NCBI RefSeq assembly: GCF_003334255.1 | Contig: NZ_QOWU01000015.1 | Direction: 5' to 3' (one strand) | Source of the DNA: Escherichia coli | GTDB lineage: Bacteria; Pseudomonadota; Gammaproteobacteria; Enterobacterales; Enterobacteriaceae | DNA: 64,000 nucleotides | Shown: positions 1-64,000 of the stretch, piece after piece | How the letters are laid out: every line of letters starts with the position of its first letter | How positions within the stretch are numbered: the first letter of the stretch is position 1 | Notes under the pieces: generated by a model | What the model was told of the DNA's origin: nothing | What the model saw: the letters and a program-made list of their open reading frames with translations, nothing else | The model's database searches: none | Made by a program: the position numbers and the translations under genes

Positions 1-369
1 AAAGTTACGCGCAATTCCGCGCCGCTTCAATTCACTCTTCAGGGCGGGGGTGAATTGGCTGGTAATAAATGACGGACACAGACGGAAACCACGTCGTAGC
101 CAGTGAAATAAACACAAACGTTGGTTAAGCACTGTACCTTCAACCCGGTAGCTACCGTCATAACCAGTCGTCAGTGTGAGTTGATGATAGCGCAGGATCT
201 CCCGTCCTGTTTCGCTGATATCAAGACTGGCAATATCATCATCCACACCATTAAGCTCGCTGAAGGTTGCCATGGTGGCGGTCAACCCCGGCTGAAAGAG
301 CGTCAGCAAGATCTGGCAGCGGCGCTGGGGAGCCGAAAGGACAGATGGTGGAGCAAGCGTAGGCATCAT
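1..369 (-). CDS. csiE: csiE, stationary-phase inducible protein, N-terminal 123 codons only (gene runs off the left edge of the window)
   Basis: Minus-strand translation from ATG at 367-369 reads MMPTLAPPSVLSAPQRRCQILLT... and stays open to position 1. Not in the ORF track because no stop lies in the window. Identity is recalled from the protein sequence. Confidence 0.8.
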   Translation of the reverse strand, partial: MMPTLAPPSVLSAPQRRCQILLTLFQPGLTATMATFSELNGVDDDIASLDISETGREILRYHQLTLTTGYDGSYRVEGTVLNQRLCLFHWLRRGFRLCPSFITSQFTPALKSELKRRGIARNF

Positions 370-559
370 CTGTAGATCTCCCATAAGCATAATTGATAAG
401 AATAGCTAAAGTTTGCTCAAGGAAATGGCGAAGGGAATGCTAATCATCAGAAATGTTGGCAAGCGTCACAGAATTTTTCTCATCTTAAACTGTTCTGACC
501 AGTGGATTAGCATGTCTTAAGGTGGTTTTGTGAATGATTATCGTGCTAGCGATCATGGG

Positions 560-1441
560 TTAGTTCTGCGGATTCAACGCGCTAAGGATAAAGTCCACCA
601 TCTGTTCGCGATAAACATCGCCGTGACGATCGGAAAAAGCATCAATGTGTTCGCCATCCGGGATTAGAATCAACCGTTTTGGCTCTTTTGCCAGGCTATA
701 CAACTTTTCGCTGTGCTGCCATGGGATAACGTGATCGGCTTTACCGTGAATGAGTAAAAGCGGGATCGGGCTGACGCTGGCGATGTAATTTTCGCCACTG
801 TAACTCTCATCAAGTAAGTAGCCACTGCCGGGGATCATCTGGTTGGCGATGGTTGCATAAGAGGCAAATGTGGAGTCGAGGATCACCGCACGTATGCCTT
901 CACGATCACCCTGACCAATAACAGCAAGAATATTCGCCCCGCCAATACTCTGCCCGAACAGCACCAGCCGTTGTGGGTTTACATCACTGCGATGGCGCAC
1001 CACATTGATGGCGCTTTGCGTATCGTCCAGCAATCCGGCCTGGGACGGCGTGCCTTTTGATTTACCAAACCCGTGATAATCAAACATAAAAACGTTGAAA
1101 TTACGCTCGGGTAACCAACTGACCAGCGGCCAGTGGGCGGACATATTTCCGGCATTGCCGTGAGCATGAATGATGGTTGCGATAGCGTTGTCAGCAGGGC
1201 CCGTCGAAGAAGGAATAAACCAGCCTTGCAGACGAGTACCGTCCTTAGCCGTAAATTCGACGGATTCCGCCGACCAGGGGTCGGGACCGTAAAGTTTATC
1301 GTCAGGATAATAGAAGAAGTTGATGGCAACGCGCGGCACTAAATAAACGCAGAAGGCAACAACAAAGAGAATAAACAGAATTTTGAGAACGCGTTTGTTC
1401 ACTGGCAGTGCCATAACCTTTCCTTGCGACTTCTTTATCAT
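560..1441 (-). CDS. yfhR: YfhR, membrane-anchored alpha/beta-hydrolase (S9-like peptidase fold)
   Basis: 293-aa ORF with an N-terminal TM segment and a GQSIGG nucleophile-elbow motif. An alternative start at 1414 (MALPVNK) would give 284 aa. Confidence 0.85.
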   Translation of the reverse strand: MIKKSQGKVMALPVNKRVLKILFILFVVAFCVYLVPRVAINFFYYPDDKLYGPDPWSAESVEFTAKDGTRLQGWFIPSSTGPADNAIATIIHAHGNAGNMSAHWPLVSWLPERNFNVFMFDYHGFGKSKGTPSQAGLLDDTQSAINVVRHRSDVNPQRLVLFGQSIGGANILAVIGQGDREGIRAVILDSTFASYATIANQMIPGSGYLLDESYSGENYIASVSPIPLLLIHGKADHVIPWQHSEKLYSLAKEPKRLILIPDGEHIDAFSDRHGDVYREQMVDFILSALNPQN

Positions 1442-1558
1442 CCATTAATCGGGGAAAGATGGTGGGAGAGTGACGAAAGAAAGTAAAGCAGTGAGGAAGT
1501 ATTTCGGAATAGCGCCTGAAAGGCGAGGGCGGGTGAGTGATATCACCCGCCTGAGTCA

Positions 1559-2362
1559 TTAACGCTTCAGAGCGTCGCTTAACTCGTCACGCATGTTCGC
1601 CAGCATGGCTTTAACAACGCGCGGGTTACCAGCAACGATGTTACCGGTCAGCATATAGTTATGACCACCGGTGAAGTCGCTGACGATGCCGCCCGCTTCA
1701 CGAACCAGCAGCTCGCCTGCAGCGAAGTCCCACGGGCGCAGACCGATTTCAAAGAAACCGTCAACACGACCCGCAGCGACGTAAGCCAGATCCAGCGCCG
1801 CAGAACCGGTACGACGGAAGTCTGCACATTCGTTGAATAGTTTGCCGACGATGTTGATGTAGGTAGTGGCGTACTGTTTGGCTTTGAACGGGAAGCCGGT
1901 CGCCAGAATAGTACCGTCGAGATCGCGAGCGGTGCTGCCGCGCAGACGGTAGCCGTTCAGCTGTGCGCCCTGACCGCGAGTGGCGGTGAACAGTTCGTTA
2001 CGCATAGGATCGTATACCACAGCAACTTCGGTGCGGCCTTTGATACGAACAGCGATAGATACCGCGAAGTGCGGCAGACGTTTGATAAAGTTGGTAGTGC
2101 CATCCAGTGGATCGATAACCCATTGAACATCCTGATCAGTACCTTCAAGTTCACCGCTTTCTTCGGTGATGATGGTGTGCTGTGGGTAAGATTTACGAAT
2201 CGTGTCGATAATCACCGCTTCGGCAGCTTTATCTACGTTGGTCACGAAATCGTTACTGCCTTTCTGGCTCGCTTCTACAGCGTCCGGGGTTTCATAGTTT
2301 TTGGCAATTAAATTACCCGCCTTGCGCGCTGCGCGCACGGCGATGTTCAGCATCGGATGCAT
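1559..2362 (-). CDS. suhB: SuhB inositol monophosphatase
   Basis: 267-aa ORF with the IMPase motif WVIDPLDGTTNF; position divergent from trmJ. Confidence 0.95.
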   Translation of the reverse strand: MHPMLNIAVRAARKAGNLIAKNYETPDAVEASQKGSNDFVTNVDKAAEAVIIDTIRKSYPQHTIITEESGELEGTDQDVQWVIDPLDGTTNFIKRLPHFAVSIAVRIKGRTEVAVVYDPMRNELFTATRGQGAQLNGYRLRGSTARDLDGTILATGFPFKAKQYATTYINIVGKLFNECADFRRTGSAALDLAYVAAGRVDGFFEIGLRPWDFAAGELLVREAGGIVSDFTGGHNYMLTGNIVAGNPRVVKAMLANMRDELSDALKR

Positions 2363-2480
2363 CGGTCTCTCTCACTGGATGTTAAAGAACGGGAAAACGG
2401 CGCAGAGTATAGCAGCGAGATCGGCATCTGTCTTCGTTTTATGATAAGATGCGTGAATAATCTTTAGATGAAGAAAGACA

Positions 2481-3221
2481 ATGCTGCAAAATATTCGAAT
2501 TGTGCTGGTGGAGACGTCACACACCGGCAATATGGGTTCTGTTGCCCGTGCCATGAAAACAATGGGATTAACCAATCTGTGGCTGGTTAATCCACTGGTG
2601 AAACCCGACTCCCAGGCGATTGCCCTGGCAGCAGGGGCCAGCGATGTGATTGGTAATGCTCACATCGTCGATACGCTCGACGAAGCGTTAGCCGGTTGTA
2701 GCCTGGTGGTGGGCACCAGCGCACGTTCCCGCACGCTGCCATGGCCGATGCTCGACCCGCGCGAATGCGGCCTGAAAAGCGTCGCTGAAGCGGCAAATAC
2801 CCCGGTGGCGCTGGTGTTTGGTCGCGAGCGCGTCGGCTTGACCAATGAAGAGTTGCAGAAATGCCATTATCATGTCGCGATTGCGGCTAACCCGGAATAC
2901 AGCTCGCTGAACCTGGCGATGGCGGTTCAGGTTATTGCCTATGAAGTGCGCATGGCCTGGCTGGCAACTCAGGAAAACGGCGAGCAGGTCGAGCATGAAG
3001 AGACGCCGTATCCGCTGGTCGATGATCTGGAGCGTTTTTATGGTCATCTGGAACAAACGCTGCTGGCAACCGGTTTTATCCGTGAAAACCATCCGGGGCA
3101 GGTGATGAATAAATTGCGCCGTCTGTTTACCCGTGCGCGCCCGGAAAGCCAGGAGTTGAATATCCTGCGCGGGATTCTGGCTTCTATTGAGCAGCAGAAT
3201 AAAGGTAACAAGGCCGAATAA
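2481..3221 (+). CDS. trmJ: TrmJ tRNA (Cm32/Um32) 2'-O-methyltransferase
   Basis: 246-aa SpoU-family ORF immediately upstream of iscR. Confidence 0.95.
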
Positions 3222-3403
<182 letters not shown>

Positions 3404-3471
3404 CAACAGGTACAAACGCCACGATAAAAAAATGGCACTGAAGGTTAAATACCCGACTAAATCAGTCAAGT

Positions 3472-3545
3472 AAATAGTTGACCAATTTACTCGGAAATGT
3501 CAGACTTGACCCTGCTATGCAATACCCCCACTTTTACAATAAAAA
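3472..3545 (+). promoter_or_regulatory. iscR promoter region with putative IscR type-1 operator
   Basis: aaatagttgaccaatttactcggaaatgtcag resembles the IscR type-1 site; TTGACC hexamers at 3478-3483 and 3506-3511; lies 40-110 nt upstream of iscR. Exact site boundaries are not determinable by eye. Confidence 0.5.
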
Positions 3546-3581
3546 ACCCCGGGCAGGGGCGAGTTTGAGGTGAAGTAAGAC

Positions 3582-4070
3582 ATGAGACTGACATCTAAAG
3601 GGCGCTATGCCGTGACCGCAATGCTTGACGTTGCGCTCAACTCTGAAGCGGGCCCGGTACCGTTGGCTGATATTTCCGAACGTCAGGGAATTTCCCTTTC
3701 TTATCTGGAACAACTGTTTTCCCGTCTGCGTAAAAATGGTCTGGTTTCCAGCGTACGTGGACCAGGCGGTGGTTATCTGTTAGGCAAAGATGCCAGCAGC
3801 ATCGCCGTTGGCGAAGTAATTAGCGCCGTTGACGAATCTGTAGATGCCACCCGTTGTCAGGGTAAAGGCGGCTGCCAGGGCGGCGATAAATGCCTGACCC
3901 ACGCGCTGTGGCGTGATTTGAGCGACCGTCTCACCGGTTTTCTCAACAACATTACTTTAGGCGAACTGGTTAATAACCAGGAAGTGCTGGATGTGTCTGG
4001 TCGTCAGCATACTCACGACGCGCCACGCACCCGCACACAAGACGCGATCGACGTTAAGTTACGCGCTTAA
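3582..4070 (+). CDS. iscR: IscR, Rrf2-family Fe-S cluster regulator
   Basis: 162-aa ORF with N-terminal HTH and the cluster-ligand region [13 protein letters not shown]. Confidence 0.97.
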
Positions 4071-4181
4071 TAAAAAGAATTCAGAATCAGGCCGGAGTGC
4101 TAAATACTCCGTAAACACGGTCGTACATCCAGCCGGTAGCCTGATTCCTTGCATTGAGTGATGTACGGAGTTTATAGAGCA

Positions 4182-5396
4182 ATGAAATTACCGATTTATC
4201 TCGACTACTCCGCAACCACGCCGGTGGACCCGCGTGTTGCCGAGAAAATGATGCAGTTCATGACGATGGACGGAACCTTTGGTAACCCGGCCTCTCGTTC
4301 TCACCGTTTCGGCTGGCAGGCTGAAGAAGCGGTAGATATCGCCCGTAATCAGATTGCCGATCTGGTCGGCGCTGATCCGCGTGAAATCGTCTTTACCTCT
4401 GGTGCAACCGAATCTGACAACCTGGCGATCAAAGGTGCAGCCAACTTTTATCAGAAAAAAGGCAAGCACATCATCACCAGCAAAACCGAACACAAAGCGG
4501 TACTGGATACCTGCCGTCAGCTGGAGCGCGAAGGTTTTGAAGTCACCTACCTGGCACCGCAGCGTAACGGCATTATCGACCTGAAAGAACTTGAAGCAGC
4601 GATGCGTGACGACACCATCCTTGTTTCCATCATGCACGTAAATAACGAAATCGGCGTGGTGCAGGATATCGCGGCTATCGGCGAAATGTGCCGTGCTCGT
4701 GGCATTATCTATCACGTTGATGCAACCCAGAGCGTGGGCAAACTGCCTATCGACCTGAGCCAGTTGAAAGTTGACCTGATGTCTTTCTCCGGTCACAAAA
4801 TCTATGGCCCGAAAGGTATCGGTGCGCTGTATGTACGTCGTAAACCGCGCGTACGCATCGAAGCGCAAATGCACGGCGGCGGTCACGAGCGCGGTATGCG
4901 TTCCGGCACTCTGCCTGTTCACCAGATCGTCGGAATGGGCGAGGCCTATCGCATCGCAAAAGAAGAGATGGCGACCGAGATGGAACGTCTGCGCGGCCTG
5001 CGTAACCGTCTGTGGAACGGCATCAAAGATATCGAAGAAGTTTACCTGAACGGTGACCTGGAACACGGTGCGCCGAACATTCTCAACGTCAGCTTCAACT
5101 ACGTTGAAGGTGAGTCGCTGATTATGGCGCTGAAAGACCTCGCAGTTTCTTCAGGTTCCGCCTGTACGTCAGCAAGCCTCGAACCGTCCTACGTGCTGCG
5201 CGCGCTGGGGCTGAACGACGAGCTGGCACATAGCTCTATCCGTTTCTCTTTAGGTCGTTTTACTACTGAAGAAGAGATCGACTACACCATCGAGTTAGTT
5301 CGTAAATCCATCGGTCGTCTGCGTGACCTTTCTCCGCTGTGGGAAATGTACAAGCAGGGCGTGGATCTGAACAGCATCGAATGGGCTCATCATTAA
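4182..5396 (+). CDS. iscS: IscS cysteine desulfurase
   Basis: Start [14 protein letters not shown] at 4182; PLP-lysine motif SFSGHK; active-site SSGSACTS. The track ORF begins 8 codons upstream. Confidence 0.97.
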
Positions 5397-5423
5397 TCGG
5401 TATCGGAATCAGGAGAATTTATA

Positions 5424-5810
5424 ATGGCTTACAGCGAAAAAGTTATCGACCATTACGAGAATCCGCGTAACGTGGGTTCCTTTGACAACAACGACGAGAA
5501 CGTCGGCAGCGGCATGGTGGGGGCACCGGCCTGTGGCGACGTGATGAAGTTGCAGATTAAAGTCAACGATGAAGGTATCATTGAAGACGCGCGTTTTAAA
5601 ACTTACGGCTGCGGTTCTGCTATCGCTTCCAGCTCCCTGGTCACCGAATGGGTGAAAGGGAAGTCTCTCGACGAAGCGCAGGCGATCAAAAATACCGATA
5701 TTGCTGAAGAACTTGAACTGCCGCCGGTGAAAATTCACTGTTCTATTCTGGCAGAAGACGCGATCAAAGCCGCCATTGCGGACTATAAAAGCAAACGTGA
5801 AGCAAAATAA
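5424..5810 (+). CDS. iscU: IscU Fe-S scaffold
   Basis: 128-aa ORF with the conserved cysteines (GAPACGDVM, YGCGSAIAS, HCS) and the LPPVK motif. Confidence 0.97.
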   Translation: MAYSEKVIDHYENPRNVGSFDNNDENVGSGMVGAPACGDVMKLQIKVNDEGIIEDARFKTYGCGSAIASSSLVTEWVKGKSLDEAQAIKNTDIAEELELPPVKIHCSILAEDAIKAAIADYKSKREAK

Positions 5811-5826
5811 GAGTTGAGGTTTGGTT

Positions 5827-6150
5827 ATGTCGATTACACTGAGCGACAGTGCAGCAGCGCGAGTAAATACCTTTCTGGCTAACCGCGGCAAAGGGTTTGG
5901 CCTGCGTCTGGGCGTGAGAACCTCCGGATGTTCAGGTATGGCTTATGTACTGGAATTTGTTGACGAACCGACGCCGGAAGACATCGTGTTTGAAGACAAA
6001 GGCGTGAAAGTCGTGGTCGATGGCAAAAGCCTGCAATTTCTGGACGGTACGCAGCTGGACTTCGTAAAAGAAGGCCTGAACGAAGGGTTTAAATTCACCA
6101 ACCCGAACGTCAAAGATGAGTGTGGTTGCGGCGAAAGCTTCCACGTTTGA
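5827..6150 (+). CDS. iscA: IscA A-type Fe-S carrier
   Basis: 107 aa from ATG 5827 (MSITLSD...); C-terminal CGCGESF motif. Confidence 0.95.
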
Positions 6151-6245
6151 TGCGCATACCGATAACCCCACCGTGGTCGCCTGCGCGTGGGGTTTGTTTT
6201 ACCTGATTCGCCGTTATCGCGGCGGATCGCAGCCCTGAGAATGTT

Positions 6246-6761
6246 ATGGATTACTTCACCCTCTTTGGCTTGCCTGCCCGTTATCAACTCGATACCCAGG
6301 CGCTGAGCCTGCGTTTTCAGGATCTACAACGTCAGTATCATCCTGATAAATTCGCCAGCGGAAGCCAGGCGGAACAACTCGCCGCCGTACAGCAATCTGC
6401 AACCATTAACCAGGCCTGGCAAACGCTGCGTCATCCGTTAATGCGCGCGGAATATTTGCTTTCTTTGCACGGCTTTGATCTCGCCAGCGAGCAGCATACT
6501 GTGCGCGACACCGCGTTCCTGATGGAACAGTTGGAGCTGCGCGAAGAGCTGGACGAGATCGAACAGGCGAAAGATGAAGCGCGGCTGGAAAGCTTTATCA
6601 AACGTGTGAAAAAGATGTTTGATACCCGCCATCAGTTGATGGTTGAACAGTTAGACAACGAGACGTGGGACGCGGCGGCGGATACCGTGCGTAAGCTGCG
6701 TTTTCTCGATAAACTGCGAAGCAGTGCCGAACAACTCGAAGAAAAACTGCTCGATTTTTAA
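6246..6761 (+). CDS. hscB: HscB J-type co-chaperone
   Basis: 171-aa ORF with the J-domain HPD motif (QYHPDKF). Confidence 0.95.
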
Positions 6762-6777
6762 TTTCTGGAAGCTAAAC

Positions 6778-8628
6778 ATGGCCTTATTACAAATTAGTGA
6801 ACCTGGTTTGAGTGCTGCGCCGCATCAGCGTCGTCTGGCGGCCGGTATTGACCTGGGCACAACCAACTCGCTGGTGGCGACAGTGCGCAGCGGTCAGGCC
6901 GAAACGTTAGCCGATCATGAAGGCCGTCACCTGCTGCCATCTGTTGTTCACTATCAACAGCAAGGGCATTCGGTGGGTTATGACGCGCGTACTAATGCAG
7001 CGCTCGATACCGCCAACACAATTAGTTCTGTTAAACGCCTGATGGGACGCTCGCTGGCTGATATCCAGCAACGCTATCCGCATCTGCCTTATCAATTCCA
7101 GGCCAGCGAAAACGGCCTGCCGATGATTGAAACGGCGGCGGGGCTGCTGAACCCGGTGCGCGTTTCTGCGGACATCCTCAAAGCACTGGCGGCGCGGGCA
7201 ACTGAAGCCCTGGCAGGCGAGCTGGATGGTGTAGTTATCACCGTTCCGGCGTACTTTGACGATGCCCAGCGTCAGGGCACCAAAGACGCGGCGCGTCTGG
7301 CGGGCCTTCACGTCCTGCGCTTACTTAACGAACCGACCGCTGCGGCTATCGCCTACGGGCTGGATTCCGGTCAGGAAGGCGTGATCGCCGTTTATGACCT
7401 CGGTGGCGGGACGTTTGATATTTCCATTCTGCGCTTAAGTCGCGGCGTGTTTGAAGTGCTGGCAACCGGCGGTGATTCCGCGCTCGGCGGCGATGATTTC
7501 GACCATCTGCTGGCGGATTACATTCGCGAGCAGGCGGGCATTCCTGATCGTAGCGATAACCGCGTTCAGCGTGAACTGCTGGATGCCGCCATTGCAGCCA
7601 AAATCGCGCTGAGCGATGCGGACTCCGTGACCGTTAACGTTGCGGGCTGGCAGGGCGAAATCAGCCGTGAACAATTCAATGAACTGATCGCGCCACTGGT
7701 AAAACGAACCTTACTGGCTTGTCGTCGCGCGCTGAAAGACGCGGGTGTAGAAGCTGATGAAGTGCTGGAAGTGGTGATGGTGGGCGGTTCTACTCGCGTG
7801 CCGCTGGTGCGTGAACGGGTAGGCGAATTTTTCGGTCGTCCACCGCTGACTTCCATCGACCCGGATAAAGTCGTCGCTATTGGCGCGGCGATTCAGGCGG
7901 ATATTCTGGTGGGTAACAAGCCAGACAGCGAAATGCTGTTGCTTGATGTGATCCCACTGTCGCTGGGCCTCGAAACGATGGGCGGCCTGGTGGAGAAAGT
8001 GATTCCGCGTAATACCACTATTCCGGTGGCCCGCGCTCAGGATTTCACCACCTTTAAAGATGGTCAGACGGCGATGTCTATCCATGTAATGCAGGGTGAG
8101 CGCGAACTGGTGCAGGACTGCCGCTCACTGGCGCGTTTTGCGCTGCGTGGTATTCCGGCGCTACCGGCTGGCGGTGCGCATATTCGCGTGACGTTCCAGG
8201 TCGATGCCGACGGTCTTTTGAGCGTGACGGCGATGGAGAAATCCACCGGCGTTGAGGCGTCTATTCAGGTCAAACCGTCTTACGGTCTGACCGATAGCGA
8301 AATCGCTTCGATGATCAAAGACTCAATGAGCTATGCCGAGCAGGACGTAAAAGCCCGAATGCTGGCAGAACAAAAAGTAGAAGCGGCGCGTGTGCTGGAA
8401 AGTCTGCACGGCGCGCTGGCTGCTGATGCCGCGCTGTTAAGCGCCGCAGAACGTCAGGTCATTGACGATGCTGCCGCTCACCTGAGTGAAGTGGCGCAGG
8501 GCGATGATGTTGACGCCATCGAACAAGCGATTAAAAACGTAGACAAACAAACCCAGGATTTCGCCGCTCGCCGCATGGACCAGTCGGTTCGTCGTGCGCT
8601 GAAAGGCCATTCCGTGGACGAGGTTTAA
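6778..8628 (+). CDS. hscA: HscA Hsp70-type chaperone
   Basis: 616 aa from ATG 6778 ([10 protein letters not shown]); Hsp70 signatures IDLGTTNS and DLGGGTFD. Confidence 0.95.
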
Positions 8629-8629
8629 T

Positions 8630-8965
8630 ATGCCAAAGATTGTTATTTTGCCTCATCAGGATCTCTGCCCTGATGGCGCTGTTCTGGAAGCTAATAGCGG
8701 TGAAACCATTCTCGACGCAGCTCTGCGTAACGGTATCGAGATTGAACACGCCTGTGAAAAATCCTGTGCTTGCACCACCTGCCACTGCATCGTTCGTGAA
8801 GGTTTTGACTCACTGCCGGAAAGCTCAGAGCAGGAAGACGACATGCTGGACAAAGCCTGGGGACTGGAGCCGGAAAGCCGTTTAAGCTGCCAGGCGCGCG
8901 TTACCGACGAAGATTTAGTAGTCGAAATCCCGCGTTACACTATCAACCATGCGCGTGAGCATTAA
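8630..8965 (+). CDS. fdx: Fdx [2Fe-2S] ferredoxin
   Basis: 111-aa ORF with the [12 protein letters not shown] cysteine cluster; start is 2 nt after the hscA stop. Confidence 0.95.
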
Positions 8966-8976
8966 CAGAGGTTAGT

Positions 8977-9177
8977 ATGGGACTTAAGTGGACCGATAGC
9001 CGCGAAATTGGCGAAGCACTGTACGATGCGTATCCCGATCTTGATCCGAAAACGGTTCGATTCACCGATATGCATCAGTGGATTTGCGATCTGGAAGATT
9101 TCGACGACGACCCGCAGGCATCCAACGAGAAAATCCTCGAAGCGATTTTGTTAGTCTGGCTGGACGAGGCCGAATAA
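8977..9177 (+). CDS. iscX: IscX (YfhJ)
   Basis: 66-aa acidic ORF directly downstream of fdx. Confidence 0.9.
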
Positions 9178-9354
9178 TTTCCGCGTCATGCTTCACGCCG
9201 CAGATGCGTTGGCTGCGCTCGTTCACCCCAGTCACATAGTTATCTATGCTCCTGGGGCTTCACTCACTTGCCGCCTTCCTGCAACGCGAATCATTTAGCG
9301 GAAAAATCCTGGGGCTGCCAACTGGCGGCCCTTTTACAAAGAAGGATAACTAAA

Positions 9355-10638
9355 ATGACAGAAGCGATGAAGATTACCCTCTCTACCCAACCTGCCGACG
9401 CGCGCTGGGGAGAAAAAGCAACTTACAGCATTAATAATGACGGCATTACCCTGCATTTGAACGGGGCAGACGATCTGGGGCTGATCCAGCGTGCGGCGCG
9501 CAAGATTGACGGTCTGGGCATCAAGCATGTTCAGTTAAGCGGTGAAGGCTGGGATGCGGATCGCTGCTGGGCATTCTGGCAAGGTTACAAAGCCCCGAAA
9601 GGCACGCGTAAAGTGGTGTGGCCGGATCTGGACGATGCCCAGCGCCAGGAACTGGATAACCGCCTGATGATCATCGACTGGGTGCGTGACACCATCAACG
9701 CACCGGCAGAAGAATTGGGACCATCGCAACTGGCACAGCGTGCTGTTGATCTGATCAGCAACGTCGCGGGCGATCGTGTGACTTATCGGATCACCAAAGG
9801 CGAAGATCTGCGTGAGCAAGGTTATATGGGGCTGCACACAGTCGGACGCGGTTCAGAACGTTCTCCGGTATTGCTGGCGCTGGATTACAACCCAACTGGC
9901 GATAAAGAAGCGCCAGTGTACGCGTGCCTGGTAGGTAAAGGTATCACTTTTGACTCCGGCGGCTACAGCATCAAACAGACTGCGTTTATGGACTCGATGA
10001 AGTCGGACATGGGCGGCGCGGCAACGGTTACCGGGGCGCTGGCATTTGCCATTACGCGCGGACTGAACAAGCGCGTGAAGCTGTTCCTCTGCTGTGCGGA
10101 TAACCTGATTAGCGGCAATGCGTTCAAGCTGGGCGATATCATCACCTATCGCAACGGTAAAAAAGTTGAAGTGATGAACACTGATGCCGAAGGGCGTCTG
10201 GTGCTTGCCGATGGTCTGATTGATGCCAGTGCGCAGAAACCGGAAATGATCATTGATGCGGCGACCCTCACCGGGGCGGCGAAAACTGCGCTGGGTAATG
10301 ATTATCACGCGCTGTTCAGTTTTGACGATGCGCTGGCCGGTCGCTTGCTGGCGAGTGCCGCGCAGGAGAACGAACCGTTCTGGCGTCTGCCGCTGGCGGA
10401 GTTCCACCGCAGCCAGCTGCCGTCTAACTTTGCCGAACTGAACAATACCGGAAGCGCGGCGTATCCGGCAGGCGCGAGCACGGCGGCGGGCTTCCTGTCG
10501 CACTTTGTTGAGAACTATCAGCAAGGCTGGCTGCATATCGACTGCTCGGCGACTTACCGTAAAGCGCCGGTTGAACAGTGGTCTGCGGGCGCTACGGGAC
10601 TTGGTGTGCGCACGATAGCTAATCTGTTAACGGCGTAA
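9355..10638 (+). CDS. pepB: PepB aminopeptidase B (M17 family)
   Basis: 427 aa from ATG 9355 ([10 protein letters not shown]); M17 signature NTDAEGRL. Confidence 0.95.
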
Positions 10639-10646
10639 ACTAATAT

Positions 10647-10744
<98 letters not shown>

Positions 10745-10779
10745 TTTGCGCCCCGAACGTTGAATGAATTGTGGTTCTT

Positions 10780-11556
10780 ATGTCCGAAACAAAAAACGAA
10801 CTTGAAGACCTGCTGGAAAAAGCAGCAACTGAACCGGCGCACCGCCCGGCCTTTTTCCGTACTCTACTGGAATCCACCGTCTGGGTGCCTGGTACGGCGG
10901 CGCAGGGCGAGGCTGTGGTTGAAGATAGCGCGCTTGATTTACAGCACTGGGAAAAAGAAGACGGCACCAGCGTCATTCCTTTTTTCACCTCGTTAGAAGC
11001 ACTTCAACAGGCGGTTGAAGACGAACAGGCATTTGTCGTAATGCCCGTTCGCACGCTGTTTGAGATGACACTTGGCGAAACGCTCTTCCTTAATGCCAAA
11101 CTGCCAACCGGTAAAGAATTTATGTCGCGTGAAATCAGTTTGTTGATTGGTGAAGAGGGAAATCCGCTGAGCAGCCAGGAAATCCTGGAAGGCGGTGAAT
11201 CGCTGATATTATCGGAAGTCGCAGAGCCGCCAGCACAAATGATTGATTCACTCACCACCTTATTTAAAACCATTAAGCCGGTGAAGCGTGCTTTTATTTG
11301 TTCAATTAAAGAGAACGAAGAGGCACAGCCTAATTTACTTATTGGCATTGAAGCCGATGGTGATATCGAAGAAATTATTCAGGCGACGGGAAGTGTAGCG
11401 ACCGATACATTACCTGGCGATGAACCAATCGATATTTGTCAGGTGAAAAAAGGGGAAAAAGGAATTAGCCACTTTATTACCGAACATATTGCGCCATTCT
11501 ATGAACGTCGCTGGGGTGGTTTTTTGCGTGACTTTAAACAGAATCGGATAATCTAA
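10780..11556 (+). CDS. sseB: SseB (enhanced serine sensitivity protein)
   Basis: 258 aa from ATG 10780 (MSETKNELEDLL). Confidence 0.9.
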   Translation: MSETKNELEDLLEKAATEPAHRPAFFRTLLESTVWVPGTAAQGEAVVEDSALDLQHWEKEDGTSVIPFFTSLEALQQAVEDEQAFVVMPVRTLFEMTLGETLFLNAKLPTGKEFMSREISLLIGEEGNPLSSQEILEGGESLILSEVAEPPAQMIDSLTTLFKTIKPVKRAFICSIKENEEAQPNLLIGIEADGDIEEIIQATGSVATDTLPGDEPIDICQVKKGEKGISHFITEHIAPFYERRWGGFLRDFKQNRII

Positions 11557-11559
11557 AAT

Positions 11560-11580
11560 ATGCCGCCCAAAGGGCGGCAT
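11560..11580. terminator. Stem-loop after sseB; also the candidate 3' end of the minus-strand ryfA-like transcript
   Basis: atgccgccc-aaa-gggcggcat is a perfect 9-bp stem. On the minus strand it is followed by atatttta; the U-tract is weak. Confidence 0.5.
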
Positions 11581-11736
11581 TCGGGCTTACTTGCTGCTCT
11601 GAAGGTTGTTAACCACCAGTAAATTGTCGCCGGAGAGACTCCGGTTATTATTTACCTCGGTTAACAGCGCACCAGAAACAATAAGTACGATACAAAAGCA
11701 CCGTATCTTCATTGTGCGGTCCATGCGAAGACCGCA

Positions 11737-11811
11737 TCACGACAGCACCACTGGCGATATTGCCGCGATAGCAAGCGCTGTGAAACACCTGCATTTACGG
11801 CCACGGAACAT
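11737..11811 (-). CDS. Candidate 24-aa small hydrophobic protein (MFRGRKCRCFTALAIAAISPVVLS), TimP/type-I-toxin-like
   Basis: ATG at 11809-11811 with SD aggaaagg 2 nt upstream; basic N-terminus followed by a 14-residue hydrophobic stretch; an upstream anti-SD (ccctttcc) can pair with the SD. Below the 60-aa cutoff of the ORF track. Confidence 0.3.
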   Translation of the reverse strand: MFRGRKCRCFTALAIAAISPVVLS

Positions 11812-11900
11812 CCTTTCCTAAAGCCAGCGCCCGTTTGCGAGACGGCGGAAAGGGCCGCAGTGGATAATACACTAACAGAACAATAATAACTCTCTTTTGC

Positions 11901-11929
11901 TTGACAAAAAGAGAGTTACTGGCGAGTAT
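11901..11929 (+). promoter_or_regulatory. Sigma70-like promoter inside a palindrome (copy 1)
   Basis: Consensus -35 TTGACA at 11901-11906, 17-nt spacer, -10 GAGTAT at 11924-11929. The -35 sits in the loop of the palindrome ctctcttttg/caaaaagagag and overlaps the minus-strand TTGTCA. Confidence 0.45.
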
Positions 11930-11935
11930 TGTCTC

Positions 11936-12032
11936 CGCTGAGACGCGCTTGCATTACTACGGTAATACAACCTGCTGGAAAGGCCGCGAACCGGACCAGC
12001 AACAAAAAACCGCCTGATTTTGGCGGTTTTTT
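11936..12032 (+). ncRNA. Candidate ~100-nt sRNA (TimR-like), copy 1
   Basis: Runs from the predicted TSS to an intrinsic terminator (ccgcc-tgatttt-ggcgg + T6, 12009-12032). Contains ggaaaggccgc, complementary (with one bulge) to the 5' UTR of the minus-strand small-ORF transcript. Confidence 0.4.
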
Positions 12033-12222
12033 GTTTTTTAAAGGAAAGTGAATTTACATGTTTAAGTAATATCTTTTACCGGTTAGAATTTTTAATTTTG
12101 AGCAGGATTTGTTTATATTTGTCTGAATTCAGACTAATAAGCCAGGTTATTTTATTACCGAACACGGCGGAAAGGGCCGGTGTCGATAATACGCTAAATA
12201 AACAATAATTACTCTCTTTTGC

Positions 12223-12251
12223 TTGACAAAAAGAGAGTTACTGGTGAGTAT
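12223..12251 (+). promoter_or_regulatory. Sigma70-like promoter, copy 2
   Basis: Identical TTGACA (12223-12228), 17-nt spacer and GAGTAT (12246-12251), in the same palindrome context as copy 1. Confidence 0.4.
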
Positions 12252-12257
12252 TGTTTT

Positions 12258-12357
12258 GCTGTGAAGCACCTGCGTTGCTCATGTAACACAAGTCAACCTG
12301 CTGGAAAGGCCGCGAACCAGACTAGCAATAAAAAACCGCCAAATTCGGCGGTTTTTT
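12258..12357 (+). ncRNA. Candidate ~100-nt sRNA, copy 2 (sibling of 11936-12032)
   Basis: Same promoter; diverged 5' half; conserved 3' block cctgctggaaaggccgcgaacc; terminator stem ccgcc/ggcgg preserved although the loop differs (aaattc vs tgatttt). Confidence 0.4.
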
Positions 12358-12373
12358 ATTGCCTGTAAAATAC

Positions 12374-13219
12374 TTATTTCACTGGCTCAACCGGTAAATC
12401 TGCCCGCGCGCCCCATTCACTCCATGCGCCGTCGTACAGTTTCACGTTTGGCACATCCAGCGTCGCGAGTGCTAACAAAACCACGGCTGCCGTTACACCA
12501 GAGCCGCAGCTGACGATAATTGGTTTGTCGTAGCTGACGCCGCGACCAAAAAATATCGCATCCAGTTCATCGGTCGTTTTTAGTTCGCCTTCGCGCACCA
12601 GTTCCGTCCACGGAACATTCAGTGCTCCGGGAATATGTCCGCGACGTAAACCTGGGCGAGGTTCATCAACTTCTGCGTTAAAACGTGCAGCCGGGCGGGC
12701 ATCAATAATTTGCGCCGTATTTTCATGGCTTGCCAATAATACATCGGTTACTTTCACCACGGCTTCAGGATTAAACGCGGCGTTAAACTCTCCTTCCGGC
12801 AGCTCTACTGCACCTTCTTCTAACAGCAGATCATCGCGCTGCCAGCCTGCAAGTCCACCCCCCAGAATCGACACTTTCTCTACACCAAAGGTGCGCAGCA
12901 TCCACCATGCTCGTGGGGCTGAGAAAAGATTACCTTCGTCATAGACAATCAGGTGCTTATCCTGGTTAACGCCTAATTCACGCATCGCCACGGCGAACGT
13001 TTCCGGGCGCGGCAGCATGTGCGGAAGCGGGGAAGTGTGATCAGAAAGCGCTTCGATATCAAAAAACACTGCGCCGGGAATATGTCCATTCAGATACTCC
13101 TGAGCAACGTTACGATCCTCCTGTCCAGGCGACGCCATGCGGGCATCGATAATCTGAATTTCCGGGTCATCAATATGTTCGGCGAGCCAGTCGGCTCCTA
13201 CAAACCATGTCGTGGACAT
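12374..13219 (-). CDS. sseA: SseA 3-mercaptopyruvate sulfurtransferase
   Basis: 281 aa from ATG 13217-13219 (MSTTWFVGADW); rhodanese active-site CGSGVTA. The track ORF extends 53 codons upstream of the real start. Confidence 0.93.
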   Translation of the reverse strand: MSTTWFVGADWLAEHIDDPEIQIIDARMASPGQEDRNVAQEYLNGHIPGAVFFDIEALSDHTSPLPHMLPRPETFAVAMRELGVNQDKHLIVYDEGNLFSAPRAWWMLRTFGVEKVSILGGGLAGWQRDDLLLEEGAVELPEGEFNAAFNPEAVVKVTDVLLASHENTAQIIDARPAARFNAEVDEPRPGLRRGHIPGALNVPWTELVREGELKTTDELDAIFFGRGVSYDKPIIVSCGSGVTAAVVLLALATLDVPNVKLYDGAWSEWGARADLPVEPVK

Positions 13220-13425
13220 AGGCATCTCCATTTTTGCCGGGGTTAGGCTAAATTGTCGGATGTTTAGTGAAAAGCGACAAGCAAAAGAGGCTGATTTGGC
13301 TGTCTGAGCCACAATTCTCACTAAAATTCGGATTGTATGGGCGTGATACTGAATTACATAACGTAAATTCTCACGCATAATAATTATTCGACGTTGCTAA
13401 CGGGCCATTGTGGCAGGGATGAAAA

Positions 13426-16400
13426 ATGAAAAAGTTACGCGTAGCCGCCTGCATGCTAATGCTGGCGCTGGCAGGGTGCGACAACAACGATAACGCGCCA
13501 ACAGCGGTGAAAAAAGATGCGCCTTCTGAAGTTACTAAAGCGGCCTCTTCAGAAAACGCGAGTTCAGCAAAACTCTCCGTGCCGGAGAGACAAAAACTGG
13601 CCCAACAGAGTGCCGGTAAGGTGCTGACATTGCTGGATCTCTCTGAAGTCCAACTTGATGGTGCAGCCACGCTGGTGCTGACGTTCTCCATCCCTCTCGA
13701 CCCGGATCAGGATTTCTCACGCGTTATTCATGTCGTCGATAAAAAAAGCGGCAAAGTGGATGGTGCCTGGGAGCTGTCAGATAATCTTAAAGAGTTACGT
13801 TTACGCCACCTCGAACCGAAACGTGATTTGATCGTTACTATTGGCAAGGAGGTCAAAGCACTCAACAACGCAACCTTCAGTAAAGATTACGAAAAAACTA
13901 TAACTACCCGCGACATCCAACCCAGCGTCGGTTTTGCCAGCCGTGGTTCGCTGCTGCCTGGCAAAGTCGTTGAAGGGCTGCCGGTAATGGCGCTCAACGT
14001 TAATAATGTCGATGTTAACTTCTTCCGCGTTAAGCCAGAATCTCTGCCAGCATTCATTAGCCAATGGGAATACCGCAATTCGCTGGCGAACTGGCAGTCA
14101 GACAAACTGCTGCAGATGGCGGATCTGGTCTACACCGGACGGTTTGATCTCAATCCTGCGCGTAACACCCGTGAAAAATTATTGCTGCCGCTGGGCGATA
14201 TCAAACCGCTTCAGCAGGCGGGCGTGTATCTGGCTGTGATGAATCAGGCTGGACGTTACGATTACAGTAATCCCGCGACGCTGTTTACGTTAAGTGATAT
14301 CGGCGTTTCAGCTCACCGTTATCACAATCGTCTGGATATCTTTACCCAAAGTCTGGAAAACGGCGCGGCCCAGCAAGGAATTGAAGTCTCTTTATTAAAT
14401 GAGAAAGGGCAGACTCTGACTCAGGCAACCAGTGACGCTCAGGGGCATGTGCAGCTGGAAAATGATAAAAACGCGGCATTACTGTTGGCGCGTAAAGACG
14501 GTCAGACAACGCTACTCGATTTAAAACTTCCGGCGCTGGACTTAGCAGAATTTAACATTGCTGGCGCGCCAGGCTATAGCAAACAGTTTTTCATGTTTGG
14601 CCCACGCGATCTTTATCGCCCAGGTGAAACGGTAATCCTCAATGGTTTGCTGCGTGATGCAGACGGTAAAGCGTTGCCCAATCAACCCATCAAGTTAGAC
14701 GTGATTAAACCCGATGGGCAGGTACTCAGGAGCGTCGTTAGTCAGCCGGAGAATGGCCTCTACCACTTTACCTGGCCACTCGATAGCAATGCGGCAACCG
14801 GTATGTGGCATATTCGCGCTAACACGGGCGATAATCAGTATCGGATGTGGGATTTCCACGTCGAAGATTTTATGCCAGAGCGCATGGCGCTGAATCTGAC
14901 CGGTGAGAAAACCCCGCTAACGCCGAAAGATGAAGTGAAATTCTCCGTGGTGGGGTACTACCTGTATGGTGCACCTGCTAATGGTAATACTTTGCAAGGG
15001 CAACTTTTCCTGCGCCCACTGCGTGAAGCTGTGTCAGCCTTACCTGGTTTTGAATTCGGCGATATAGCTGCCGAAAATCTTTCCCGCACGCTGGATGAAG
15101 TTCAGTTGACGCTGGATGATAAAGGGCGCGGCGAAGTTTCTACAGAAAGCCAGTGGAAGGAAACGCATTCCCCATTACAGGTTATTTTCCAGGGTAGTTT
15201 GCTGGAATCGGGCGGTCGCCCGGTGACGCGCCGCGCTGAGCAGGCTATCTGGCCTGCCGATGCATTGCCGGGGATCCGTCCGCAGTTCGCCTCGAAATCG
15301 GTTTACGATTATCGTACTGACAGCACGGTGAAACAGCCCATTGTTGATGAAGGCAGTAACGCCGCTTTTGACATCGTTTATAGCGATGCGCAAGGCGTGA
15401 AAAAAGCCGTGTCGGGCTTGCAGGTGCGCCTGATTCGCGAACGCCGCGATTACTACTGGAACTGGTCAGAAGATGAAGGCTGGCAGTCACAGTTTGATCA
15501 AAAAGATCTGATCGAAAATGAACAAACTCTGGATCTGAAAGCGGACGAAACCGGCAAGGTCAGTTTTCCGGTAGAGTGGGGCGCTTATCGTCTGGAAGTC
15601 AAAGCGCCGAATGAAGCGGTCAGTAGTGTTCGTTTCTGGGCTGGCTATAGCTGGCAGGACAACAGCGACGGTAGCGGCGCAGTGCGACCCGACCGTGTCA
15701 CGCTGAAACTGGATAAAGCCAGTTATCGCCCTGGCGACACCATTAAGTTGCATATCGCCGCGCCAACGGCGGGTAAAGGTTATGCGATGGTCGAGTCCAG
15801 TGAAGGGCCGCTGTGGTGGCAAGAGATTGATGTTCGGGCTCAAGGGCTGGATCTGACGATTCCGGTCGATAAAACCTGGAATCGTCATGATCTGTATTTA
15901 AGTACGCTGGTGGTACGTCCTGGCGATAAATCTCGCTCCGCGACGCCAAAACGCGCGGTTGGTGTGTTGCATCTGCCGCTTGGCGATGAAAACCGTCGCC
16001 TCGATCTGGCGCTGGAAACACCAGCAAAAATGCGTCCCAATCAACCATTAACCGTGAAAATTAAAGCCAGCACTAAAAATGGCGAGAAGCCTAAACAGGT
16101 GAATGTGCTGGTGTCTGCCGTTGATAGTGGTGTGCTGAATATTACTGACTACGTCACGCCAGATCCGTGGCAGGCGTTCTTTGGTCAGAAACGCTATGGC
16201 GCAGACATTTACGATATTTACGGTCAGGTTATTGAAGGTCAGGGGCGTCTGGCAGCTCTGCGTTTCGGTGGCGATGGTGATGAGCTGAAACGTGGTGGTA
16301 AACCGCCGGTCAATCACGTCAATATTGTCGTGCAGCAGGCGCTGCCGGTAACGCTCAACGAACAGGGCGAAGGCTCGGTTACACTGCCGATTGGCGATTT

Positions 16401-18387
16401 TAACGGTGAATTGCGCGTCATGGCGCAAGCCTGGACGGCAGATGACTTCGGTAGCAACGAAAGTAAAGTGATAGTTGCCGCACCGGTGATTGCTGAACTG
16501 AACATGCCGCGCTTTATGGCGAGTGGCGATACCTCGCGTCTGACGCTGGATATCACTAATCTTACCGATAAACCGCAAAAACTGAACGTTGCCCTGACCG
16601 CCAGTGGTTTGCTTGAACTGGTCAGCGATTCACCCGCAGCCGTTGAATTAGCGCCAGGTGTGCGTACTACGCTGTTTATCCCGGTGCGAGCATTGCCGGG
16701 TTATGGCGATGGAGAAATTCAGGCCACCATTAGCGGGTTAGCGTTACCGGGTGAAACCGTTGCCGATCAGCATAAGCAGTGGAAAATCGGCGTCCGTCCG
16801 GCGTTCCCGGCACAAACGGTTAATTACGGTACGGCGTTACAGCCTGGTGAGACATGGGCGATTCCGGCGGATGGATTGCAAAACTTCTCGCCTGTTACGC
16901 TGGAAGGGCAATTGTTGTTGAGCGGCAAACCACCGCTGAACATCGCACGTTATATCAAAGAGTTAAAAGCGTATCCGTACGGCTGTCTTGAGCAAACCGC
17001 CAGCGGCCTGTTTCCGTCACTTTATACCAACGCAGCCCAACTGCAGGCGTTGGGCATCAAAGGCGACAGTGATGAGAAACGCCGTGCATCGGTCGATATC
17101 GGCATTTCCCGTTTGCTGCAAATGCAACGTGATAACGGCGGCTTTGCGCTGTGGGATAAAAACGGTGACGAAGAGTACTGGCTGACGGCTTACGTGATGG
17201 ATTTCCTGGTCCGCGCAGGCGAACAGGGTTACAGCGTGCCGACAGACGCCATTAACCGGGGTAATGAGCGTCTGCTGCGCTATTTACAAGATCCGGGCAT
17301 GATGTCGATCCCGTACGCGGATAATCTCAAAGCCAGTAAATTCGCCGTACAGTCTTACGCTGCGCTGGTGTTGGCCCGTCAGCAAAAGGCTCCGCTGGGT
17401 GCGCTGCGTGAAATCTGGGAGCATCGTGCAGATGCCGCTTCTGGTTTACCGCTGCTGCAACTTGGCGTTGCGCTGAAAACCATGGGTGATGCGACGCGTG
17501 GTGAAGAAGCGATTGCGCTGGCGCTGAAAACGCCGCGTAATAGTGATGAGCGGATATGGCTGGGTGATTACGGTAGTTCACTGCGCGACAACGCGTTAAT
17601 GCTCTCCTTGCTGGAAGAAAATAAACTGCTACCCGATGAGCAGTACACTTTGCTGAACACACTTTCGCAGCAGGCGTTTGGTGAACGCTGGCTATCGACG
17701 CAGGAAAGTAACGCGTTGTTCCTGGCTGCCCGTACGATTCAGGATTTACCCGGTAAATGGCAGGCGCAAACCTCTTTCTCAGCTGAGCAGCTGACAGGCG
17801 AGAAAGCGCAAAACAGCAATCTGAATAGCGATCAACTTGTCACCTTGCAGGTGAGCAACAGTGGCGATCAGCCGTTATGGTTGTGTATGGATGCCAGCGG
17901 TTATCCGCAATCCGCACCTTTACCGGCGAACAATGTGCTGCAAATCGAGCGTCATATTCTTGGTACTGATGGTAAGAGCAAATCGCTGGACTCGTTACGT
18001 AGCGGCGATCTGGTGCTGGTGTGGTTGCAGGTAAAAGCCAGTAACAGCGTGCCGGATGCGTTAGTCGTGGATCTGCTGCCTGCGGGTCTGGAACTGGAAA
18101 ACCAGAATCTGGCGAACGGTAGCGCCAGCCTGGAGCAAAGTGGTGGCGAAGTGCAGAACTTACTGAACCAGATGCAGCAGGCGAGCATTAAGCACATTGA
18201 GTTCCGTGACGATCGCTTTGTGGCGGCGGTTGCCGTTGATGAATACCAACCGGTAACGCTGGTGTATCTGGCGCGGGCGGTGACGCCGGGAACGTATCAG
18301 GTACCGCAACCGATGGTGGAATCAATGTATGTTCCCCAATGGCGGGCGACCGGCGCGGCTGAAGATCTGCTGATTGTCAGACCGTAA
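13426..18387 (+). CDS. yfhM: YfhM, alpha-2-macroglobulin-like lipoprotein (ECAM)
   Basis: 1653-aa ORF; lipoprotein signal with lipobox LAGC; thioester motif CLEQ (YPYGCLEQTASG). Confidence 0.95.
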   Translation: MKKLRVAACMLMLALAGCDNNDNAPTAVKKDAPSEVTKAASSENASSAKLSVPERQKLAQQSAGKVLTLLDLSEVQLDGAATLVLTFSIPLDPDQDFSRVIHVVDKKSGKVDGAWELSDNLKELRLRHLEPKRDLIVTIGKEVKALNNATFSKDYEKTITTRDIQPSVGFASRGSLLPGKVVEGLPVMALNVNNVDVNFFRVKPESLPAFISQWEYRNSLANWQSDKLLQMADLVYTGRFDLNPARNTREKLLLPLGDIKPLQQAGVYLAVMNQAGRYDYSNPATLFTLSDIGVSAHRYHNRLDIFTQSLENGAAQQGIEVSLLNEKGQTLTQATSDAQGHVQLENDKNAALLLARKDGQTTLLDLKLPALDLAEFNIAGAPGYSKQFFMFGPRDLYRPGETVILNGLLRDADGKALPNQPIKLDVIKPDGQVLRSVVSQPENGLYHFTWPLDSNAATGMWHIRANTGDNQYRMWDFHVEDFMPERMALNLTGEKTPLTPKDEVKFSVVGYYLYGAPANGNTLQGQLFLRPLREAVSALPGFEFGDIAAENLSRTLDEVQLTLDDKGRGEVSTESQWKETHSPLQVIFQGSLLESGGRPVTRRAEQAIWPADALPGIRPQFASKSVYDYRTDSTVKQPIVDEGSNAAFDIVYSDAQGVKKAVSGLQVRLIRERRDYYWNWSEDEGWQSQFDQKDLIENEQTLDLKADETGKVSFPVEWGAYRLEVKAPNEAVSSVRFWAGYSWQDNSDGSGAVRPDRVTLKLDKASYRPGDTIKLHIAAPTAGKGYAMVESSEGPLWWQEIDVRAQGLDLTIPVDKTWNRHDLYLSTLVVRPGDKSRSATPKRAVGVLHLPLGDENRRLDLALETPAKMRPNQPLTVKIKASTKNGEKPKQVNVLVSAVDSGVLNITDYVTPDPWQAFFGQKRYGADIYDIYGQVIEGQGRLAALRFGGDGDELKRGGKPPVNHVNIVVQQALPVTLNEQGEGSVTLPIGDFNGELRVMAQAWTADDFGSNESKVIVAAPVIAELNMPRFMASGDTSRLTLDITNLTDKPQKLNVALTASGLLELVSDSPAAVELAPGVRTTLFIPVRALPGYGDGEIQATISGLALPGETVADQHKQWKIGVRPAFPAQTVNYGTALQPGETWAIPADGLQNFSPVTLEGQLLLSGKPPLNIARYIKELKAYPYGCLEQTASGLFPSLYTNAAQLQALGIKGDSDEKRRASVDIGISRLLQMQRDNGGFALWDKNGDEEYWLTAYVMDFLVRAGEQGYSVPTDAINRGNERLLRYLQDPGMMSIPYADNLKASKFAVQSYAALVLARQQKAPLGALREIWEHRADAASGLPLLQLGVALKTMGDATRGEEAIALALKTPRNSDERIWLGDYGSSLRDNALMLSLLEENKLLPDEQYTLLNTLSQQAFGERWLSTQESNALFLAARTIQDLPGKWQAQTSFSAEQLTGEKAQNSNLNSDQLVTLQVSNSGDQPLWLCMDASGYPQSAPLPANNVLQIERHILGTDGKSKSLDSLRSGDLVLVWLQVKASNSVPDALVVDLLPAGLELENQNLANGSASLEQSGGEVQNLLNQMQQASIKHIEFRDDRFVAAVAVDEYQPVTLVYLARAVTPGTYQVPQPMVESMYVPQWRATGAAEDLLIVRP

Positions 18388-20700
18388 ATGCCTCGCTTGT
18401 TAACCAAACGCGGCTGCTGGATAACGTTGGCAGCCGCGCCCTTTCTCCTTTTTCTTGCAGCGTGGGGAGCAGATAAACTCTGGCCTCTACCGCTGCATGA
18501 AGTCAATCCCGCACGAGTGGTCGTGGCGCAGGATGGTACGCCGCTCTGGCGCTTCGCCGATGCTGACGGCATCTGGCGTTATCCGGTAACAATCGAAGAT
18601 GTTTCTCCACGTTACCTTGAAGCGCTGATCAATTATGAAGATCGCTGGTTCTGGAAGCATCCGGGGGTGAATCCATTCTCGGTGGCGCGCGCAGCATGGC
18701 AAGATCTCACTTCGGGACGGGTTATTTCCGGTGGCAGCACGCTCACTATGCAGGTTGCTCGTCTGCTTGATCCTCACCCCAAAACATTTGGCGGCAAAAT
18801 TCGCCAGCTCTGGCGCGCGTTGCAACTGGAATGGCATCTGTCTAAGCGTGAAATTCTGACCTTGTATCTTAACCGCGCTCCGTTTGGCGGTACGTTGCAG
18901 GGGATCGGTGCGGCAAGTTGGGCTTATCTCGGAAAATCGCCTGCGAATTTAAGCTATTCCGAGGCGGCAATGCTGGCGGTTTTGCCGCAAGCGCCCAGCC
19001 GTCTTCGCCCGGATCGTTGGCCGGAGCGTGCCGAAGCCGCGCGTAATAAAGTGCTCGAACGGATGGCCGTGCAAGGTGTGTGGTCCCGTGAGCAGGTAAA
19101 AGAGTCAAGGGAAGAACCCATCTGGCTGGCCCCCCGACAAATGCCGCAACTGGCACCGCTGTTTTCGCGCATGATGCTCGGTAAAAGCAAAAGCGACAAA
19201 ATCACTACTACGTTGGATGCCGGTCTTCAACGACGTCTGGAAGAACTGGCGCAAAACTGGAAAGGGCGGTTGCCACCGCGCAGCTCACTGGCGATGATCG
19301 TGGTTGATCATACCGATATGCGTGTTCGCGGCTGGGTGGGATCGGTTGATCTCAACGATGATTCACGCTTTGGTCATGTTGATATGGTCAATTCGATCCG
19401 ATCGCCAGGATCAGTGCTCAAACCGTTTGTTTATGGTCTGGCGCTGGATGAAGGCTTGATCCACCCGGCATCACTGCTGCAAGACGTCCCCCGGCGCACC
19501 GGTGATTATCGACCAGGTAACTTTGATAGCGGTTTTCATGGCCCGATCAGCATGAGCGAGGCGCTGGTGCGCTCGCTGAACTTACCTGCTGTGCAGGTGC
19601 TGGAAGCCTATGGACCGAAACGGTTTGCGGCAAAGTTACGCAATGTTGGATTGCCGTTATATTTGCCCAACGGTGCTGCGCCGAATCTTTCACTCATTCT
19701 CGGCGGCGCTGGTGCAAAACTGGAAGATATGGCGGCAGCGTATACCGCGTTTGCTCGCCACGGCAAGGCAGGCAAATTGCGCTTACAGCCTGACGATCCG
19801 CTGCTTGAACGGCCTTTAATGTCGTCGGGGGCGGCGTGGATCATTCGCCGGATTATGGCTGATGAAGCGCAACCCTTGCCGGATAGTGCCTTGCCGCGCG
19901 TCGCCCCACTGGCATGGAAAACGGGCACCAGCTATGGCTATCGTGACGCCTGGGCGATTGGGGTTAACGCTCGCTATGTCATTGGGATCTGGACTGGCAG
20001 ACCGGACGGCACGCCCGTTGTTGGTCAGTTTGGCTTTGCCAGTGCCGTACCATTGTTGAATCAGGTCAATAATATCTTACTGTCGCGCAGTGCGAATCTG
20101 CCGGAAGACCCGCGCCCGAACTCAGTCACTCGTGGCGTTATCTGCTGGCCGGGCGGACAGTCTTTGCCGGAAGGTGACGGTAACTGTCGCCGCCGCCTGG
20201 CAACCTGGCTGCTGGACGGGAGTCAGCCGCCAACTCTATTACTGCCGGAGCAGGAAGGCATTAATGGCATTCGTTTCCCCATCTGGCTGGATGAAAATGG
20301 CAAACGTGTTGCCGCTGATTGCCCGCAAGCGCGACAAGAAATGATAAATGTCTGGCCGCTACCGCTGGAACCCTGGCTGCCCGCATCAGAACGTCGCGCT
20401 GTGCGCTTACCACCGGCCTCGACAAGTTGCCCGCCATACGGTCACGATGCCCAGCTCCCGCTGCAGCTGACAGGCGTTCGCGATGGCGCGATTATTAAAC
20501 GTTTACCGGGCGCAGCGGAAGCGACTTTGCCGTTGCAATCAAGTGGAGGGGCAGGTGAACGCTGGTGGTTTCTGAATGGCGAACCGTTAACTGAACGCGG
20601 GCGCAACGTGACCCTGCATTTGACGGATAAAGGTGATTATCAATTGCTGGTGATGGATGACGTGGGGCAAATCGCGACAGTGAAATTTGTCATGCAATAG
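18388..20700 (+). CDS. pbpC: PbpC penicillin-binding protein 1C
   Basis: 770-aa ORF with glycosyltransferase and transpeptidase (SVLK) motifs; ATG immediately follows the yfhM stop. Confidence 0.95.
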   Translation: MPRLLTKRGCWITLAAAPFLLFLAAWGADKLWPLPLHEVNPARVVVAQDGTPLWRFADADGIWRYPVTIEDVSPRYLEALINYEDRWFWKHPGVNPFSVARAAWQDLTSGRVISGGSTLTMQVARLLDPHPKTFGGKIRQLWRALQLEWHLSKREILTLYLNRAPFGGTLQGIGAASWAYLGKSPANLSYSEAAMLAVLPQAPSRLRPDRWPERAEAARNKVLERMAVQGVWSREQVKESREEPIWLAPRQMPQLAPLFSRMMLGKSKSDKITTTLDAGLQRRLEELAQNWKGRLPPRSSLAMIVVDHTDMRVRGWVGSVDLNDDSRFGHVDMVNSIRSPGSVLKPFVYGLALDEGLIHPASLLQDVPRRTGDYRPGNFDSGFHGPISMSEALVRSLNLPAVQVLEAYGPKRFAAKLRNVGLPLYLPNGAAPNLSLILGGAGAKLEDMAAAYTAFARHGKAGKLRLQPDDPLLERPLMSSGAAWIIRRIMADEAQPLPDSALPRVAPLAWKTGTSYGYRDAWAIGVNARYVIGIWTGRPDGTPVVGQFGFASAVPLLNQVNNILLSRSANLPEDPRPNSVTRGVICWPGGQSLPEGDGNCRRRLATWLLDGSQPPTLLLPEQEGINGIRFPIWLDENGKRVAADCPQARQEMINVWPLPLEPWLPASERRAVRLPPASTSCPPYGHDAQLPLQLTGVRDGAIIKRLPGAAEATLPLQSSGGAGERWWFLNGEPLTERGRNVTLHLTDKGDYQLLVMDDVGQIATVKFVMQ

Positions 20701-20848
20701 TCTGTTTTGTCCCTGATTGTTGCTAAAACTCATTTTATTTTAAAAAAATGTTACCTTCATCAATAGTCAACGGCCCTGTTGCTCATTATAATCCGCGCCA
20801 TCTCGTACGCTGGTACAGACAACAACAGAACAATTTACAGAGGTAAAA

Positions 20849-21280
20849 ATGGCTATTGAACGTACTTTTTCCATCATCAAACCGAACGCGGTAGCAAAAA
20901 ACGTCATTGGTAATATCTTTGCGCGCTTTGAAGCTGCAGGGTTCAAAATTGTTGGCACCAAAATGCTGCACCTGACCGTTGAACAGGCACGTGGCTTTTA
21001 TGCTGAACACGATGGAAAACCGTTCTTTGATGGTCTGGTTGAATTCATGACCTCTGGCCCGATCGTGGTTTCCGTGCTGGAAGGTGAAAACGCCGTTCAG
21101 CGTCACCGCGATCTGCTGGGCGCGACCAATCCGGCAAACGCACTGGCTGGTACTCTGCGCGCTGATTACGCTGACAGCCTGACCGAAAACGGTACCCACG
21201 GTTCTGATTCCGTCGAATCTGCCGCTCGCGAAATCGCTTATTTCTTTGGCGAAGGCGAAGTGTGCCCGCGCACCCGTTAA
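20849..21280 (+). CDS. ndk: Nucleoside diphosphate kinase
   Basis: 143-aa ORF with active-site NGTHGSDS. Confidence 0.97.
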
Positions 21281-21345
21281 TAATTTCGTAAATGCCGCGT
21301 GCAAACGTGGCATCCGTGCGCCAGAATTTGTACAATGCAGCGCCC

Positions 21346-21388
21346 CCGGACGAGCAGCCGCTCACCGGGGCGTTTCTTTTTTCAACCC
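21346..21388 (+). terminator. Putative intrinsic terminator after ndk
   Basis: ccccgg...ccgggg stem followed by gtttcttttttc. Confidence 0.5.
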
Positions 21389-21429
21389 TCCAGGGGCCAT
21401 AACGTGTAATAACGAGGCCGGAATAGCAT

Positions 21430-22584
21430 ATGTCTGAACAATTAGTCACACCTGAAAACGTCACCACGAAAGATGGAAAAATCAACCTGCTGGATCTCAA
21501 CCGTCAGCAGATGCGGGAGTTTTTTAAAGATTTAGGTGAAAAACCCTTCCGCGCCGATCAGGTGATGAAGTGGATGTATCACTATTGCTGCGACAACTTT
21601 GATGAGATGACCGACATCAACAAAGTGTTGCGCGGCAAACTGAAAGAGGTGGCGGAAATCCGCGCACCGGAAGTGGTTGAAGAACAGCGTTCATCTGACG
21701 GCACCATTAAATGGGCGATCGCCGTTGGCGATCAGCGCGTCGAAACGGTGTATATCCCGGAAGACGACCGTGCCACGCTCTGCGTCTCTTCGCAGGTGGG
21801 GTGTGCGCTGGAGTGTAAATTCTGTTCCACCGCCCAGCAGGGCTTTAACCGCAACCTGCGGGTGTCGGAAATTATCGGCCAGGTGTGGCGTGCGGCGAAA
21901 ATCGTCGGCGCAGCAAAAGTCACCGGTCAGCGTCCGATCACTAACGTAGTGATGATGGGCATGGGCGAGCCGCTGCTCAACCTGAACAACGTCGTTCCGG
22001 CGATGGAAATCATGCTTGATGATTTCGGTTTTGGCCTGTCTAAACGTCGCGTCACGCTTTCCACTTCCGGTGTAGTTCCGGCGCTGGATAAACTGGGCGA
22101 TATGATCGACGTTGCACTGGCAATTTCCCTGCACGCGCCGAACGACGAAATTCGTGACGAAATTGTGCCGATCAACAAAAAGTACAATATCGAAACGTTC
22201 CTTGCTGCGGTGCGCCGTTATCTGGAGAAATCCAACGCCAATCAGGGCCGAGTCACTATTGAATACGTGATGCTTGACCACGTTAACGACGGCACTGAAC
22301 ACGCGCACCAACTGGCGGAACTGCTGAAAGATACGCCGTGTAAGATCAACCTGATCCCGTGGAACCCGTTCCCGGGTGCGCCGTATGGACGCAGCTCGAA
22401 CAGCCGTATCGACCGTTTCTCAAAAGTGCTGATGAGCTACGGTTTCACCACTATTGTGCGTAAAACTCGTGGTGATGATATCGATGCTGCCTGTGGTCAG
22501 TTGGCGGGCGATGTTATCGACCGTACGAAACGTACCCTGCGTAAACGGATGCAGGGTGAAGCCATCGACATTAAAGCGGTCTGA
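21430..22584 (+). CDS. rlmN: RlmN radical-SAM rRNA/tRNA m2A methyltransferase
   Basis: 384-aa ORF with radical-[11 protein letters not shown]. Confidence 0.95.
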
Positions 22585-22868
22585 TAGCCATTACGCCACG
22601 GTTACTTTATGTACCGTGGCGTAATGTTTTATGAATGAAGTATTAAGTTGCAATTGTCTGGTCAATATTAACGGTGCGTTTTTGCTGACTTTAAGGCAGT
22701 ATGTAACGATGCAACAGTAAGTTAGCCTTAGTGAATGTGGGCTTTGTCACGAGCACACAGACGGTCTTATACTGTATGATAACGGTTAACTTAACGGATG
22801 TTTCGCGGTGTGGGTGAGCATGATGGTTCACCGGCATCTCAATTCTCATTTAAACGTACCTGCAGCGA

Positions 22869-23882
22869 ATGAATACTGAAGCCACGCACGACCAAAATGA
22901 AGCACTTACTACCGGCGCTCGCCTGCGTAATGCTCGCGAACAACTAGGACTTAGTCAGCAGGCCGTTGCCGAGCGACTTTGCCTGAAGGTTTCCACGGTA
23001 CGCGACATTGAAGAAGATAAGGCACCCGCCGATCTTGCTTCAACATTCCTGCGCGGATATATCCGCTCTTATGCGCGTCTGGTACATATTCCAGAAGAAG
23101 AACTGCTGCCAGGGCTGGAAAAGCAGGCTCCACTTCGGGCTGCAAAAGTTGCGCCGATGCAGAGTTTTTCCCTCGGTAAACGCCGCAAAAAACGCGACGG
23201 CTGGCTGATGACCTTCACTTGGCTGGTGTTGTTTGTGGTTATCGGCCTGAGCGGTGCCTGGTGGTGGCAAGACCACAAAGCTCAGCAGGAAGAGATCACC
23301 ACTATGGCCGATCAATCTTCGGCGGAACTGAGCAGTAATAGCGAGCAGGGGCAGAGTGTTCCATTAAATACGTCGACAACTACAGACCCGGCTACAACGT
23401 CCACGCCGCCAGCGTCTGTGGATACTACCGCAACCAACACGCAAACACCTGCCGTAACTGCGCCAGCACCAGTTGTTGATCCGCAACAGAATGCGGTTGT
23501 TTCGCCTTCGCAGGCAAATGTTGATACCGCCGCGACCCCGGCACCAACGGCAGCAACAACGCCAGATGGTGCTGCGCCGTTGCCAACCGATCAGGCTGGC
23601 GTGACCACGCCGGTGGCTGATCCGAATGCGCTGGTGATGAACTTTACTGCCGATTGCTGGCTGGAGGTCACTGATGCTACCGGTAAAAAATTGTTTAGCG
23701 GTATGCAGCGTAAAGACGGTAATTTGAACTTAACCGGCCAGGCACCGTACAAACTGAAAATTGGTGCGCCAGCCGCAGTACAGATCCAGTATCAAGGGAA
23801 ACCTGTCGATCTGAGTCGTTTTATCAGAACTAACCAGGTTGCGCGTCTGACCCTCAATGCCGAACAATCACCGGCGCAGTAA
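22869..23882 (+). CDS. rodZ: RodZ cytoskeleton protein
   Basis: 337-aa ORF: N-terminal HTH, a single TM segment, and a Pro/Thr/Ala-rich periplasmic linker. Confidence 0.93.
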
Positions 23883-23908
23883 CAGACGGGTAACGCGGGA
23901 GATTTTTC

Positions 23909-25027
23909 ATGCATAACCAGGCTCCAATTCAACGTAGAAAATCAACACGTATTTACGTTGGGAATGTGCCGATTGGCGATGGTGCTCCCATCGCCGTACA
24001 GTCCATGACCAATACGCGTACGACAGACGTCGAAGCAACGGTCAATCAAATCAAGGCGCTGGAACGCGTTGGCGCTGATATCGTCCGTGTATCCGTACCG
24101 ACGATGGACGCGGCAGAAGCGTTCAAACTCATCAAACAGCAGGTTAACGTGCCGCTGGTGGCTGACATCCACTTCGACTATCGCATTGCGCTGAAAGTAG
24201 CGGAATACGGCGTCGATTGTCTGCGTATTAACCCTGGCAATATCGGTAATGAAGAGCGTATTCGCATGGTGGTTGACTGTGCGCGCGATAAAAACATTCC
24301 GATCCGTATTGGCGTTAACGCCGGATCGCTGGAAAAAGATCTGCAAGAAAAGTATGGCGAACCGACGCCGCAGGCGTTGCTGGAATCTGCCATGCGTCAT
24401 GTTGATCATCTCGATCGCCTGAACTTCGATCAGTTCAAAGTCAGCGTGAAAGCGTCTGACGTCTTCCTCGCTGTTGAGTCTTATCGTTTGCTGGCAAAAC
24501 AGATCGATCAGCCGTTGCATCTGGGGATCACCGAAGCCGGTGGTGCGCGCAGCGGGGCAGTAAAATCCGCCATTGGTTTAGGTCTGCTGCTGTCTGAAGG
24601 CATCGGCGACACGCTGCGCGTATCGCTGGCGGCCGATCCGGTCGAAGAGATCAAAGTCGGTTTCGATATTTTGAAATCGCTGCGTATCCGTTCGCGAGGG
24701 ATCAACTTCATCGCCTGCCCGACCTGTTCGCGTCAGGAATTTGATGTTATCGGTACGGTTAACGCGCTGGAGCAACGCCTGGAAGATATCATCACTCCGA
24801 TGGACGTTTCGATTATCGGCTGCGTGGTGAATGGCCCAGGTGAGGCGCTGGTTTCTACACTCGGCGTCACCGGCGGCAACAAGAAAAGCGGCCTCTATGA
24901 AGATGGCGTGCGCAAAGACCGTCTGGACAACAACGATATGATCGACCAGCTGGAAGCACGCATTCGTGCGAAAGCCAGTCAGCTGGACGAAGCGCGTCGA
25001 ATTGACGTTCAGCAGGTTGAAAAATAA
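23909..25027 (+). CDS. ispG: IspG (GcpE) HMBPP synthase
   Basis: 372-aa ORF with the Fe-S cysteines ([15 protein letters not shown]). Confidence 0.95.
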
Positions 25028-25137
25028 TAACGTGATGGGAAGCGCCTCGCTTCCCGTGTATGATTGAACCCGCATGGCTCCCGAAACATTGAGGGAAGCG
25101 TTGAGGGTTCATTTTTATATTCAGAAAGAGAATAAAC

Positions 25138-26412
25138 GTGGCAAAAAACATTCAAGCCATTCGCGGCATGAACGATTACCTGCCTGGCGAAACGGCCATC
25201 TGGCAGCGCATTGAAGGCACACTGAAAAACGTGCTCGGCAGCTACGGTTACAGTGAAATCCGCTTGCCGATTGTAGAGCAGACCCCGCTATTCAAACGTG
25301 CGATTGGTGAAGTCACCGACGTGGTTGAAAAAGAGATGTACACCTTTGAGGATCGCAATGGCGACAGCCTGACTCTGCGCCCTGAAGGGACGGCGGGCTG
25401 TGTACGCGCCGGCATCGAGCATGGTCTTCTGTACAATCAGGAACAGCGTCTGTGGTATATCGGGCCGATGTTCCGTCACGAGCGTCCGCAGAAAGGGCGT
25501 TATCGTCAGTTCCATCAGTTGGGCTGCGAAGTTTTCGGTCTGCAAGGTCCGGATATCGACGCTGAACTGATTATGCTCACTGCCCGCTGGTGGCGCGCGC
25601 TGGGTATTTCCGAGCACGTAACTCTTGAGCTGAACTCTATCGGTTCGCTGGAAGCACGCGCCAATTACCGCGATGCGCTGGTGGCATTCCTTGAGCAGCA
25701 TAAAGAAAAGCTGGACGAAGACTGCAAACGCCGCATGTACACTAACCCGCTGCGCGTGCTGGATTCAAAAAATCCGGAAGTGCAGGCGCTTCTCAACGAC
25801 GCTCCGGCATTAGGTGACTATCTGGACGAGGAATCTCGTGAGCATTTTGCCGGTCTGTGCAAACTGCTGGAGAGCGCGGGGATCGCTTACACCGTAAACC
25901 AGCGTCTGGTGCGTGGTCTGGATTACTACAACCGTACCGTTTTCGAGTGGGTGACTAACAGTCTCGGCTCCCAGGGCACCGTGTGTGCAGGCGGTCGTTA
26001 TGACGGTCTTGTGGAACAACTGGGCGGTCGTGCAACACCGGCTGTCGGTTTTGCGATGGGCCTCGAACGTCTTGTATTGTTAGTACAGGCCGTTAATCCG
26101 GAATTTAAAGCCGATCCTGTTGTCGATATATACCTGGTGGCTTCAGGTGCTGATACACAATCTGCGGCTATGGCATTAGCTGAGCGTCTGCGTGATGAAT
26201 TACCGGGCGTGAAATTGATGACCAACCACGGCGGCGGCAACTTTAAGAAACAGTTTGCCCGTGCTGATAAATGGGGTGCCCGCGTTGCTGTGGTGCTGGG
26301 TGAGTCTGAAGTGGCTAACGGCACAGCAGTAGTGAAGGATTTGCGCTCTGGTGAGCAAACGGCAGTTGCGCAGGATAGCGTAGCCGCGCATTTGCGCACG
26401 TTACTGGGTTAA
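25138..26412 (+). CDS. hisS: Histidyl-tRNA synthetase
   Basis: 424-aa ORF, GTG start, class II aaRS motifs. Confidence 0.95.
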
Positions 26413-26429
26413 GGAAGGAGAAGGACAGC

Positions 26430-27050
26430 GTGGAAATTTACGAGAACGAAAACGACCAGGTAGAAGCGGTTAAACGCTTTTTTGCTGAAAATGGCAAAGC
26501 ACTGGCTGTTGGGGTGATTTTGGGCGTTGGCGCACTGATTGGCTGGCGCTACTGGAACAGCCATCAGGTTGATTCTGCACGCTCCGCTTCTCTTGCCTAT
26601 CAAAATGCGGTTACCGCAGTGAGCGAAGGCAAACCGGATAGCATCCCGGCGGCGGAAAAATTTGCTGCTGAAAATAAAAATACTTATGGTGCGCTGGCTT
26701 CTTTGGAACTTGCGCAGCAATTTGTTGACAAAAATGAACTAGAGAAAGCTGCCGCCCAGTTACAACAGGGGCTGGCAGACACGAGCGATGAAAATCTCAA
26801 AGCCGTGATAAATCTGCGTCTTGCTCGCGTTCAGGTACAGCTCAAGCAGGCTGATGCCGCGCTGAAAACCCTTGATACCATCAAAGGTGAAGGGTGGGCT
26901 GCCATTGTTGCCGACCTGCGTGGTGAAGCATTGCTGAGCAAAGGTGATAAGCAAGGTGCGCGTAGTGCATGGGAAGCAGGCGTGAAAAGCGATGTTACTC
27001 CGGCACTGAGCGAAATGATGCAGATGAAAATTAATAATTTGTCCATCTGA
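26430..27050 (+). CDS. yfgM: YfgM, inner-membrane-anchored periplasmic TPR-like protein
   Basis: 206-aa ORF, GTG start, one N-terminal TM segment. Confidence 0.9.
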   Translation: MEIYENENDQVEAVKRFFAENGKALAVGVILGVGALIGWRYWNSHQVDSARSASLAYQNAVTAVSEGKPDSIPAAEKFAAENKNTYGALASLELAQQFVDKNELEKAAAQLQQGLADTSDENLKAVINLRLARVQVQLKQADAALKTLDTIKGEGWAAIVADLRGEALLSKGDKQGARSAWEAGVKSDVTPALSEMMQMKINNLSI

Positions 27051-27060
27051 GAGGGACCCG

Positions 27061-28239
27061 ATGCAATTGCGTAAATTACTGCTGCCAGGACTGCTTTCCG
27101 TTACCCTTTTAAGCGGCTGTTCGCTGTTTAACAGCGAAGAAGATGTGGTAAAGATGTCCCCATTGCCAACCGTTGAAAACCAGTTTACGCCGACCACGGC
27201 GTGGAGCACTTCCGTTGGTAGCGGCATTGGCAACTTCTATTCCAATCTTCATCCGGCACTGGCGGACAACGTTGTCTATGCAGCGGACCGCGCTGGTTTA
27301 GTAAAAGCGCTGAATGCGGATGATGGCAAAGAAATCTGGTCTGTCAGCCTGGCCGAGAAAGATGGCTGGTTCTCTAAAGAGCCTGCATTACTTTCTGGCG
27401 GTGTGACCGTGTCTGGTGGGCATGTCTACATTGGCAGCGAAAAGGCGCAGGTTTACGCGCTGAATACCAGCGATGGTACTGTGGCATGGCAAACTAAAGT
27501 CGCGGGTGAAGCACTTTCGCGCCCGGTGGTCAGCGACGGTCTGGTGTTAATCCACACCAGTAACGGTCAGTTACAAGCGCTGAACGAAGCTGACGGCGCT
27601 GTCAAATGGACAGTTAACCTCGATATGCCTTCGCTCTCTTTGCGTGGCGAGTCTGCGCCGGCAACGGCTTTTGGTGCGGCCGTCGTGGGGGGCGATAATG
27701 GTCGCGTCAGCGCAGTGCTGATGGAACAGGGCCAGATGATTTGGCAGCAGCGTATTTCCCAGGCGACCGGTTCTACCGAAATTGACCGTCTGAGCGATGT
27801 TGACACGACTCCCGTCGTTGTTAACGGCGTTGTTTTCGCGCTGGCCTATAATGGTAACCTGACGGCGCTTGATCTGCGCAGTGGTCAGATTATGTGGAAA
27901 CGCGAACTGGGTTCGGTGAATGATTTCATCGTCGACGGCAATCGCATCTATCTGGTCGATCAAAATGACCGGGTGATGGCGTTGACCATTGATGGCGGCG
28001 TTACGCTGTGGACACAAAGCGATCTGCTGCATCGCCTGCTGACTTCTCCGGTGCTGTATAATGGCAACCTGGTGGTCGGTGACAGTGAAGGTTATCTGCA
28101 CTGGATTAACGTCGAAGATGGTCGTTTCGTTGCCCAGCAAAAAGTTGATAGTTCCGGTTTCCAGACTGAACCGGTTGCCGCTGACGGCAAACTGCTGATC
28201 CAGGCAAAAGACGGAACCGTGTACTCTATTACACGTTAA
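27061..28239 (+). CDS. bamB: BamB outer-membrane assembly lipoprotein
   Basis: 392-aa ORF; lipobox LSGC; PQQ-like beta-propeller repeats. Confidence 0.95.
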   Translation: MQLRKLLLPGLLSVTLLSGCSLFNSEEDVVKMSPLPTVENQFTPTTAWSTSVGSGIGNFYSNLHPALADNVVYAADRAGLVKALNADDGKEIWSVSLAEKDGWFSKEPALLSGGVTVSGGHVYIGSEKAQVYALNTSDGTVAWQTKVAGEALSRPVVSDGLVLIHTSNGQLQALNEADGAVKWTVNLDMPSLSLRGESAPATAFGAAVVGGDNGRVSAVLMEQGQMIWQQRISQATGSTEIDRLSDVDTTPVVVNGVVFALAYNGNLTALDLRSGQIMWKRELGSVNDFIVDGNRIYLVDQNDRVMALTIDGGVTLWTQSDLLHRLLTSPVLYNGNLVVGDSEGYLHWINVEDGRFVAQQKVDSSGFQTEPVAADGKLLIQAKDGTVYSITR

Positions 28240-28356
28240 TCGTCTCTGTCGTTCACTTTGAAAACGGCTCCTGGACAGGGGCCGTTTTCCTGTTTTTAAC
28301 AACGACGCGAATATAGCGTGCGTTGTCTGATGATTTATAAAAATGAGGCTTTAAAC

Positions 28357-29829
28357 ATGGTACCTGTGGTCGCGCTTGTCGGGCGCCCTAACGTAGGAAA
28401 ATCCACGTTATTTAACCGTCTAACTCGCACCCGAGATGCGCTGGTTGCGGATTTCCCGGGTCTGACTCGTGACCGTAAGTACGGTCGTGCGGAAATTGAA
28501 GGCCGTGAGTTTATCTGTATTGATACCGGCGGGATTGATGGCACAGAAGACGGTGTAGAAACCCGCATGGCGGAACAGTCGCTGCTGGCGATTGAAGAAG
28601 CGGACGTCGTACTGTTTATGGTGGATGCGCGCGCGGGCCTGATGCCGGCAGATGAAGCGATTGCCAAACATCTGCGCTCCCGTGAAAAACCGACCTTCCT
28701 GGTGGCAAACAAAACTGACGGTCTGGATCCCGATCAGGCAGTGGTTGATTTCTACTCGCTTGGTTTAGGTGAAATCTACCCGATCGCCGCGTCTCACGGT
28801 CGTGGCGTATTAAGTCTGCTGGAGCATGTGCTGCTGCCGTGGATGGAAGATCTCGCACCGCAAGAGGAAGTCGACGAAGACGCTGAATACTGGGCGCAAT
28901 TTGAAGCGGAAGAGAACGGCGAAGAAGAAGAGGAAGACGACTTCGACCCGCAAAGTCTGCCGATCAAACTGGCGATTGTGGGTCGTCCGAACGTAGGTAA
29001 GTCTACACTCACTAACCGTATTCTTGGTGAAGAGCGCGTTGTTGTTTACGACATGCCTGGCACGACGCGTGACAGCATCTACATCCCAATGGAACGCGAT
29101 GGACGTGAGTATGTGCTCATTGACACCGCTGGCGTACGTAAACGCGGCAAAATCACCGATGCTGTAGAGAAATTCTCCGTAATCAAAACGTTGCAGGCCA
29201 TTGAAGACGCCAACGTGGTGATGTTAGTGATTGATGCGCGCGAAGGTATTTCCGATCAGGATCTCTCGCTGCTGGGCTTTATTCTCAATAGTGGGCGCTC
29301 ACTTGTCATTGTGGTGAATAAGTGGGATGGCCTGAGTCAGGAAGTGAAAGAGCAGGTGAAAGAAACGCTGGACTTCCGTCTGGGCTTTATCGATTTTGCT
29401 CGTGTGCACTTTATCTCTGCCTTGCACGGCAGTGGTGTTGGTAACTTGTTTGAATCAGTACGTGAAGCGTATGACAGCTCCACCCGTCGTGTGGGGACCT
29501 CTATGCTGACGCGCATCATGACGATGGCTGTTGAAGATCACCAACCGCCGCTGGTACGCGGTCGTCGTGTGAAGCTGAAATATGCCCACGCCGGTGGTTA
29601 TAACCCGCCGATTGTGGTGATTCACGGTAATCAGGTGAAAGACCTGCCTGATTCCTACAAGCGCTACTTGATGAACTACTTCCGCAAATCGCTGGACGTA
29701 ATGGGATCGCCGATTCGTATTCAGTTCAAAGAAGGGGAAAACCCGTATGCGAATAAGCGTAACACCCTGACGCCAACCCAGATGCGTAAACGTAAGCGTC
29801 TGATGAAGCACATCAAGAAAAATAAATAA
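28357..29829 (+). CDS. der: Der (EngA) double-GTPase
   Basis: 490 aa from ATG 28357; two G domains, each with GRPNVGKST. Confidence 0.95.
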
Positions 29830-29850
29830 TTATCCGTAAGTATTTTATCT

Positions 29851-29882
29851 GCCATTCCCTCTATGAATGTAGAGGGAATGGC
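29851..29882. repeat. Perfect 13-bp inverted repeat with a 6-nt loop
   Basis: gccattccctcta-tgaatg-tagagggaatggc, between the der stop (29829) and the yfgJ SD/ATG (29899); no T-tract follows. Confidence 0.9.
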
Positions 29883-29898
29883 TACCGGAGGAATTCAT

Positions 29899-31511
<1,613 letters not shown>

Positions 31512-31573
31512 TTATTCAGTCGATAGTAACCCGCCCTTCGGGGATAGCAAGCATTTTTTGCAAAAAGGGGTAG

Positions 31574-31599
31574 ATGCAATCGGTTACGCTCTGTATAAT
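31574..31599 (+). promoter_or_regulatory. guaB promoter -10 with PurR-box-like sequence
   Basis: TATAAT at 31594-31599; atgcaatcggttacgc (31574-31589) resembles the PurR operator. Confidence 0.5.
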
Positions 31600-31642
31600 G
31601 CCGCGGCAATATTTATTAACCACTCTGGTCGAGATATTGCCC

Positions 31643-33109
31643 ATGCTACGTATCGCTAAAGAAGCTCTGACGTTTGACGACGTTCTCCTCGTTCCTGCTC
31701 ACTCTACCGTTCTGCCGAATACTGCTGACCTCAGCACCCAGCTGACGAAAACTATTCGTCTGAATATCCCTATGCTTTCCGCAGCAATGGATACCGTAAC
31801 GGAAGCGCGCCTGGCTATTGCTCTGGCTCAGGAAGGCGGTATCGGCTTTATCCACAAAAACATGTCCATTGAACGCCAGGCAGAAGAAGTTCGCCGTGTG
31901 AAAAAACACGAATCTGGTGTGGTGACTGATCCGCAGACTGTTCTGCCAACCACGACGCTGCGCGAAGTGAAAGAACTGACCGAGCGTAACGGTTTTGCGG
32001 GCTATCCGGTCGTTACCGAAGAAAACGAACTGGTGGGTATTATCACCGGTCGTGACGTGCGTTTTGTTACCGACCTGAACCAGCCGGTTAGCGTTTACAT
32101 GACGCCGAAAGAGCGTCTGGTCACCGTGCGTGAAGGTGAAGCCCGTGAAGTGGTGCTGGCAAAAATGCACGAAAAACGCGTTGAAAAAGCGCTGGTGGTT
32201 GATGACGAATTCCACCTGATCGGCATGATCACCGTGAAAGACTTCCAGAAAGCGGAACGTAAACCGAACGCCTGTAAAGACGAGCAAGGCCGTCTGCGTG
32301 TTGGTGCAGCGGTTGGCGCAGGTGCGGGTAACGAAGAGCGTGTTGACGCGCTGGTTGCCGCAGGCGTTGACGTTCTGCTGATCGACTCCTCCCACGGTCA
32401 CTCAGAAGGTGTACTGCAACGTATCCGTGAAACCCGTGCTAAATATCCGGATCTGCAAATTATCGGCGGCAACGTGGCAACAGCTGCAGGTGCACGCGCT
32501 CTGGCAGAAGCTGGTTGCAGTGCGGTTAAAGTCGGCATTGGCCCTGGCTCTATCTGTACAACTCGTATCGTGACTGGCGTCGGTGTTCCGCAGATTACCG
32601 CTGTTGCTGACGCAGTAGAAGCCCTGGAAGGCACCGGTATTCCGGTTATCGCTGATGGCGGTATTCGCTTCTCCGGCGACATCGCCAAAGCTATCGCCGC
32701 TGGCGCAAGCGCGGTGATGGTAGGTTCCATGCTGGCGGGTACTGAAGAATCTCCGGGTGAAATCGAACTCTACCAGGGCCGTTCTTACAAATCTTACCGT
32801 GGTATGGGTTCCCTGGGCGCGATGTCCAAAGGTTCCTCTGACCGTTATTTCCAGAGCGATAACGCTGCCGACAAACTGGTGCCGGAAGGTATCGAAGGTC
32901 GCGTAGCCTATAAAGGTCGCCTGAAAGAGATCATTCACCAGCAGATGGGCGGCCTGCGCTCCTGTATGGGTCTGACCGGCTGTGGTACTATCGACGAACT
33001 GCGTACTAAAGCGGAGTTTGTACGTATCAGCGGTGCGGGCATTCAGGAAAGCCACGTTCACGACGTGACCATTACTAAAGAGTCCCCGAACTACCGTCTG
33101 GGCTCCTGA
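31643..33109 (+). CDS. guaB: GuaB IMP dehydrogenase
   Basis: 488 aa from ATG 31643 (MLRIAKEA); catalytic loop [11 protein letters not shown]. Confidence 0.97.
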
Positions 33110-33177
33110 TTCTCTTCGCCCGACTTCATGTCGGGCGATTTATATTATCTGTTTCACTTGCCTCGGAATAAGCGTCA

Positions 33178-34755
33178 ATGACGGAAAACATTCATAAGCA
33201 TCGCATCCTCATTCTGGACTTCGGTTCTCAGTACACTCAACTGGTTGCGCGCCGCGTGCGTGAGCTGGGTGTTTACTGCGAACTGTGGGCGTGGGATGTG
33301 ACAGAAGCACAAATTCGTGACTTCAATCCAAGCGGCATTATTCTTTCCGGCGGCCCGGAAAGTACTACTGAAGAAAACAGTCCGCGTGCGCCGCAGTATG
33401 TCTTTGAAGCAGGCGTACCGGTATTCGGCGTTTGCTATGGCATGCAGACCATGGCAATGCAGTTGGGCGGTCACGTTGAAGCCTCTAACGAACGTGAATT
33501 TGGCTACGCGCAGGTTGAAGTCGTAAACGACAGCGCACTGGTTCGCGGTATCGAAGATGCGCTGACCGCAGACGGTAAACCGCTGCTCGATGTCTGGATG
33601 AGCCACGGCGATAAAGTTACCGCTATTCCGTCCGACTTCATCACCGTAGCCAGCACCGAAAGCTGCCCGTTTGCCATTATGGCTAACGAAGAAAAACGCT
33701 TCTATGGCGTACAGTTCCACCCGGAAGTGACTCACACCCGCCAGGGTATGCGCATGCTGGAGCGTTTTGTGCGTGATATCTGCCAGTGTGAAGCCTTGTG
33801 GACGCCAGCGAAAATTATCGACGATGCTGTAGCTCGCATCCGCGAGCAGGTAGGCGACGATAAAGTCATCCTCGGCCTCTCTGGTGGTGTGGATTCCTCC
33901 GTAACCGCAATGCTGCTGCACCGCGCTATCGGTAAAAACCTGACTTGCGTATTCGTCGACAACGGCCTGCTGCGCCTCAACGAAGCAGAGCAGGTTCTGG
34001 ATATGTTTGGCGATCACTTTGGTCTTAACATTGTTCACGTACCGGCAGAAGATCGCTTCCTGTCAGCGCTGGCTGGCGAAAACGATCCGGAAGCAAAACG
34101 TAAAATCATCGGTCGCGTTTTCGTTGAAGTATTCGATGAAGAAGCGCTGAAACTGGAAGACGTGAAGTGGCTGGCGCAGGGCACCATCTACCCTGACGTT
34201 ATCGAATCTGCGGCGTCTGCAACCGGTAAAGCACACGTCATCAAATCTCACCACAACGTGGGCGGCCTGCCGAAAGAGATGAAGATGGGCCTGGTTGAAC
34301 CGCTGAAAGAGCTGTTCAAAGACGAAGTGCGTAAGATTGGTCTGGAGCTGGGCCTGCCGTACGACATGCTGTACCGTCACCCGTTCCCGGGACCAGGCCT
34401 TGGCGTTCGTGTTCTGGGTGAAGTGAAGAAAGAGTACTGTGACCTGCTGCGCCGTGCTGACGCCATCTTCATTGAAGAACTGCGTAAAGCGGACCTGTAC
34501 GACAAAGTCAGCCAGGCGTTCACTGTGTTCCTGCCGGTACGTTCCGTTGGCGTAATGGGCGATGGTCGTAAGTATGACTGGGTTGTCTCTCTGCGTGCTG
34601 TCGAAACCATCGACTTTATGACCGCACACTGGGCGCATCTGCCGTACGATTTCCTCGGTCGCGTTTCCAACCGCATTATCAATGAAGTGAACGGTATTTC
34701 CCGCGTGGTGTATGACATCAGCGGCAAGCCGCCAGCTACCATTGAGTGGGAATGA
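33178..34755 (+). CDS. guaA: GuaA GMP synthase
   Basis: 525-aa ORF with GATase (GVCYGMQ) and PP-loop (SGGVDSS) motifs. Confidence 0.97.
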
Positions 34756-34780
34756 TTTGACCCTGCACTATGAATGAACA

Positions 34781-34810
34781 AAACCCTCTGTTACTACAGA
34801 GGGTTTTTTA
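34781..34810 (+). terminator. Intrinsic terminator of guaBA
   Basis: aaccctctg-ttactac-agagggtt followed by ttttta. Confidence 0.8.
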
Positions 34811-34847
34811 TCTTCAAGAATTATAGGATTGAAGTTACTAACATCGA

Positions 34848-35387
34848 TTAATTAAACCAGCTGTCCGATTTGTTCTCTTCTGCTTTGCCCACGCTTTTCA
34901 TCAGATCGCGACCGCCTTCAGTCATATTTCTGTTGGCGTCAGCTTCAGATTGCACCACATCGGTTTGCGCAGCTTTGTGCTTCAGTTCCTGATCGATAAA
35001 TTCGTTTTCTCGCTTAACGCGGGCTTCTTCTTTCGCCAGCGCCAGTTTTTGTTTCTGAATCTCTAAGCTGCGTAGCTCATCTTCATAACTTTGATCGCGT
35101 TTTTTGTCCGCAGAGGCTTCGGCGTCCAGTTTATCCTGACGAGCTTTCTTATTTGCCGCTGCCGTTGCCGCTCTTTTGTTAGCGGCGGCCTGGGCATTTG
35201 CGCGACGTTGCTTCTCTTGCTGGATTTCCCTGTTGCGCTCCGCGACCCATTCGTCATGCTGCCTTTGCTCTTCATTTTTACCTTGCTGTTCCGCTTCTGC
35301 GACAGCAGAGAGTTGATCCTGCAATGATGAGGCGATAGCCGGATAGCTTAAGGAGGCTAAGATGGCGCAAAGAAAAACTTTCTTCAT
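34848..35387 (-). CDS. yfgI: YfgI, secreted charged coiled-coil protein
   Basis: 179-aa ORF; signal peptide MKKVFLCAILASLSYPAIA; K/E/Q/A-rich. Confidence 0.85.
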   Translation of the reverse strand: MKKVFLCAILASLSYPAIASSLQDQLSAVAEAEQQGKNEEQRQHDEWVAERNREIQQEKQRRANAQAAANKRAATAAANKKARQDKLDAEASADKKRDQSYEDELRSLEIQKQKLALAKEEARVKRENEFIDQELKHKAAQTDVVQSEADANRNMTEGGRDLMKSVGKAEENKSDSWFN

Positions 35388-35402
35388 GACTCCTCCTGAT
35401 TA

Positions 35403-35921
35403 TTAGCTCTTTTCAGGACATTTGGTATTTGGCTGAATACGCGTTTCGTTATACGTCGTGGTAATAACAACGGCTAAACCTGTCGTAAACTGGCACTCTT
35501 TACCCACCTGGGTAGAGGTATACACTTTGGTGCCTTCCTTATAGGTTAAAGAAACACCTTCCACTAAGGTTTTATCATTCACCATAGAACCCGCTGCCGC
35601 GCCTACAGCTCCGCCGCCAACTGCACCTGCCGTCGTTCCGGAATTGCTGCCAGACCCGACGTTGTGGCCGATAACACCGCCAGCGACTGCGCCAATAAGC
35701 GCGCCGAAGGCTTGTGCGTTCCGTTTATTTTGGGAGTTGTCTACGGCAACTTTTGCGGGAAGAATGGAAATAATATTAACGGTTTTAGTTTCTTGTTTGG
35801 TATTCAGTTGATCGGTTTGATAAACATCGGCAGCATGATCGTCAGCATTTGACTGGCATCCTGCCAGAGTGAATGACGCTAACATTGCCACAGGCAGAAG
35901 ACATTTTTTAAATTTCATCAC
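35403..35921 (-). CDS. yfgH: YfgH, outer-membrane glycine-zipper lipoprotein
   Basis: 172-aa ORF; lipobox LAGC; glycine-zipper stretch GALIGAVAGGVIGHNVG. Confidence 0.85.
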   Translation of the reverse strand: MMKFKKCLLPVAMLASFTLAGCQSNADDHAADVYQTDQLNTKQETKTVNIISILPAKVAVDNSQNKRNAQAFGALIGAVAGGVIGHNVGSGSNSGTTAGAVGGGAVGAAAGSMVNDKTLVEGVSLTYKEGTKVYTSTQVGKECQFTTGLAVVITTTYNETRIQPNTKCPEKS

Positions 35922-36231
35922 TATTCCTTGTTATACACATTACGAAAAATAAGACATTTAAGATCATCAAAAGAGGAAAGTAAATGTATTGCGTATAAAG
36001 GGATAGATTAAATTTATTAAAATTCACGCAGGGAATAATTTATAAAAATATATCATTACAACATATATATTAATTTTATATTTATTTCGCAGCCAAACAG
36101 GATAAACATCAGTCAGGATAAAGACGTAAAATTTAAGATGAAAGAATATCTGCCGCTTTGATAATCCCAAACAGCAAAAGCATCCGACAGCGAAGTGCCG
36201 TTATGTTCTGTGAAAGTGGAGAAGGTAACCG

Positions 36232-36423
36232 CTAACGTTGTACCGGTGATTCGACGGAGAGTGTGGATTGCTGAGCTTCTTTTTTGCTCTGATGGTGCTG
36301 CCAGGCACCGACGGACGAGTAGATAAAACGGCCAAAGAAGAAGATAAAGCTGATGAGCAGTACGATACGGGTCATGCGACTGTTAAATCGGTGTCGTTTT
36401 CGCATACTGGTTGCCTGACTCAC
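36232..36423 (-). CDS. yfgG: YfgG, small membrane protein
   Basis: 63-aa ORF with one TM segment (IVLLISFIFFFGRFIY). Confidence 0.75.
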   Translation of the reverse strand: MSQATSMRKRHRFNSRMTRIVLLISFIFFFGRFIYSSVGAWQHHQSKKEAQQSTLSVESPVQR

Positions 36424-36633
36424 AAAAGGTTCCTTGAAGTATGTCCCACGCTGTGGACGGTACTTACATTAAGGCACAACAGGACAAAATGGTCAATTCT
36501 TCGTTATGTAAAAAAGCGTCAGTGGATACATATTTTAATGTTATGGAAGTTAATTTAATTATTTACAATGATGATGTAATAATGATGAATTAACATGATA
36601 AACGTAATAATTCATTAATCAGGGTTATTTTGT

Positions 36634-36674
36634 TTGATATATATCAATTGGTACTTTCATATGACACTTAGAAT
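36634..36674 (+). promoter_or_regulatory. FNR-dependent class II promoter of pdeF
   Basis: Perfect FNR consensus TTGAT-atat-ATCAA at 36634-36647; -10 TAGAAT at 36669-36674, which places the site near -41.5. Confidence 0.65.
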
Positions 36675-36774
36675 CAATGCTCTCTATAGTGATGAATAAT
36701 CATCATTCGAAGTCAGGTGGGATGCCTGTCTGAATACACCTCCTTCAGGATGTGGGGGATTCTGCTGAGCATCT

Positions 36775-39018
36775 ATGAAACTGAATGCAACTTATATAAA
36801 AATACGTGATAAATGGTGGGGGCTTCCGCTGTTCCTGCCTTCTTTAATCTTGCCCATTTTCGCCCACATTAATACTTTCGCGCATATTTCTTCCGGTGAG
36901 GTTTTTCTCTTTTATCTGCCTCTGGCACTGATGATCAGCATGATGATGTTTTTCAGCTGGGCGGCATTGCCAGGGATCGCCTTAGGGATTTTTGTCCGCA
37001 AATATGCAGAGCTGGGTTTTTACGAAACGCTATCATTAACGGCTAATTTTATTATCATTATCATTCTCTGTTGGGGCGGTTACAGGGTCTTTACTCCCCG
37101 GCGTAACAACGTTTCACATGGTGATACCCGTTTAATTTCCCAGCGTATATTCTGGCAGATTGTGTTTCCTGCAACGCTGTTTCTGATACTTTTCCAGTTT
37201 GCTGCATTTGTAGGATTACTGGCGAGCAGAGAAAATCTGGTCGGTGTCATGCCTTTTAACCTCGGGACTTTAATCAATTATCAGGCCTTACTGGTGGGTA
37301 ATCTGATCGGTGTCCCGCTGTGCTACTTCATCATTCGGGTAGTGCGAAATCCATTTTATTTACGTAGCTATTATTCGCAATTAAAACAGCAGGTTGATGC
37401 CAAAGTCACCAAAAAAGAGTTCGCGCTCTGGCTACTGGCATTAGGTGCTTTATTGTTGCTGTTATGCATGCCGTTAAATGAAAAAAGCACAATTTTTAGC
37501 ACCAATTATACCTTGTCATTATTGCTGCCCCTGATGATGTGGGGAGCGATGCGCTATGGTTATAAGCTGATTTCGCTGCTCTGGGCGGTCGTGTTGATGA
37601 TCAGCATCCACAGCTATCAAAATTACATTCCCATTTATCCTGGCTATACCACGCAGCTGACCATAACCTCCTCCAGTTATCTGGTATTCTCTTTTATTGT
37701 CAATTATATGGCTGTACTGGCAACCCGTCAGAGAGCGGTAGTCAGACGCATTCAGCGGCTTGCGTATGTGGACCCGGTGGTTCATCTGCCAAATGTTCGC
37801 GCCCTGAATCGCGCGTTGCGTGATGCCCCCTGGTCTGCGCTTTGTTATTTACGCATCCCTGGCATGGAAATGCTGGTTAAGAACTATGGCATCATGCTGC
37901 GGATTCAATACAAGCAAAAACTTTCTCACTGGCTGTCACCCTTGCTGGAACCGGGTGAAGATGTTTATCAGCTTTCGGGTAACGATCTCGCGCTGCGACT
38001 GAATACAGAATCGCACCAGGAGCGCATTACCGCACTGGATAGCCATCTCAAGCAATTTCGTTTCTTTTGGGATGGCATGCCGATGCAACCGCAGATTGGC
38101 GTCAGTTACTGCTATGTGCGCTCGCCAGTGAATCATATCTACCTGCTGCTGGGAGAGCTAAATACGGTCGCCGAACTTTCCATCGTGACCAACGCCCCGG
38201 AAAATATGCAGCGTCGCGGGGCAATGTATTTGCAACGCGAATTGAAAGATAAAGTCGCGATGATGAATCGACTACAGCAGGCGCTGGAACACAACCATTT
38301 TTTCCTGATGGCCCAGCCGATTACCGGTATGCGTGGTGATGTTTACCATGAAATTCTTCTGCGCATGAAAGGTGAGAATGATGAACTGATCAGCCCCGAT
38401 AGCTTCTTGCCGGTCGCACACGAATTTGGTTTATCGTCGAGTATCGACATGTGGGTCATTGAGCATACGCTGCAATTTATGGCTGAAAACAGAGCGAAGA
38501 TGCCCGCTCACCGTTTTGCTATTAATCTGTCTCCAACCTCGGTATGTCAGGCTCGTTTTCCTGTTGAAGTCAGTCAGTTGCTGGCTAAATATCAGATTGA
38601 AGCGTGGCAACTTATTTTTGAAGTCACCGAAAGTAATGCTCTGACCAATGTTAAGCAGGCGCAAATCACCTTGCAGCATCTTCAGGAATTAGGCTGCCAG
38701 ATTGCGATTGATGATTTCGGCACCGGCTACGCCAGCTATGCGCGGCTTAAAAATGTGAATGCCGATCTGCTTAAAATTGACGGCAGTTTTATCCGCAATA
38801 TTGTGTCAAATAGTCTGGATTATCAGATAGTGGCATCGATTTGCCACCTGGCGCGAATGAAGAAAATGCTGGTAGTGGCAGAGTACGTTGAAAACGAAGA
38901 GATCCGCGAGGCGGTGCTCTCTTTGGGGATCGATTATATGCAGGGTTATCTTATTGGTAAGCCGCAGCCGTTAATTGATACGCTGAATGAAATCGAACCC
39001 ATTCGCGAAAGTGCCTGA
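36775..39018 (+). CDS. pdeF: PdeF (YfgF), MASE1 / degenerate GGDEF / EAL c-di-GMP phosphodiesterase
   Basis: 747-aa ORF: N-terminal multi-TM MASE1-like region, degenerate GGDEF (SGNDL), EAL-type domain with the signature E-I-L (HEILLRM). Confidence 0.9.
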   Translation: MKLNATYIKIRDKWWGLPLFLPSLILPIFAHINTFAHISSGEVFLFYLPLALMISMMMFFSWAALPGIALGIFVRKYAELGFYETLSLTANFIIIIILCWGGYRVFTPRRNNVSHGDTRLISQRIFWQIVFPATLFLILFQFAAFVGLLASRENLVGVMPFNLGTLINYQALLVGNLIGVPLCYFIIRVVRNPFYLRSYYSQLKQQVDAKVTKKEFALWLLALGALLLLLCMPLNEKSTIFSTNYTLSLLLPLMMWGAMRYGYKLISLLWAVVLMISIHSYQNYIPIYPGYTTQLTITSSSYLVFSFIVNYMAVLATRQRAVVRRIQRLAYVDPVVHLPNVRALNRALRDAPWSALCYLRIPGMEMLVKNYGIMLRIQYKQKLSHWLSPLLEPGEDVYQLSGNDLALRLNTESHQERITALDSHLKQFRFFWDGMPMQPQIGVSYCYVRSPVNHIYLLLGELNTVAELSIVTNAPENMQRRGAMYLQRELKDKVAMMNRLQQALEHNHFFLMAQPITGMRGDVYHEILLRMKGENDELISPDSFLPVAHEFGLSSSIDMWVIEHTLQFMAENRAKMPAHRFAINLSPTSVCQARFPVEVSQLLAKYQIEAWQLIFEVTESNALTNVKQAQITLQHLQELGCQIAIDDFGTGYASYARLKNVNADLLKIDGSFIRNIVSNSLDYQIVASICHLARMKKMLVVAEYVENEEIREAVLSLGIDYMQGYLIGKPQPLIDTLNEIEPIRESA

Positions 39019-39023
39019 ATAAT

Positions 39024-39050
39024 GCGGGCCGACATTTCTCGTCGGCCCGC
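39024..39050. terminator. Bidirectional stem-loop between pdeF and ppx
   Basis: gcgggccgac-atttctc-gtcggcccgc, a perfect 10-bp stem. Confidence 0.6.
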
Positions 39051-39056
39051 AAAGTA

Positions 39057-42669
<3,613 letters not shown>

Positions 42670-42802
42670 TACCACTTTTACTCCGTTTTATTCACGGGAC
42701 ACTGCCTGGATATTATGGCGAGCAATATTGGCAGATGTCCAACTATGCCAGAAAAGGGGGAAAAAAACTGCTGGAGCTTGCGATTTACAGGTGAATTGAA
42801 AA

Positions 42803-42830
42803 ACGCCAGCGGCAGAGCTGGCGCTTTAAC
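42803..42830 (-). terminator. Putative terminator of purMN
   Basis: Minus strand cgccagctctgccgctggcg followed by tttttc. Confidence 0.55.
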
Positions 42831-42839
42831 TACGGGGCA

Positions 42840-43477
42840 TTACTCGTCGGCAGCGTAGCCCTGCGGCGGCAGACGTTGACCATCCAGCCACGCGGCGTTT
42901 TCGTGCATTTTCAGACGACCATCGGCAAACCAGCTAATCACCAGTGGATAAATAGCGTGTTCCTGGGTTTGCACGCGGGCGGTGATGTCATCTTCCGTAT
43001 CACCAGCAAATACCGGGACTTTCGCCTGTAAAATAACCGGGCCACCGTCCAGTTCATCGGTGACGAAATGCACCGATGTACCGTGCTCTTCATCACCATT
43101 TTCCAGCGCCTGACGATGGGTGTGTAATCCGGGATATTTCGGCAGCAGAGAAGGGTGAATGTTCAGCAAACGCCCGGCATAGTGGGAGACAAACGCCGGG
43201 CTGAGAATGCGCATAAAACCAGCCAGCACGACCATATCGGGTGCGTACATGTCGATTTCATGAATCAACTCCCGGTCATAGGCTTCACGACTGTCAAACG
43301 CGCTGGCGATGAGCGTATGCGTTGCAATACCCGCCTGGCGGGCGCGTTCAAGGCCGAACGCGTCGGCCTTATTGCTGAAAACTGCCCGTACGGTGCCTTT
43401 AATTTTGTTAGTTTTACAGGCGTCAATAATTGCCTGTAAATTACTTCCGTTGCCGGAAATAAGCACCACAATATTCA

Positions 43478-43478
<1 letters not shown>
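42840..43478 (-). CDS. purN: PurN GAR transformylase
   Basis: 212-aa ORF; start overlaps the purM stop by 1 nt. Confidence 0.95.
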
Positions 43479-44533
<1,055 letters not shown>

Positions 44534-44578
44534 TTACTTGCGGTAGAAAAATAAAATTCGGCGCAATTCTAACAGGGA

Positions 44579-44594
44579 AAGCAAACGTTTGCGA
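44579..44594. promoter_or_regulatory. PurR operator in the purMN leader
   Basis: aaGCAAACGTTTGCga is a near-perfect match to the palindromic PurR box; it lies 64 nt upstream of the purM start. Confidence 0.7.
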
Positions 44595-44791
44595 GACTGC
44601 TTTACACAACCTTTTTGCACGTCTTTTCCCCAGGCGCGCGGCGAAAGAAGACTTGTGCCAGGGCAAAGGTTAGTTTTCGGATGGAATAATCTTCTTTCAT
44701 AACCATTTGAATATAAAATAACTTTATCTCAAACCGTTATCATTTTGACTAAAGTCAACGAAAATAATATTGCCGCCTTGAAGAAAGGAGG

Positions 44792-44812
44792 TATAATCCG
44801 TCGATTTTTTTT
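44792..44812 (+). promoter_or_regulatory. upp promoter -10 and T8 initially-transcribed tract
   Basis: TATAAT at 44792-44797 followed by gaT8g (T-run 44805-44812), the classic architecture of the pyrimidine-regulated upp promoter. Confidence 0.7.
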
Positions 44813-44839
44813 GTGGCTGCCCCTCAAAGGAGAAAGAGT

Positions 44840-45466
44840 ATGAAGATCGTGGAAGTCAAACACCCACTCGTCAAACACAAGCTGGGACTGATGCGTGAGC
44901 AAGATATCAGCACCAAGCGCTTTCGCGAACTCGCTTCCGAAGTGGGTAGCCTGCTGACTTACGAAGCGACCGCCGACCTCGAAACGGAAAAAGTAACTAT
45001 CGAAGGCTGGAACGGCCCGGTAGAAATCGACCAGATCAAAGGTAAGAAAATTACCGTTGTGCCAATTCTGCGTGCGGGTCTTGGTATGATGGACGGTGTG
45101 CTGGAAAACGTTCCGAGCGCGCGCATCAGCGTTGTCGGTATGTACCGTAATGAAGAAACGCTGGAGCCGGTACCGTACTTCCAGAAACTGGTTTCTAACA
45201 TCGATGAGCGTATGGCGCTGATCGTTGACCCAATGCTGGCAACCGGTGGTTCCGTTATCGCGACCATCGACCTGCTGAAAAAAGCGGGCTGCAGCAGCAT
45301 CAAAGTTCTGGTGCTGGTAGCTGCGCCAGAAGGTATCGCTGCGCTGGAAAAAGCGCACCCGGACGTCGAACTGTATACCGCATCGATTGACCAGGGACTG
45401 AACGAGCACGGATACATTATTCCGGGCCTCGGCGATGCCGGTGACAAAATCTTTGGTACGAAATAA
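44840..45466 (+). CDS. upp: Upp uracil phosphoribosyltransferase
   Basis: 208 aa from ATG 44840 ([11 protein letters not shown]). Confidence 0.95.
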
Positions 45467-45483
45467 AGAATAAAAATAATTAA

Positions 45484-45511
45484 AGCCGACTTTAAGAGTC
45501 GGCTTTTTTTT
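45484..45511 (+). terminator. Intrinsic terminator after upp
   Basis: aaagccgact-ttaaga-gtcggcttt followed by T8. Confidence 0.8.
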
Positions 45512-45551
45512 GAGTAAAGCGCCTATAACACATAATACAGAGGATAATACT

Positions 45552-46841
45552 ATGACGCGCCGTGCTATCGGGGTGAGTGAAAGACCGCCACTTTTACAGA
45601 CAATCCCGCTTAGTTTGCAACATTTGTTCGCCATGTTTGGTGCAACCGTCCTGGTGCCCGTCTTATTTCATATTAACCCGGCGACTGTACTGTTATTTAA
45701 CGGTATTGGAACGCTGCTGTATCTCTTCATCTGTAAAGGGAAAATTCCGGCTTATCTTGGTTCCAGCTTTGCCTTTATTTCACCGGTATTGTTACTGTTG
45801 CCGTTGGGGTATGAAGTCGCGCTGGGCGGCTTTATTATGTGCGGCGTGCTGTTCTGCCTGGTTTCTTTTATCGTGAAGAAAGCGGGGACCGGCTGGCTGG
45901 ACGTGCTGTTTCCACCTGCGGCAATGGGCGCAATCGTTGCCGTCATCGGTCTGGAGCTGGCGGGCGTAGCTGCCGGTATGGCGGGTTTACTCCCGGCTGA
46001 AGGGCAAACGCCAGACTCCAAAACCATCATCATCTCTATTACCACCCTGGCGGTCACGGTTTTAGGTTCCGTGCTGTTTCGTGGTTTCCTGGCAATTATC
46101 CCGATTTTAATTGGCGTGCTGGTGGGGTACGCGCTCTCTTTCGCAATGGGAATTGTCGATACCACGCCGATTATTAATGCTCACTGGTTTGCGCTGCCAA
46201 CCCTCTATACGCCGCGCTTCGAGTGGTTTGCCATTCTGACTATTCTGCCAGCGGCATTAGTGGTTATTGCCGAACACGTAGGGCACCTGGTAGTAACGGC
46301 TAATATCGTCAAAAAAGATCTGCTGCGCGATCCAGGTCTGCACCGTTCGATGTTTGCTAACGGCCTGTCGACCGTGATCTCCGGCTTCTTTGGCTCTACG
46401 CCAAATACCACTTACGGAGAAAACATTGGCGTGATGGCGATCACCCGTGTTTACAGTACTTGGGTTATCGGCGGGGCGGCGATTTTCGCTATCCTGCTTT
46501 CCTGCGTCGGTAAACTGGCTGCCGCTATCCAGATGATCCCATTGCCGGTGATGGGCGGCGTTTCGCTGCTGCTTTATGGTGTCATCGGTGCTTCCGGTAT
46601 TCGTGTTTTGATCGAATCGAAAGTGGATTACAACAAAGCACAGAACCTGATCCTGACTTCCGTGATTTTGATCATCGGCGTCAGTGGCGCGAAGGTAAAC
46701 ATCGGCGCGGCGGAGTTAAAAGGTATGGCGCTGGCGACCATCGTCGGTATCGGCTTAAGTTTGATCTTCAAACTGATTAGTGTGCTGCGCCCTGAAGAAG
46801 TGGTGCTGGACGCAGAAGACGCGGATATAACAGACAAATAA
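45552..46841 (+). CDS. uraA: UraA uracil:H+ symporter (NCS2 family)
   Basis: 429 aa from ATG 45552 ([13 protein letters not shown]); multi-TM. Confidence 0.95.
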
Positions 46842-46890
46842 TGTACCGACCGGGCAGTGTTGCTGCCCGGTTCAAACATCATGGGATTCT

Positions 46891-47637
46891 GTGGTAAACT
46901 TCTCGCGATTTTGTGAAATCCTGGTTGAGGTATCTCTGAACACACCGGCACAGCTCTCTTTGCCACTTTATCTTCCTGACGACGAAACCTTTGCAAGTTT
47001 CTGGCCGGGGGATAACTCCTCTTTACTGGCCGCGCTGCAAAACGTGCTGCGTCAGGAACATAGCGGTTACATCTATCTCTGGGCACGCGAAGGCGCGGGG
47101 CGCAGCCATCTGCTGCACGCGGCTTGCGCGGAATTGTCGCAGCGTGGCGATGCGGTGGGCTATGTCCCGCTGGATAAACGCACCTGGTTTGTTCCGGAAG
47201 TGCTCGACGGTATGGAGCATTTGTCGCTGGTCTGTATCGACAACATTGAGTGTATTGCAGGCGATGAGTTGTGGGAGATGGCGATTTTCGATCTCTACAA
47301 TCGAATTCTGGAATCGGGCAAAACACGGTTGTTGATCACCGGCGATCGTCCACCGCGGCAGTTGAATCTGGGATTACCGGATCTCGCGTCGCGACTCGAC
47401 TGGGGGCAGATCTACAAATTGCAGCCACTTTCTGATGAAGATAAGTTGCAGGCGCTACAGTTACGCGCGCGTTTGCGTGGTTTTGAACTGCCGGAAGATG
47501 TGGGGCGTTTCTTGCTGAAGCGGCTCGACAGAGAAATGCGCACGCTATTTATGACGTTGGATCAGTTGGATCGTGCGTCGATTACCGCGCAACGTAAGCT
47601 GACCATTCCGTTTGTGAAAGAAATTCTGAAGTTGTAG
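46891..47637 (+). CDS. hda: Hda, DnaA-related regulator of replication initiation
   Basis: 248-aa maximal ORF with a DnaA-like AAA+ fold ([11 protein letters not shown]). The true start may be the downstream CTG at 46936, which would give 233 aa. Confidence 0.85.
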
Positions 47638-47651
47638 ATAAGGTGTTTATT

Positions 47652-47745
47652 GTCGGATGCGGCGCGAACGCCTTATCCGAACTACGCGAAGTTAATCCAT
47701 AGTATTCGTAGGCCGGATAAGACGTGGCAAGCGTCGCATCCGGCA
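47652..47745. repeat. REP pair (BIME)
   Basis: gtcggatgcggcgcgaacgccttatccg and gtaggccggataagacgtggcaagcgtcgcatccggca. Confidence 0.85.
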
Positions 47746-47774
47746 ATGTGCTTCAACTAGCGATGGAGCACATC

Positions 47775-48134
47775 TTAACCCACGATTTCCAGTACCTGCT
47801 CCGGTGGACGACCAATCCGCGCTTTGCCATTCGCGACCACAATCGGGCGCTCCATCAGCTTCGGATTATCCACCATTGCCTGAATCAGCGCCTCTTCGCT
47901 AAGCGAACTGTCAGCCAGGTTCAGTTCTTTATAAAGATCCTCTTTCTGGCGCATCAATTCGCGGGCGCTATTCATCCCCAGCATTTTCAGCAAATCGCGC
48001 AGCGTTGCCGCATCGGCGGGTGTCTCAAGGTAGAGCACCACTTCTGGCTCCACGCCGTTTTCTTTCAGCAGGTTCAGCGTTTCCCGGCTCTTTGAACAGC
48101 GTGGGTTATGGTAGATTTTTACCTGTTTGGTCAT
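47775..48134 (-). CDS. yfgD: YfgD, ArsC/Spx-family protein
   Basis: 119-aa ORF with N-terminal YHNPRCSKSRETL. Confidence 0.85.
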   Translation of the reverse strand: MTKQVKIYHNPRCSKSRETLNLLKENGVEPEVVLYLETPADAATLRDLLKMLGMNSARELMRQKEDLYKELNLADSSLSEEALIQAMVDNPKLMERPIVVANGKARIGRPPEQVLEIVG

Positions 48135-48154
48135 TGTTCTTCCTTTAATGCGAA

Positions 48155-49618
48155 TTACATCTTGGTATAAGGCTTAAAGCGTTCCTGCAGCTGGCGCAAC
48201 TGGTCGATGCGCGCATCGTAACGCGCTTGTTGCAGGCTGCCTAATTTCACCTGCGAACTGGCGCTACTCAACAAGGAAATGGCCTGATCGAGTCGTCCGG
48301 CGAGCGCATAACCTTCTGCTCGCGCAGCCAGCTCCTGATCGCGGTTATTTAGCGCGGCTTCCGCCTGTGCCAGCAAATCCCAGCCGTTGCTGTCATCTTT
48401 ATTATTAAAGGTGTAGCGATTGAGAATATTGGCCGCTTCTTGTGGTTGACCGCCTTGCAGATAAGCGTTCGCCAGGTTGAGCTGCAACACCGGATTGGTG
48501 CGCAAATCACGGGCATTTTTCAGGCGATTGATTGCCTCATTGGCTTTGTTTTGCCCAAGATCGATATCGGTAGCCAGATCGAGATACCATGCGTTGCCAG
48601 GTTCTGCCGCCAGTAACGGTTGCAGCGTTTTACGCGCCTCGTCGTATTTATTGGCTTCCATCGCCTGTAAAGCACGACCATATTGCGCCGCTCGTTGCTG
48701 ACGAACGTTTCCTTTCGCCCATTCATCCAGCAAATCACTGGTGAGCTGGTTACGTCCGGAATTATACATCCCCAGTGTGCGCGCTTTCGCCAGATAGAAA
48801 TCTTCCGACGACTGCACCACCATCGGGCGCATCTGATTAGCACGGTTGCGGGCATCTGCCAGACGACTTTCCGGCAACGGGTGAGTCAATAAAATTTCCG
48901 GCGGGCGCGAGGAGTAACGCGCCTGATCGAGTAATTTTTCGAGGAAGGTTGGCATCGCTTGCGGATCGAATCCCGAGCGTTGCAGCACCTGAATACCAAT
49001 GCGGTCCGCTTCCTGTTCATTTTGCTGGGTGAAACTGATCATCCCCTGACGCGTTCCCGCCAGTGTACCGGTCAGCGCCGCCATCCCCGCCTGCGGACTG
49101 GCCATCGCCAGTAAAATAGAACCTAACGCGCCGACCCAGGTCAGCGGCGCGCTGCGTTGTTGATCTTCCATCGCTCGCGCCAGGTGACGTTGGGTGACGT
49201 GGGAGATTTCGTGCGCCATAACTGAAGCCAGTTGACTTTCGTTATCGGAATAACGGAACAGGGCAGAGTGCAGCACCACGTTGCCGCCAAAGAAAGCAAA
49301 GGCGTTAATTTCGTCGTTGTTGATCAGAAAAAAATGAAACGGTGTCTTAACCGAATTGGCATGCGAAACCAGACGCATCCCCAGCGAATTAATATATTGC
49401 GTTAACAGCGGGTCATTAATTAACGGCGCGCTGCCGCGTAGCTGGCGGACATAATAGTCGCCCATCTGCATTTCCTGACCAATGGAAAGCGTGCTTCCTG
49501 CGGAGGTTCCCATATCCGGCAAGGTGTCTGCGCTGTCGGCAAACGCCGGGGCTACCTGACCAATGGTCATAGCAGCAATGAGGGTTGCAACCAGGTTTTT
49601 TTTCAACTGCCTGAACAT
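48155..49618 (-). CDS. bepA: BepA (YfgC), periplasmic M48 metalloprotease with TPR domain
   Basis: 487-aa ORF; signal peptide; HExxH ([12 protein letters not shown]). Confidence 0.93.
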
Positions 49619-49830
49619 AACCTCTATCCTGTATTTCTGAAGATAGTCATTTGACCGATACTGTGAAATATCGTTCCCACCGCGCCGCCTTTGAGTGTAA
49701 CGGCGAAGATTAGCCCACTCAAATGACTTTTCAGTTTCCTGAATCCGTCATAAAAAGCGAAGTCTTTTTTGTGACATTTCGATACAATTGCGGATCGCAA
49801 TCCCGCTCTTGAGGTTCAGGGAAGGTCTTT

Positions 49831-50892
49831 ATGCTCGAAATGTTGATGCAATGGTATCGCCGCCGTTTTAGCGACCCGGAAGCGATTGCCTTGCTGGTTA
49901 TTTTAGTTGCCGGATTTGGCATTATCTTTTTCTTTAGTGGCCTGCTTGCTCCGTTGCTGGTGGCTATTGTGCTGGCCTATTTGCTGGAATGGCCAACTGT
50001 GCGCCTGCAATCTATTGGCTGCTCCCGCCGCTGGGCGACGTCGATTGTATTGGTGGTTTTTGTCGGTATATTGCTACTGATGGCGTTCGTGGTACTGCCT
50101 ATCGCCTGGCAACAGGGCATCTACTTAATTCGCGATATGCCGGGGATGCTCAATAAGCTTTCTGACTTTGCCGCCACGTTGCCGCGCCGCTATCCGGCGT
50201 TAATGGATGCGGGCATTATTGATGCAATGGCCGAAAATATGCGCAGTCGGATGCTGACCATGGGCGATTCGGTGGTGAAAATTTCCCTCGCCTCGCTGGT
50301 CGGTTTGCTGACCATAGCCGTCTATCTGGTGCTGGTGCCATTGATGGTCTTCTTCCTGCTGAAAGACAAAGAGCAGATGCTGAACGCCGTTCGTCGGGTG
50401 CTGCCGCGCAACCGTGGACTGGCAGGACAGGTGTGGAAGGAGATGAATCAACAAATCACCAACTATATCCGCGGCAAAGTGCTGGAGATGATCGTGGTGG
50501 GGATCGCCACCTGGCTGGGGTTCTTGCTCTTTGGGCTGAACTATTCGCTGCTGCTGGCGGTGCTGGTCGGCTTCTCGGTACTTATTCCGTACATTGGCGC
50601 ATTTGTGGTGACCATTCCGGTGGTTGGCGTGGCGCTATTCCAGTTTGGTGCAGGCACGGAATTCTGGAGCTGCTTCGCAGTGTATCTGATTATTCAGGCG
50701 CTGGACGGCAACCTGTTAGTACCGGTGTTGTTCTCCGAAGCGGTTAACCTGCATCCGCTGGTGATTATTTTATCGGTGGTGATCTTCGGTGGTTTGTGGG
50801 GATTCTGGGGCGTATTCTTCGCCATTCCATTGGCGACCCTGATCAAAGCCGTGATCCACGCCTGGCCCGATGGGCAAATAGCGCAAGAATAA
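49831..50892 (+). CDS. perM: PerM (YfgO), AI-2E-family permease
   Basis: 353-aa multi-TM ORF. Confidence 0.85.
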   Translation: MLEMLMQWYRRRFSDPEAIALLVILVAGFGIIFFFSGLLAPLLVAIVLAYLLEWPTVRLQSIGCSRRWATSIVLVVFVGILLLMAFVVLPIAWQQGIYLIRDMPGMLNKLSDFAATLPRRYPALMDAGIIDAMAENMRSRMLTMGDSVVKISLASLVGLLTIAVYLVLVPLMVFFLLKDKEQMLNAVRRVLPRNRGLAGQVWKEMNQQITNYIRGKVLEMIVVGIATWLGFLLFGLNYSLLLAVLVGFSVLIPYIGAFVVTIPVVGVALFQFGAGTEFWSCFAVYLIIQALDGNLLVPVLFSEAVNLHPLVIILSVVIFGGLWGFWGVFFAIPLATLIKAVIHAWPDGQIAQE

Positions 50893-50929
50893 TCTTCAGC
50901 CCGACGAACTGTTTCGCCGGGCTGATTTT

Positions 50930-51779
50930 TCAGGATTCCTGACGTAAATAAATAGCCCGATAACAAATACTCACCAGCACTGCACCGCCGATAATATTAC
51001 CCAGCATCACCGGGAGCAGATTGGCGGTAATAAAATGGCTGACCGTCAGAGCCGGAAAATTGTCTGCGCTACTGTGCGCCAGTTGCCAGAAGGGGGGGAG
51101 GGGCGAAATGGCGAATGGCAATGGCGAACGGAATCACAAACAAATTGGCGATACAGTGCTCAAAGCCACTGGCGACAAACAGGGTGATGGGCAAAATCAT
51201 GGCGACGATTTTGTCGCATAACGAACGCCCGCAATAACTCATCCACAGCGCCAGGCAAACCATCAGATTGCACATAATGCCGAGGCTGACAGATTCAGTA
51301 AATGTATGATGCATTTTGCCCTCGGCGCAGTGTAAAACCGCGACTCCCCACATCGCGTTTTCACTCATCACCAGCCCGGAAAACCAGATTAACAAACTGA
51401 AACAGGCAATACCTGCCAGATTACCGCAGGCCACCAGAAGTGCGTTAATCAGCCAAGTTCGCCAACTAATAACGCCCCGACTTTTTGCCATCACCGTCAT
51501 TACCGACGAGGTGAACAGGCTGGTGCCGCAAACCGCCAGCAAAATAAAGCCGAGTGTAAAGCAAAGGCCGCCCACCAGATGGGTTAATGCCTGTGAAGAC
51601 GGGGCATCGGCGATAACGGAAAGGTAAAAAGTAAATCCAATCGTCATAAACACGCCAGCGGACATCGCCATTAAAAAGACCGATACTTTGCTGCGGGCAA
51701 TTTTATGGGCAGCAATCCGTTCAGCGATTGCCGCTTTTCTGGCGCTCAACTGCAAGTCGAAAGAGAGTTTGTTTCTCAT
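50930..51779 (-). pseudogene. focB: focB (formate channel FocB) interrupted by a +1 frameshift
   Basis: Two overlapping minus-strand ORFs (51069-51779 and 50930-51121) together cover an FNT-family protein. They are joined by removing one G from the G7 run at 51092-51098. The span is 850 nt, where 849 would give an intact 282-aa protein. Confidence 0.75.
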
Positions 51780-51800
51780 GCATACTCCTGCAAAAGCAGA

Positions 51801-53816
51801 TTACAACACCTCGCGAACCGAGATCCCCAGACGCTGCATTCGTGACAGCAGCGTGGTGCGCTTCATCCCTAATCGTGTCGCCGCGCCACGGGGCCCGGCA
51901 ACAATGCCATTGGTTTCTCGCAATACCTGAACAATGCGCTGACGTTCTTCTTCGTCATTCTCTGGCGTCGTCGGGTGCAGCAACTGCGCCATTGAACTGC
52001 GAAGCGCTGAATCTTCATTTAGCGTCGGCAGTAAACGGCTTTGTCGGACATTAAGATGTAAATTCAGACTGTTACCGCGAGTCAGCAGTACCGCTCGCTC
52101 AATCACGTTTTCCAGCTCGCGCACGTTGCCCGGCCAGTCCCACGACATCAACTGGCGTAGCGCCTCGGTTGGGATGGCGTCAATTGCGCGATTCATATGG
52201 CGCGCCATTTTTTGCGTGAAATGTTTTGCTAAAAGAGGGATATCTTCCGGACGGTCGCGCAGCGGCGGCAATTCCAGTGGGAAGACATTCAGGCGATAAA
52301 AGAGATCGCTGCGAAACTGGCGATCTTCAACCATTTGCCACAAATCACGGTTGGTGGCGGCAATGACTCTGACATTCACCGGGATCGTTCTACTCCCGCC
52401 GAGACACTCAATCTCCCGCTCCTGCAATACGCGCAGCAGTTTAGGCTGAAGTTCTAACGGCAGATCGCCAATTTCATCGAGAAACAACGTGCCGCCATCG
52501 GCAATTTCAAAACGACCACGATGGGTATTAATCGCACCAGTAAACGCCCCTTTGTCATGACCGAATAACTCACTTTCCAGAAGACTGGCGGGGATGGCAG
52601 CGCAGTTGATTTTGACCAGCGGCTTGTCGTGTCGCGGGCTAAGTTGATGGATCGCTCTGGCGATCACCTCTTTGCCGGTTCCGGTTTCACCACAAATCAA
52701 CACCGTACTGTCGCTCTTCGCCACAATATCTACCTGCTGGAGCAGGTCTTCCATTGCCTGGCTTTGATAGATAATGTCACCGACGCCCAGATTTGAAAGG
52801 AGCTGCTCGCTAAGCTGGTGGTTTTCTTGCTGCAAACTTTCCTGCAAATCGGTCATGCTGCGCCAGGCATCGGCATTGCCAACGGCAATAGCGATGCGAT
52901 CGGCTATGTGTTGTAGTAGCTGGCAGTTTTCCTCACTAAAGAGAGTGGAAGAGGTATGCGCCAGCAACAATGCACCCGGTGTATGGTTGCCAAAGGTAAG
53001 CGGTATCAGGAGCGCAGATTCGCAGCCGTTAGATGCAAGTAAGAGTAATAACGGGTCGCGTTGCCAGAGAAACAGATCATCTGCACGATGCGTCAAGGTC
53101 GGTTGTCGGGTTTGTAGCGTTTGTGTCAGCAATACACTGTCGCCAGGCATATTGCGTGGCAGACACGCACAATGTGAGGCAGAAAGATCGCTGCACCACA
53201 GGCTGAACTTCTCGTTCTTTCGATGATCGCCCAGTACCATACTGACTGAAGCCAGACCGAAAAAATGATGGATCTCACGGGCGACGTCAGCGATCAGATC
53301 GTCGAGATCAAGATGTGACAGCACTGCATTAGTAATATCAACCAGTACCCGATGATGATCGCGATCTTTCTCCAGCAAACGCAGCGCCACCTGTTGTTCT
53401 TCATCATTGAGCCATGATTGCAGAACCGGGGTGATTATGCGTGTCAGCCAGTTAAACAGTGTGCAATCCTGGGGAGTAAAACGACTGCCGTGGGTGCGAA
53501 TAAAGCGTAGCTCCGCCATTCCACTACTGCCGAGAAGGACGGCGTGACGCGAATAATCGACCATCTCGCCCTGATACTCTGTTGTTGCCGTCACATCGCT
53601 GCCATCATCATGGTAGCGGTAATAGAAGTTGCTTTTGAGAACATGCAGTTCAATAAGTTGTACCGGGCTGAACGGCGGCGGCAGCGGGATGAAGGCGCGT
53701 AATAAAGACGCCTTGCCGTGTTTCTGTGCTAACCGCTCCGCGAGCATTCCGTTTACCGCTTCAATTGTTATTCCTTGTGGCGGGGCAAACATCGCCTCGT
53801 CTGACATAGCCATCAA
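51801..53816 (-). CDS. hyfR: HyfR, sigma54-dependent activator of the hyf operon
   Basis: 671-aa ORF: GAF-like N-terminus, AAA+ sigma54-interaction domain ([14 protein letters not shown]), C-terminal HTH. Intact. Confidence 0.93.
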
Positions 53817-53842
53817 CAGTCCTTATTAATGAGAAATCCTTC

Positions 53843-54256
53843 TCACGCAATTTTTCTGGCCATCAGATAGATAGCCGGTTCCAGCACAATTTCATCCAAC
53901 AGATGAATGAATTGAATGCTACGCGCTTGCCACACAGACGTCGCGTCATCTGCCAGTGGCGCGAATGCCCGGGTCAACAGGGCGGTGTGGCTGGCGTCAA
54001 TAACAATCTCACCAAAAGTCATCACCCCCAGCATCTTACGTCGGGCTTGCTCCTCTTCGACCAGTGCAAGCCAATCTTCGTATTCCGTCAGTGGGCAGCG
54101 GAAGGCGACATTCAGACAATCAATCACGCCAACGTGATGACCGATAGCCAGCGAGTAATACATTACCTGAGAGCTGTGTTCCGGCATCTCGTCGCTACTG
54201 GCGACAAACTTTTTTCGCAGCGTCCAGAAAACAATTTCCCCGCACTCTTCAGTCAT
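53843..54256 (-). CDS. hyfJ: HyfJ (HycH-like hydrogenase maturation factor)
   Basis: 137 aa from ATG 54254-54256 ([11 protein letters not shown]). Confidence 0.85.
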
Positions 54257-55006
54257 GTAACCCCCTGAGTACGCGAAAGAGTTGCTGAACGATACTATTG
54301 AGACGTGGATCGTCGGCATCGCGCAACCAGGTGTTAACCCGATTTCCTGTAGGATCGTCGCTTAAATGGCGCAGGAGCCGATCGCAAATTTCTCGCCCCT
54401 GACGATAGCCCGCCAGCCGCCGCGCTTCTCGCTCAATGGCGATACGCTGTGATGGCGGGATCTGTGGCCACAACGGTTGCATAGTCACCCCGGTGGGATC
54501 GCGATAATCCACAGCGTGAATCTTCTGTTGCAGCAAACCGAGCGCCACGGCGAAACCGTGAATGGTGGCGGCCGGTGTTGGCGGGCAGCCGGGGATCCAA
54601 ACATCAATGGGGACAATGGTGTCGCTGCCGCCCCAGACGCTGTAGAGATCGTGGAAAATACCGCCGCCGACACCGCACGCGCCGTAGGAAACACAGATTT
54701 ATGATCGGGGGCAGACTCATACGCCCGAAGTGCAGGCATACGCATCGCCCGGGTGACTGCGCCAGTAAATAACAAAATATCGGCGTGACGCGGTGATGAA
54801 ACAACCTTAATGCCAAAACGTTCTGCGTCGAATACGGGGGTGATGGCAGCAAAAATTTCGATTTCACAGGCGTTGCAGCCACCGCAATCGACGCGATAAA
54901 CGTAGGCTGAGCGACGGATATCCTGTAGCAAATGCCGCTTCATATTTTGCGTTTGCTCGTCCAGCGTGATGGGCTGGCTGACATATTGCGTAAGCACTGG
55001 ACTCAT
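54249..55006 (-). pseudogene. hyfI: hyfI (NuoB-like hydrogenase-4 small subunit) interrupted by a -1 frameshift
   Basis: N-terminal ORF 54485-55006 (with [10 protein letters not shown]) leaves the conserved frame after ...YESAPDHK. The conserved continuation ([13 protein letters not shown]...IPGCPP...) is in the other frame and runs to the stop at 54249. A T3 run at 54698-54700 is one base short. The span is 758 nt, where 759 would give 252 aa. Confidence 0.75.
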
Positions 55007-55542
55007 AGCTGCTCCTTAGCCACCAGCGGTACATCTGTATCGTCGTTGAGCAGCGTCGCGCGTTGTTTGCACTCCGGGCAGACGCTCGCTTGCGCCCATA
55101 ACATTTCGCGGTTTTGTGGCGCATTTTGTTGCTGTGCCAACAATTCAGCAGCCAGTGCGACGGTTTTTTGCGGGGCAAACGGGCGTTCGCAACGGCTGCA
55201 ACGTTGTAGATGGAACGTCGCGCGGGTATAGAGATCGGCTTTATTGGTGACGGTCAGTTCAAAGTTATTGGTAAGCTGGATGGCTCTGGTCGGGCACACT
55301 TCTTCACAACGTCCGCAGTAAATACAACGCCCCAGATAGAGCTGCCAGGTGCGCGAATTTTGCTGGTCGTCGGTCTGGATAGTCAGCGCATTTGCCGGAC
55401 AAGCACAGGCGCCGCAGGCAATACATTGGCTGGGCATCAGGTCCGGTTTCCCGCGAAAGCCTGGGCTGACCTCCAGTGGCGCGAAGGGATATTTCACCGT
55501 CGCGGTTCCGGCGCGCATAATAGTTTTCAGTAACTTCAGCAT
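55003..55542 (-). CDS. hyfH: HyfH, 2x[4Fe-4S] ferredoxin-type subunit
   Basis: 179-aa ORF with [10 protein letters not shown] and [12 protein letters not shown] motifs. Confidence 0.93.
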
Positions 55543-55551
55543 CTTCTGTCC

Positions 55552-57219
55552 TTACTTCAGCGGCGAACGGTTACGATCAATGCCGTAGCGTTCGATCTCT
55601 TTATACGGCACGGTTTTTGACTGGCGCTTGCGCACATCTACCAGCGTCACACGGTCGGTACAGGAGTAGCAGGGATCAAGGCTACCGATAATCAGCGGTG
55701 CGTCAGAAACGGTATTGCCGCGCAGCATGTAACGCAACACCGGCCAGTTGGCGTAGGTGGCGGCACGGCAGCGCCAGCGGAACAATTTTTGGTTATCACC
55801 GAGCATGCTCCAGTGCACGTCTTCACCGCGTGGCGCTTCAACAAAGCCCAGCGCGAATGCGTGAGGTTTATAGCTAAAGCCTTCGGTCAGCAGTGGGGTA
55901 TCCGGCATGTTGTCGAGGGCAAATTCCAGCATTGCCAGCGAATCAAACGTCTCTTTGACACGGACCATCACGCGGGAGAAAACATCGCCGCCGGTAAAGG
56001 TAAACAGTGTTTTTGGAATATTGCCGTAGTCGGCGTAGGGGTGATCAAAGCGCAAATCACGGGCGATTTGTCGGTCGAGAATGCCAATGCCCTGAGTGCG
56101 TTGTTCCATATTCGGCGTAGCAAGCAGCATCTCTACCAGCTCCGACACGTCGGCGCGCATCTCGCGCACCAGTTTCAGCGTTTGCAGACGTTGCTCTTTG
56201 AGAATATCGCGGCGAACACCACCAATCAGATTCAGACCGTAGGTTTTACGCGACCCGATCAGCAATTCCGCCATCGTCATCGACTTTTCCCGCACGCGGA
56301 AAAATTGCATAAAGCCGGTATCAAAACCAACGAAATGGCAGGAGAGGCCAAGGTTAAGCAAATGACTGTGTAGCCGTTCGACTTCCAGCAGAATCGAGCG
56401 AATAGTATGTGCTCGTTGCGGCACCTCAATCCCCAGTGCATTTTCAACCGAATTGGTATAGGCCACACTGTGGGCAAAACCGCAAATCCCACACACGCGG
56501 TCCGATAAGAAGGTCACTTCGTTGTAGCCCATCCGCGTTTCTGCCAGTTTCTCCATGCCGCGATGGACATAAAACAGGCGGTAATCAGCATCGACAATTT
56601 GCTCGCCATCCACAAACAAGCGGAAGTGACCCGGTTCATCGGAGGTGATATGCAGCGGGCCGACAGGGATCACCCGCGCATCGCTGTTGCCCTCATTGAT
56701 AAACGGATACGTTTCGGAATCAGTCGTCGGTTCAGGGCGCAGTCGATAATCCATCGCATCTTTGCGCAGCGGATGCATATCTTCCGGCCAGTCATCGGGC
56801 AACACCAGGCGACGCTGATCCGGCAGGCCAACCGGAATCAGCCCGTACATATCGCGAATTTCTCGCTCGCCCCAGACCGCGGCAGGGACGCGCGGTGTGA
56901 CTGACGGAAACTCCCGACTGTCGGCATCGACCAGCGCCTTCACCACAATCCAGCATTTTTCGGCCCCTTCCATTGAAAGGGCATAATAAACCGCGTAATG
57001 ACCGTTAAGTGTCCGCTCGTCGTTGCCAAACAGGACCGGAAGCCAGCCATCATGTTGATAATAAAGATACTGTACAACGTCAGGCAGCAGATTGATTTTC
57101 ACCGTAATGGTGACCTGTTCAGGCGTTTGTCGCTCTTCATCCAGCACCGCGCCGGGGAACTGCGTTTTCAGGGCGGCGAGAATCGCTTCGCCACGATTTG
57201 ACGATGAATTAACGTTCAC
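55552..57219 (-). CDS. hyfG: HyfG, hydrogenase-4 [NiFe] large subunit
   Basis: 555 aa from GTG 57217-57219; N-terminal [10 protein letters not shown] and C-terminal DPCYSCTDR nickel-binding motifs. Confidence 0.95.
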
Positions 57220-58789
57220 TGTGTTTCTCCGAAACAGATGCGGTGCCTGAAGGCAAAAAATCATGCCAGGTGCTACGTTGTGCAGGCAGATCGTGCGTCC
57301 CTGAGAGGACTATAGTGGAAGCGCCCGCCAGGATCCTGATGACAGGTTGTGGAATATGCGTTCCCATCGCCAGCATCATGACCAGCAGAATCACCATTGG
57401 CGAGGTGGTCAACCAGCCGAGATCACCCCGGTTAACGGCCTGCGGCGGTTTCGCCATTAACACCCGCGCAGCCATCCGTACCAGGCCCGCCAGCACCAGC
57501 GTTAACAGCAATAACAGCAGGACGATAATCAGCAGGTGATTACGTGCCAGTCCGGCGGTAATGGTCATAAATTCGCTAAGAAAAATGTTGAAGGGCGGCA
57601 TCCCTGCCAGCGCCAGCGCACCGCCGCCAAACAGCACGGCGGTAAATGGCATGATTTTGAGCATCCCACAGACGACGTTGAGATCGCGCGTGCCGTACTT
57701 GAGCAGTACATTGCCGGAACCGCAGAACAGCAGCGTTTTTGCCAGACTGTGGTTTAAGATGTGCAGCAGCGCGGCAAAAATTCCCAGCGGCCCGCCAATG
57801 CCTAGCGCCACCGCGACCAGTCCCATGTTCTCCACGCTGGAGTACGCCAGCAGACGCTTAATGTCCCGCTGTACCAGAATGAAAAATGCCGCCACGGCAA
57901 CCGACAACATGCCGAAGATGAGCAACAACCGGTTGGGGAAATCGCTGCCGATGGCCTGGCAAATAATGATGTAATAGCGAATCAGCACCAACAGCGCGCA
58001 GTTCAGCAATACGGCGGAGAGTAGGGCGCTGACCGGACTCGGCGCTTCACTGTGAGCATCCGGCAGCCAGGCGTGCATGGGAAATAGCCCGGTTTTGGTA
58101 CCAAAGCCAATTAGCACAAACACAAAGGCCAACAGCATTAATGTTGGATCAAGCAAGGACGATTGCTTAAGAACCTCGCTCCAGAATATCGCCATTTCTG
58201 CCTGCGGCATAACGCTGGCGGCGTTGGCGTATACCAGCACGGTACCGAACAGACCAAAAGCGACACCAACAGTACAAATAATGATGTACTTCCATGCAGC
58301 TTCCAGCGATGAACGCTGACCGTAAATGCCTACCAGAAACGCCGAGCTTAAGGTGGTGGCTTCGATCGCCGCCCACATCACAATCAGGTTATTGCTGGTA
58401 ACAACCAGCAGCATGGTGAACAAAAACAGATGGAAGAAACCGTAGTAATCGCACAGCGTAACGGGTGAAAGCTCGCCGTGCTCCACTTCATGACGCATGT
58501 AGCCAATCGAGTAAACACCGGTGAGAAAGCCAATCACACCAAGAATGGCGAGGAACAAACCGCCCAGACCATCAATATGAAGCCACAGTCCCGCAGCGAA
58601 TATTTCTCCTGCATCAGCGGCAGTTTGGACCACCCAGAGTGCCAGAATCAGCAGCAGTGTGATCCCTAAGCTATGTAATACGGTCACCGTACAAGTCGCA
58701 GAGAGCCTCCGTTTCCGGCAGGCAAAACAGAGCAGCGAAAAAAGCAGCGGCGTGAGCAGGAGTAAAGCGAACATCACAGAATAACTCAT
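57209..58789 (-). CDS. hyfF: HyfF, NuoN/L-like antiporter-type membrane subunit
   Basis: 526-aa multi-TM ORF. Confidence 0.93.
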
Positions 58790-58793
58790 CTCA

Positions 58794-59444
58794 TTATCCC
58801 TTCAGCGCGGTCAAGTCGTTCACGTCCAGCGTGCCGTGGGTACGCCATATTTTTCTTGCCAGTAACACCATCACAATGACGGCGAAGATGGCGTCGGTAG
58901 CGATACCTATTTCCACCAGTTCCGGTGCTCGCCAGGCAAGAAGCGCCAGCACCAGATGGGAGCCGTTTTCCATCAGGCAGTAACCAAAAATTTGCCGCAG
59001 GATATTGCGCTGGCTGACAATGCACAGCAGGCCAAGCAGAAAATGACCTAACGCTACCGCCAGCGCCGGTTTCAGCCCGGTAGCCATCGGTAGCTTCACG
59101 GGCTGAACGACAAATGCGCAAAGCAGGACAATTAACGCCGCGAGCAGTGCCATCATTGCCGGACCGAATAACGCTTTTTCCGGGATGTTCTGGGGAATAT
59201 TTCGTGCAGCGTAAGTCATGATTAACGGTACCAGCAGCACTTTGGTGATAAAGGCGCTGGCGGACCAGATCAGCAGTTGCTCTGCGGCGAACAGGCACGA
59301 GAGGGTGGCGAAAATAGACACCAGCACCAGTGACTGGCAGGCGTAAAATCCGCATGACAGGCGATAGCTTTTGACGCTAATCACAAACAGCGATGTCAGC
59401 ATCATCAGTCCCGCCAGATTATTTACGATCATAGAACCGGTCAT
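58794..59444 (-). CDS. hyfE: HyfE membrane subunit
   Basis: 216-aa multi-TM ORF. Confidence 0.9.
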
Positions 59445-59455
59445 TCATCATCTCC

Positions 59456-60895
59456 TTACTGCAACCAGGTCGCGGCGATTACGCTGGAAATCAGCGACAT
59501 CACAATCAGTACAATCAACACCAGGCGCATTGATCCTGGCAGCGGTGCGGCATCGGCGACGGCCTCGCTCGGTTTGCCAGGCACAACGCGACCAAACCAG
59601 CGAATAAACCAGGCGAAACTGGCGACCGATTCAATCATCAGCAGAATCAGGGCGGGCAGCAGGATCCAGTACTCCACTGACAACGCAAAACCGGCAACAA
59701 ACAGCGGGAATTTACTGAAGAAGCCGTTGAACGGCGGTACGCCGGTAATCGCCAGCGCTACCACGCAGAAACCCACGCCTGGCAACGGCAGGGTGTGCAA
59801 TACGCCACGCAGACGCGGCAACAAGCGCGTGCCGCAGCTGTAACTCAGCGCACCTGCTACAAGGAAAAACAGGCTTTTAGCGAACGCGTGGTTGACGATG
59901 TAGGCGATGCTACCCTCCAGCGCCAGCCGCGAGCCGAAGATGGAGAGCGACAAGCCGAAGAACATCCAGCCAAGTTGAGTGATGGTCGACCAGGCCAGCA
60001 ACCGCTTCATATCCTGCTGTGGCAAATACATCAGGAAGCCATAAAGAATGGTGACCAGCGCCATGACCATGCCAACGCCGCCAATCACATGCGGGATATT
60101 GCCGCCGTCGATAATGGCGCGGGCAAAAATGTAAACGCCCACTTTCACCATCGATGCGGCGTGGAGATAAGCGCTGATCGGTGTTGGCGCTTCCATTGCA
60201 TCCGGTAGCCACGCTTGCATCGGTAGCTGGGCCGATTTCCCCCACGCGGCAAACAGGATGCCGCCATAAACCAGATAACGTGCGTCGCCGTGTAACTCGC
60301 TCATCGCGCTAAGCGCAAACGTTCCGGTCTGCAAAAACAGCGTGGCGGCGGCAAGATACAACCCCAACGAACCGATATGGGTGATAAGCAACGCTTTTAG
60401 TGCTGAACGCTGCGCTTTATCGCTCTGATAATAACTGATCAACGCCCAGGAGCAGCCGCCCGTAATTTCAAAAAACAACAACTGACCGAGCAGCGTCGAG
60501 GAGAGTACCAGTCCCGCCATCGCGCCGATAAACACCAGCAAAAATGCGTAATAACGATTCGTGCCGTTATGCGGGTGTTCGCGATTTTTATCCGTCAGAT
60601 AACCCGTGGAGTAGATCGTGACCAGCAAACCGAGAAACACCACCACAAACAGAATCAGCGTACTCACGCGATCAATGACCAGGCCAAACAATGCCACATC
60701 CCCCACGTTGACCAACGTCAACGTGACGGCAACTTTATCGGCCTGATAAAACGCGGAGATCAGCGACAACATGCACAGCGTGGTCAGCGCGGCGAACAAA
60801 ACCCCCCATTCGGCGGCCCGACGTTGTGGCGAAAACGAAACGACCAGTGCGCCGATAAAAGGCAGCATTAACGTCGTCAGAGCAAGATTTTCCAT
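59456..60895 (-). CDS. hyfD: HyfD, NuoM/L-like antiporter-type membrane subunit
   Basis: 479-aa multi-TM ORF. Confidence 0.93.
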   Translation of the reverse strand: MENLALTTLMLPFIGALVVSFSPQRRAAEWGVLFAALTTLCMLSLISAFYQADKVAVTLTLVNVGDVALFGLVIDRVSTLILFVVVFLGLLVTIYSTGYLTDKNREHPHNGTNRYYAFLLVFIGAMAGLVLSSTLLGQLLFFEITGGCSWALISYYQSDKAQRSALKALLITHIGSLGLYLAAATLFLQTGTFALSAMSELHGDARYLVYGGILFAAWGKSAQLPMQAWLPDAMEAPTPISAYLHAASMVKVGVYIFARAIIDGGNIPHVIGGVGMVMALVTILYGFLMYLPQQDMKRLLAWSTITQLGWMFFGLSLSIFGSRLALEGSIAYIVNHAFAKSLFFLVAGALSYSCGTRLLPRLRGVLHTLPLPGVGFCVVALAITGVPPFNGFFSKFPLFVAGFALSVEYWILLPALILLMIESVASFAWFIRWFGRVVPGKPSEAVADAAPLPGSMRLVLIVLIVMSLISSVIAATWLQ

Positions 60896-60911
60896 ATTCC
60901 GTCAGTGCTCC

Positions 60912-61859
60912 TTACAGACCGGTTAACCAGAAGACCCATGCAAGCGCAGCAAGGCTGAAGCCAAGCCAGGTCACATGGTGAATGAGTAAAAAACGCCCGC
61001 GTGCCAGCGTGTTTTCTGCGATTGAGGCCAGTACAAAAATCAGCAAAACCTTGAGCAGCGTAACGACAAGTGAAGTCAGCAGGCAGGCGAGAGAAAGTTC
61101 TTGCGCGCGCCCAAAGGGCAGAAACAGGGCCACAAACAGTGCTGCCATCACGACCTGTTTCAGCCCCAGCCCCCATTTCGCCAGCGCCAGCCCGGCACCG
61201 GAATATTCTGTCAGCGGGCCTTCCTGTAATTCCTGTTCTGCTTCAGCAACATCAAAGGGAATTTTTCCCATCTCAATGAAGCAGGCAAAACCACAGGCCA
61301 GTAACGCCAGTACGGTGGTTAGCGGCGAGTTCCAGCCCATCGCCAGCGTATTGCTGATCATCTCGATATGCGTGGAATCCGCTATCAGTGCCAATACCAG
61401 CAGTGAGAGAATAAGCATGGGTTCGACCAGAATGCCGAGCGTCAACTCGCGACTGGCACCGACTCCCGCAAACGGACTTCCGGTATCCAGCCCGGAAAGA
61501 GCAAAGAAAAAACGAAACAGGGCAAGAAGATAGATAAGGGTGATCAGATCGCCGCCGCCCGCAAAAGGGGAAACGGTAATAAATAGTGGTAGGGCCATCG
61601 CCAGCACCAGCATGCTGCTGATTAATACCCAGGGCATCAGGCGGAACATCAGACCTGAAGATGTCGGCGCAACTTCCTGGCGTTTAAACAGTTTGTGGAT
61701 ATCGCGATAATCCTGCCAGATCCCCGGTCCGCGGCGGGAGTGCATTCGCGCGCGTATCTGCCGGGAAATACCCGTAAAAAGTGGGGTTAGCATCAGCAGA
61801 ATCACGGCCTGTGCTAACGCAAAAATGACCAGATATCCGTCGCAAAGAGTTTGTCTCAT
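60912..61859 (-). CDS. hyfC: HyfC, NuoH-like membrane subunit
   Basis: 315 aa from ATG 61857-61859 (MRQTLCDGY). Confidence 0.93.
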   Translation of the reverse strand: MRQTLCDGYLVIFALAQAVILLMLTPLFTGISRQIRARMHSRRGPGIWQDYRDIHKLFKRQEVAPTSSGLMFRLMPWVLISSMLVLAMALPLFITVSPFAGGGDLITLIYLLALFRFFFALSGLDTGSPFAGVGASRELTLGILVEPMLILSLLVLALIADSTHIEMISNTLAMGWNSPLTTVLALLACGFACFIEMGKIPFDVAEAEQELQEGPLTEYSGAGLALAKWGLGLKQVVMAALFVALFLPFGRAQELSLACLLTSLVVTLLKVLLIFVLASIAENTLARGRFLLIHHVTWLGFSLAALAWVFWLTGL

Positions 61860-61869
61860 GGTGATTTCC

Positions 61870-63887
61870 TTAGACGGCAATAGCGATTAGCAGCACAACC
61901 AGTGCGGCGACCACATACAGGCAATAGAGACGAAAGTCGCCGCTTTGCAGATGCTGTATTTCTTTGGCCAGCCGTTGGGTGGCGCTCACGATGGGGCGGA
62001 TCACCCGCTCATCCCAGAAGGGTTCTGTGCTCTGAGCCCTGGCGGTGACGTGCGCAAGACCTTTATTTAGCCTCAGCGTAGGGTCGAGCTGTTGTCGTAG
62101 ACGAAATAGCGCAGAGAAGACCACACGCAGCGGCTGCATCACGCCATTGCCTGACGGGGCCATCGCATTTTCCCAGCCGTAGCCGCATGCCCAGGCATCT
62201 CCTGTGCGACGAAACGCTGCGCGGCGCGAACGACACCACAGCCAGTAAAGGCCAGGCAGCAAAGGCATCGCCAGTAGTAACAGCAACAGTAATGAGGAGG
62301 TTACCTGTGTATGAAACGTGCCGGGTACAAGAGCTATTCCGCTGGCGACAGTGACGGGAGGGGTATTGGTAAACGCATGGGCAATATGCATTATCTTCGG
62401 TGCCAGCCAACTGGCACTAAGCGCAATTAATACGCAGAGTGCCGCGAGCAGTAGCATGGCGACGATCATCGTATTTGGCACTTCCTGTGCCTCTTCAGCG
62501 TGTGTACTGCGCGGCGCACCACAGAAAGTAATACCGTACATTTTGACGAAGCACATTACTGCCAGCCCACCAGTGACTGCCAGCATTACCATAGCAATAG
62601 GACCCGCAAGTTGTAGCGCTACGGCTTCCACACGACTTAGTGAGAACAGCGACTGCCAGGTGTACCATTCGCTGATAAAACCATTCAGCGGAGGAATGGC
62701 TGATATCGCGAGGCAACCAATCAGGCATGCTGCGGCTGTCCACGGCATCCGTTTCGCCAGTGCCCCCATTTTTTCCATGTCGTGGGTATGCAAACGCGAA
62801 ATAATCGCGCCCGCGCCGAGAAATAGCAGCCCTTTGAACAGCGCATGGTTGAGCAGATGAAACAGTGCGCCGAGCAGTCCAACCACGGTGAGCAGCGGGT
62901 CGTGCAGTGACAGACCGTCCATCGCCACACCGACTGCCAGCAAAATAATGCCGACGTTTTCGACGGTACTCCAGGCCAGCAGCCGTTTGATATCCTGTTC
63001 CGCCAGCGCATATAGCACGCCCAGGAGCGCGGAGATTGCGCCGATCGCCATCACCAGAATGCCCCACCACAGAGGCAAACCCGTTTGCGCCAGCAGATCC
63101 ATCGCTACTTTCAGGATGCCGAAAATACCGATTTTGACCATTACGCCAGACATCAACGCCGAAGCGTGCGATGGTGCGGCAGGGTGAGCGCGCGGCAACC
63201 AGCTGTGCAACGGTATCATCCCGGCTTTCGCGCCAAAACCGAAAAAGGCCAGCAGAAACACCGCCGACGCCAGCCCCGGAGAAAGTGAAAGCGTGCGAAA
63301 CTGGCAAAATCGAGGCTGCCGCTTTCGCGCCCCATCAGCAAGAAGGCGATCATAATCAGCACCGATCCGGCGTGGGCGATAAAAAAGTAGAGCATGCCAG
63401 CGTTGATCGACGTTTTATCCTGCCTGGCAATGACCAGAAACCAGGAAGACAGCGACATCATTTCAAACAGCACGATGAACCAAAAAGCGTTGTCCATCAC
63501 CAGCAGGGCAACCATCGATGCGATGAAAAGATTCATAAAGAAGCCCATCGCCGCCGCGCCTTTGCCCTCGTATTCGCGCATATAAGTCAATGAATAGAGC
63601 GAACAAACCACCACCAGCAAGGAGATAACCAGCACCATAAATGCCGAGAGGCTATCCATTCGCAGGGTTAAATCGGCAAAGTCAAAAGGGGTGGCAAAAT
63701 GGGCGACTAAAGTTACACCAGCATGTAATTGCGTAATTCCGCTGATGATGCCAATCACGCCGCCCACCAGCGATGTGATGCCGGAAAGCTTAATAGCCAG
63801 TCTGTCCAGACCGAGTAAAAACAGCGAAGCCAGACTGGCAAACAGATAGAGGATCAGCGACCAGGTTAATAATTGCAGGGCATCCAT
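61870..63887 (-). pseudogene. hyfB: hyfB (NuoL-like hydrogenase-4 membrane subunit) interrupted by a -1 frameshift
   Basis: N-terminal ORF (ATG 63885-63887, MDALQLLTW...) and C-terminal ORF (stop at 61870) are in different frames and overlap near 63260-63300. Total span is 2018 nt, where 2019 would give 672 aa. The most likely site is gcgaaa at 63296-63300 (one base missing). Confidence 0.75.
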
Positions 63888-64000
63888 TAGCGTTGCTCCT
63901 GAGTGAGGGAAAGGGGATCCTCCCATAAGCGCTAACTTAAGGGTTGTGGTATTACGCCTGATATGATTTAACGTGCCGATGAATTACTCTCACGATAACT

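Follow-up and report, generated by a model that had tools for sequence, protein, structure and literature searches.

Hyd-4, or FHL-2, of Pectobacterium atrosepticum is homologous to the enzyme complex encoded by hyf in Escherichia coli (PMC7384014; PMC7654741). The Pectobacterium cluster is expressed and active and includes hyfK, a gene for a maturation protease, whereas the E. coli cluster lacks hyfK. The E. coli genes have been described as poorly expressed in their native setting and as missing the accessory gene (PMC7384014), and the reference list of the same paper includes Self et al. (2004), cited on hyf as a 'silent operon'. Decay of hyf in E. coli is already known in kind: a pangenome study of 2377 E. 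coli genomes places hyfD among the metabolic genes most often pseudogenised (PMC13322260). The locus, the process and the species-wide pattern are the same as those treated here; the gene named there is hyfD, however, which is intact in the DNA analysed in this work, where the hits are in hyfB, hyfI, focB and hyfA. A literature search for hyf operon pseudogenes and for a hyfB frameshift returned nothing specific to these alleles.

The locus lies in a 64,000-nucleotide stretch of E. coli DNA (hereafter the window). Compared with K-12 MG1655, its hyf block, flanked likewise by bcp and yfgO, agrees in gene content and gene order, at 98.5-100% nucleotide identity. The order hyfA-B-C-D-E-F-G-H-I-J-R-focB between bcp and yfgO is thus retained, and genomes with an identical region are annotated likewise. 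In K-12 all twelve ORFs of hyfABCDEFGHIJR-focB are intact, whereas the window combines three frameshifts with an insertion sequence, so that its operon appears genetically dead rather than only silent. We consider it highly probable (roughly 0.9) that this is a dead copy of the hyf/FHL-2 operon with four inherited lesions, produced by ordinary pseudogenisation under relaxed selection.

All hyf genes are read from the minus strand. Alignment with K-12 showed intact reading frames for hyfJ (53843-54256), hyfH (55003-55542, 540 nt), hyfF (57209-58789), hyfE (58794-59444), hyfC (60912-61859) and hyfD (59456-60895), the last of which many other E. coli have lost to a frameshift or a deletion. The gene for the [NiFe] large subunit, hyfG (55552-57219), does not differ from its K-12 counterpart at any of 1668 positions, and hyfR (51801-53813), encoding a sigma-54-dependent activator, aligns with K-12 over its full length with 0 indels and is also annotated as intact in strains G1/2 and JP538. 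Complete ORFs are not present for all structural subunits: frameshifts interrupt hyfB, hyfI and focB, and the insertion sequence cuts off hyfA. An Rfam scan of the hyf block returned no RNA families. Outside the block, all 44 complete coding sequences (window positions 1-50892) and a cut csiE are free of internal stops. An earlier note, made from the window's letters alone, had put the gene number at about 65; our count is about 57.

Gene-by-gene alignment with K-12 MG1655 revealed exactly three frame-breaking indels. In focB (50930-51779, formate channel) one base has been added, turning C6 into C7 on the coding strand (G7 at window positions 51092-51098); the first stop follows at codon 237 of 282 and the fragment covers only positions 1-230 of 282 in the NCBIfam FocB profile. 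In hyfI (54249-55006, NuoB-like Fe-S small subunit) one base is missing, A4 being reduced to A3 on the coding strand (T3 at 54698-54700), which breaks the reading frame around codon 103-104 of 252; the truncated product reaches only positions 27-106 of 166 in the NuoB-like domain profile. In hyfB (61870-63887, antiporter-like membrane subunit) TTTCC has become TTTC on the coding strand, leaving a single G at 63297 in place of GG; the reading frame is lost around codon 197 of 672, a stop occurs at codon 224 and two ORFs remain (63216-63887 and 61870-63261). The best-matching models of the HyfB, HyfI and FocB fragments are NF005086 (HyfB), NF005012 (NuoB family) and NF007261 (FocB), respectively. 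The frameshifts are significantly concentrated in the hyf block (3 of 11 genes versus 0 of 44; Fisher p = 0.006), the more so once the insertion in hyfA is also counted (p = 0.0013). The alignment thus bears out the earlier note in reporting frameshifts in focB, hyfI and hyfB and intact reading frames in the other complete genes of the window. Its description of each as a single-base indel in a short homopolymer holds for focB and hyfI but not for hyfB, where a GG dinucleotide has been shortened, and its statement that only these three genes are disrupted is right for frameshifts but overlooks a fourth lesion.

This fourth lesion is an element of the IS421/IS186 type (IS4 family) that interrupts hyfA 26-38 nt before its 3' end. 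It starts at position 63925 and is cut by the window end, so that just its first 76 bases are included (63925-64000, plus strand), identical to the first 76 nt of the element in strain G1/2; the last 38 nt of hyfA (63887-63924, minus strand) are severed from the rest of the gene. The full-length copy of G1/2 measures 1337 bp and possesses 22-bp terminal inverted repeats, and the RefSeq annotation of its transposase reads 'IS4-like element IS421 family transposase'. The target-site duplication comprises 12 bp (63913-63924, GGGGATCCTCCC) and is G-rich/C-rich. Judged on the G1/2 copy, the element agrees with the IS186/IS421 group, for which we looked for a length of about 1.3 kb, terminal inverted repeats, one DDE transposase gene and a GC-rich target duplication of 10-13 bp. 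The junction between hyfA and the element occurs as in the window in 66-67 genomes, and insertions in either orientation are found at this same hyfA site, depending on the strain. IS186-type elements favour sites of the form GGGG-N-CCC, and the lon promoter is a known IS186/IS421 hot spot in E. coli. The hyfA site resembles that case in its G-rich/C-rich duplication and in having been hit in both orientations. It differs in that the element has landed at the 3' end of a gene: the effect to be expected is a polar separation of the operon from its promoter, whereas in the lon case the promoter itself is disrupted. The element separates hyfA and the upstream promoter region from hyfB-focB, the promoter being presumably located upstream of hyfA as in K-12. 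No description of the hyfA 3' end as an insertion hot spot was found.

Taken at face value, the window's haplotype would have lost Hyd-4 function. The claim of the earlier note that the operon as written makes no functional Hyd-4 is a reasonable reading of the sequence, given that the truncated HyfI scores 50 bits against the NuoB-like domain profile, the cut-off of which is 116. Strains carrying this haplotype would not be expected to possess Hyd-4, and neither metabolic models nor work on H2 production should assume FHL-2 for strains bearing these alleles.

The three frameshifts have been inherited and are genuine mutations, not assembly errors, because the same alleles are present in many independent complete genomes. 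The earlier note had proposed a search for the same indels in other E. coli, and they do recur. In a census based on exact 81-mers, 5426 complete genomes were covered, 4293 of which bear hyf; 1133 of the 5426 gave no match at all to the hyfB probe. The hyfB deletion was found in 1255 of the 4293 hyf-bearing genomes (29%), the focB G7 allele in 199 and the hyfI deletion in 19 complete genomes, figures that are not to be equated with population frequencies since complete-genome collections are heavily skewed to few clonal groups. At most one SNP separates the hyf region of the window from that of G1/2, G6/7, G8 (human, Germany), JP538 (pig, Japan), B-1109 (human, USA) and cM8a; the nearest records in the collection are 1 SNP away from the window in the hyf block and none is exactly identical to the window's strain. 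Independent assemblies from Germany, Japan, the USA and Galapagos share the alleles, and in matching records, including those of G1/2 and JP538, RefSeq already tags focB, hyfI and hyfB as 'frameshifted' (focB also in B-1109).

Each lesion resides on one shared haplotype and therefore each frameshift arose once. All carriers of the hyfI deletion have an identical 759-nt hyfI, from which non-carriers differ by 8-25 SNPs. Carriers of focB G7 are identical within 300 nt on either side, while each sampled non-carrier differs at three or more sites; one genome outside that sample, MB06232, has G6 on the G7 haplotype. Carriers of the hyfB deletion have a common state at K-12 nt 633, at which all non-carriers differ. 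Recurrent slippage was considered as the source of the shared hyfI and hyfB alleles and was rejected on the grounds of this haplotype linkage. A strict nesting of the alleles, with hyfB containing focB and focB containing hyfI, was likewise rejected: MB51 combines the hyfI and focB lesions with an intact hyfB, and 2014C-3061 those of hyfI and hyfB with an intact focB. SNPs counted gene by gene reveal recombination mosaics; these two genomes, for instance, show 0 SNPs in hyfH-hyfI and 13-31 SNPs in neighbouring genes. The occurrence of the same haplotypes in different hyf backgrounds indicates that the null haplotypes were spread by recombination.

The window is one case of a decay that affects the whole species. 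Twelve genomes were taken as a stratified sample, in even steps through the ranking, and the lesions of each were listed from blastn projections. Eight of them carry lesions, which affect 23 of 144 hyf genes as opposed to 1 of the 187 genes flanking hyf (p = 2.5e-8). In all, at least 17 different lesions were recorded, and one of those known in hyfD is a 208-bp deletion. Furthermore, a hyfD frameshift from G6 to G5 occurs in 992 genomes, that is in 23% of the hyf-bearing complete genomes. The intact hyf operon of K-12 is thus not representative of E. coli. Among genomes with an intact operon, dN/dS for hyfB-focB amounts to 0.07-0.11 (about 0.09), compared with 0.12-0.35 among decayed ones, a contrast that serves as supporting evidence, as the pairs are non-independent and the decayed pairs are less diverged, which partially confounds it. 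Intact hyf is under clear purifying selection and so is not neutral in every lineage.

We infer that relaxed selection is the cause of the decay. An operon that has been described as silent or poorly expressed and that lacks an accessory gene may be one in which, for these reasons, null mutations are selected against weakly or not at all; once one essential subunit was lost, the remaining operon would be free to decay. Each of the three frameshifts in hyfB, hyfI and focB has a single origin, survives among E. coli as a null allele that still segregates, and came into the window's genome by descent and homologous recombination. The suggestion of the earlier note that this lineage is losing Hyd-4 under relaxed selection is supported in kind, and the decay is species-wide; rather than three recent private hits, however, the lesions are older alleles of single origin that segregate widely. 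The locus would make a clean example of a 'silent' operon that is dying across a species while old null alleles are shuffled between strains by recombination. Its significance past bookkeeping is probably little, yet a full census of hyf could help to decide whether, and in which lineages, Hyd-4 has a physiological role in E. coli.

Selection may instead have favoured the loss, inactivation of Hyd-4/FHL-2 being beneficial in some E. coli lineages such that null alleles were selected up and spread by recombination. The frequencies of the single-origin null alleles, 29% for hyfB and 23% for hyfD among hyf-bearing complete genomes, may owe more to positive selection or hitch-hiking than to drift, but database frequencies are clonally biased. 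The null haplotypes of hyfI and focB are found on several hyf backgrounds, and insertion sequences have struck the same hyfA site twice, once per orientation; the site preference of IS186-type elements, however, accounts for the repeated hit without selection. The many types of lesion at many positions are, in addition, what neutral decay predicts. We therefore regard adaptive loss as improbable, and it is equally speculative that losing a proton-reducing complex pays in some gut or environmental niches, with the hyfA 3' end as a recurrent IS186 off-route.

Even less credible is that ordinary pseudogenisation is only apparent and that working products are still made, by ribosomal frameshifting or from a HyfB in two pieces. 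Between them, the two hyfB ORFs do span almost all of the HyfB profile (2-211 and 213-668), the second of them begins at GTG, and in NCTC122 the hyfB lesion is the sole hyf defect. On the other hand, four of the five sampled carriers of the hyfB deletion have further hyf lesions, HyfI lacks one third of the NuoB-like domain, and in the window the insertion also breaks the link of these genes to hyfA and to the region upstream of it. Inspection of the hyfB and hyfI sites by eye showed no canonical slippery heptamer, and the ORF is unshifted in most genomes, including K-12 and O55:H7, which does not fit a programmed ribosomal frameshift.

Phase variation, in which the homopolymers would act as contingency tracts that switch hyf and focB on and off, was raised in the earlier note; it finds no support for hyfB and hyfI, is at most a weak possibility for focB, and as an account of the locus is very unlikely. 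Contingency loci carry, within the ORF or ahead of it, a homopolymer or repeat tract that is long, typically 8 bases or more, whereas the sites here are G7 in focB, T3 in hyfI and G1 in hyfB. The focB G7 is the sole run of at least seven bases in the hyf block, but the changes from GG to G in hyfB and from T4 to T3 in hyfI lie far below lengths that slip at useful rates, and neither site varies among any of the near-identical genomes, each lesion being tightly linked to its haplotype. For focB, G7 is present in seven of the eight clone members checked; the eighth, MB06232, equals the window over 14.2 kb save for one SNP and a G6 that restores the frame, which could however be a homopolymer error of that assembly. 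Switching of focB by itself would in any case not rescue the system, as the hyfB, hyfI and IS lesions are fixed.

Finally, that the indels are locally clustered homopolymer errors of one assembly, as the earlier note had also considered, is refuted almost beyond doubt, for although two of the three sites sit in single-base runs and such errors are known from long-read assemblies, identical alleles occur in 19 to 1255 complete genomes that were sequenced independently, are tied to specific SNP haplotypes instead of being private to one assembly, and include a hyfB site that is not a homopolymer, while errors of this kind would be expected to strike the longest homopolymers of an assembly, and the nine runs of 7-8 A or T that the window has elsewhere, in or beside intact genes, are all unbroken.

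Separately from the four lesions, hyfH differs from K-12 near position 55412 by 6 bp; the difference is in-frame and represents a harmless polymorphism.

Gene-by-gene alignment of K-12 MG1655 to the window called exactly three frame-breaking indels, all in the hyf block (50930-64000, minus strand). In focB, the G7 tract at 51092-51098 extends a coding-strand run from C6 to C7 (+1 base) and the first stop appears at codon 237 of 282; in hyfI, T3 at 54698-54700 corresponds to a reduction of A4 to A3 (-1 base), which breaks the frame near codon 104 of 252; in hyfB, a single G at 63297 reflects a change of TTTCC to TTTC (-1 base), and the reading frame is disrupted from around codon 197 of 672. 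The frameshifts described in the earlier note are therefore confirmed at the positions it gave. Its statement that each lies in a short homopolymer holds for the focB G7 and hyfI T runs, but the hyfB site is a dinucleotide. The reading frames of hyfR, J, H, G, F, E, D and C span their full length. hyfH differs from K-12 by 6 bp in frame near 55412, a length polymorphism (540 nt in the window and several strains, 546 nt in K-12 and others) located within a short direct repeat (TGCCTGCGG/TGCCTGC). Outside the hyf block, a search for comparable indels found none: 44 of 44 complete CDS and the cut csiE translate cleanly, and these CDS carry no pseudogene flag in the near-identical genome G1/2. The excess of lesions in the hyf block corresponds to a Fisher p of 0.006, or 0.0013 when the insertion in hyfA is included.

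This insertion is a fourth hyf lesion. The remainder of the window is intact, as had been claimed, but the restriction of damage to focB, hyfI and hyfB missed it. Of hyfA, the window contains just the final 38 nt (63887-63924). From 63925 onwards it consists of the initial 76 nt of an IS421/IS186-type element, which is 1337 bp long, is bounded by 22-bp terminal inverted repeats and has a target duplication of 12 bp, GGGGATCCTCCC (insertion at 63913-64000 including the duplication). In G1/2 the remainder of hyfA stands beyond the element. HyfA is shortened by its last few residues only, and hyfB-focB is severed from hyfA and the upstream region. In K-12, a sigma-54 promoter is situated upstream of hyfA. 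The window's junction was found in 66-67 complete genomes. Strain RM14721 (locus L023, 14001-15400) carries this IS at the identical site in opposite orientation, and at least 16 of the genomes listed match the junction through the 22-nt inverted repeat only; the site has therefore been struck at least twice, which suggests a hot spot that received separate insertions.

Comparison of the fragments with family profiles (NuoB-like, FocB, HyfB) bears on the claim that the operon cannot make a functional hydrogenase-4 (Hyd-4). The HyfI fragment covers NuoB-like positions 27-106 of 166 and scores 50 bits, below the cut-off of 116. By homology to NuoB/HycG, a small subunit that lacks the C-terminal third is unable to coordinate its Fe-S cluster, so a working Hyd-4 would not be expected, in agreement with that claim. 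The FocB fragment retains profile positions 1-230 of 282. The two overlapping hyfB reading frames (63216-63887 and 61870-63261, the second opening with GTG) jointly cover HyfB positions 2-211 and 213-668; expression of such a split HyfB is formally conceivable.

All three indels recur in other E. coli. Exact 81-mers centred on each lesion were searched in 5426 complete genomes; among those holding the respective locus, the hyfB deletion occurs in 1255 of 4293, focB G7 in 199 of 4298 and the hyfI deletion in 19 of 4000. Each lesion is bound to one haplotype. Carriers of the hyfI deletion possess one identical 759-nt hyfI (non-carriers are 8-25 SNPs away), carriers of focB G7 show no differences from one another within ±300 nt while every non-carrier in the sample differs at three or more sites, and at K-12 nt 633 all hyfB-deletion carriers have the window base and all non-carriers a different one. 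The allele combinations do not nest: hyfB is intact in MB51, which carries the hyfI and focB lesions; focB is intact in 2014C-3061 and 13E0780, where the hyfI and hyfB lesions occur together with a doubly frameshifted hyfD; and WP7-S17-ESBL-04 combines the hyfI and hyfB lesions with removal of focB and most of hyfR by IS1. Per-gene SNP counts reveal clear recombination mosaics. 2014C-3061 and MB51 show 0 SNPs against the window in hyfH-hyfI and 13-31 in adjoining genes, MB06021 has only focB in common with it, and the window's hyfG (55552-57219) equals that of K-12 (0/1668 differences) between hyf genes that differ by about 1%. Many other strains have a 48-bp in-frame insertion in hyfG at K-12 nt 1162. 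Haplotype linkage, non-nested combinations and mosaics therefore show the lesions to be long-standing null alleles that segregate in the species and have been transferred by recombination; they are not three fresh hits within the window's lineage.

Decay of hyf extends across the species. Twelve genomes were sampled at even steps down the hyfB 81-mer match ranking. Five carry the hyfB deletion and are disrupted by definition; four of these have additional lesions (O177:H21 in focB, hyfF and hyfD besides hyfB; APEC20/16 with six genes hit, MB06021 with four, A1_181 with two), and in NCTC122 hyfB is the sole lesion. Among the seven others, three are damaged elsewhere (strain 53 in hyfF and hyfD, LR-25 in hyfD and by a hyfB stop, JNE131328 in hyfI and hyfD) and four are fully intact (266917_2, MS20675, HCM-27C-1, O55:H7 DEC5E). 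Flagged genes number 23/144 in hyf versus 1/187 in the flanks (p = 2.5e-8), and the lesion table holds at least 17 distinct events. By a stratified estimate from these 12 genomes, about 60% of complete genomes with hyf have at least one lesion (crude range 36-87%). A hyfD G6 to G5 frameshift is present in 992/4284 genomes, and the hyfB probe is without a match in 1133/5426. A 208-bp out-of-frame hyfD deletion (K-12 nt 761-965 region) is common to loci L011, L012, L013, L017, L019 and L022, six sampled genomes that also have vapBC between purC and ypfJ; MB06021 and RM14721 have another, in-frame hyfD deletion. Across hyfB-focB, dN/dS by the Nei-Gojobori method ranges from 0.07 to 0.11 (mean 0.095) in intact-operon genomes and from 0.12 to 0.35 in decayed ones. 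The contrast fits a partial relaxation of selection, although the pairs are non-independent and those of decayed genomes are less diverged, which by itself inflates the ratio.

Relaxed selection, one of the causes put forward in the earlier note, is thus supported as species-wide, recombination-shuffled decay and not as a lineage-specific event. PMC7384014 describes E. coli hyf as poorly expressed natively and missing an accessory gene, and lists Self et al. 2004, on hyf as a 'silent operon', in its references. According to PMC13322260, hyfD belongs to the metabolic genes most often turned into pseudogenes in 2377 E. coli genomes, and hyf genes appear among those tied to particular E. coli clades (PMC4819403). 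Our literature search found no paper on these specific hyfB, hyfI and focB alleles, or on an IS at this position in hyfA. Such decay is ordinary biology, known already in kind.

Phase-variable homopolymers, also proposed, are rejected for hyfB and hyfI and are at most a weak possibility for focB: the tracts are all short (G7, T3 and G1), and the hyfB and hyfI sites do not vary among near-identical genomes. The sole exception is MB06232 (L024), the only genome with the focB-G7 haplotype to carry G6, which lay outside the haplotype sample and over 14.2 kb otherwise differs from the window by one SNP. G6 restores the focB frame and may represent a genuine reversion by slippage, the ancestral state of the clone or an assembly error in that record. 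The operon would still be dead, since hyfI and hyfB are frameshifted there too. Assembly error is ruled out by the recurrence of the identical alleles, by the RefSeq 'frameshifted' flags on focB, hyfI and hyfB in G1/2, JP538 and B-1109 (German, Japanese and US assemblies, independent of one another) and by the lack of breaks in nine A/T runs of greater length (7-8 bases) in other parts of the window.

The window spans the chromosome from csiE to hyfA. A collection search matched its hyf block to G1/2, G6/7 and G8 at 100% identity over 13.5 kb and to cM8a, JP538, B-1109 and MB06232 over 13.4 kb; direct comparison of the block gave one SNP against G1/2 (at 53662) and one against JP538 (at 56419). 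Over the remaining 50 kb, 7 SNPs separate the window from G1/2, and the window has one additional copy of a 91-bp intergenic repeat. This REP-like unit stands twice in tandem in the trmJ-iscR gap (3221-3405), singly in G1/2, and includes an Rfam naRNA4 match at 3283-3354. Between sseB and sseA lie the sRNA genes ryfA (11555-11858) and IS128 (11990-12198), and segments of about 190 bp in this region (11842-12032 and 12164-12357) share 83% identity.

Follow-up and report, generated by a model that had tools for sequence, protein, structure and literature searches.

A one-base expansion of a C homopolymer truncates focB in an already inactivated hyf operon of Escherichia coli

The closest described relatives of the gene considered here encode FocA and its paralogue FocB of Escherichia coli K-12. 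Residue H209 is central to the FocA pore (PMC12559229). Removal of the C-terminal six residues of FocA (through R280) blocks formate uptake, and removal of one further residue (L279 of the Y-L-R motif) results in loss of both homopentamer integrity and transport (PMC5572259). FocB is the less understood of the two and has received little direct functional characterization (PMC12396580), although altered proton and potassium fluxes have been reported for K-12 focB mutants (PMC12396580; PMC11841067). The K-12 protein (b2492, NP_416987.1) is encoded by the last gene of hyfABCDEFGHIJR-focB. The hyf operon of E. coli has been called 'silent' with Hyd-4 activity that is very low or absent, and its own maturation protease is missing (PMC7654741).

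The window, the 64-kb stretch of E. coli DNA analyzed here, contains focB at the same locus and in the same synteny as K-12, the last gene of the hyf operon, preceded immediately by hyfB-hyfR in the same orientation and followed by the convergent yfgO (perM). The minus strand reads CATTTCGCCCCTCCCCCCCTTCTGG at the focB tract, with the wider context CGCCATTTCGCCCCTCCCCCCCTTCTGGCAACTGG, the seven Cs corresponding to the G7 run on the plus strand (51092-51098) at which the first-pass annotation had placed a +1 frameshift truncating the gene. The sequence read-out bears out the run and its position, and alignment with MG1655 focB revealed 10 substitutions and a single extra C, located in the run (C7 versus C6). 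Comparison with MG1655 and other strains, the check suggested with that annotation, identified C6 in MG1655 and BL21 and C7 in 177 of 5,426 complete E. coli genomes. The reading in which IRHFAPPP continues as LLATGAQ and a stop was likewise upheld, the ATG open reading frame 51779..51069 encoding 236 residues with the C-terminal end IRHFAPPPLLATGAQ (APPPLLATGAQ before the stop). The open reading frame in the next frame, 51121..50930, carries PPFWQLAHSSADNFPALTV followed by YLRQES, the longer stretch being PPFWQLAHSSADNFPALTVSHFITANLLPVMLGNIIGGAVLVSICYRAIYLRQES. Deletion of one C in silico restored this downstream frame and yielded a 282-aa protein, as had been proposed, that is equal in length to K-12 FocB and differs from it by three amino acids (A46T, M274I and P282S). 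The window gene is focB, broken by one extra C in a C run. Features of the locus, together with two focB lesions from other strains, are listed in the table.

Table. Features of the focB locus and hyf operon in the window, and focB lesions in other strains.
Feature	Position (window unless stated)	Strand	Remarks
focB pseudogene	50930..51779	-	850 bp versus 849 bp in MG1655; 98.7% nucleotide identity, one gap
C7 homopolymer, +1 insertion site	51092..51098	-	C6 in MG1655 and BL21
Premature TAG stop in shifted frame	51069..51071	-	8 codons past tract; ends 236-aa product
focB remainder, out of frame	50930..51091	-	FWQLAHSS...GNIIGG...YLRQES; aligned to FocA residues ~231-281 (last loop, last helix, Y-L-R motif)
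hyfR, sigma-54 activator gene, intact	51801..53813	-	By comparison with MG1655
hyfI pseudogene	54249..55006	-	-1 frameshift (A4 to A3) at about 54701; 'frameshifted' in G1/2 too
hyfH	55003..55542	-	In-frame 6-bp deletion at about 55413; 12 residues to 10, CxxCxxCxxxCP ferredoxin-type motif shortened
hyfG, hyfF, hyfE, hyfD, hyfC	55552..61859	-	Full length, indel-free versus MG1655
hyfB pseudogene	61870..63887	-	-1 frameshift at 63298 (CAGTTTCCGC to CAGTTTCGC); common to 13/13 related strains
IS421 (IS4-family, IS186-like) end in hyfA 3' end	63924..64000	.	Runs off window; 36 nt upstream of hyfB start
IAI1 focB -1 frameshift	L005 1500-1579		Exact match in 644 complete genomes
ISEc20 (IS110-family) inside focB C-tract, ESDR8	L007 about 2540-4000		Splits gene at same spot

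The repaired protein belongs to the FNT family, as the first-pass annotation had maintained. Residues 6-280 aligned end to end with FocA (PDB 3KCU) residues 6-281 (E=3.4e-86), and the LFTS, FEHxIAN and C-terminal YLR motifs are present in both proteins. FocB scores 321 bits against the FocA equivalog cut-off of 440 bits. With the NCBIfam FocB model (NF007261, cut-off 499) the repaired protein scored 646.8 bits over positions 1-282 of 282, whereas the 236-aa product scored 522.3 bits over positions 1-230 only; the corresponding scores with the fnt model (TIGR00790, cut-off 232.3) were 289 and 240.8 bits. The frameshift follows APPP, which aligned with FocA ASPE (~residues 227-230). Retained upstream of this point are the pore Thr (LFTS, TM2) and the pore His (FEHCIAN; F-E-H-x-I-A-N, TM5), both aligned with their FocA counterparts. 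Lost from the 236-aa product is everything aligned to FocA residues 231-281, which takes in the final loop, the final transmembrane helix (with GNIIGG) and the Y-L-R motif. Since the missing tail aligns with the last helix and Y-L-R motif that FocA needs, FocB without its 53 C-terminal residues is almost certainly inactive and, by analogy, would be expected neither to form a stable pentamer nor to move formate. Judged from its sequence, focB of the window is a member of the FNT family by descent with a predicted product that is incomplete, i.e. a pseudogene.

The focB lesion is one of several in an already dead operon, a context that the first-pass annotation had not recognized. Frameshifts were present in 3 of the 11 genes of the operon and in none of 41 genes outside it (one-sided Fisher p about 0.0075). 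The hyfB frameshift was found in all 13 related strains examined, in those with focB C6 and C7 alike. Since this lesion is common to C6 and C7 strains, it is older than the focB change, and the operon was already dead when focB was broken. The focB lesion is part of an operon-wide decay, an ordinary pseudogene that is already known.

A single position in 13 kb separates the window from strain G1/2, a faecal isolate from a healthy individual in Germany. G1/2 has the hyfB and hyfI frameshifts and IS421 in common with the window, and its focB (H4P46_RS06260), annotated as 'frameshifted', lies within a 901-bp region that is 100% identical including C7. The focB gene of ETEC H10407 (ETEC_RS14130) also lies in a 901-bp region identical to that of the window, C7 included. 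Unlike the window, the operon of H10407 has a 216-bp deletion in hyfD, an internal stop in hyfF and a 48-bp insertion in hyfG, and the two sequences differ at 5-26 positions per kb (more at indels) from hyfB to the 5' part of hyfR, the last ~2 kb being identical. Operons of the H10407 type constitute a second, more decayed background. Only the window-type background (window, G1/2, JP538 and MB06232) carries the hyfI -1 frameshift. Strain-specific lesions were also observed: E308 has IS1 between hyfC and hyfD, L73 has lost a large hyfC-hyfE segment, and H10407 has an internal stop in hyfI, with a frameshift in a G run of hyfD found in C10, PCP06171 and 214-4. The 6-bp deletion in hyfH lies within a short tandem repeat and removes Cys-Ala; the gene is called intact by PGAP. 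At its edge the window departs from MG1655 hyfA at the IS junction, where an 'IS4-like element IS421 family transposase' is annotated in G1/2, G6/7 and G8, all of which match at 100%. The insertion site is GGGG...CCCC. Many genomes with hyfB haplotypes 99.4-100% identical to that of the window, O121 and porcine ETEC strains among them, have this junction annotated too. This recurrence suggests an insertion hotspot or an old insertion. Identity to MG1655 shifts abruptly at the ppx/ppk boundary (window about 39000-40600). The trmJ-ppx genes are mostly 99.8-100% identical and suhB and the isc genes 99.1-99.8%, while identity from ppk to hyfB is only 98-99.4% except for hda, upp, hyfE and hyfG. 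On these values the step looks like the boundary of a recombination mosaic.

Taken with the operon, the extra C very probably reflects ordinary homopolymer instability under relaxed selection in a decaying hyf operon and not a regulatory switch. Replication slippage would have lengthened a C6 run by one C, so that translation would leave its frame after Pro-229 and end 8 codons later. The predicted 236-aa product would retain the first five helices with the pore Thr and His but end short of the final loop, the final helix and the Y-L-R motif and, by homology with FocA, would be capable neither of stable pentamer formation nor of formate transport. The mutation would have been tolerated because the operon was already non-functional in the lineage, through the older common hyfB frameshift, and because hyf of E. 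coli is poorly expressed even when intact. The tract would have remained mutable, with C6 and C7 coexisting among close relatives. The slipped-strand origin suggested by the first-pass annotation is judged sound, given the four tract lengths (C5 to C8) present on a single local haplotype and the status of 7-8-bp G.C runs as hotspots (PMC8510543). Against this account, the ion-flux phenotypes of K-12 focB mutants (PMC12396580) indicate that an intact focB is not necessarily dispensable.

The focB region was present in about 4,299 of 5,426 complete E. coli genomes, with no locus match in about 1,127 (about 21%); population counts are of exact matches and hence lower bounds. On the local haplotype of the window the tract was C5 in about 8-11 genomes, C6 in 807, C7 in 177 and C8 in 2. 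C7 on the K-12 local haplotype gave no full-length exact match among the 5,426 complete genomes, and that test therefore gives no sign of recurrence on other haplotypes. Losses of focB have occurred independently elsewhere. In the IAI1-type allele (B1-like; O104:H4 and others), for which an exact 79-mer was found in 644 genomes, an interrupted tract (GCCCCACGCCCC / CCCCACGCCCC) is accompanied by a -1 shift, caused by the loss of a T (TTCTGG to TTCGG) five bases downstream of the tract. This allele resembles that of the window in that it is broken at almost the same codon, has lost the last helix and is annotated as 'frameshifted', and differs in being an independent event with an interrupted tract and a deletion outside of it. 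Its interpretation as a C5 slippage variant was ruled out, the ~646 genomes that are one base shorter being accounted for by the interrupted tract and the separate T deletion. Further losses comprise the insertion of ISEc20 in ESDR8, the genomes without the locus, and Shigella flexneri, in which focB is listed as a pseudogene (PMC6156198). Among complete genomes with focB, at least about 19% have a frameshift in a stretch of about 12 bp, and these frameshifts arose two or more times independently.

Such repetition could indicate that loss of focB is positively selected, an extra formate channel being costly and lineages inactivating it again and again. The independent inactivations within about 12 bp (C7 in 177 genomes, the -1 allele of the IAI1 type in 644, C5/C8 and ISEc20), the pseudogene in S. 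flexneri and the proportion of frameshifted genomes are what this explanation would predict. However, each C7-lineage strain examined also has lesions elsewhere in the hyf genes, and the common hyfB lesion is older, which fits neutral decay, and the clustering is accounted for by the hotspot nature of the run. Thus neutral decay suffices, and selection for the loss is considered improbable.

Indel rates in E. coli climb exponentially with run length, with 7-8-bp G.C runs as hotspots (PMC8510543), for which reason recurrent slippage at the tract is plausible; the identification of the focB tract as a mutational hotspot is supported. C7/G7 runs are depleted in the 64-kb window, with 1 observed versus a mean of 4.19 in dinucleotide-preserving shuffles, as are positions matching C6 (6 versus 18.8). 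The sole G/C run of at least 7 in the window resides in the focB pseudogene. Ten genomes were found with the exact 901-bp haplotype of the window and C6, hence with an intact focB (E308, ATCC 43886, ETEC1720, ETEC1722, ETEC1739, MB06232, MB06233, PCP06171, C10 and A10). A neighbour-joining tree was constructed from about 29 kb around focB, with the tract masked, for six C6 strains (ATCC 43886, E308, ETEC1720, MB06232, C10 and PCP06171) and C7 strains. C6 and C7 strains were nearest neighbours in four places of the 27-kb tree. The window or JP538 (C7) differed from MB06232 (C6) by 2-3 SNPs in about 27 kb, P276M (C7) from E308 (C6) by 2 SNPs, 214-4 (C7) from C10 or PCP06171 (C6) by 15-19 SNPs, and H10407 (C7) from ATCC 43886 (C6) by 6 SNPs in about 16 kb. 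Window-type and H10407-type operons diverge by about 1-2% from hyfB to the 5' part of hyfR and are identical in the last ~2 kb. The interspersed C6 and C7 strains, together with the identical last ~2 kb, therefore imply at least four changes of the tract, short recombination patches, or assembly errors.

In the compared region, the five A/T runs of 7-8 nt were invariant except in 214-4, an assembly that looks error-prone. General under-calling of homopolymers in the C6 assemblies was thus not seen at the five A/T runs, although doubt concerning G/C runs stays, the focB tract being the only G/C run of at least 7 in the region. One porcine-ETEC project supplies 3 of the 10 same-haplotype C6 genomes and 5 of the 8 C5 genomes among the matches listed, a clustering that suggests homopolymer under-calling by one base. 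Long-read miscalls of homopolymers may inflate the apparent C6/C7 differences. In 214-4 an A8 run and a G5 run (alignment columns 19918 and 26900) have each lost one base that all its relatives retain, and its pdeF is annotated as 'frameshifted; internal stop'. The two deletions are probably assembly errors, a caution against trusting every homopolymer call in a complete genome.

Homopolymer contingency loci are known in Haemophilus, Neisseria and Campylobacter. The focB tract is similar to these loci in that a coding G/C homopolymer shifts the frame according to its length and several lengths occur in the population. It is dissimilar in having a tract of 6-7 nt, in a metabolic gene with dead partners, that is unconserved across lineages. 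The possibility that the C-tract is a reversible contingency switch for FocB, ON with C6 and OFF with C7 or C5, and is maintained by selection draws on the occurrence of C5, C6, C7 and C8 on one local haplotype, on C6/C7 differences, in four separate clades, between strains separated by as few as 2-19 SNPs in about 27 kb (6 in about 16 kb for H10407 and ATCC 43886), on the constancy of nearby A/T runs of 7-8 nt (one error-prone assembly excepted), and on the presence of the repaired protein on 255 contigs and of the truncated protein on at least 1000. The four pairs of C6/C7 neighbours exceed the switching expected from one old mutation and leave some room for a switch-like role. Nevertheless, a run of 6-7 nt is short for a contingency locus, and the rest of the operon is inactivated in these strains such that FocB would be toggled without an obvious partner function. 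Across focB-bearing lineages the tract was not found conserved as a repeat, the IAI1-type lineage (644 genomes) having an interrupted tract and being broken by a deletion that lies outside of it. Moreover, C7 was never found on the K-12 local haplotype, and the clustering of C5/C6 genomes in one sequencing project hints at under-calling. With a tract that is short and unconserved in the B1-type lineage, and with partner genes already inactivated in these strains, regulatory phase variation at focB is unsupported, and a switch maintained by selection is regarded as quite unlikely. Equally doubtful is a genuine FocB switch specific to phylogroup-A-like E. coli and independent of hydrogenase 4, with the interspersed C6 strains as true revertants; if true, these strains would again possess an intact formate channel although the rest of their operon is dead.

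Consecutive proline codons are pause and +1 slip sites. The C7 allele might accordingly be recoded, with full-length functional FocB produced when tRNA-Pro slips by +1 on CCC-C or when slippage occurs during transcription of the run. The in-frame CCU CCC CCC CUU would allow P-site tRNA-Pro to re-pair in the +1 frame, and 8 codons separate the tract from the stop, within which a slip would rescue the frame. Inspection of the sequence upstream of the tract revealed no Shine-Dalgarno-like stimulator, however, and the A-site codon that follows the run is CUU and not a stop. Furthermore, the majority of focB alleles have C6 and are in frame without a shift, C7 is one base from an existing intact haplotype and hence a recent mutation rather than a conserved arrangement, and PGAP annotates a pseudogene and not a programmed frameshift. 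Neither a conserved shifted arrangement nor a stimulator, as in prfB-type programmed +1 frameshifting, was found in the window allele or in the homologues compared. Recoding is therefore considered very improbable.

Least credible is that the extra C is a homopolymer miscall or assembly artefact in the window, for although homopolymers are the classic place for indel errors in long-read and pyrosequencing data, and the related 214-4 assembly has likely single-base deletions of this kind, the 177 complete genomes with the same allele come from many laboratories, at least 1000 contigs encode the exact truncated protein, and 41 genes elsewhere in the window are free of indels, which together render a miscall untenable. 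The 177 genomes are those with an exact match to an 81-mer centred on the C7 tract, a length at which 99% identity can be reached by a perfect full-length match only. A 901-bp query spanning focB was matched with 100% identity including C7 in more than 40 genomes among the matches listed, ETEC H10407 among them. The contigs encoding the exact 236-aa protein were found in a 15-billion-protein collection covering NCBI, ENA and Logan assemblies; the exact repaired protein was found on 255 contigs from several sources, and both tract states are therefore real in nature. The 41 genes are all of those annotated in MG1655 from suhB to yfgO (window 1559-50892, ~49 kb), each full length and without gaps in the window. 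The label 'formate transporter FocB, frameshifted' is given by PGAP to the gene in H10407, G1/2, 214-4, L73, RM14721, P276M and JP538. These results establish the C7 allele of focB as widespread, inherited and annotated in RefSeq as 'frameshifted', and not peculiar to the window.

The finding has little significance beyond annotation, the mild interest that remains being the apparent repeated change between C6 and C7 among near-identical genomes. Where complete genomes seem to differ by homopolymer 'switching', long-read miscalls can be a confounder. The locus provides an example of decay in which the longest G/C homopolymer is the weak point of a poorly expressed operon. In metabolic models and in considerations of hydrogen and formate physiology, strains of this lineage, among them the ETEC reference strain H10407 and commensals like G1/2, should be treated as focB- and Hyd-4-negative.

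Follow-up and report, generated by a model that had tools for sequence, protein, structure and literature searches.

We consider it very likely that hyfI in this E. coli strain is a genuine and heritable loss-of-function pseudogene, that its single-base deletion had one origin and was afterwards carried between chromosomes by recombination of the surrounding block, and that the operon, which is dispensable and decaying, contains several lesions besides this one. This proposal is based on comparison of the window, by which we mean the whole 64,000-nt stretch of DNA that was analyzed, with complete E. coli genomes, with K-12 and with relatives of the hyfI gene product. The hyf operon, which encodes hydrogenase-4, lies on the minus strand of the window, from hyfB at 63887 to focB at 50930, and is collinear with hyfA-focB of K-12. 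The features in and next to hyfI are as follows.

54249-55006, minus strand: hyfI pseudogene, hydrogenase-4 small subunit of the HycG/NuoB family, 758 nt long compared with 759 nt when intact.
54698-54700, minus strand: frameshift site, an A3 run (coding sense) in place of the A4 of intact alleles, corresponding to nt 307, codon 103, of K-12 hyfI.
54488-54697, minus strand: out-of-frame stretch of 70 codons, translated as SVFPTARAV...IAIPPG.
54485-54487, minus strand: premature TGA that ends the shifted frame, the hyfJ ATG (54256) being 229 nt further downstream.
54249-54698, minus strand: native coding sequence for HyfI residues 104-252, now untranslatable, which holds C111 (GACGVGGG) and C141 (PGCPP).
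53843-54256, minus strand: hyfJ, intact, whose ATG normally overlaps the end of hyfI.

On the plus strand the sequence around the site is ...cacagaTTTatgatc..., with TTT at 54698-54700 (T3, versus T4 in intact alleles), and the hyfI reading on the minus strand is GAT CAT AAA TCT GTG TTT CCT, compared with CAT AAA ATY in other E. coli. Alignment with hyfI of K-12 MG1655 reveals a sole indel, the one A missing at nt 307 (A4 to A3), and no compensating second indel was found within hyfI in this comparison. The preliminary description of the window had assigned the gene to hyfI and had placed at this site the loss of one T from the plus strand, equivalent to one A in the coding sense, and both the assignment and the site are confirmed to the base by the K-12 comparison together with the alignment to HycG and MbhJ and the family profiles. 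The two reading frames it gave are likewise borne out by translation. From the ATG at 55006, frame 0 encodes 173 aa made up of 103 native residues and 70 aberrant residues beginning SVFPTARAV, and the native frame reopens precisely at 54698, encodes ...IPGCPP... and ends at the normal TGA at 54251-54249. With one A restored, the gene encodes a 252-aa HyfI that differs from the K-12 protein solely at H8Y and K21N; every one of the 149 residues after the site is that of K-12, and the nucleotide differences in this part are all synonymous. The recovery by a single A of a 252-aa protein with 149 K-12-identical residues is far beyond chance. The frame is broken relative to intact orthologues and runs into a premature stop, and the lesion is, as judged from assemblies, real and transmitted, with an identical haplotype block present in 19 complete genomes. 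In addition, the order hyfG-hyfH-hyfI-hyfJ is that of K-12, which places the gene in the large and ferredoxin-like subunit context of a group 4 hydrogenase. By descent, the gene is hyfI, and by state, it is a unitary frameshift pseudogene. Since the premature stop falls 229 nt before the hyfJ ATG, translational coupling of hyfJ to hyfI is probably lost as well.

That the correct frame opens precisely at 54698, and that the coding sequence 3' of the site is undamaged, might be taken to mean that full-length HyfI is restored by recoding, either by a programmed -1 ribosomal frameshift or by transcriptional slippage. We regard this as exceedingly improbable. None of the marks of a programmed frameshift, namely a slippery sequence, an RNA structure and conservation among orthologues, is seen at the site. 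There is no X XXY YYZ slippery heptamer within 150 nt, and a -1 slip would need tRNA-Lys to re-pair on UAA. The RNA around the site (116 nt, from 15 nt upstream to ~100 nt downstream) has a minimum free energy of -34.3 kcal/mol compared with a mean of -35.8 kcal/mol for shuffled sequences (z=+0.38), so that no stimulatory structure beyond that of the shuffles is present. Transcriptional slippage requires a run of ~8-9 A, and the A3 run is far under that length. Moreover, an intact frame is seen in almost all other hyfI alleles, and the shift is thus not a conserved feature. The undamaged sequence 3' of the frameshift fits a recent event, although it would be equally expected if the region were somehow still translated. 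We retain the pseudogene assignment, and consider next what is lost from the protein.

The identity of the repaired protein is well defined by its relatives. It matches HycG of the formate hydrogenlyase (FHL) complex (7z0s_G) over residues 9-247 with E=7e-99, which is the alignment against HycG/NuoB-family proteins that had been suggested as a check, and it also matches MbhJ (6cfw_J, E=1.6e-41) and the PSST/NuoB subunits of complex I (E ~1e-26). The Pfam domain Oxidored_q6 (PF01058) spans residues 44-152 (E=6e-24), and the repaired protein scores 121.4 bits against NCBIfam NF005012, which passes the cut-off of 116. In contrast, the 173-aa product that is actually encoded reaches only 50.1 bits, with the match confined to residues 27-107, and does not amount to the whole domain of a HycG/NuoB-type small subunit. 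Four cysteines are kept across HyfI, HycG and MbhJ: C44 and C47 (CGGCNAC), C111 (GACGVGGG) and C141 (PGCPP). Their assignment as ligands of the proximal [4Fe-4S] cluster in HyfI is by alignment to HycG and MbhJ, and of the four, C44 and C47 are kept in the encoded product while C111 and C141 are out of frame. The frameshift is the sole reason for the shortfall in both the profile score and the ligand set. The earlier view that the Fe-S-binding, C-terminal two-thirds of the subunit is removed therefore needs to be adjusted in two respects. The C-terminal loss is upheld, but it amounts to 149 of 252 residues (59%), which is short of two-thirds, and the loss of cluster ligands extends to C111 and C141 but not to C44 and C47, which lie upstream of the site.

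The FHL structure shows the proximal [4Fe-4S] cluster G1, which is equivalent to N2 of complex I, bound by HycG beside the [NiFe] site (PMC9474812). By analogy, we propose the following sequence of events for HyfI. Replication slippage in the A4 run at codon 103 would most likely have removed one A:T pair, and the resulting 173-aa product would keep C44/C47 but lack C111, C141 and the whole C-terminal extension. The proximal [4Fe-4S] cluster, the electron feeder of the [NiFe] site in HyfG, could then not be assembled, and, judging by homology to HycG and NuoB, hydrogenase-4 would be unable to work in this strain. One might argue that a truncated or two-piece protein still functions, with the N-terminal 103 residues acting by themselves or in combination with a C-terminal fragment that has its own start, given that the N-terminal part keeps both C44 and C47 and the stretch that aligns to the NDUFS7 loop (HycG residues 69-80). 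This is highly improbable. The first ATG, GTG or TTG in the C-terminal frame is a GTG at 54548, which is beyond both C111 and C141, and so the C-terminal part with its ligands cannot be made separately; the frameshifted product falls below the family cut-off, as described above; and, with hyfB broken and the operon interrupted by IS421 (see below), no complex could form in any case.

The distribution of the allele was determined in 5,426 complete E. coli genomes using a 61-mer centered on the site and an 851-nt query spanning hyfI. The exact 61-mer with the deletion is present in 19 of the 5,426 genomes. Matches at 95-99% identity are found in 3,845 other genomes, and all 41 of these matches that were listed span 62 nt, that is, they have A4 and are in frame. 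Among all 3,865 genomes that match the 61-mer, the frameshift is accordingly found in 19, the remainder being below 99% identity. The 851-nt query matches 18 complete genomes at 100% and one more over the same length, while the nearest intact alleles have one extra base and reach 99.1-99.2% identity. The carrier haplotype differs from every intact allele in the collection at ~6 further positions per 851 bp, from which it follows that its intact progenitor is not in the collection. The 19 carriers are isolates from human, cattle, pig, poultry, wastewater and seawater, were sequenced in unrelated projects, and have origins that include the USA, Germany, Japan, Cuba and Ecuador. In the eight carriers whose records were inspected, including G1/2, which is identical in sequence, RefSeq/PGAP labels hyfI as 'frameshifted' in all eight. 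Hence, the hyfI lesion is an ordinary pseudogene that is already annotated in the public records of identical genomes. A literature search for a frameshift in hyfI or hyfB gave nothing relevant, the sole E. coli match being an engineered operon deletion in strain DGF-298.

These data also bear on whether the missing base is a homopolymer error of sequencing or assembly, such that the true genome has T4 and hyfI is intact. Single-base indels in homopolymers are a frequent artefact of long-read assembly and the evidence here comes from assemblies, but such an error is very hard to credit when 19 complete assemblies, produced independently in many projects and on many platforms, show the same allele and place it every time on a single private haplotype, absent from intact alleles (nearest 99.1-99.2%). 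Furthermore, a run of 3-4 bases is too short to be error-prone, and the allele co-occurs with other independent lesions. The 19 assemblies on one private haplotype effectively exclude sequencing error, and, together with the 'frameshifted' label in RefSeq, they make it very unlikely that reads would show T4 at this site, the outcome named beforehand as one that would overturn the frameshift.

The history of the allele was reconstructed from a 13-kb operon alignment in which the window was set beside seven carriers, WP7-S17 being the one inspected carrier that was left out, and beside the non-carriers K-12 and F8704-2. The region shared by the carriers is the following.

54466-55412, minus strand: zero-difference haplotype block (~0.95 kb) in the window and all carriers aligned, extending to 53884 when LR-45 is left out.

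Outside this block, the operon flanks of the carriers fall into four haplotype groups with 84-139 SNPs per 13 kb between groups (~0.6-1%), and in the 7.4 kb downstream of the operon three carrier groups differ from one another by 43-76 SNPs, a distance equal to that between carriers and non-carriers. A short block that is identical by descent in varied backgrounds is the usual signature of homologous recombination in E. coli. A block with zero SNPs in all aligned carriers, set within diverged flanks, implies one mutational origin followed by recombination, and the alignment indicates that the hyfI deletion arose once and that homologous recombination then brought the block into three or more chromosomal backgrounds. 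A recurrent hot-spot mutation was considered and rejected, as the zero-SNP block is common to all carriers.

The hyfI deletion is accompanied in the window by several other lesions of the operon.

63925-64000 (76 nt visible, strand not assigned): end of an IS421 element (IS4-like) in the 3' end of hyfA, the rest of which is outside the window.
61870-63887, minus strand: hyfB pseudogene with one C missing at codon 197 (~63297), split into ORFs of 236 aa and 463 aa.
55003-55542, minus strand: hyfH, encoding 179 aa, from which 6 nt of a GCCTGC repeat are deleted near 55412.
50930-51779, minus strand: focB pseudogene, in which a C6 run at codon 228 (~51094-51100) has one C too many.

The IS421 element has entered hyfA within its last 26-37 nt, with 12 bp duplicated, and the hyfB start lies 26-37 nt downstream of it. 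The hyfB frameshift allele is found as an exact 61-mer in 1,257 of 4,293 hyf-bearing complete genomes, and hydrogenase-4 would appear to be genetically dead in ~29% of hyf-bearing strains by way of this single old lesion. The deletion in hyfH changes the first ferredoxin motif from CxxCxxCxxxCP to CxxCxxCxCP, leaving a gap relative to HycF (CIGCAACVNACP); the allele is exact in 769 of 4,292 genomes, and in RefSeq the 179-aa protein is annotated as normal. The extra C in focB is common to MB51 and JP538 and is absent from 2014C-3061 and LR-45. No carrier examined is free of further inactivating lesions in hyf-focB, and among the carriers hyfB is intact in MB51 only. Two hyfD frameshifts are found in the carriers 2014C-3061, 13E0780 and OkiPb01680, a hyfF frameshift in the carriers MB51 and LR-45, and the carrier WP7-S17 has lost hyfR and focB in association with IS1, at 12417-13663 of locus L005. 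The non-carrier 2014C-3011 has pseudogenes of hyfB, hyfD, hyfH and hyfR. The lesions of other E. coli strains also include an internal stop in hyfR. Judged from these genomes, decay of hyf is recurrent, widespread and mosaic across E. coli.

The hyfI lesion is a late and minor event in a dispensable and decaying operon. That hyfI was the founding lesion is not supported, as the hyfB frameshift is ~60x commoner and is also found together with intact hyfI (F8704-2 and 2014C-3011). The dispensability of the operon is indicated by the absence of hyfI DNA from 1,131 of the 5,426 genomes (851-nt query), by the listing of hyfABCDEFGHIJ as absent from phylogroup B2 (PMC2617782) and by the deletion of the hyf operon in the genome-reduced strain DGF-298 (PMC10652928).

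The window also contains an allele of hyfG that concerns the reference strain itself.

55552-57219, minus strand: hyfG, 555-aa K-12-type allele with a 48-nt deletion between GCCCGTGATT direct repeats, junction at 56055-56064.

The longer, 571-aa hyfG allele is carried by 2,026 of about 4,295 hyf-bearing complete genomes, as found with a query inside the 48-nt segment, which in the comparison locus L001 is at 10943-10990. The 16 residues missing from the 555-aa HyfG are YSPVGPLIRGSGFARD, and these align without gaps to FSNVGPMVRASGHARD of HycE. K-12 HyfG has a 16-residue gap relative to HycE and a matching gap relative to MbhL (GAVGPTARGSGIKE). On these alignments, the reference K-12 HyfG seems to be the product of a deletion allele, with a conserved VGPxxRxSG segment missing. 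In the window, the hyfG region at ~55900-57400 has zero differences from K-12 over ~1.5 kb, corresponding to 10313-11765 of the K-12 locus L010, and the neighboring segments differ by 1-2%. This K-12-identical segment is a recombination mosaic that contains the short hyfG allele. The inactivity of FHL-2 in E. coli has been described as a long-standing mystery by Lindenstrauss and Pinske. Hydrogenase-4 of K-12 has never been shown to be active, even when over-expressed (PMC7654741), and Finney et al. (2020) obtained no activity from the 15 K-12 strains that they equipped with new promoters and with fusions of HyfG to HycE (PMC7654741). The 16-aa deletion in HyfG is not mentioned in the text of that paper (Finney et al., 2020; PMC7654741). 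We suggest that the deletion might be behind the failure to activate E. coli hydrogenase-4 by engineering.

The spread of the hyfI block can also be read in terms of selection, whereby inactivation of hydrogenase-4 is favored in these gut lineages and accounts for the presence of the block in several backgrounds. The identical block is indeed found in three or more diverged backgrounds, and there are many independent hyf lesions across E. coli. We nevertheless consider adaptive loss unlikely. The hyfI allele is rare (19/5,426), and most carriers already have the hyfB frameshift, so that an additional hyfI lesion would add no phenotype. Mosaics of this size are what recombination ordinarily produces in E. 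coli, the K-12-identical hyfG segment being an example, and, with the K-12 enzyme inactive even on over-expression, there is perhaps nothing left to select against. In its fullest form, this interpretation would hold that the block spread by recombination because loss of hydrogenase-4 is favored in gut and commensal lineages, and that the hyf lesions represent ongoing selection against a costly and non-productive complex rather than neutral decay, and this we consider distinctly improbable. If it were true, the hyfB frameshift, present in 29% of hyf-bearing genomes, and the K-12-type 16-aa deletion in HyfG would be among the selected lesions.

Among the genomes that match the window are those of a known bacterial preparation. 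The 24-kb segment of the window from 40000 to 64000 matches G1/2, G6/7 and G8 at 100.0% over its full length, and four other genomes, B-1109, cM8a, JP538 and MB06232, match at 100.0% from query base 77 only, that is, without the last 76 nt; the IS421 insertion is found only in G1/2, G6/7 and G8 among these seven genomes. In the operon alignment, there is one difference between the window and G1/2. The probiotic Symbioflor 2 contains G1/2, G6/7 and G8 (PMC4358396), and we predict that the Symbioflor 2-like strain background which they represent would be unable to make hydrogenase-4. The hyfI finding in itself matters little, in that it is a routine inactivating indel that is already labelled in RefSeq. 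The HyfG deletion, on the other hand, could bear on the long failure to activate E. coli hydrogenase-4, and this is directly and cheaply testable.

How the window allele relates to known systems can be summarized at three levels. At the level of the gene, the closest comparison is K-12 HyfI (b2489, NP_416984.1), which is encoded at the same locus with the same hyfH-hyfI-hyfJ synteny and is, apart from H8Y and K21N, the same 252-aa protein once the window allele is repaired; as it stands, the window allele, short of an A at nt 307, specifies no more than 103 of the native residues. At the level of the operon, the other natural pseudogenes of hyf (hyfB, hyfD, hyfF, hyfH, hyfR and focB) are likewise due to single-base indels or IS insertions, are likewise labelled 'frameshifted' by PGAP, and are found in carriers and non-carriers of the hyfI deletion, whereas the hyfI allele is rarer (19 genomes, versus 1,257 for the hyfB allele) and is confined to one haplotype block. 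At the level of the protein family, HycG of hydrogenase-3 in formate hydrogenlyase (PDB 7Z0S/7Z0T, chain G) shares the CxxC, GACxxGG and PGCPP motifs with repaired HyfI. HycG is a paralogue from the hyc operon that is intact and experimentally active, while hyfI of the window ends before the last two of the ligands. NuoB, NDUFS7 and MbhJ contain the same domain (Oxidored_q6, PF01058) as residues 44-152 of the repaired protein. In complex I, which reduces quinone, the ligands include a tandem CC, whereas HyfI and HycG have CxxC and serve a [NiFe] site (PMC9474812).

Follow-up and report, generated by a model that had tools for sequence, protein, structure and literature searches.

A frameshifted hyfB allele, probably old and of single origin, in the eroding Escherichia coli hydrogenase-4 operon

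The hydrogenase-4 gene hyfB is broken by a single-base deletion in the window analysed here, a stretch of 64,000 nucleotides from Escherichia coli, and the identical deletion is common in the species. We consider it very probable (about 0.93) that the lesion is an old loss-of-function allele that arose once and has been inherited within an eroding hydrogenase-4 operon. It behaves as an inherited pseudogene would, as it disables a frame that is intact in orthologues, is shared by descent together with a linked marker, and is accompanied by further lesions in linked genes.

The frameshift and the identity of the gene

Two minus-strand frames stand where an intact hyfB would have one, namely 63216..63926 (236 amino acids, with the C terminus GSLDFASFARFHFLRGWRRRCFCWPFSVLARKPG) and 61870..63261 (463 amino acids). 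Their products match consecutive parts of NF005086, an NCBIfam equivalog model for hydrogenase 4 subunit B with a cut-off of 667 bits: the N-terminal ORF corresponds to profile positions 2-211 (245 bits), and the C-terminal ORF to positions 213-668 of 669 (700.5 bits). NF005958 and NuoL models also match both fragments, and the gene occupies its place in the order hyfA-B-C-D-E-F-G-H-I-J-R-focB. These consecutive matches and the conserved gene order bear out the naming of the gene as hyfB in the initial annotation, and matches to PF00361 and PF00662 do the same for the NuoL-like nature of its product. In the intact K-12 HyfB, PF00662 spans residues 72-108 and PF00361 residues 136-425. The K-12 gene (b2482) is the orthologue of the window gene, with the same operon position, the same Pfam domains and ~99% DNA identity (20 substitutions in 2018 nt); the window differs from it in lacking one C, in a frame that ends at codon 224, and in an upstream hyfA that is cut by IS421. 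HycC of FHL-1 and the NuoL-type subunits of complex I belong to the same fold family (PF00361/PF00662), but they are paralogues of HyfB.

From the ATG at 63887 to the stop at 61870 the gene measures 2018 nt, as against 2019 nt in MG1655, so that the span is indeed 1 nt short, as had been claimed. Nucleotide alignment to MG1655 hyfB, which had been proposed as a check, yields 20 substitutions and one indel, a single 1-nt deletion. Placed by alignment with MG1655, G1/2 and w264, the lesion is the loss of one C of the CC pair that occupies positions 591-592 of the MG1655 gene, in codons 197-198. On the plus strand GG has become a single G, the surviving base being window position 63297, which falls within the interval 63296-63300 where the site had been expected. 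The frame is left after codon 197 (Phe) and meets a stop codon at codon 224 (63216-63218), with the remaining ~1340 nt out of frame, and the break lies inside PF00361. The single frame of ~672 codons that would mark an intact gene is interrupted by this stop. Since sequence and gene order place the gene in the HyfB family and an intact frame is lacking, we classify it as a hyfB pseudogene (Table 1).

The second frame reads FRTLSLSPGLASAVFLLAFFGFGAKAGMIPLHSWLP and runs on to the native stop, exactly as had been quoted, and the break does fall within the conserved antiporter domain PF00361. The two ORFs of 236 and 463 codons are likewise present, but the former figure is 13 codons too many for the N-terminal fragment. 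The true N-terminal fragment starts at 63887 and has 223 codons, and the ATG of the 236-codon ORF (63926-63924) consists of the last two bases of the IS421 end followed by base 1 of the duplicated target. The GTG of the 463-codon ORF is a mere start in the ORF list; the listed ORF is the open portion, from that GTG, of a C-terminal part whose correct frame runs on from the deletion site.

Table 1. Features of the hyf region in the window (positions are those of the whole stretch)
Feature	Coordinates	Strand	Details
focB pseudogene	50930..51779	-	C6 to C7 at 51092-51098; stop codon 237 of 282
hyfI pseudogene	54249..55006	-	AAAA to AAA at 54698-54700; stop codon 174 of 252
hyfH	55003..55542	-	6-nt in-frame deletion between 55413 and 55412; frame open
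hyfC, hyfD, hyfE, hyfF, hyfG	55552..61859	-	full-length open frames
hyfB pseudogene (hydrogenase-4 / FHL-2 membrane subunit B, NuoL/HycC-like)	61870..63887	-	MG1655 alignment, NF005086
hyfB C-terminal part, shifted frame	61870..63296	-	RTLSLSPGLAS... to native stop
hyfB N-terminal frame	63216..63887	-	197 native codons + 26 out-of-frame codons ARFHFLRGWRRRCFCWPFSVLARKPG
hyfB frameshift site	63297..63298	-	coding strand TTTCCGC to TTTCGC
IS421 target-site duplication, 12 bp	63913..63924	.	GGGAGGATCCCC
IS421 (IS4 family) right end	63925..64000	.	in hyfA 3' end; extends past window

Frequency and descent of the deleted allele

We surveyed 5426 complete E. coli genomes with an 80-nt probe of the hyfB site, counting as deleted those that matched over the 80-nt span of the record, the others spanning 81 nt. 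About 4293 of the genomes carry hyfB, while 1133 (~21%) gave no match to the probe. The exact deleted form was matched by 1255 genomes, and 2493 have the exact intact 81-nt form; about 546 have neither exact form, an example being O157:H7, which has the intact length and a SNP. The deletion is thus present in ~29% of hyf-bearing genomes (1255/4293) and in ~23% of all complete E. coli genomes. E. coli G1/2, G6/7 and G8, which come from faeces of healthy people in Germany, match the window at 100% identity, both over the hyfB region (2131 nt) and over 25 kb (38000-62999), and PGAP calls hyfB 'frameshifted' in G1/2 and in each other carrier inspected. That hyfB might be naturally split in this lineage had been put forward as evidence that would speak against a frameshift. 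Such a split hyfB does occur in the lineage, but it counts only against a reading as an artefact or a strain-specific lesion, and the frameshift itself stands.

The origin of the allele can be examined in a 14-sequence hyfB alignment with nine carriers (the window, represented also by the identical G1/2, w264, O177:H21, NCTC122, APEC20/16, 503025, A1_181, S1-CAM-01-C and TK3896). The synonymous marker 633T accompanies the deletion in 9/9 carriers and is found in 0/5 non-carriers. This common possession of marker and deletion argues for a single origin, and indicates, on sequence grounds, that the deletion arose once, in an ancestor. Three hyfB loci annotated in RefSeq as 'frameshifted', namely H4P46_RS06310 of G1/2, BB405_RS19445 of O177:H21 and CKV98_RS06645 of NCTC122, carry the identical deletion and 633T; the lesions that accompany it vary by strain, whereas the hyfB lesion itself is the same. 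An independent 1-nt deletion occurs in LR-50 at position 406, with a stop at codon 143, and since it lies at another site, E. coli must have lost an intact hyfB on more than one occasion.

Descent is not the only route by which the allele has travelled. NCTC122 and S1-CAM-01-C have the deletion haplotype upstream of a recombination breakpoint within hyfB, at positions about 675-759, and are identical to K-12 or nearly so (0-1 substitutions per gene) downstream of it through focB. Since these two strains are K-12-like from about position 759 and yet carry the deletion haplotype, the allele has also moved by recombination.

The variants private to the carriers are unevenly placed along the gene. 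In the 14-sequence alignment all 20 of them are found downstream of the frameshift, between positions 633 and 1980. The 590 nt upstream of it contain none, against about 6 for an even spread. Unsampled donor haplotypes or recombination may be the cause. Nine of these variants are nonsynonymous and 11 are synonymous, a ratio that suggests relaxed constraint, though not clear neutrality, in a sample that is small and mosaic through recombination. Also, outside the window, the ypfJ-purC interval contains a vapBC toxin-antitoxin pair in five of the seven carrier loci with full flanks; the pair is absent from this position in NCTC122, S1-CAM-01-C and four control loci with an intact site.

Lesions elsewhere in the operon and the IS421 insertion

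Two other genes of the operon are pseudogenes in the window, hyfI and focB, both of which are 'frameshifted' in G1/2 according to PGAP. The hyfI of APEC20/16 also stops at codon 174, but two programs place its deletion at different positions, so that the two lesions are possibly, but not necessarily, identical. The insertion that extends C6 to C7 in focB is found in LR-50 as well, and four other strains have a 1-nt deletion nearby, at position 691; taken together, the same insertion in LR-50 and the nearby deletions in four strains make the C-rich tract of focB look mutation-prone. In hyfH, a 6-nt deletion between short direct repeats, which is common to the window, APEC20/16, 503025, TK3896 and LR-50, shortens the first ferredoxin motif from CxxCxxCxxxCP to CxxCxxCxCP, and it probably damages the [4Fe-4S] site.

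The lesions that accompany the hyfB deletion in the other carriers comprise hyfD, hyfF and focB in O177:H21, hyfD, hyfG, hyfI, hyfR and focB in APEC20/16, hyfD, hyfF and focB in 503025, hyfD and focB in TK3896, hyfD in A1_181, and hyfD together with IS421 in w264. For NCTC122 and S1-CAM-01-C, the lesion table and the annotation reveal no further lesion in the operon, which means that operon decay is not universal among carriers. Decay is also seen in genomes without this particular deletion: OW1E2 has lesions in hyfC and hyfD, and LR-50 has lesions in hyfC, hyfD and focB besides its own hyfB deletion at position 406, with a deletion at position 293 of hyfC and one at position 93 of hyfD among the lesions found in these two strains. 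All twelve genes of the operon are open in K-12, O157:H7 ATCC 43888 and SX12.

Several further observations concern hyfD and hyfG. A 1-nt deletion at position 93-94 of hyfD recurs in seven genomes, with and without the hyfB deletion, and points either to an old null allele that has recombined or to a hotspot of mutation. Several strains lack a stretch of about 210 nt in hyfD, while the hyfD of the window is intact. The hyfG of the window (55552-57219) is 100% identical to that of MG1655 over 1668 nt, whereas the flanking hyf genes differ by ~1%, and such identity amid diverged neighbours is, by sequence comparison, a recombination mosaic. Position 1156 of hyfG is the site of a 48-nt in-frame insertion in O157:H7, O177:H21, 503025, TK3896 and OW1E2.

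Upstream of hyfB, the 3' end of hyfA is interrupted by IS421. The copy in G1/2 is 1337 bp long and is bounded by perfect terminal inverted repeats of 22 bp; the transposase gene that it carries is on the opposite strand from hyf. Bases 63885-63924 of the window are the displaced last codons of hyfA, whose TAA overlaps the hyfB ATG. With the insertion, HyfA ends in GGEDPHKR in place of GGEDPLSLTQEQR, its tail LSLTQEQR being replaced by HKR, and hyfB-focB are separated from the hyfA promoter. The IS421-hyfA junction is present in only 44 complete genomes, which makes the hyfB deletion far the more widespread of the two. The two junction genomes that were inspected, G1/2 and w264, also carry the hyfB deletion. 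We considered the IS421 insertion as the primary event and rejected it on a comparison of these counts (44 genomes with the junction and 1255 with the deletion).

Consequences of the lesion and alternative explanations

We propose that the CC pair at codons 197-198 lost one C in a single event, in an ancestor of the carriers, and that the allele then spread by descent and by recombination between backgrounds. Translation would leave the frame inside the antiporter domain and end at codon 224, so that no full-length HyfB would be produced, and, given that the break lies inside PF00361, functional HyfB would not be made. The ~1.3 kb of untranslated message, together with IS421 between the hyfA promoter and hyfB, would be expected to lower the expression of the downstream genes. 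Both loss of function and polarity are what we infer for the hyfB allele from its sequence. Published work suggests that the hydrogenase-4 complex would be inactive as a result. In Pectobacterium, deletion of hyfBCDEF brought the hydrogen output of FHL-2 down to about 5% (PMC7384014). Moreover, FHL-1 of E. coli is inactive without HycC, the homologue of HyfB (PMC7384014), which supports the idea that the loss of HyfB is disabling. The native hyf operon of E. coli is also poorly expressed and lacks an accessory gene (PMC7384014). That the operon keeps eroding may be explained if hydrogenase-4 is dispensable in the carrier lineages. The FGB2 lineage has lost the hyf operon altogether (PMC6896753), and the 1133 genomes without a match to the hyfB probe fit this published loss.

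A different explanation retains the same lesion and ascribes its frequency to selection favouring the loss of Hyd-4, not to mere tolerance of that loss. It would account for the abundance of null alleles in several hyf genes and for whole lineages that have no such operon. The independent hyf lesions in LR-50 and OW1E2, which lack this deletion, the genomes without a probe match, and the arrival of the hyfB null allele in K-12-like backgrounds by recombination are all points in favour of such selection. However, nothing here separates selection from drift and hitch-hiking; the genome collection is a biased sample of clones, and K-12, O157:H7 and SX12 retain an intact operon. On balance we regard selected loss as unlikely, and more doubtful still is the idea that the hyfB null and the erosion of hyf are kept frequent because being without the Hyd-4 membrane arm is of benefit in certain niches of the gut.

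It would be tempting to see in the shifted frame a case of programmed or tolerated -1 ribosomal slippage, in which tRNA-Phe, paired with UUC in AG-U-UUC-GCA, would re-pair with the UUU that overlaps it. Slipping by -1 at U_UUC would make CGC ACG CUU the next codons and would restore the native ...ASFRTLS... exactly, and two carriers, NCTC122 and S1-CAM-01-C, keep their other hyf genes intact. Nevertheless, the checks of heptamer, downstream structure and conservation were all negative. There is no X_XXY_YYZ heptamer at the site, where CC AGU UUC GCA permits only the single-tRNA slip at U_UUC. The downstream 107 nt fold with a minimum free energy of -37.9 kcal/mol, and shuffled versions average -38.2 kcal/mol (z = 0.10); folding equal to or better than that of the real sequence was seen in 103 of 200 shuffles. 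No Shine-Dalgarno-like stimulator was seen upstream of the shift site. The unshifted hyfB is the majority state in E. coli, so that the shift is not conserved, and the consecutive match of the two ORFs to the HyfB profile indicates that the intact gene is ancestral. In addition, most carriers, the window included, have disabling lesions in partner genes. The sole likeness to programmed -1 frameshifting of the dnaX type is that a -1 slip gives a meaningful product; hyfB has neither the heptamer nor the stimulatory structure nor the conserved shift. We therefore rejected programmed frameshifting, which these results make highly improbable. A reading less likely than the advantage in gut niches is that trace amounts of the full-length protein arise by low-level -1 slippage at U_UUC in otherwise intact carriers, for example NCTC122.

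Equally improbable is a functional split gene, whose N-terminal part of 223 residues and C-terminal part of roughly 460 residues would be made separately and assemble. Both frames are open throughout in 9/9 carriers, and the C-terminal ORF alone exceeds the HyfB cut-off (700.5 versus 667 bits). Against this, the break falls inside the PF00361 core, and the N-terminal product bears a 26-residue out-of-frame tail. A well-spaced Shine-Dalgarno sequence is missing before the GTG at 63261, where a GGGG ends about 14 nt upstream, and a start at this GTG would drop residues 198-209. Moreover, the partner genes are decaying. Domain position, partner-gene decay and the absence of any convincing signal for a restart together led us to rule this reading out.

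Finally, a sequencing or assembly error that conceals a true CC and an intact hyfB has practically no chance of being correct and is ruled out by population frequency and linked marker: a single-base indel is the commonest assembly error, but the site is a dinucleotide without a long homopolymer, the identical allele comes from 1255 complete genomes of many laboratories and hosts, and in all 9 carriers examined the deletion comes together with the private SNP 633T. Because these genomes were assembled independently and RefSeq annotates the gene as 'frameshifted', the matter is settled and the resequencing that had been recommended is needless.

The inherited null allele that we favour is thus not new as an object, since a hyfB pseudogene is already known from RefSeq/PGAP annotation in many genomes, although no paper on a hyfB frameshift or pseudogene allele in E. 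coli was found among the titles and abstracts consulted. For basic biology the allele carries little weight, being one more pseudogene that had already been flagged. It matters more for studies of hydrogenase-4/FHL-2, as the carriers, ~23% of complete E. coli genomes, have an operon that is probably genetically dead. It has long been held that the contribution of Hyd-4 in E. coli is small. A common hyfB null of single origin, many independent lesions in other hyf genes and the ~21% of genomes without a probe match lend genomic support to the notion that Hyd-4 is minor in E. coli.
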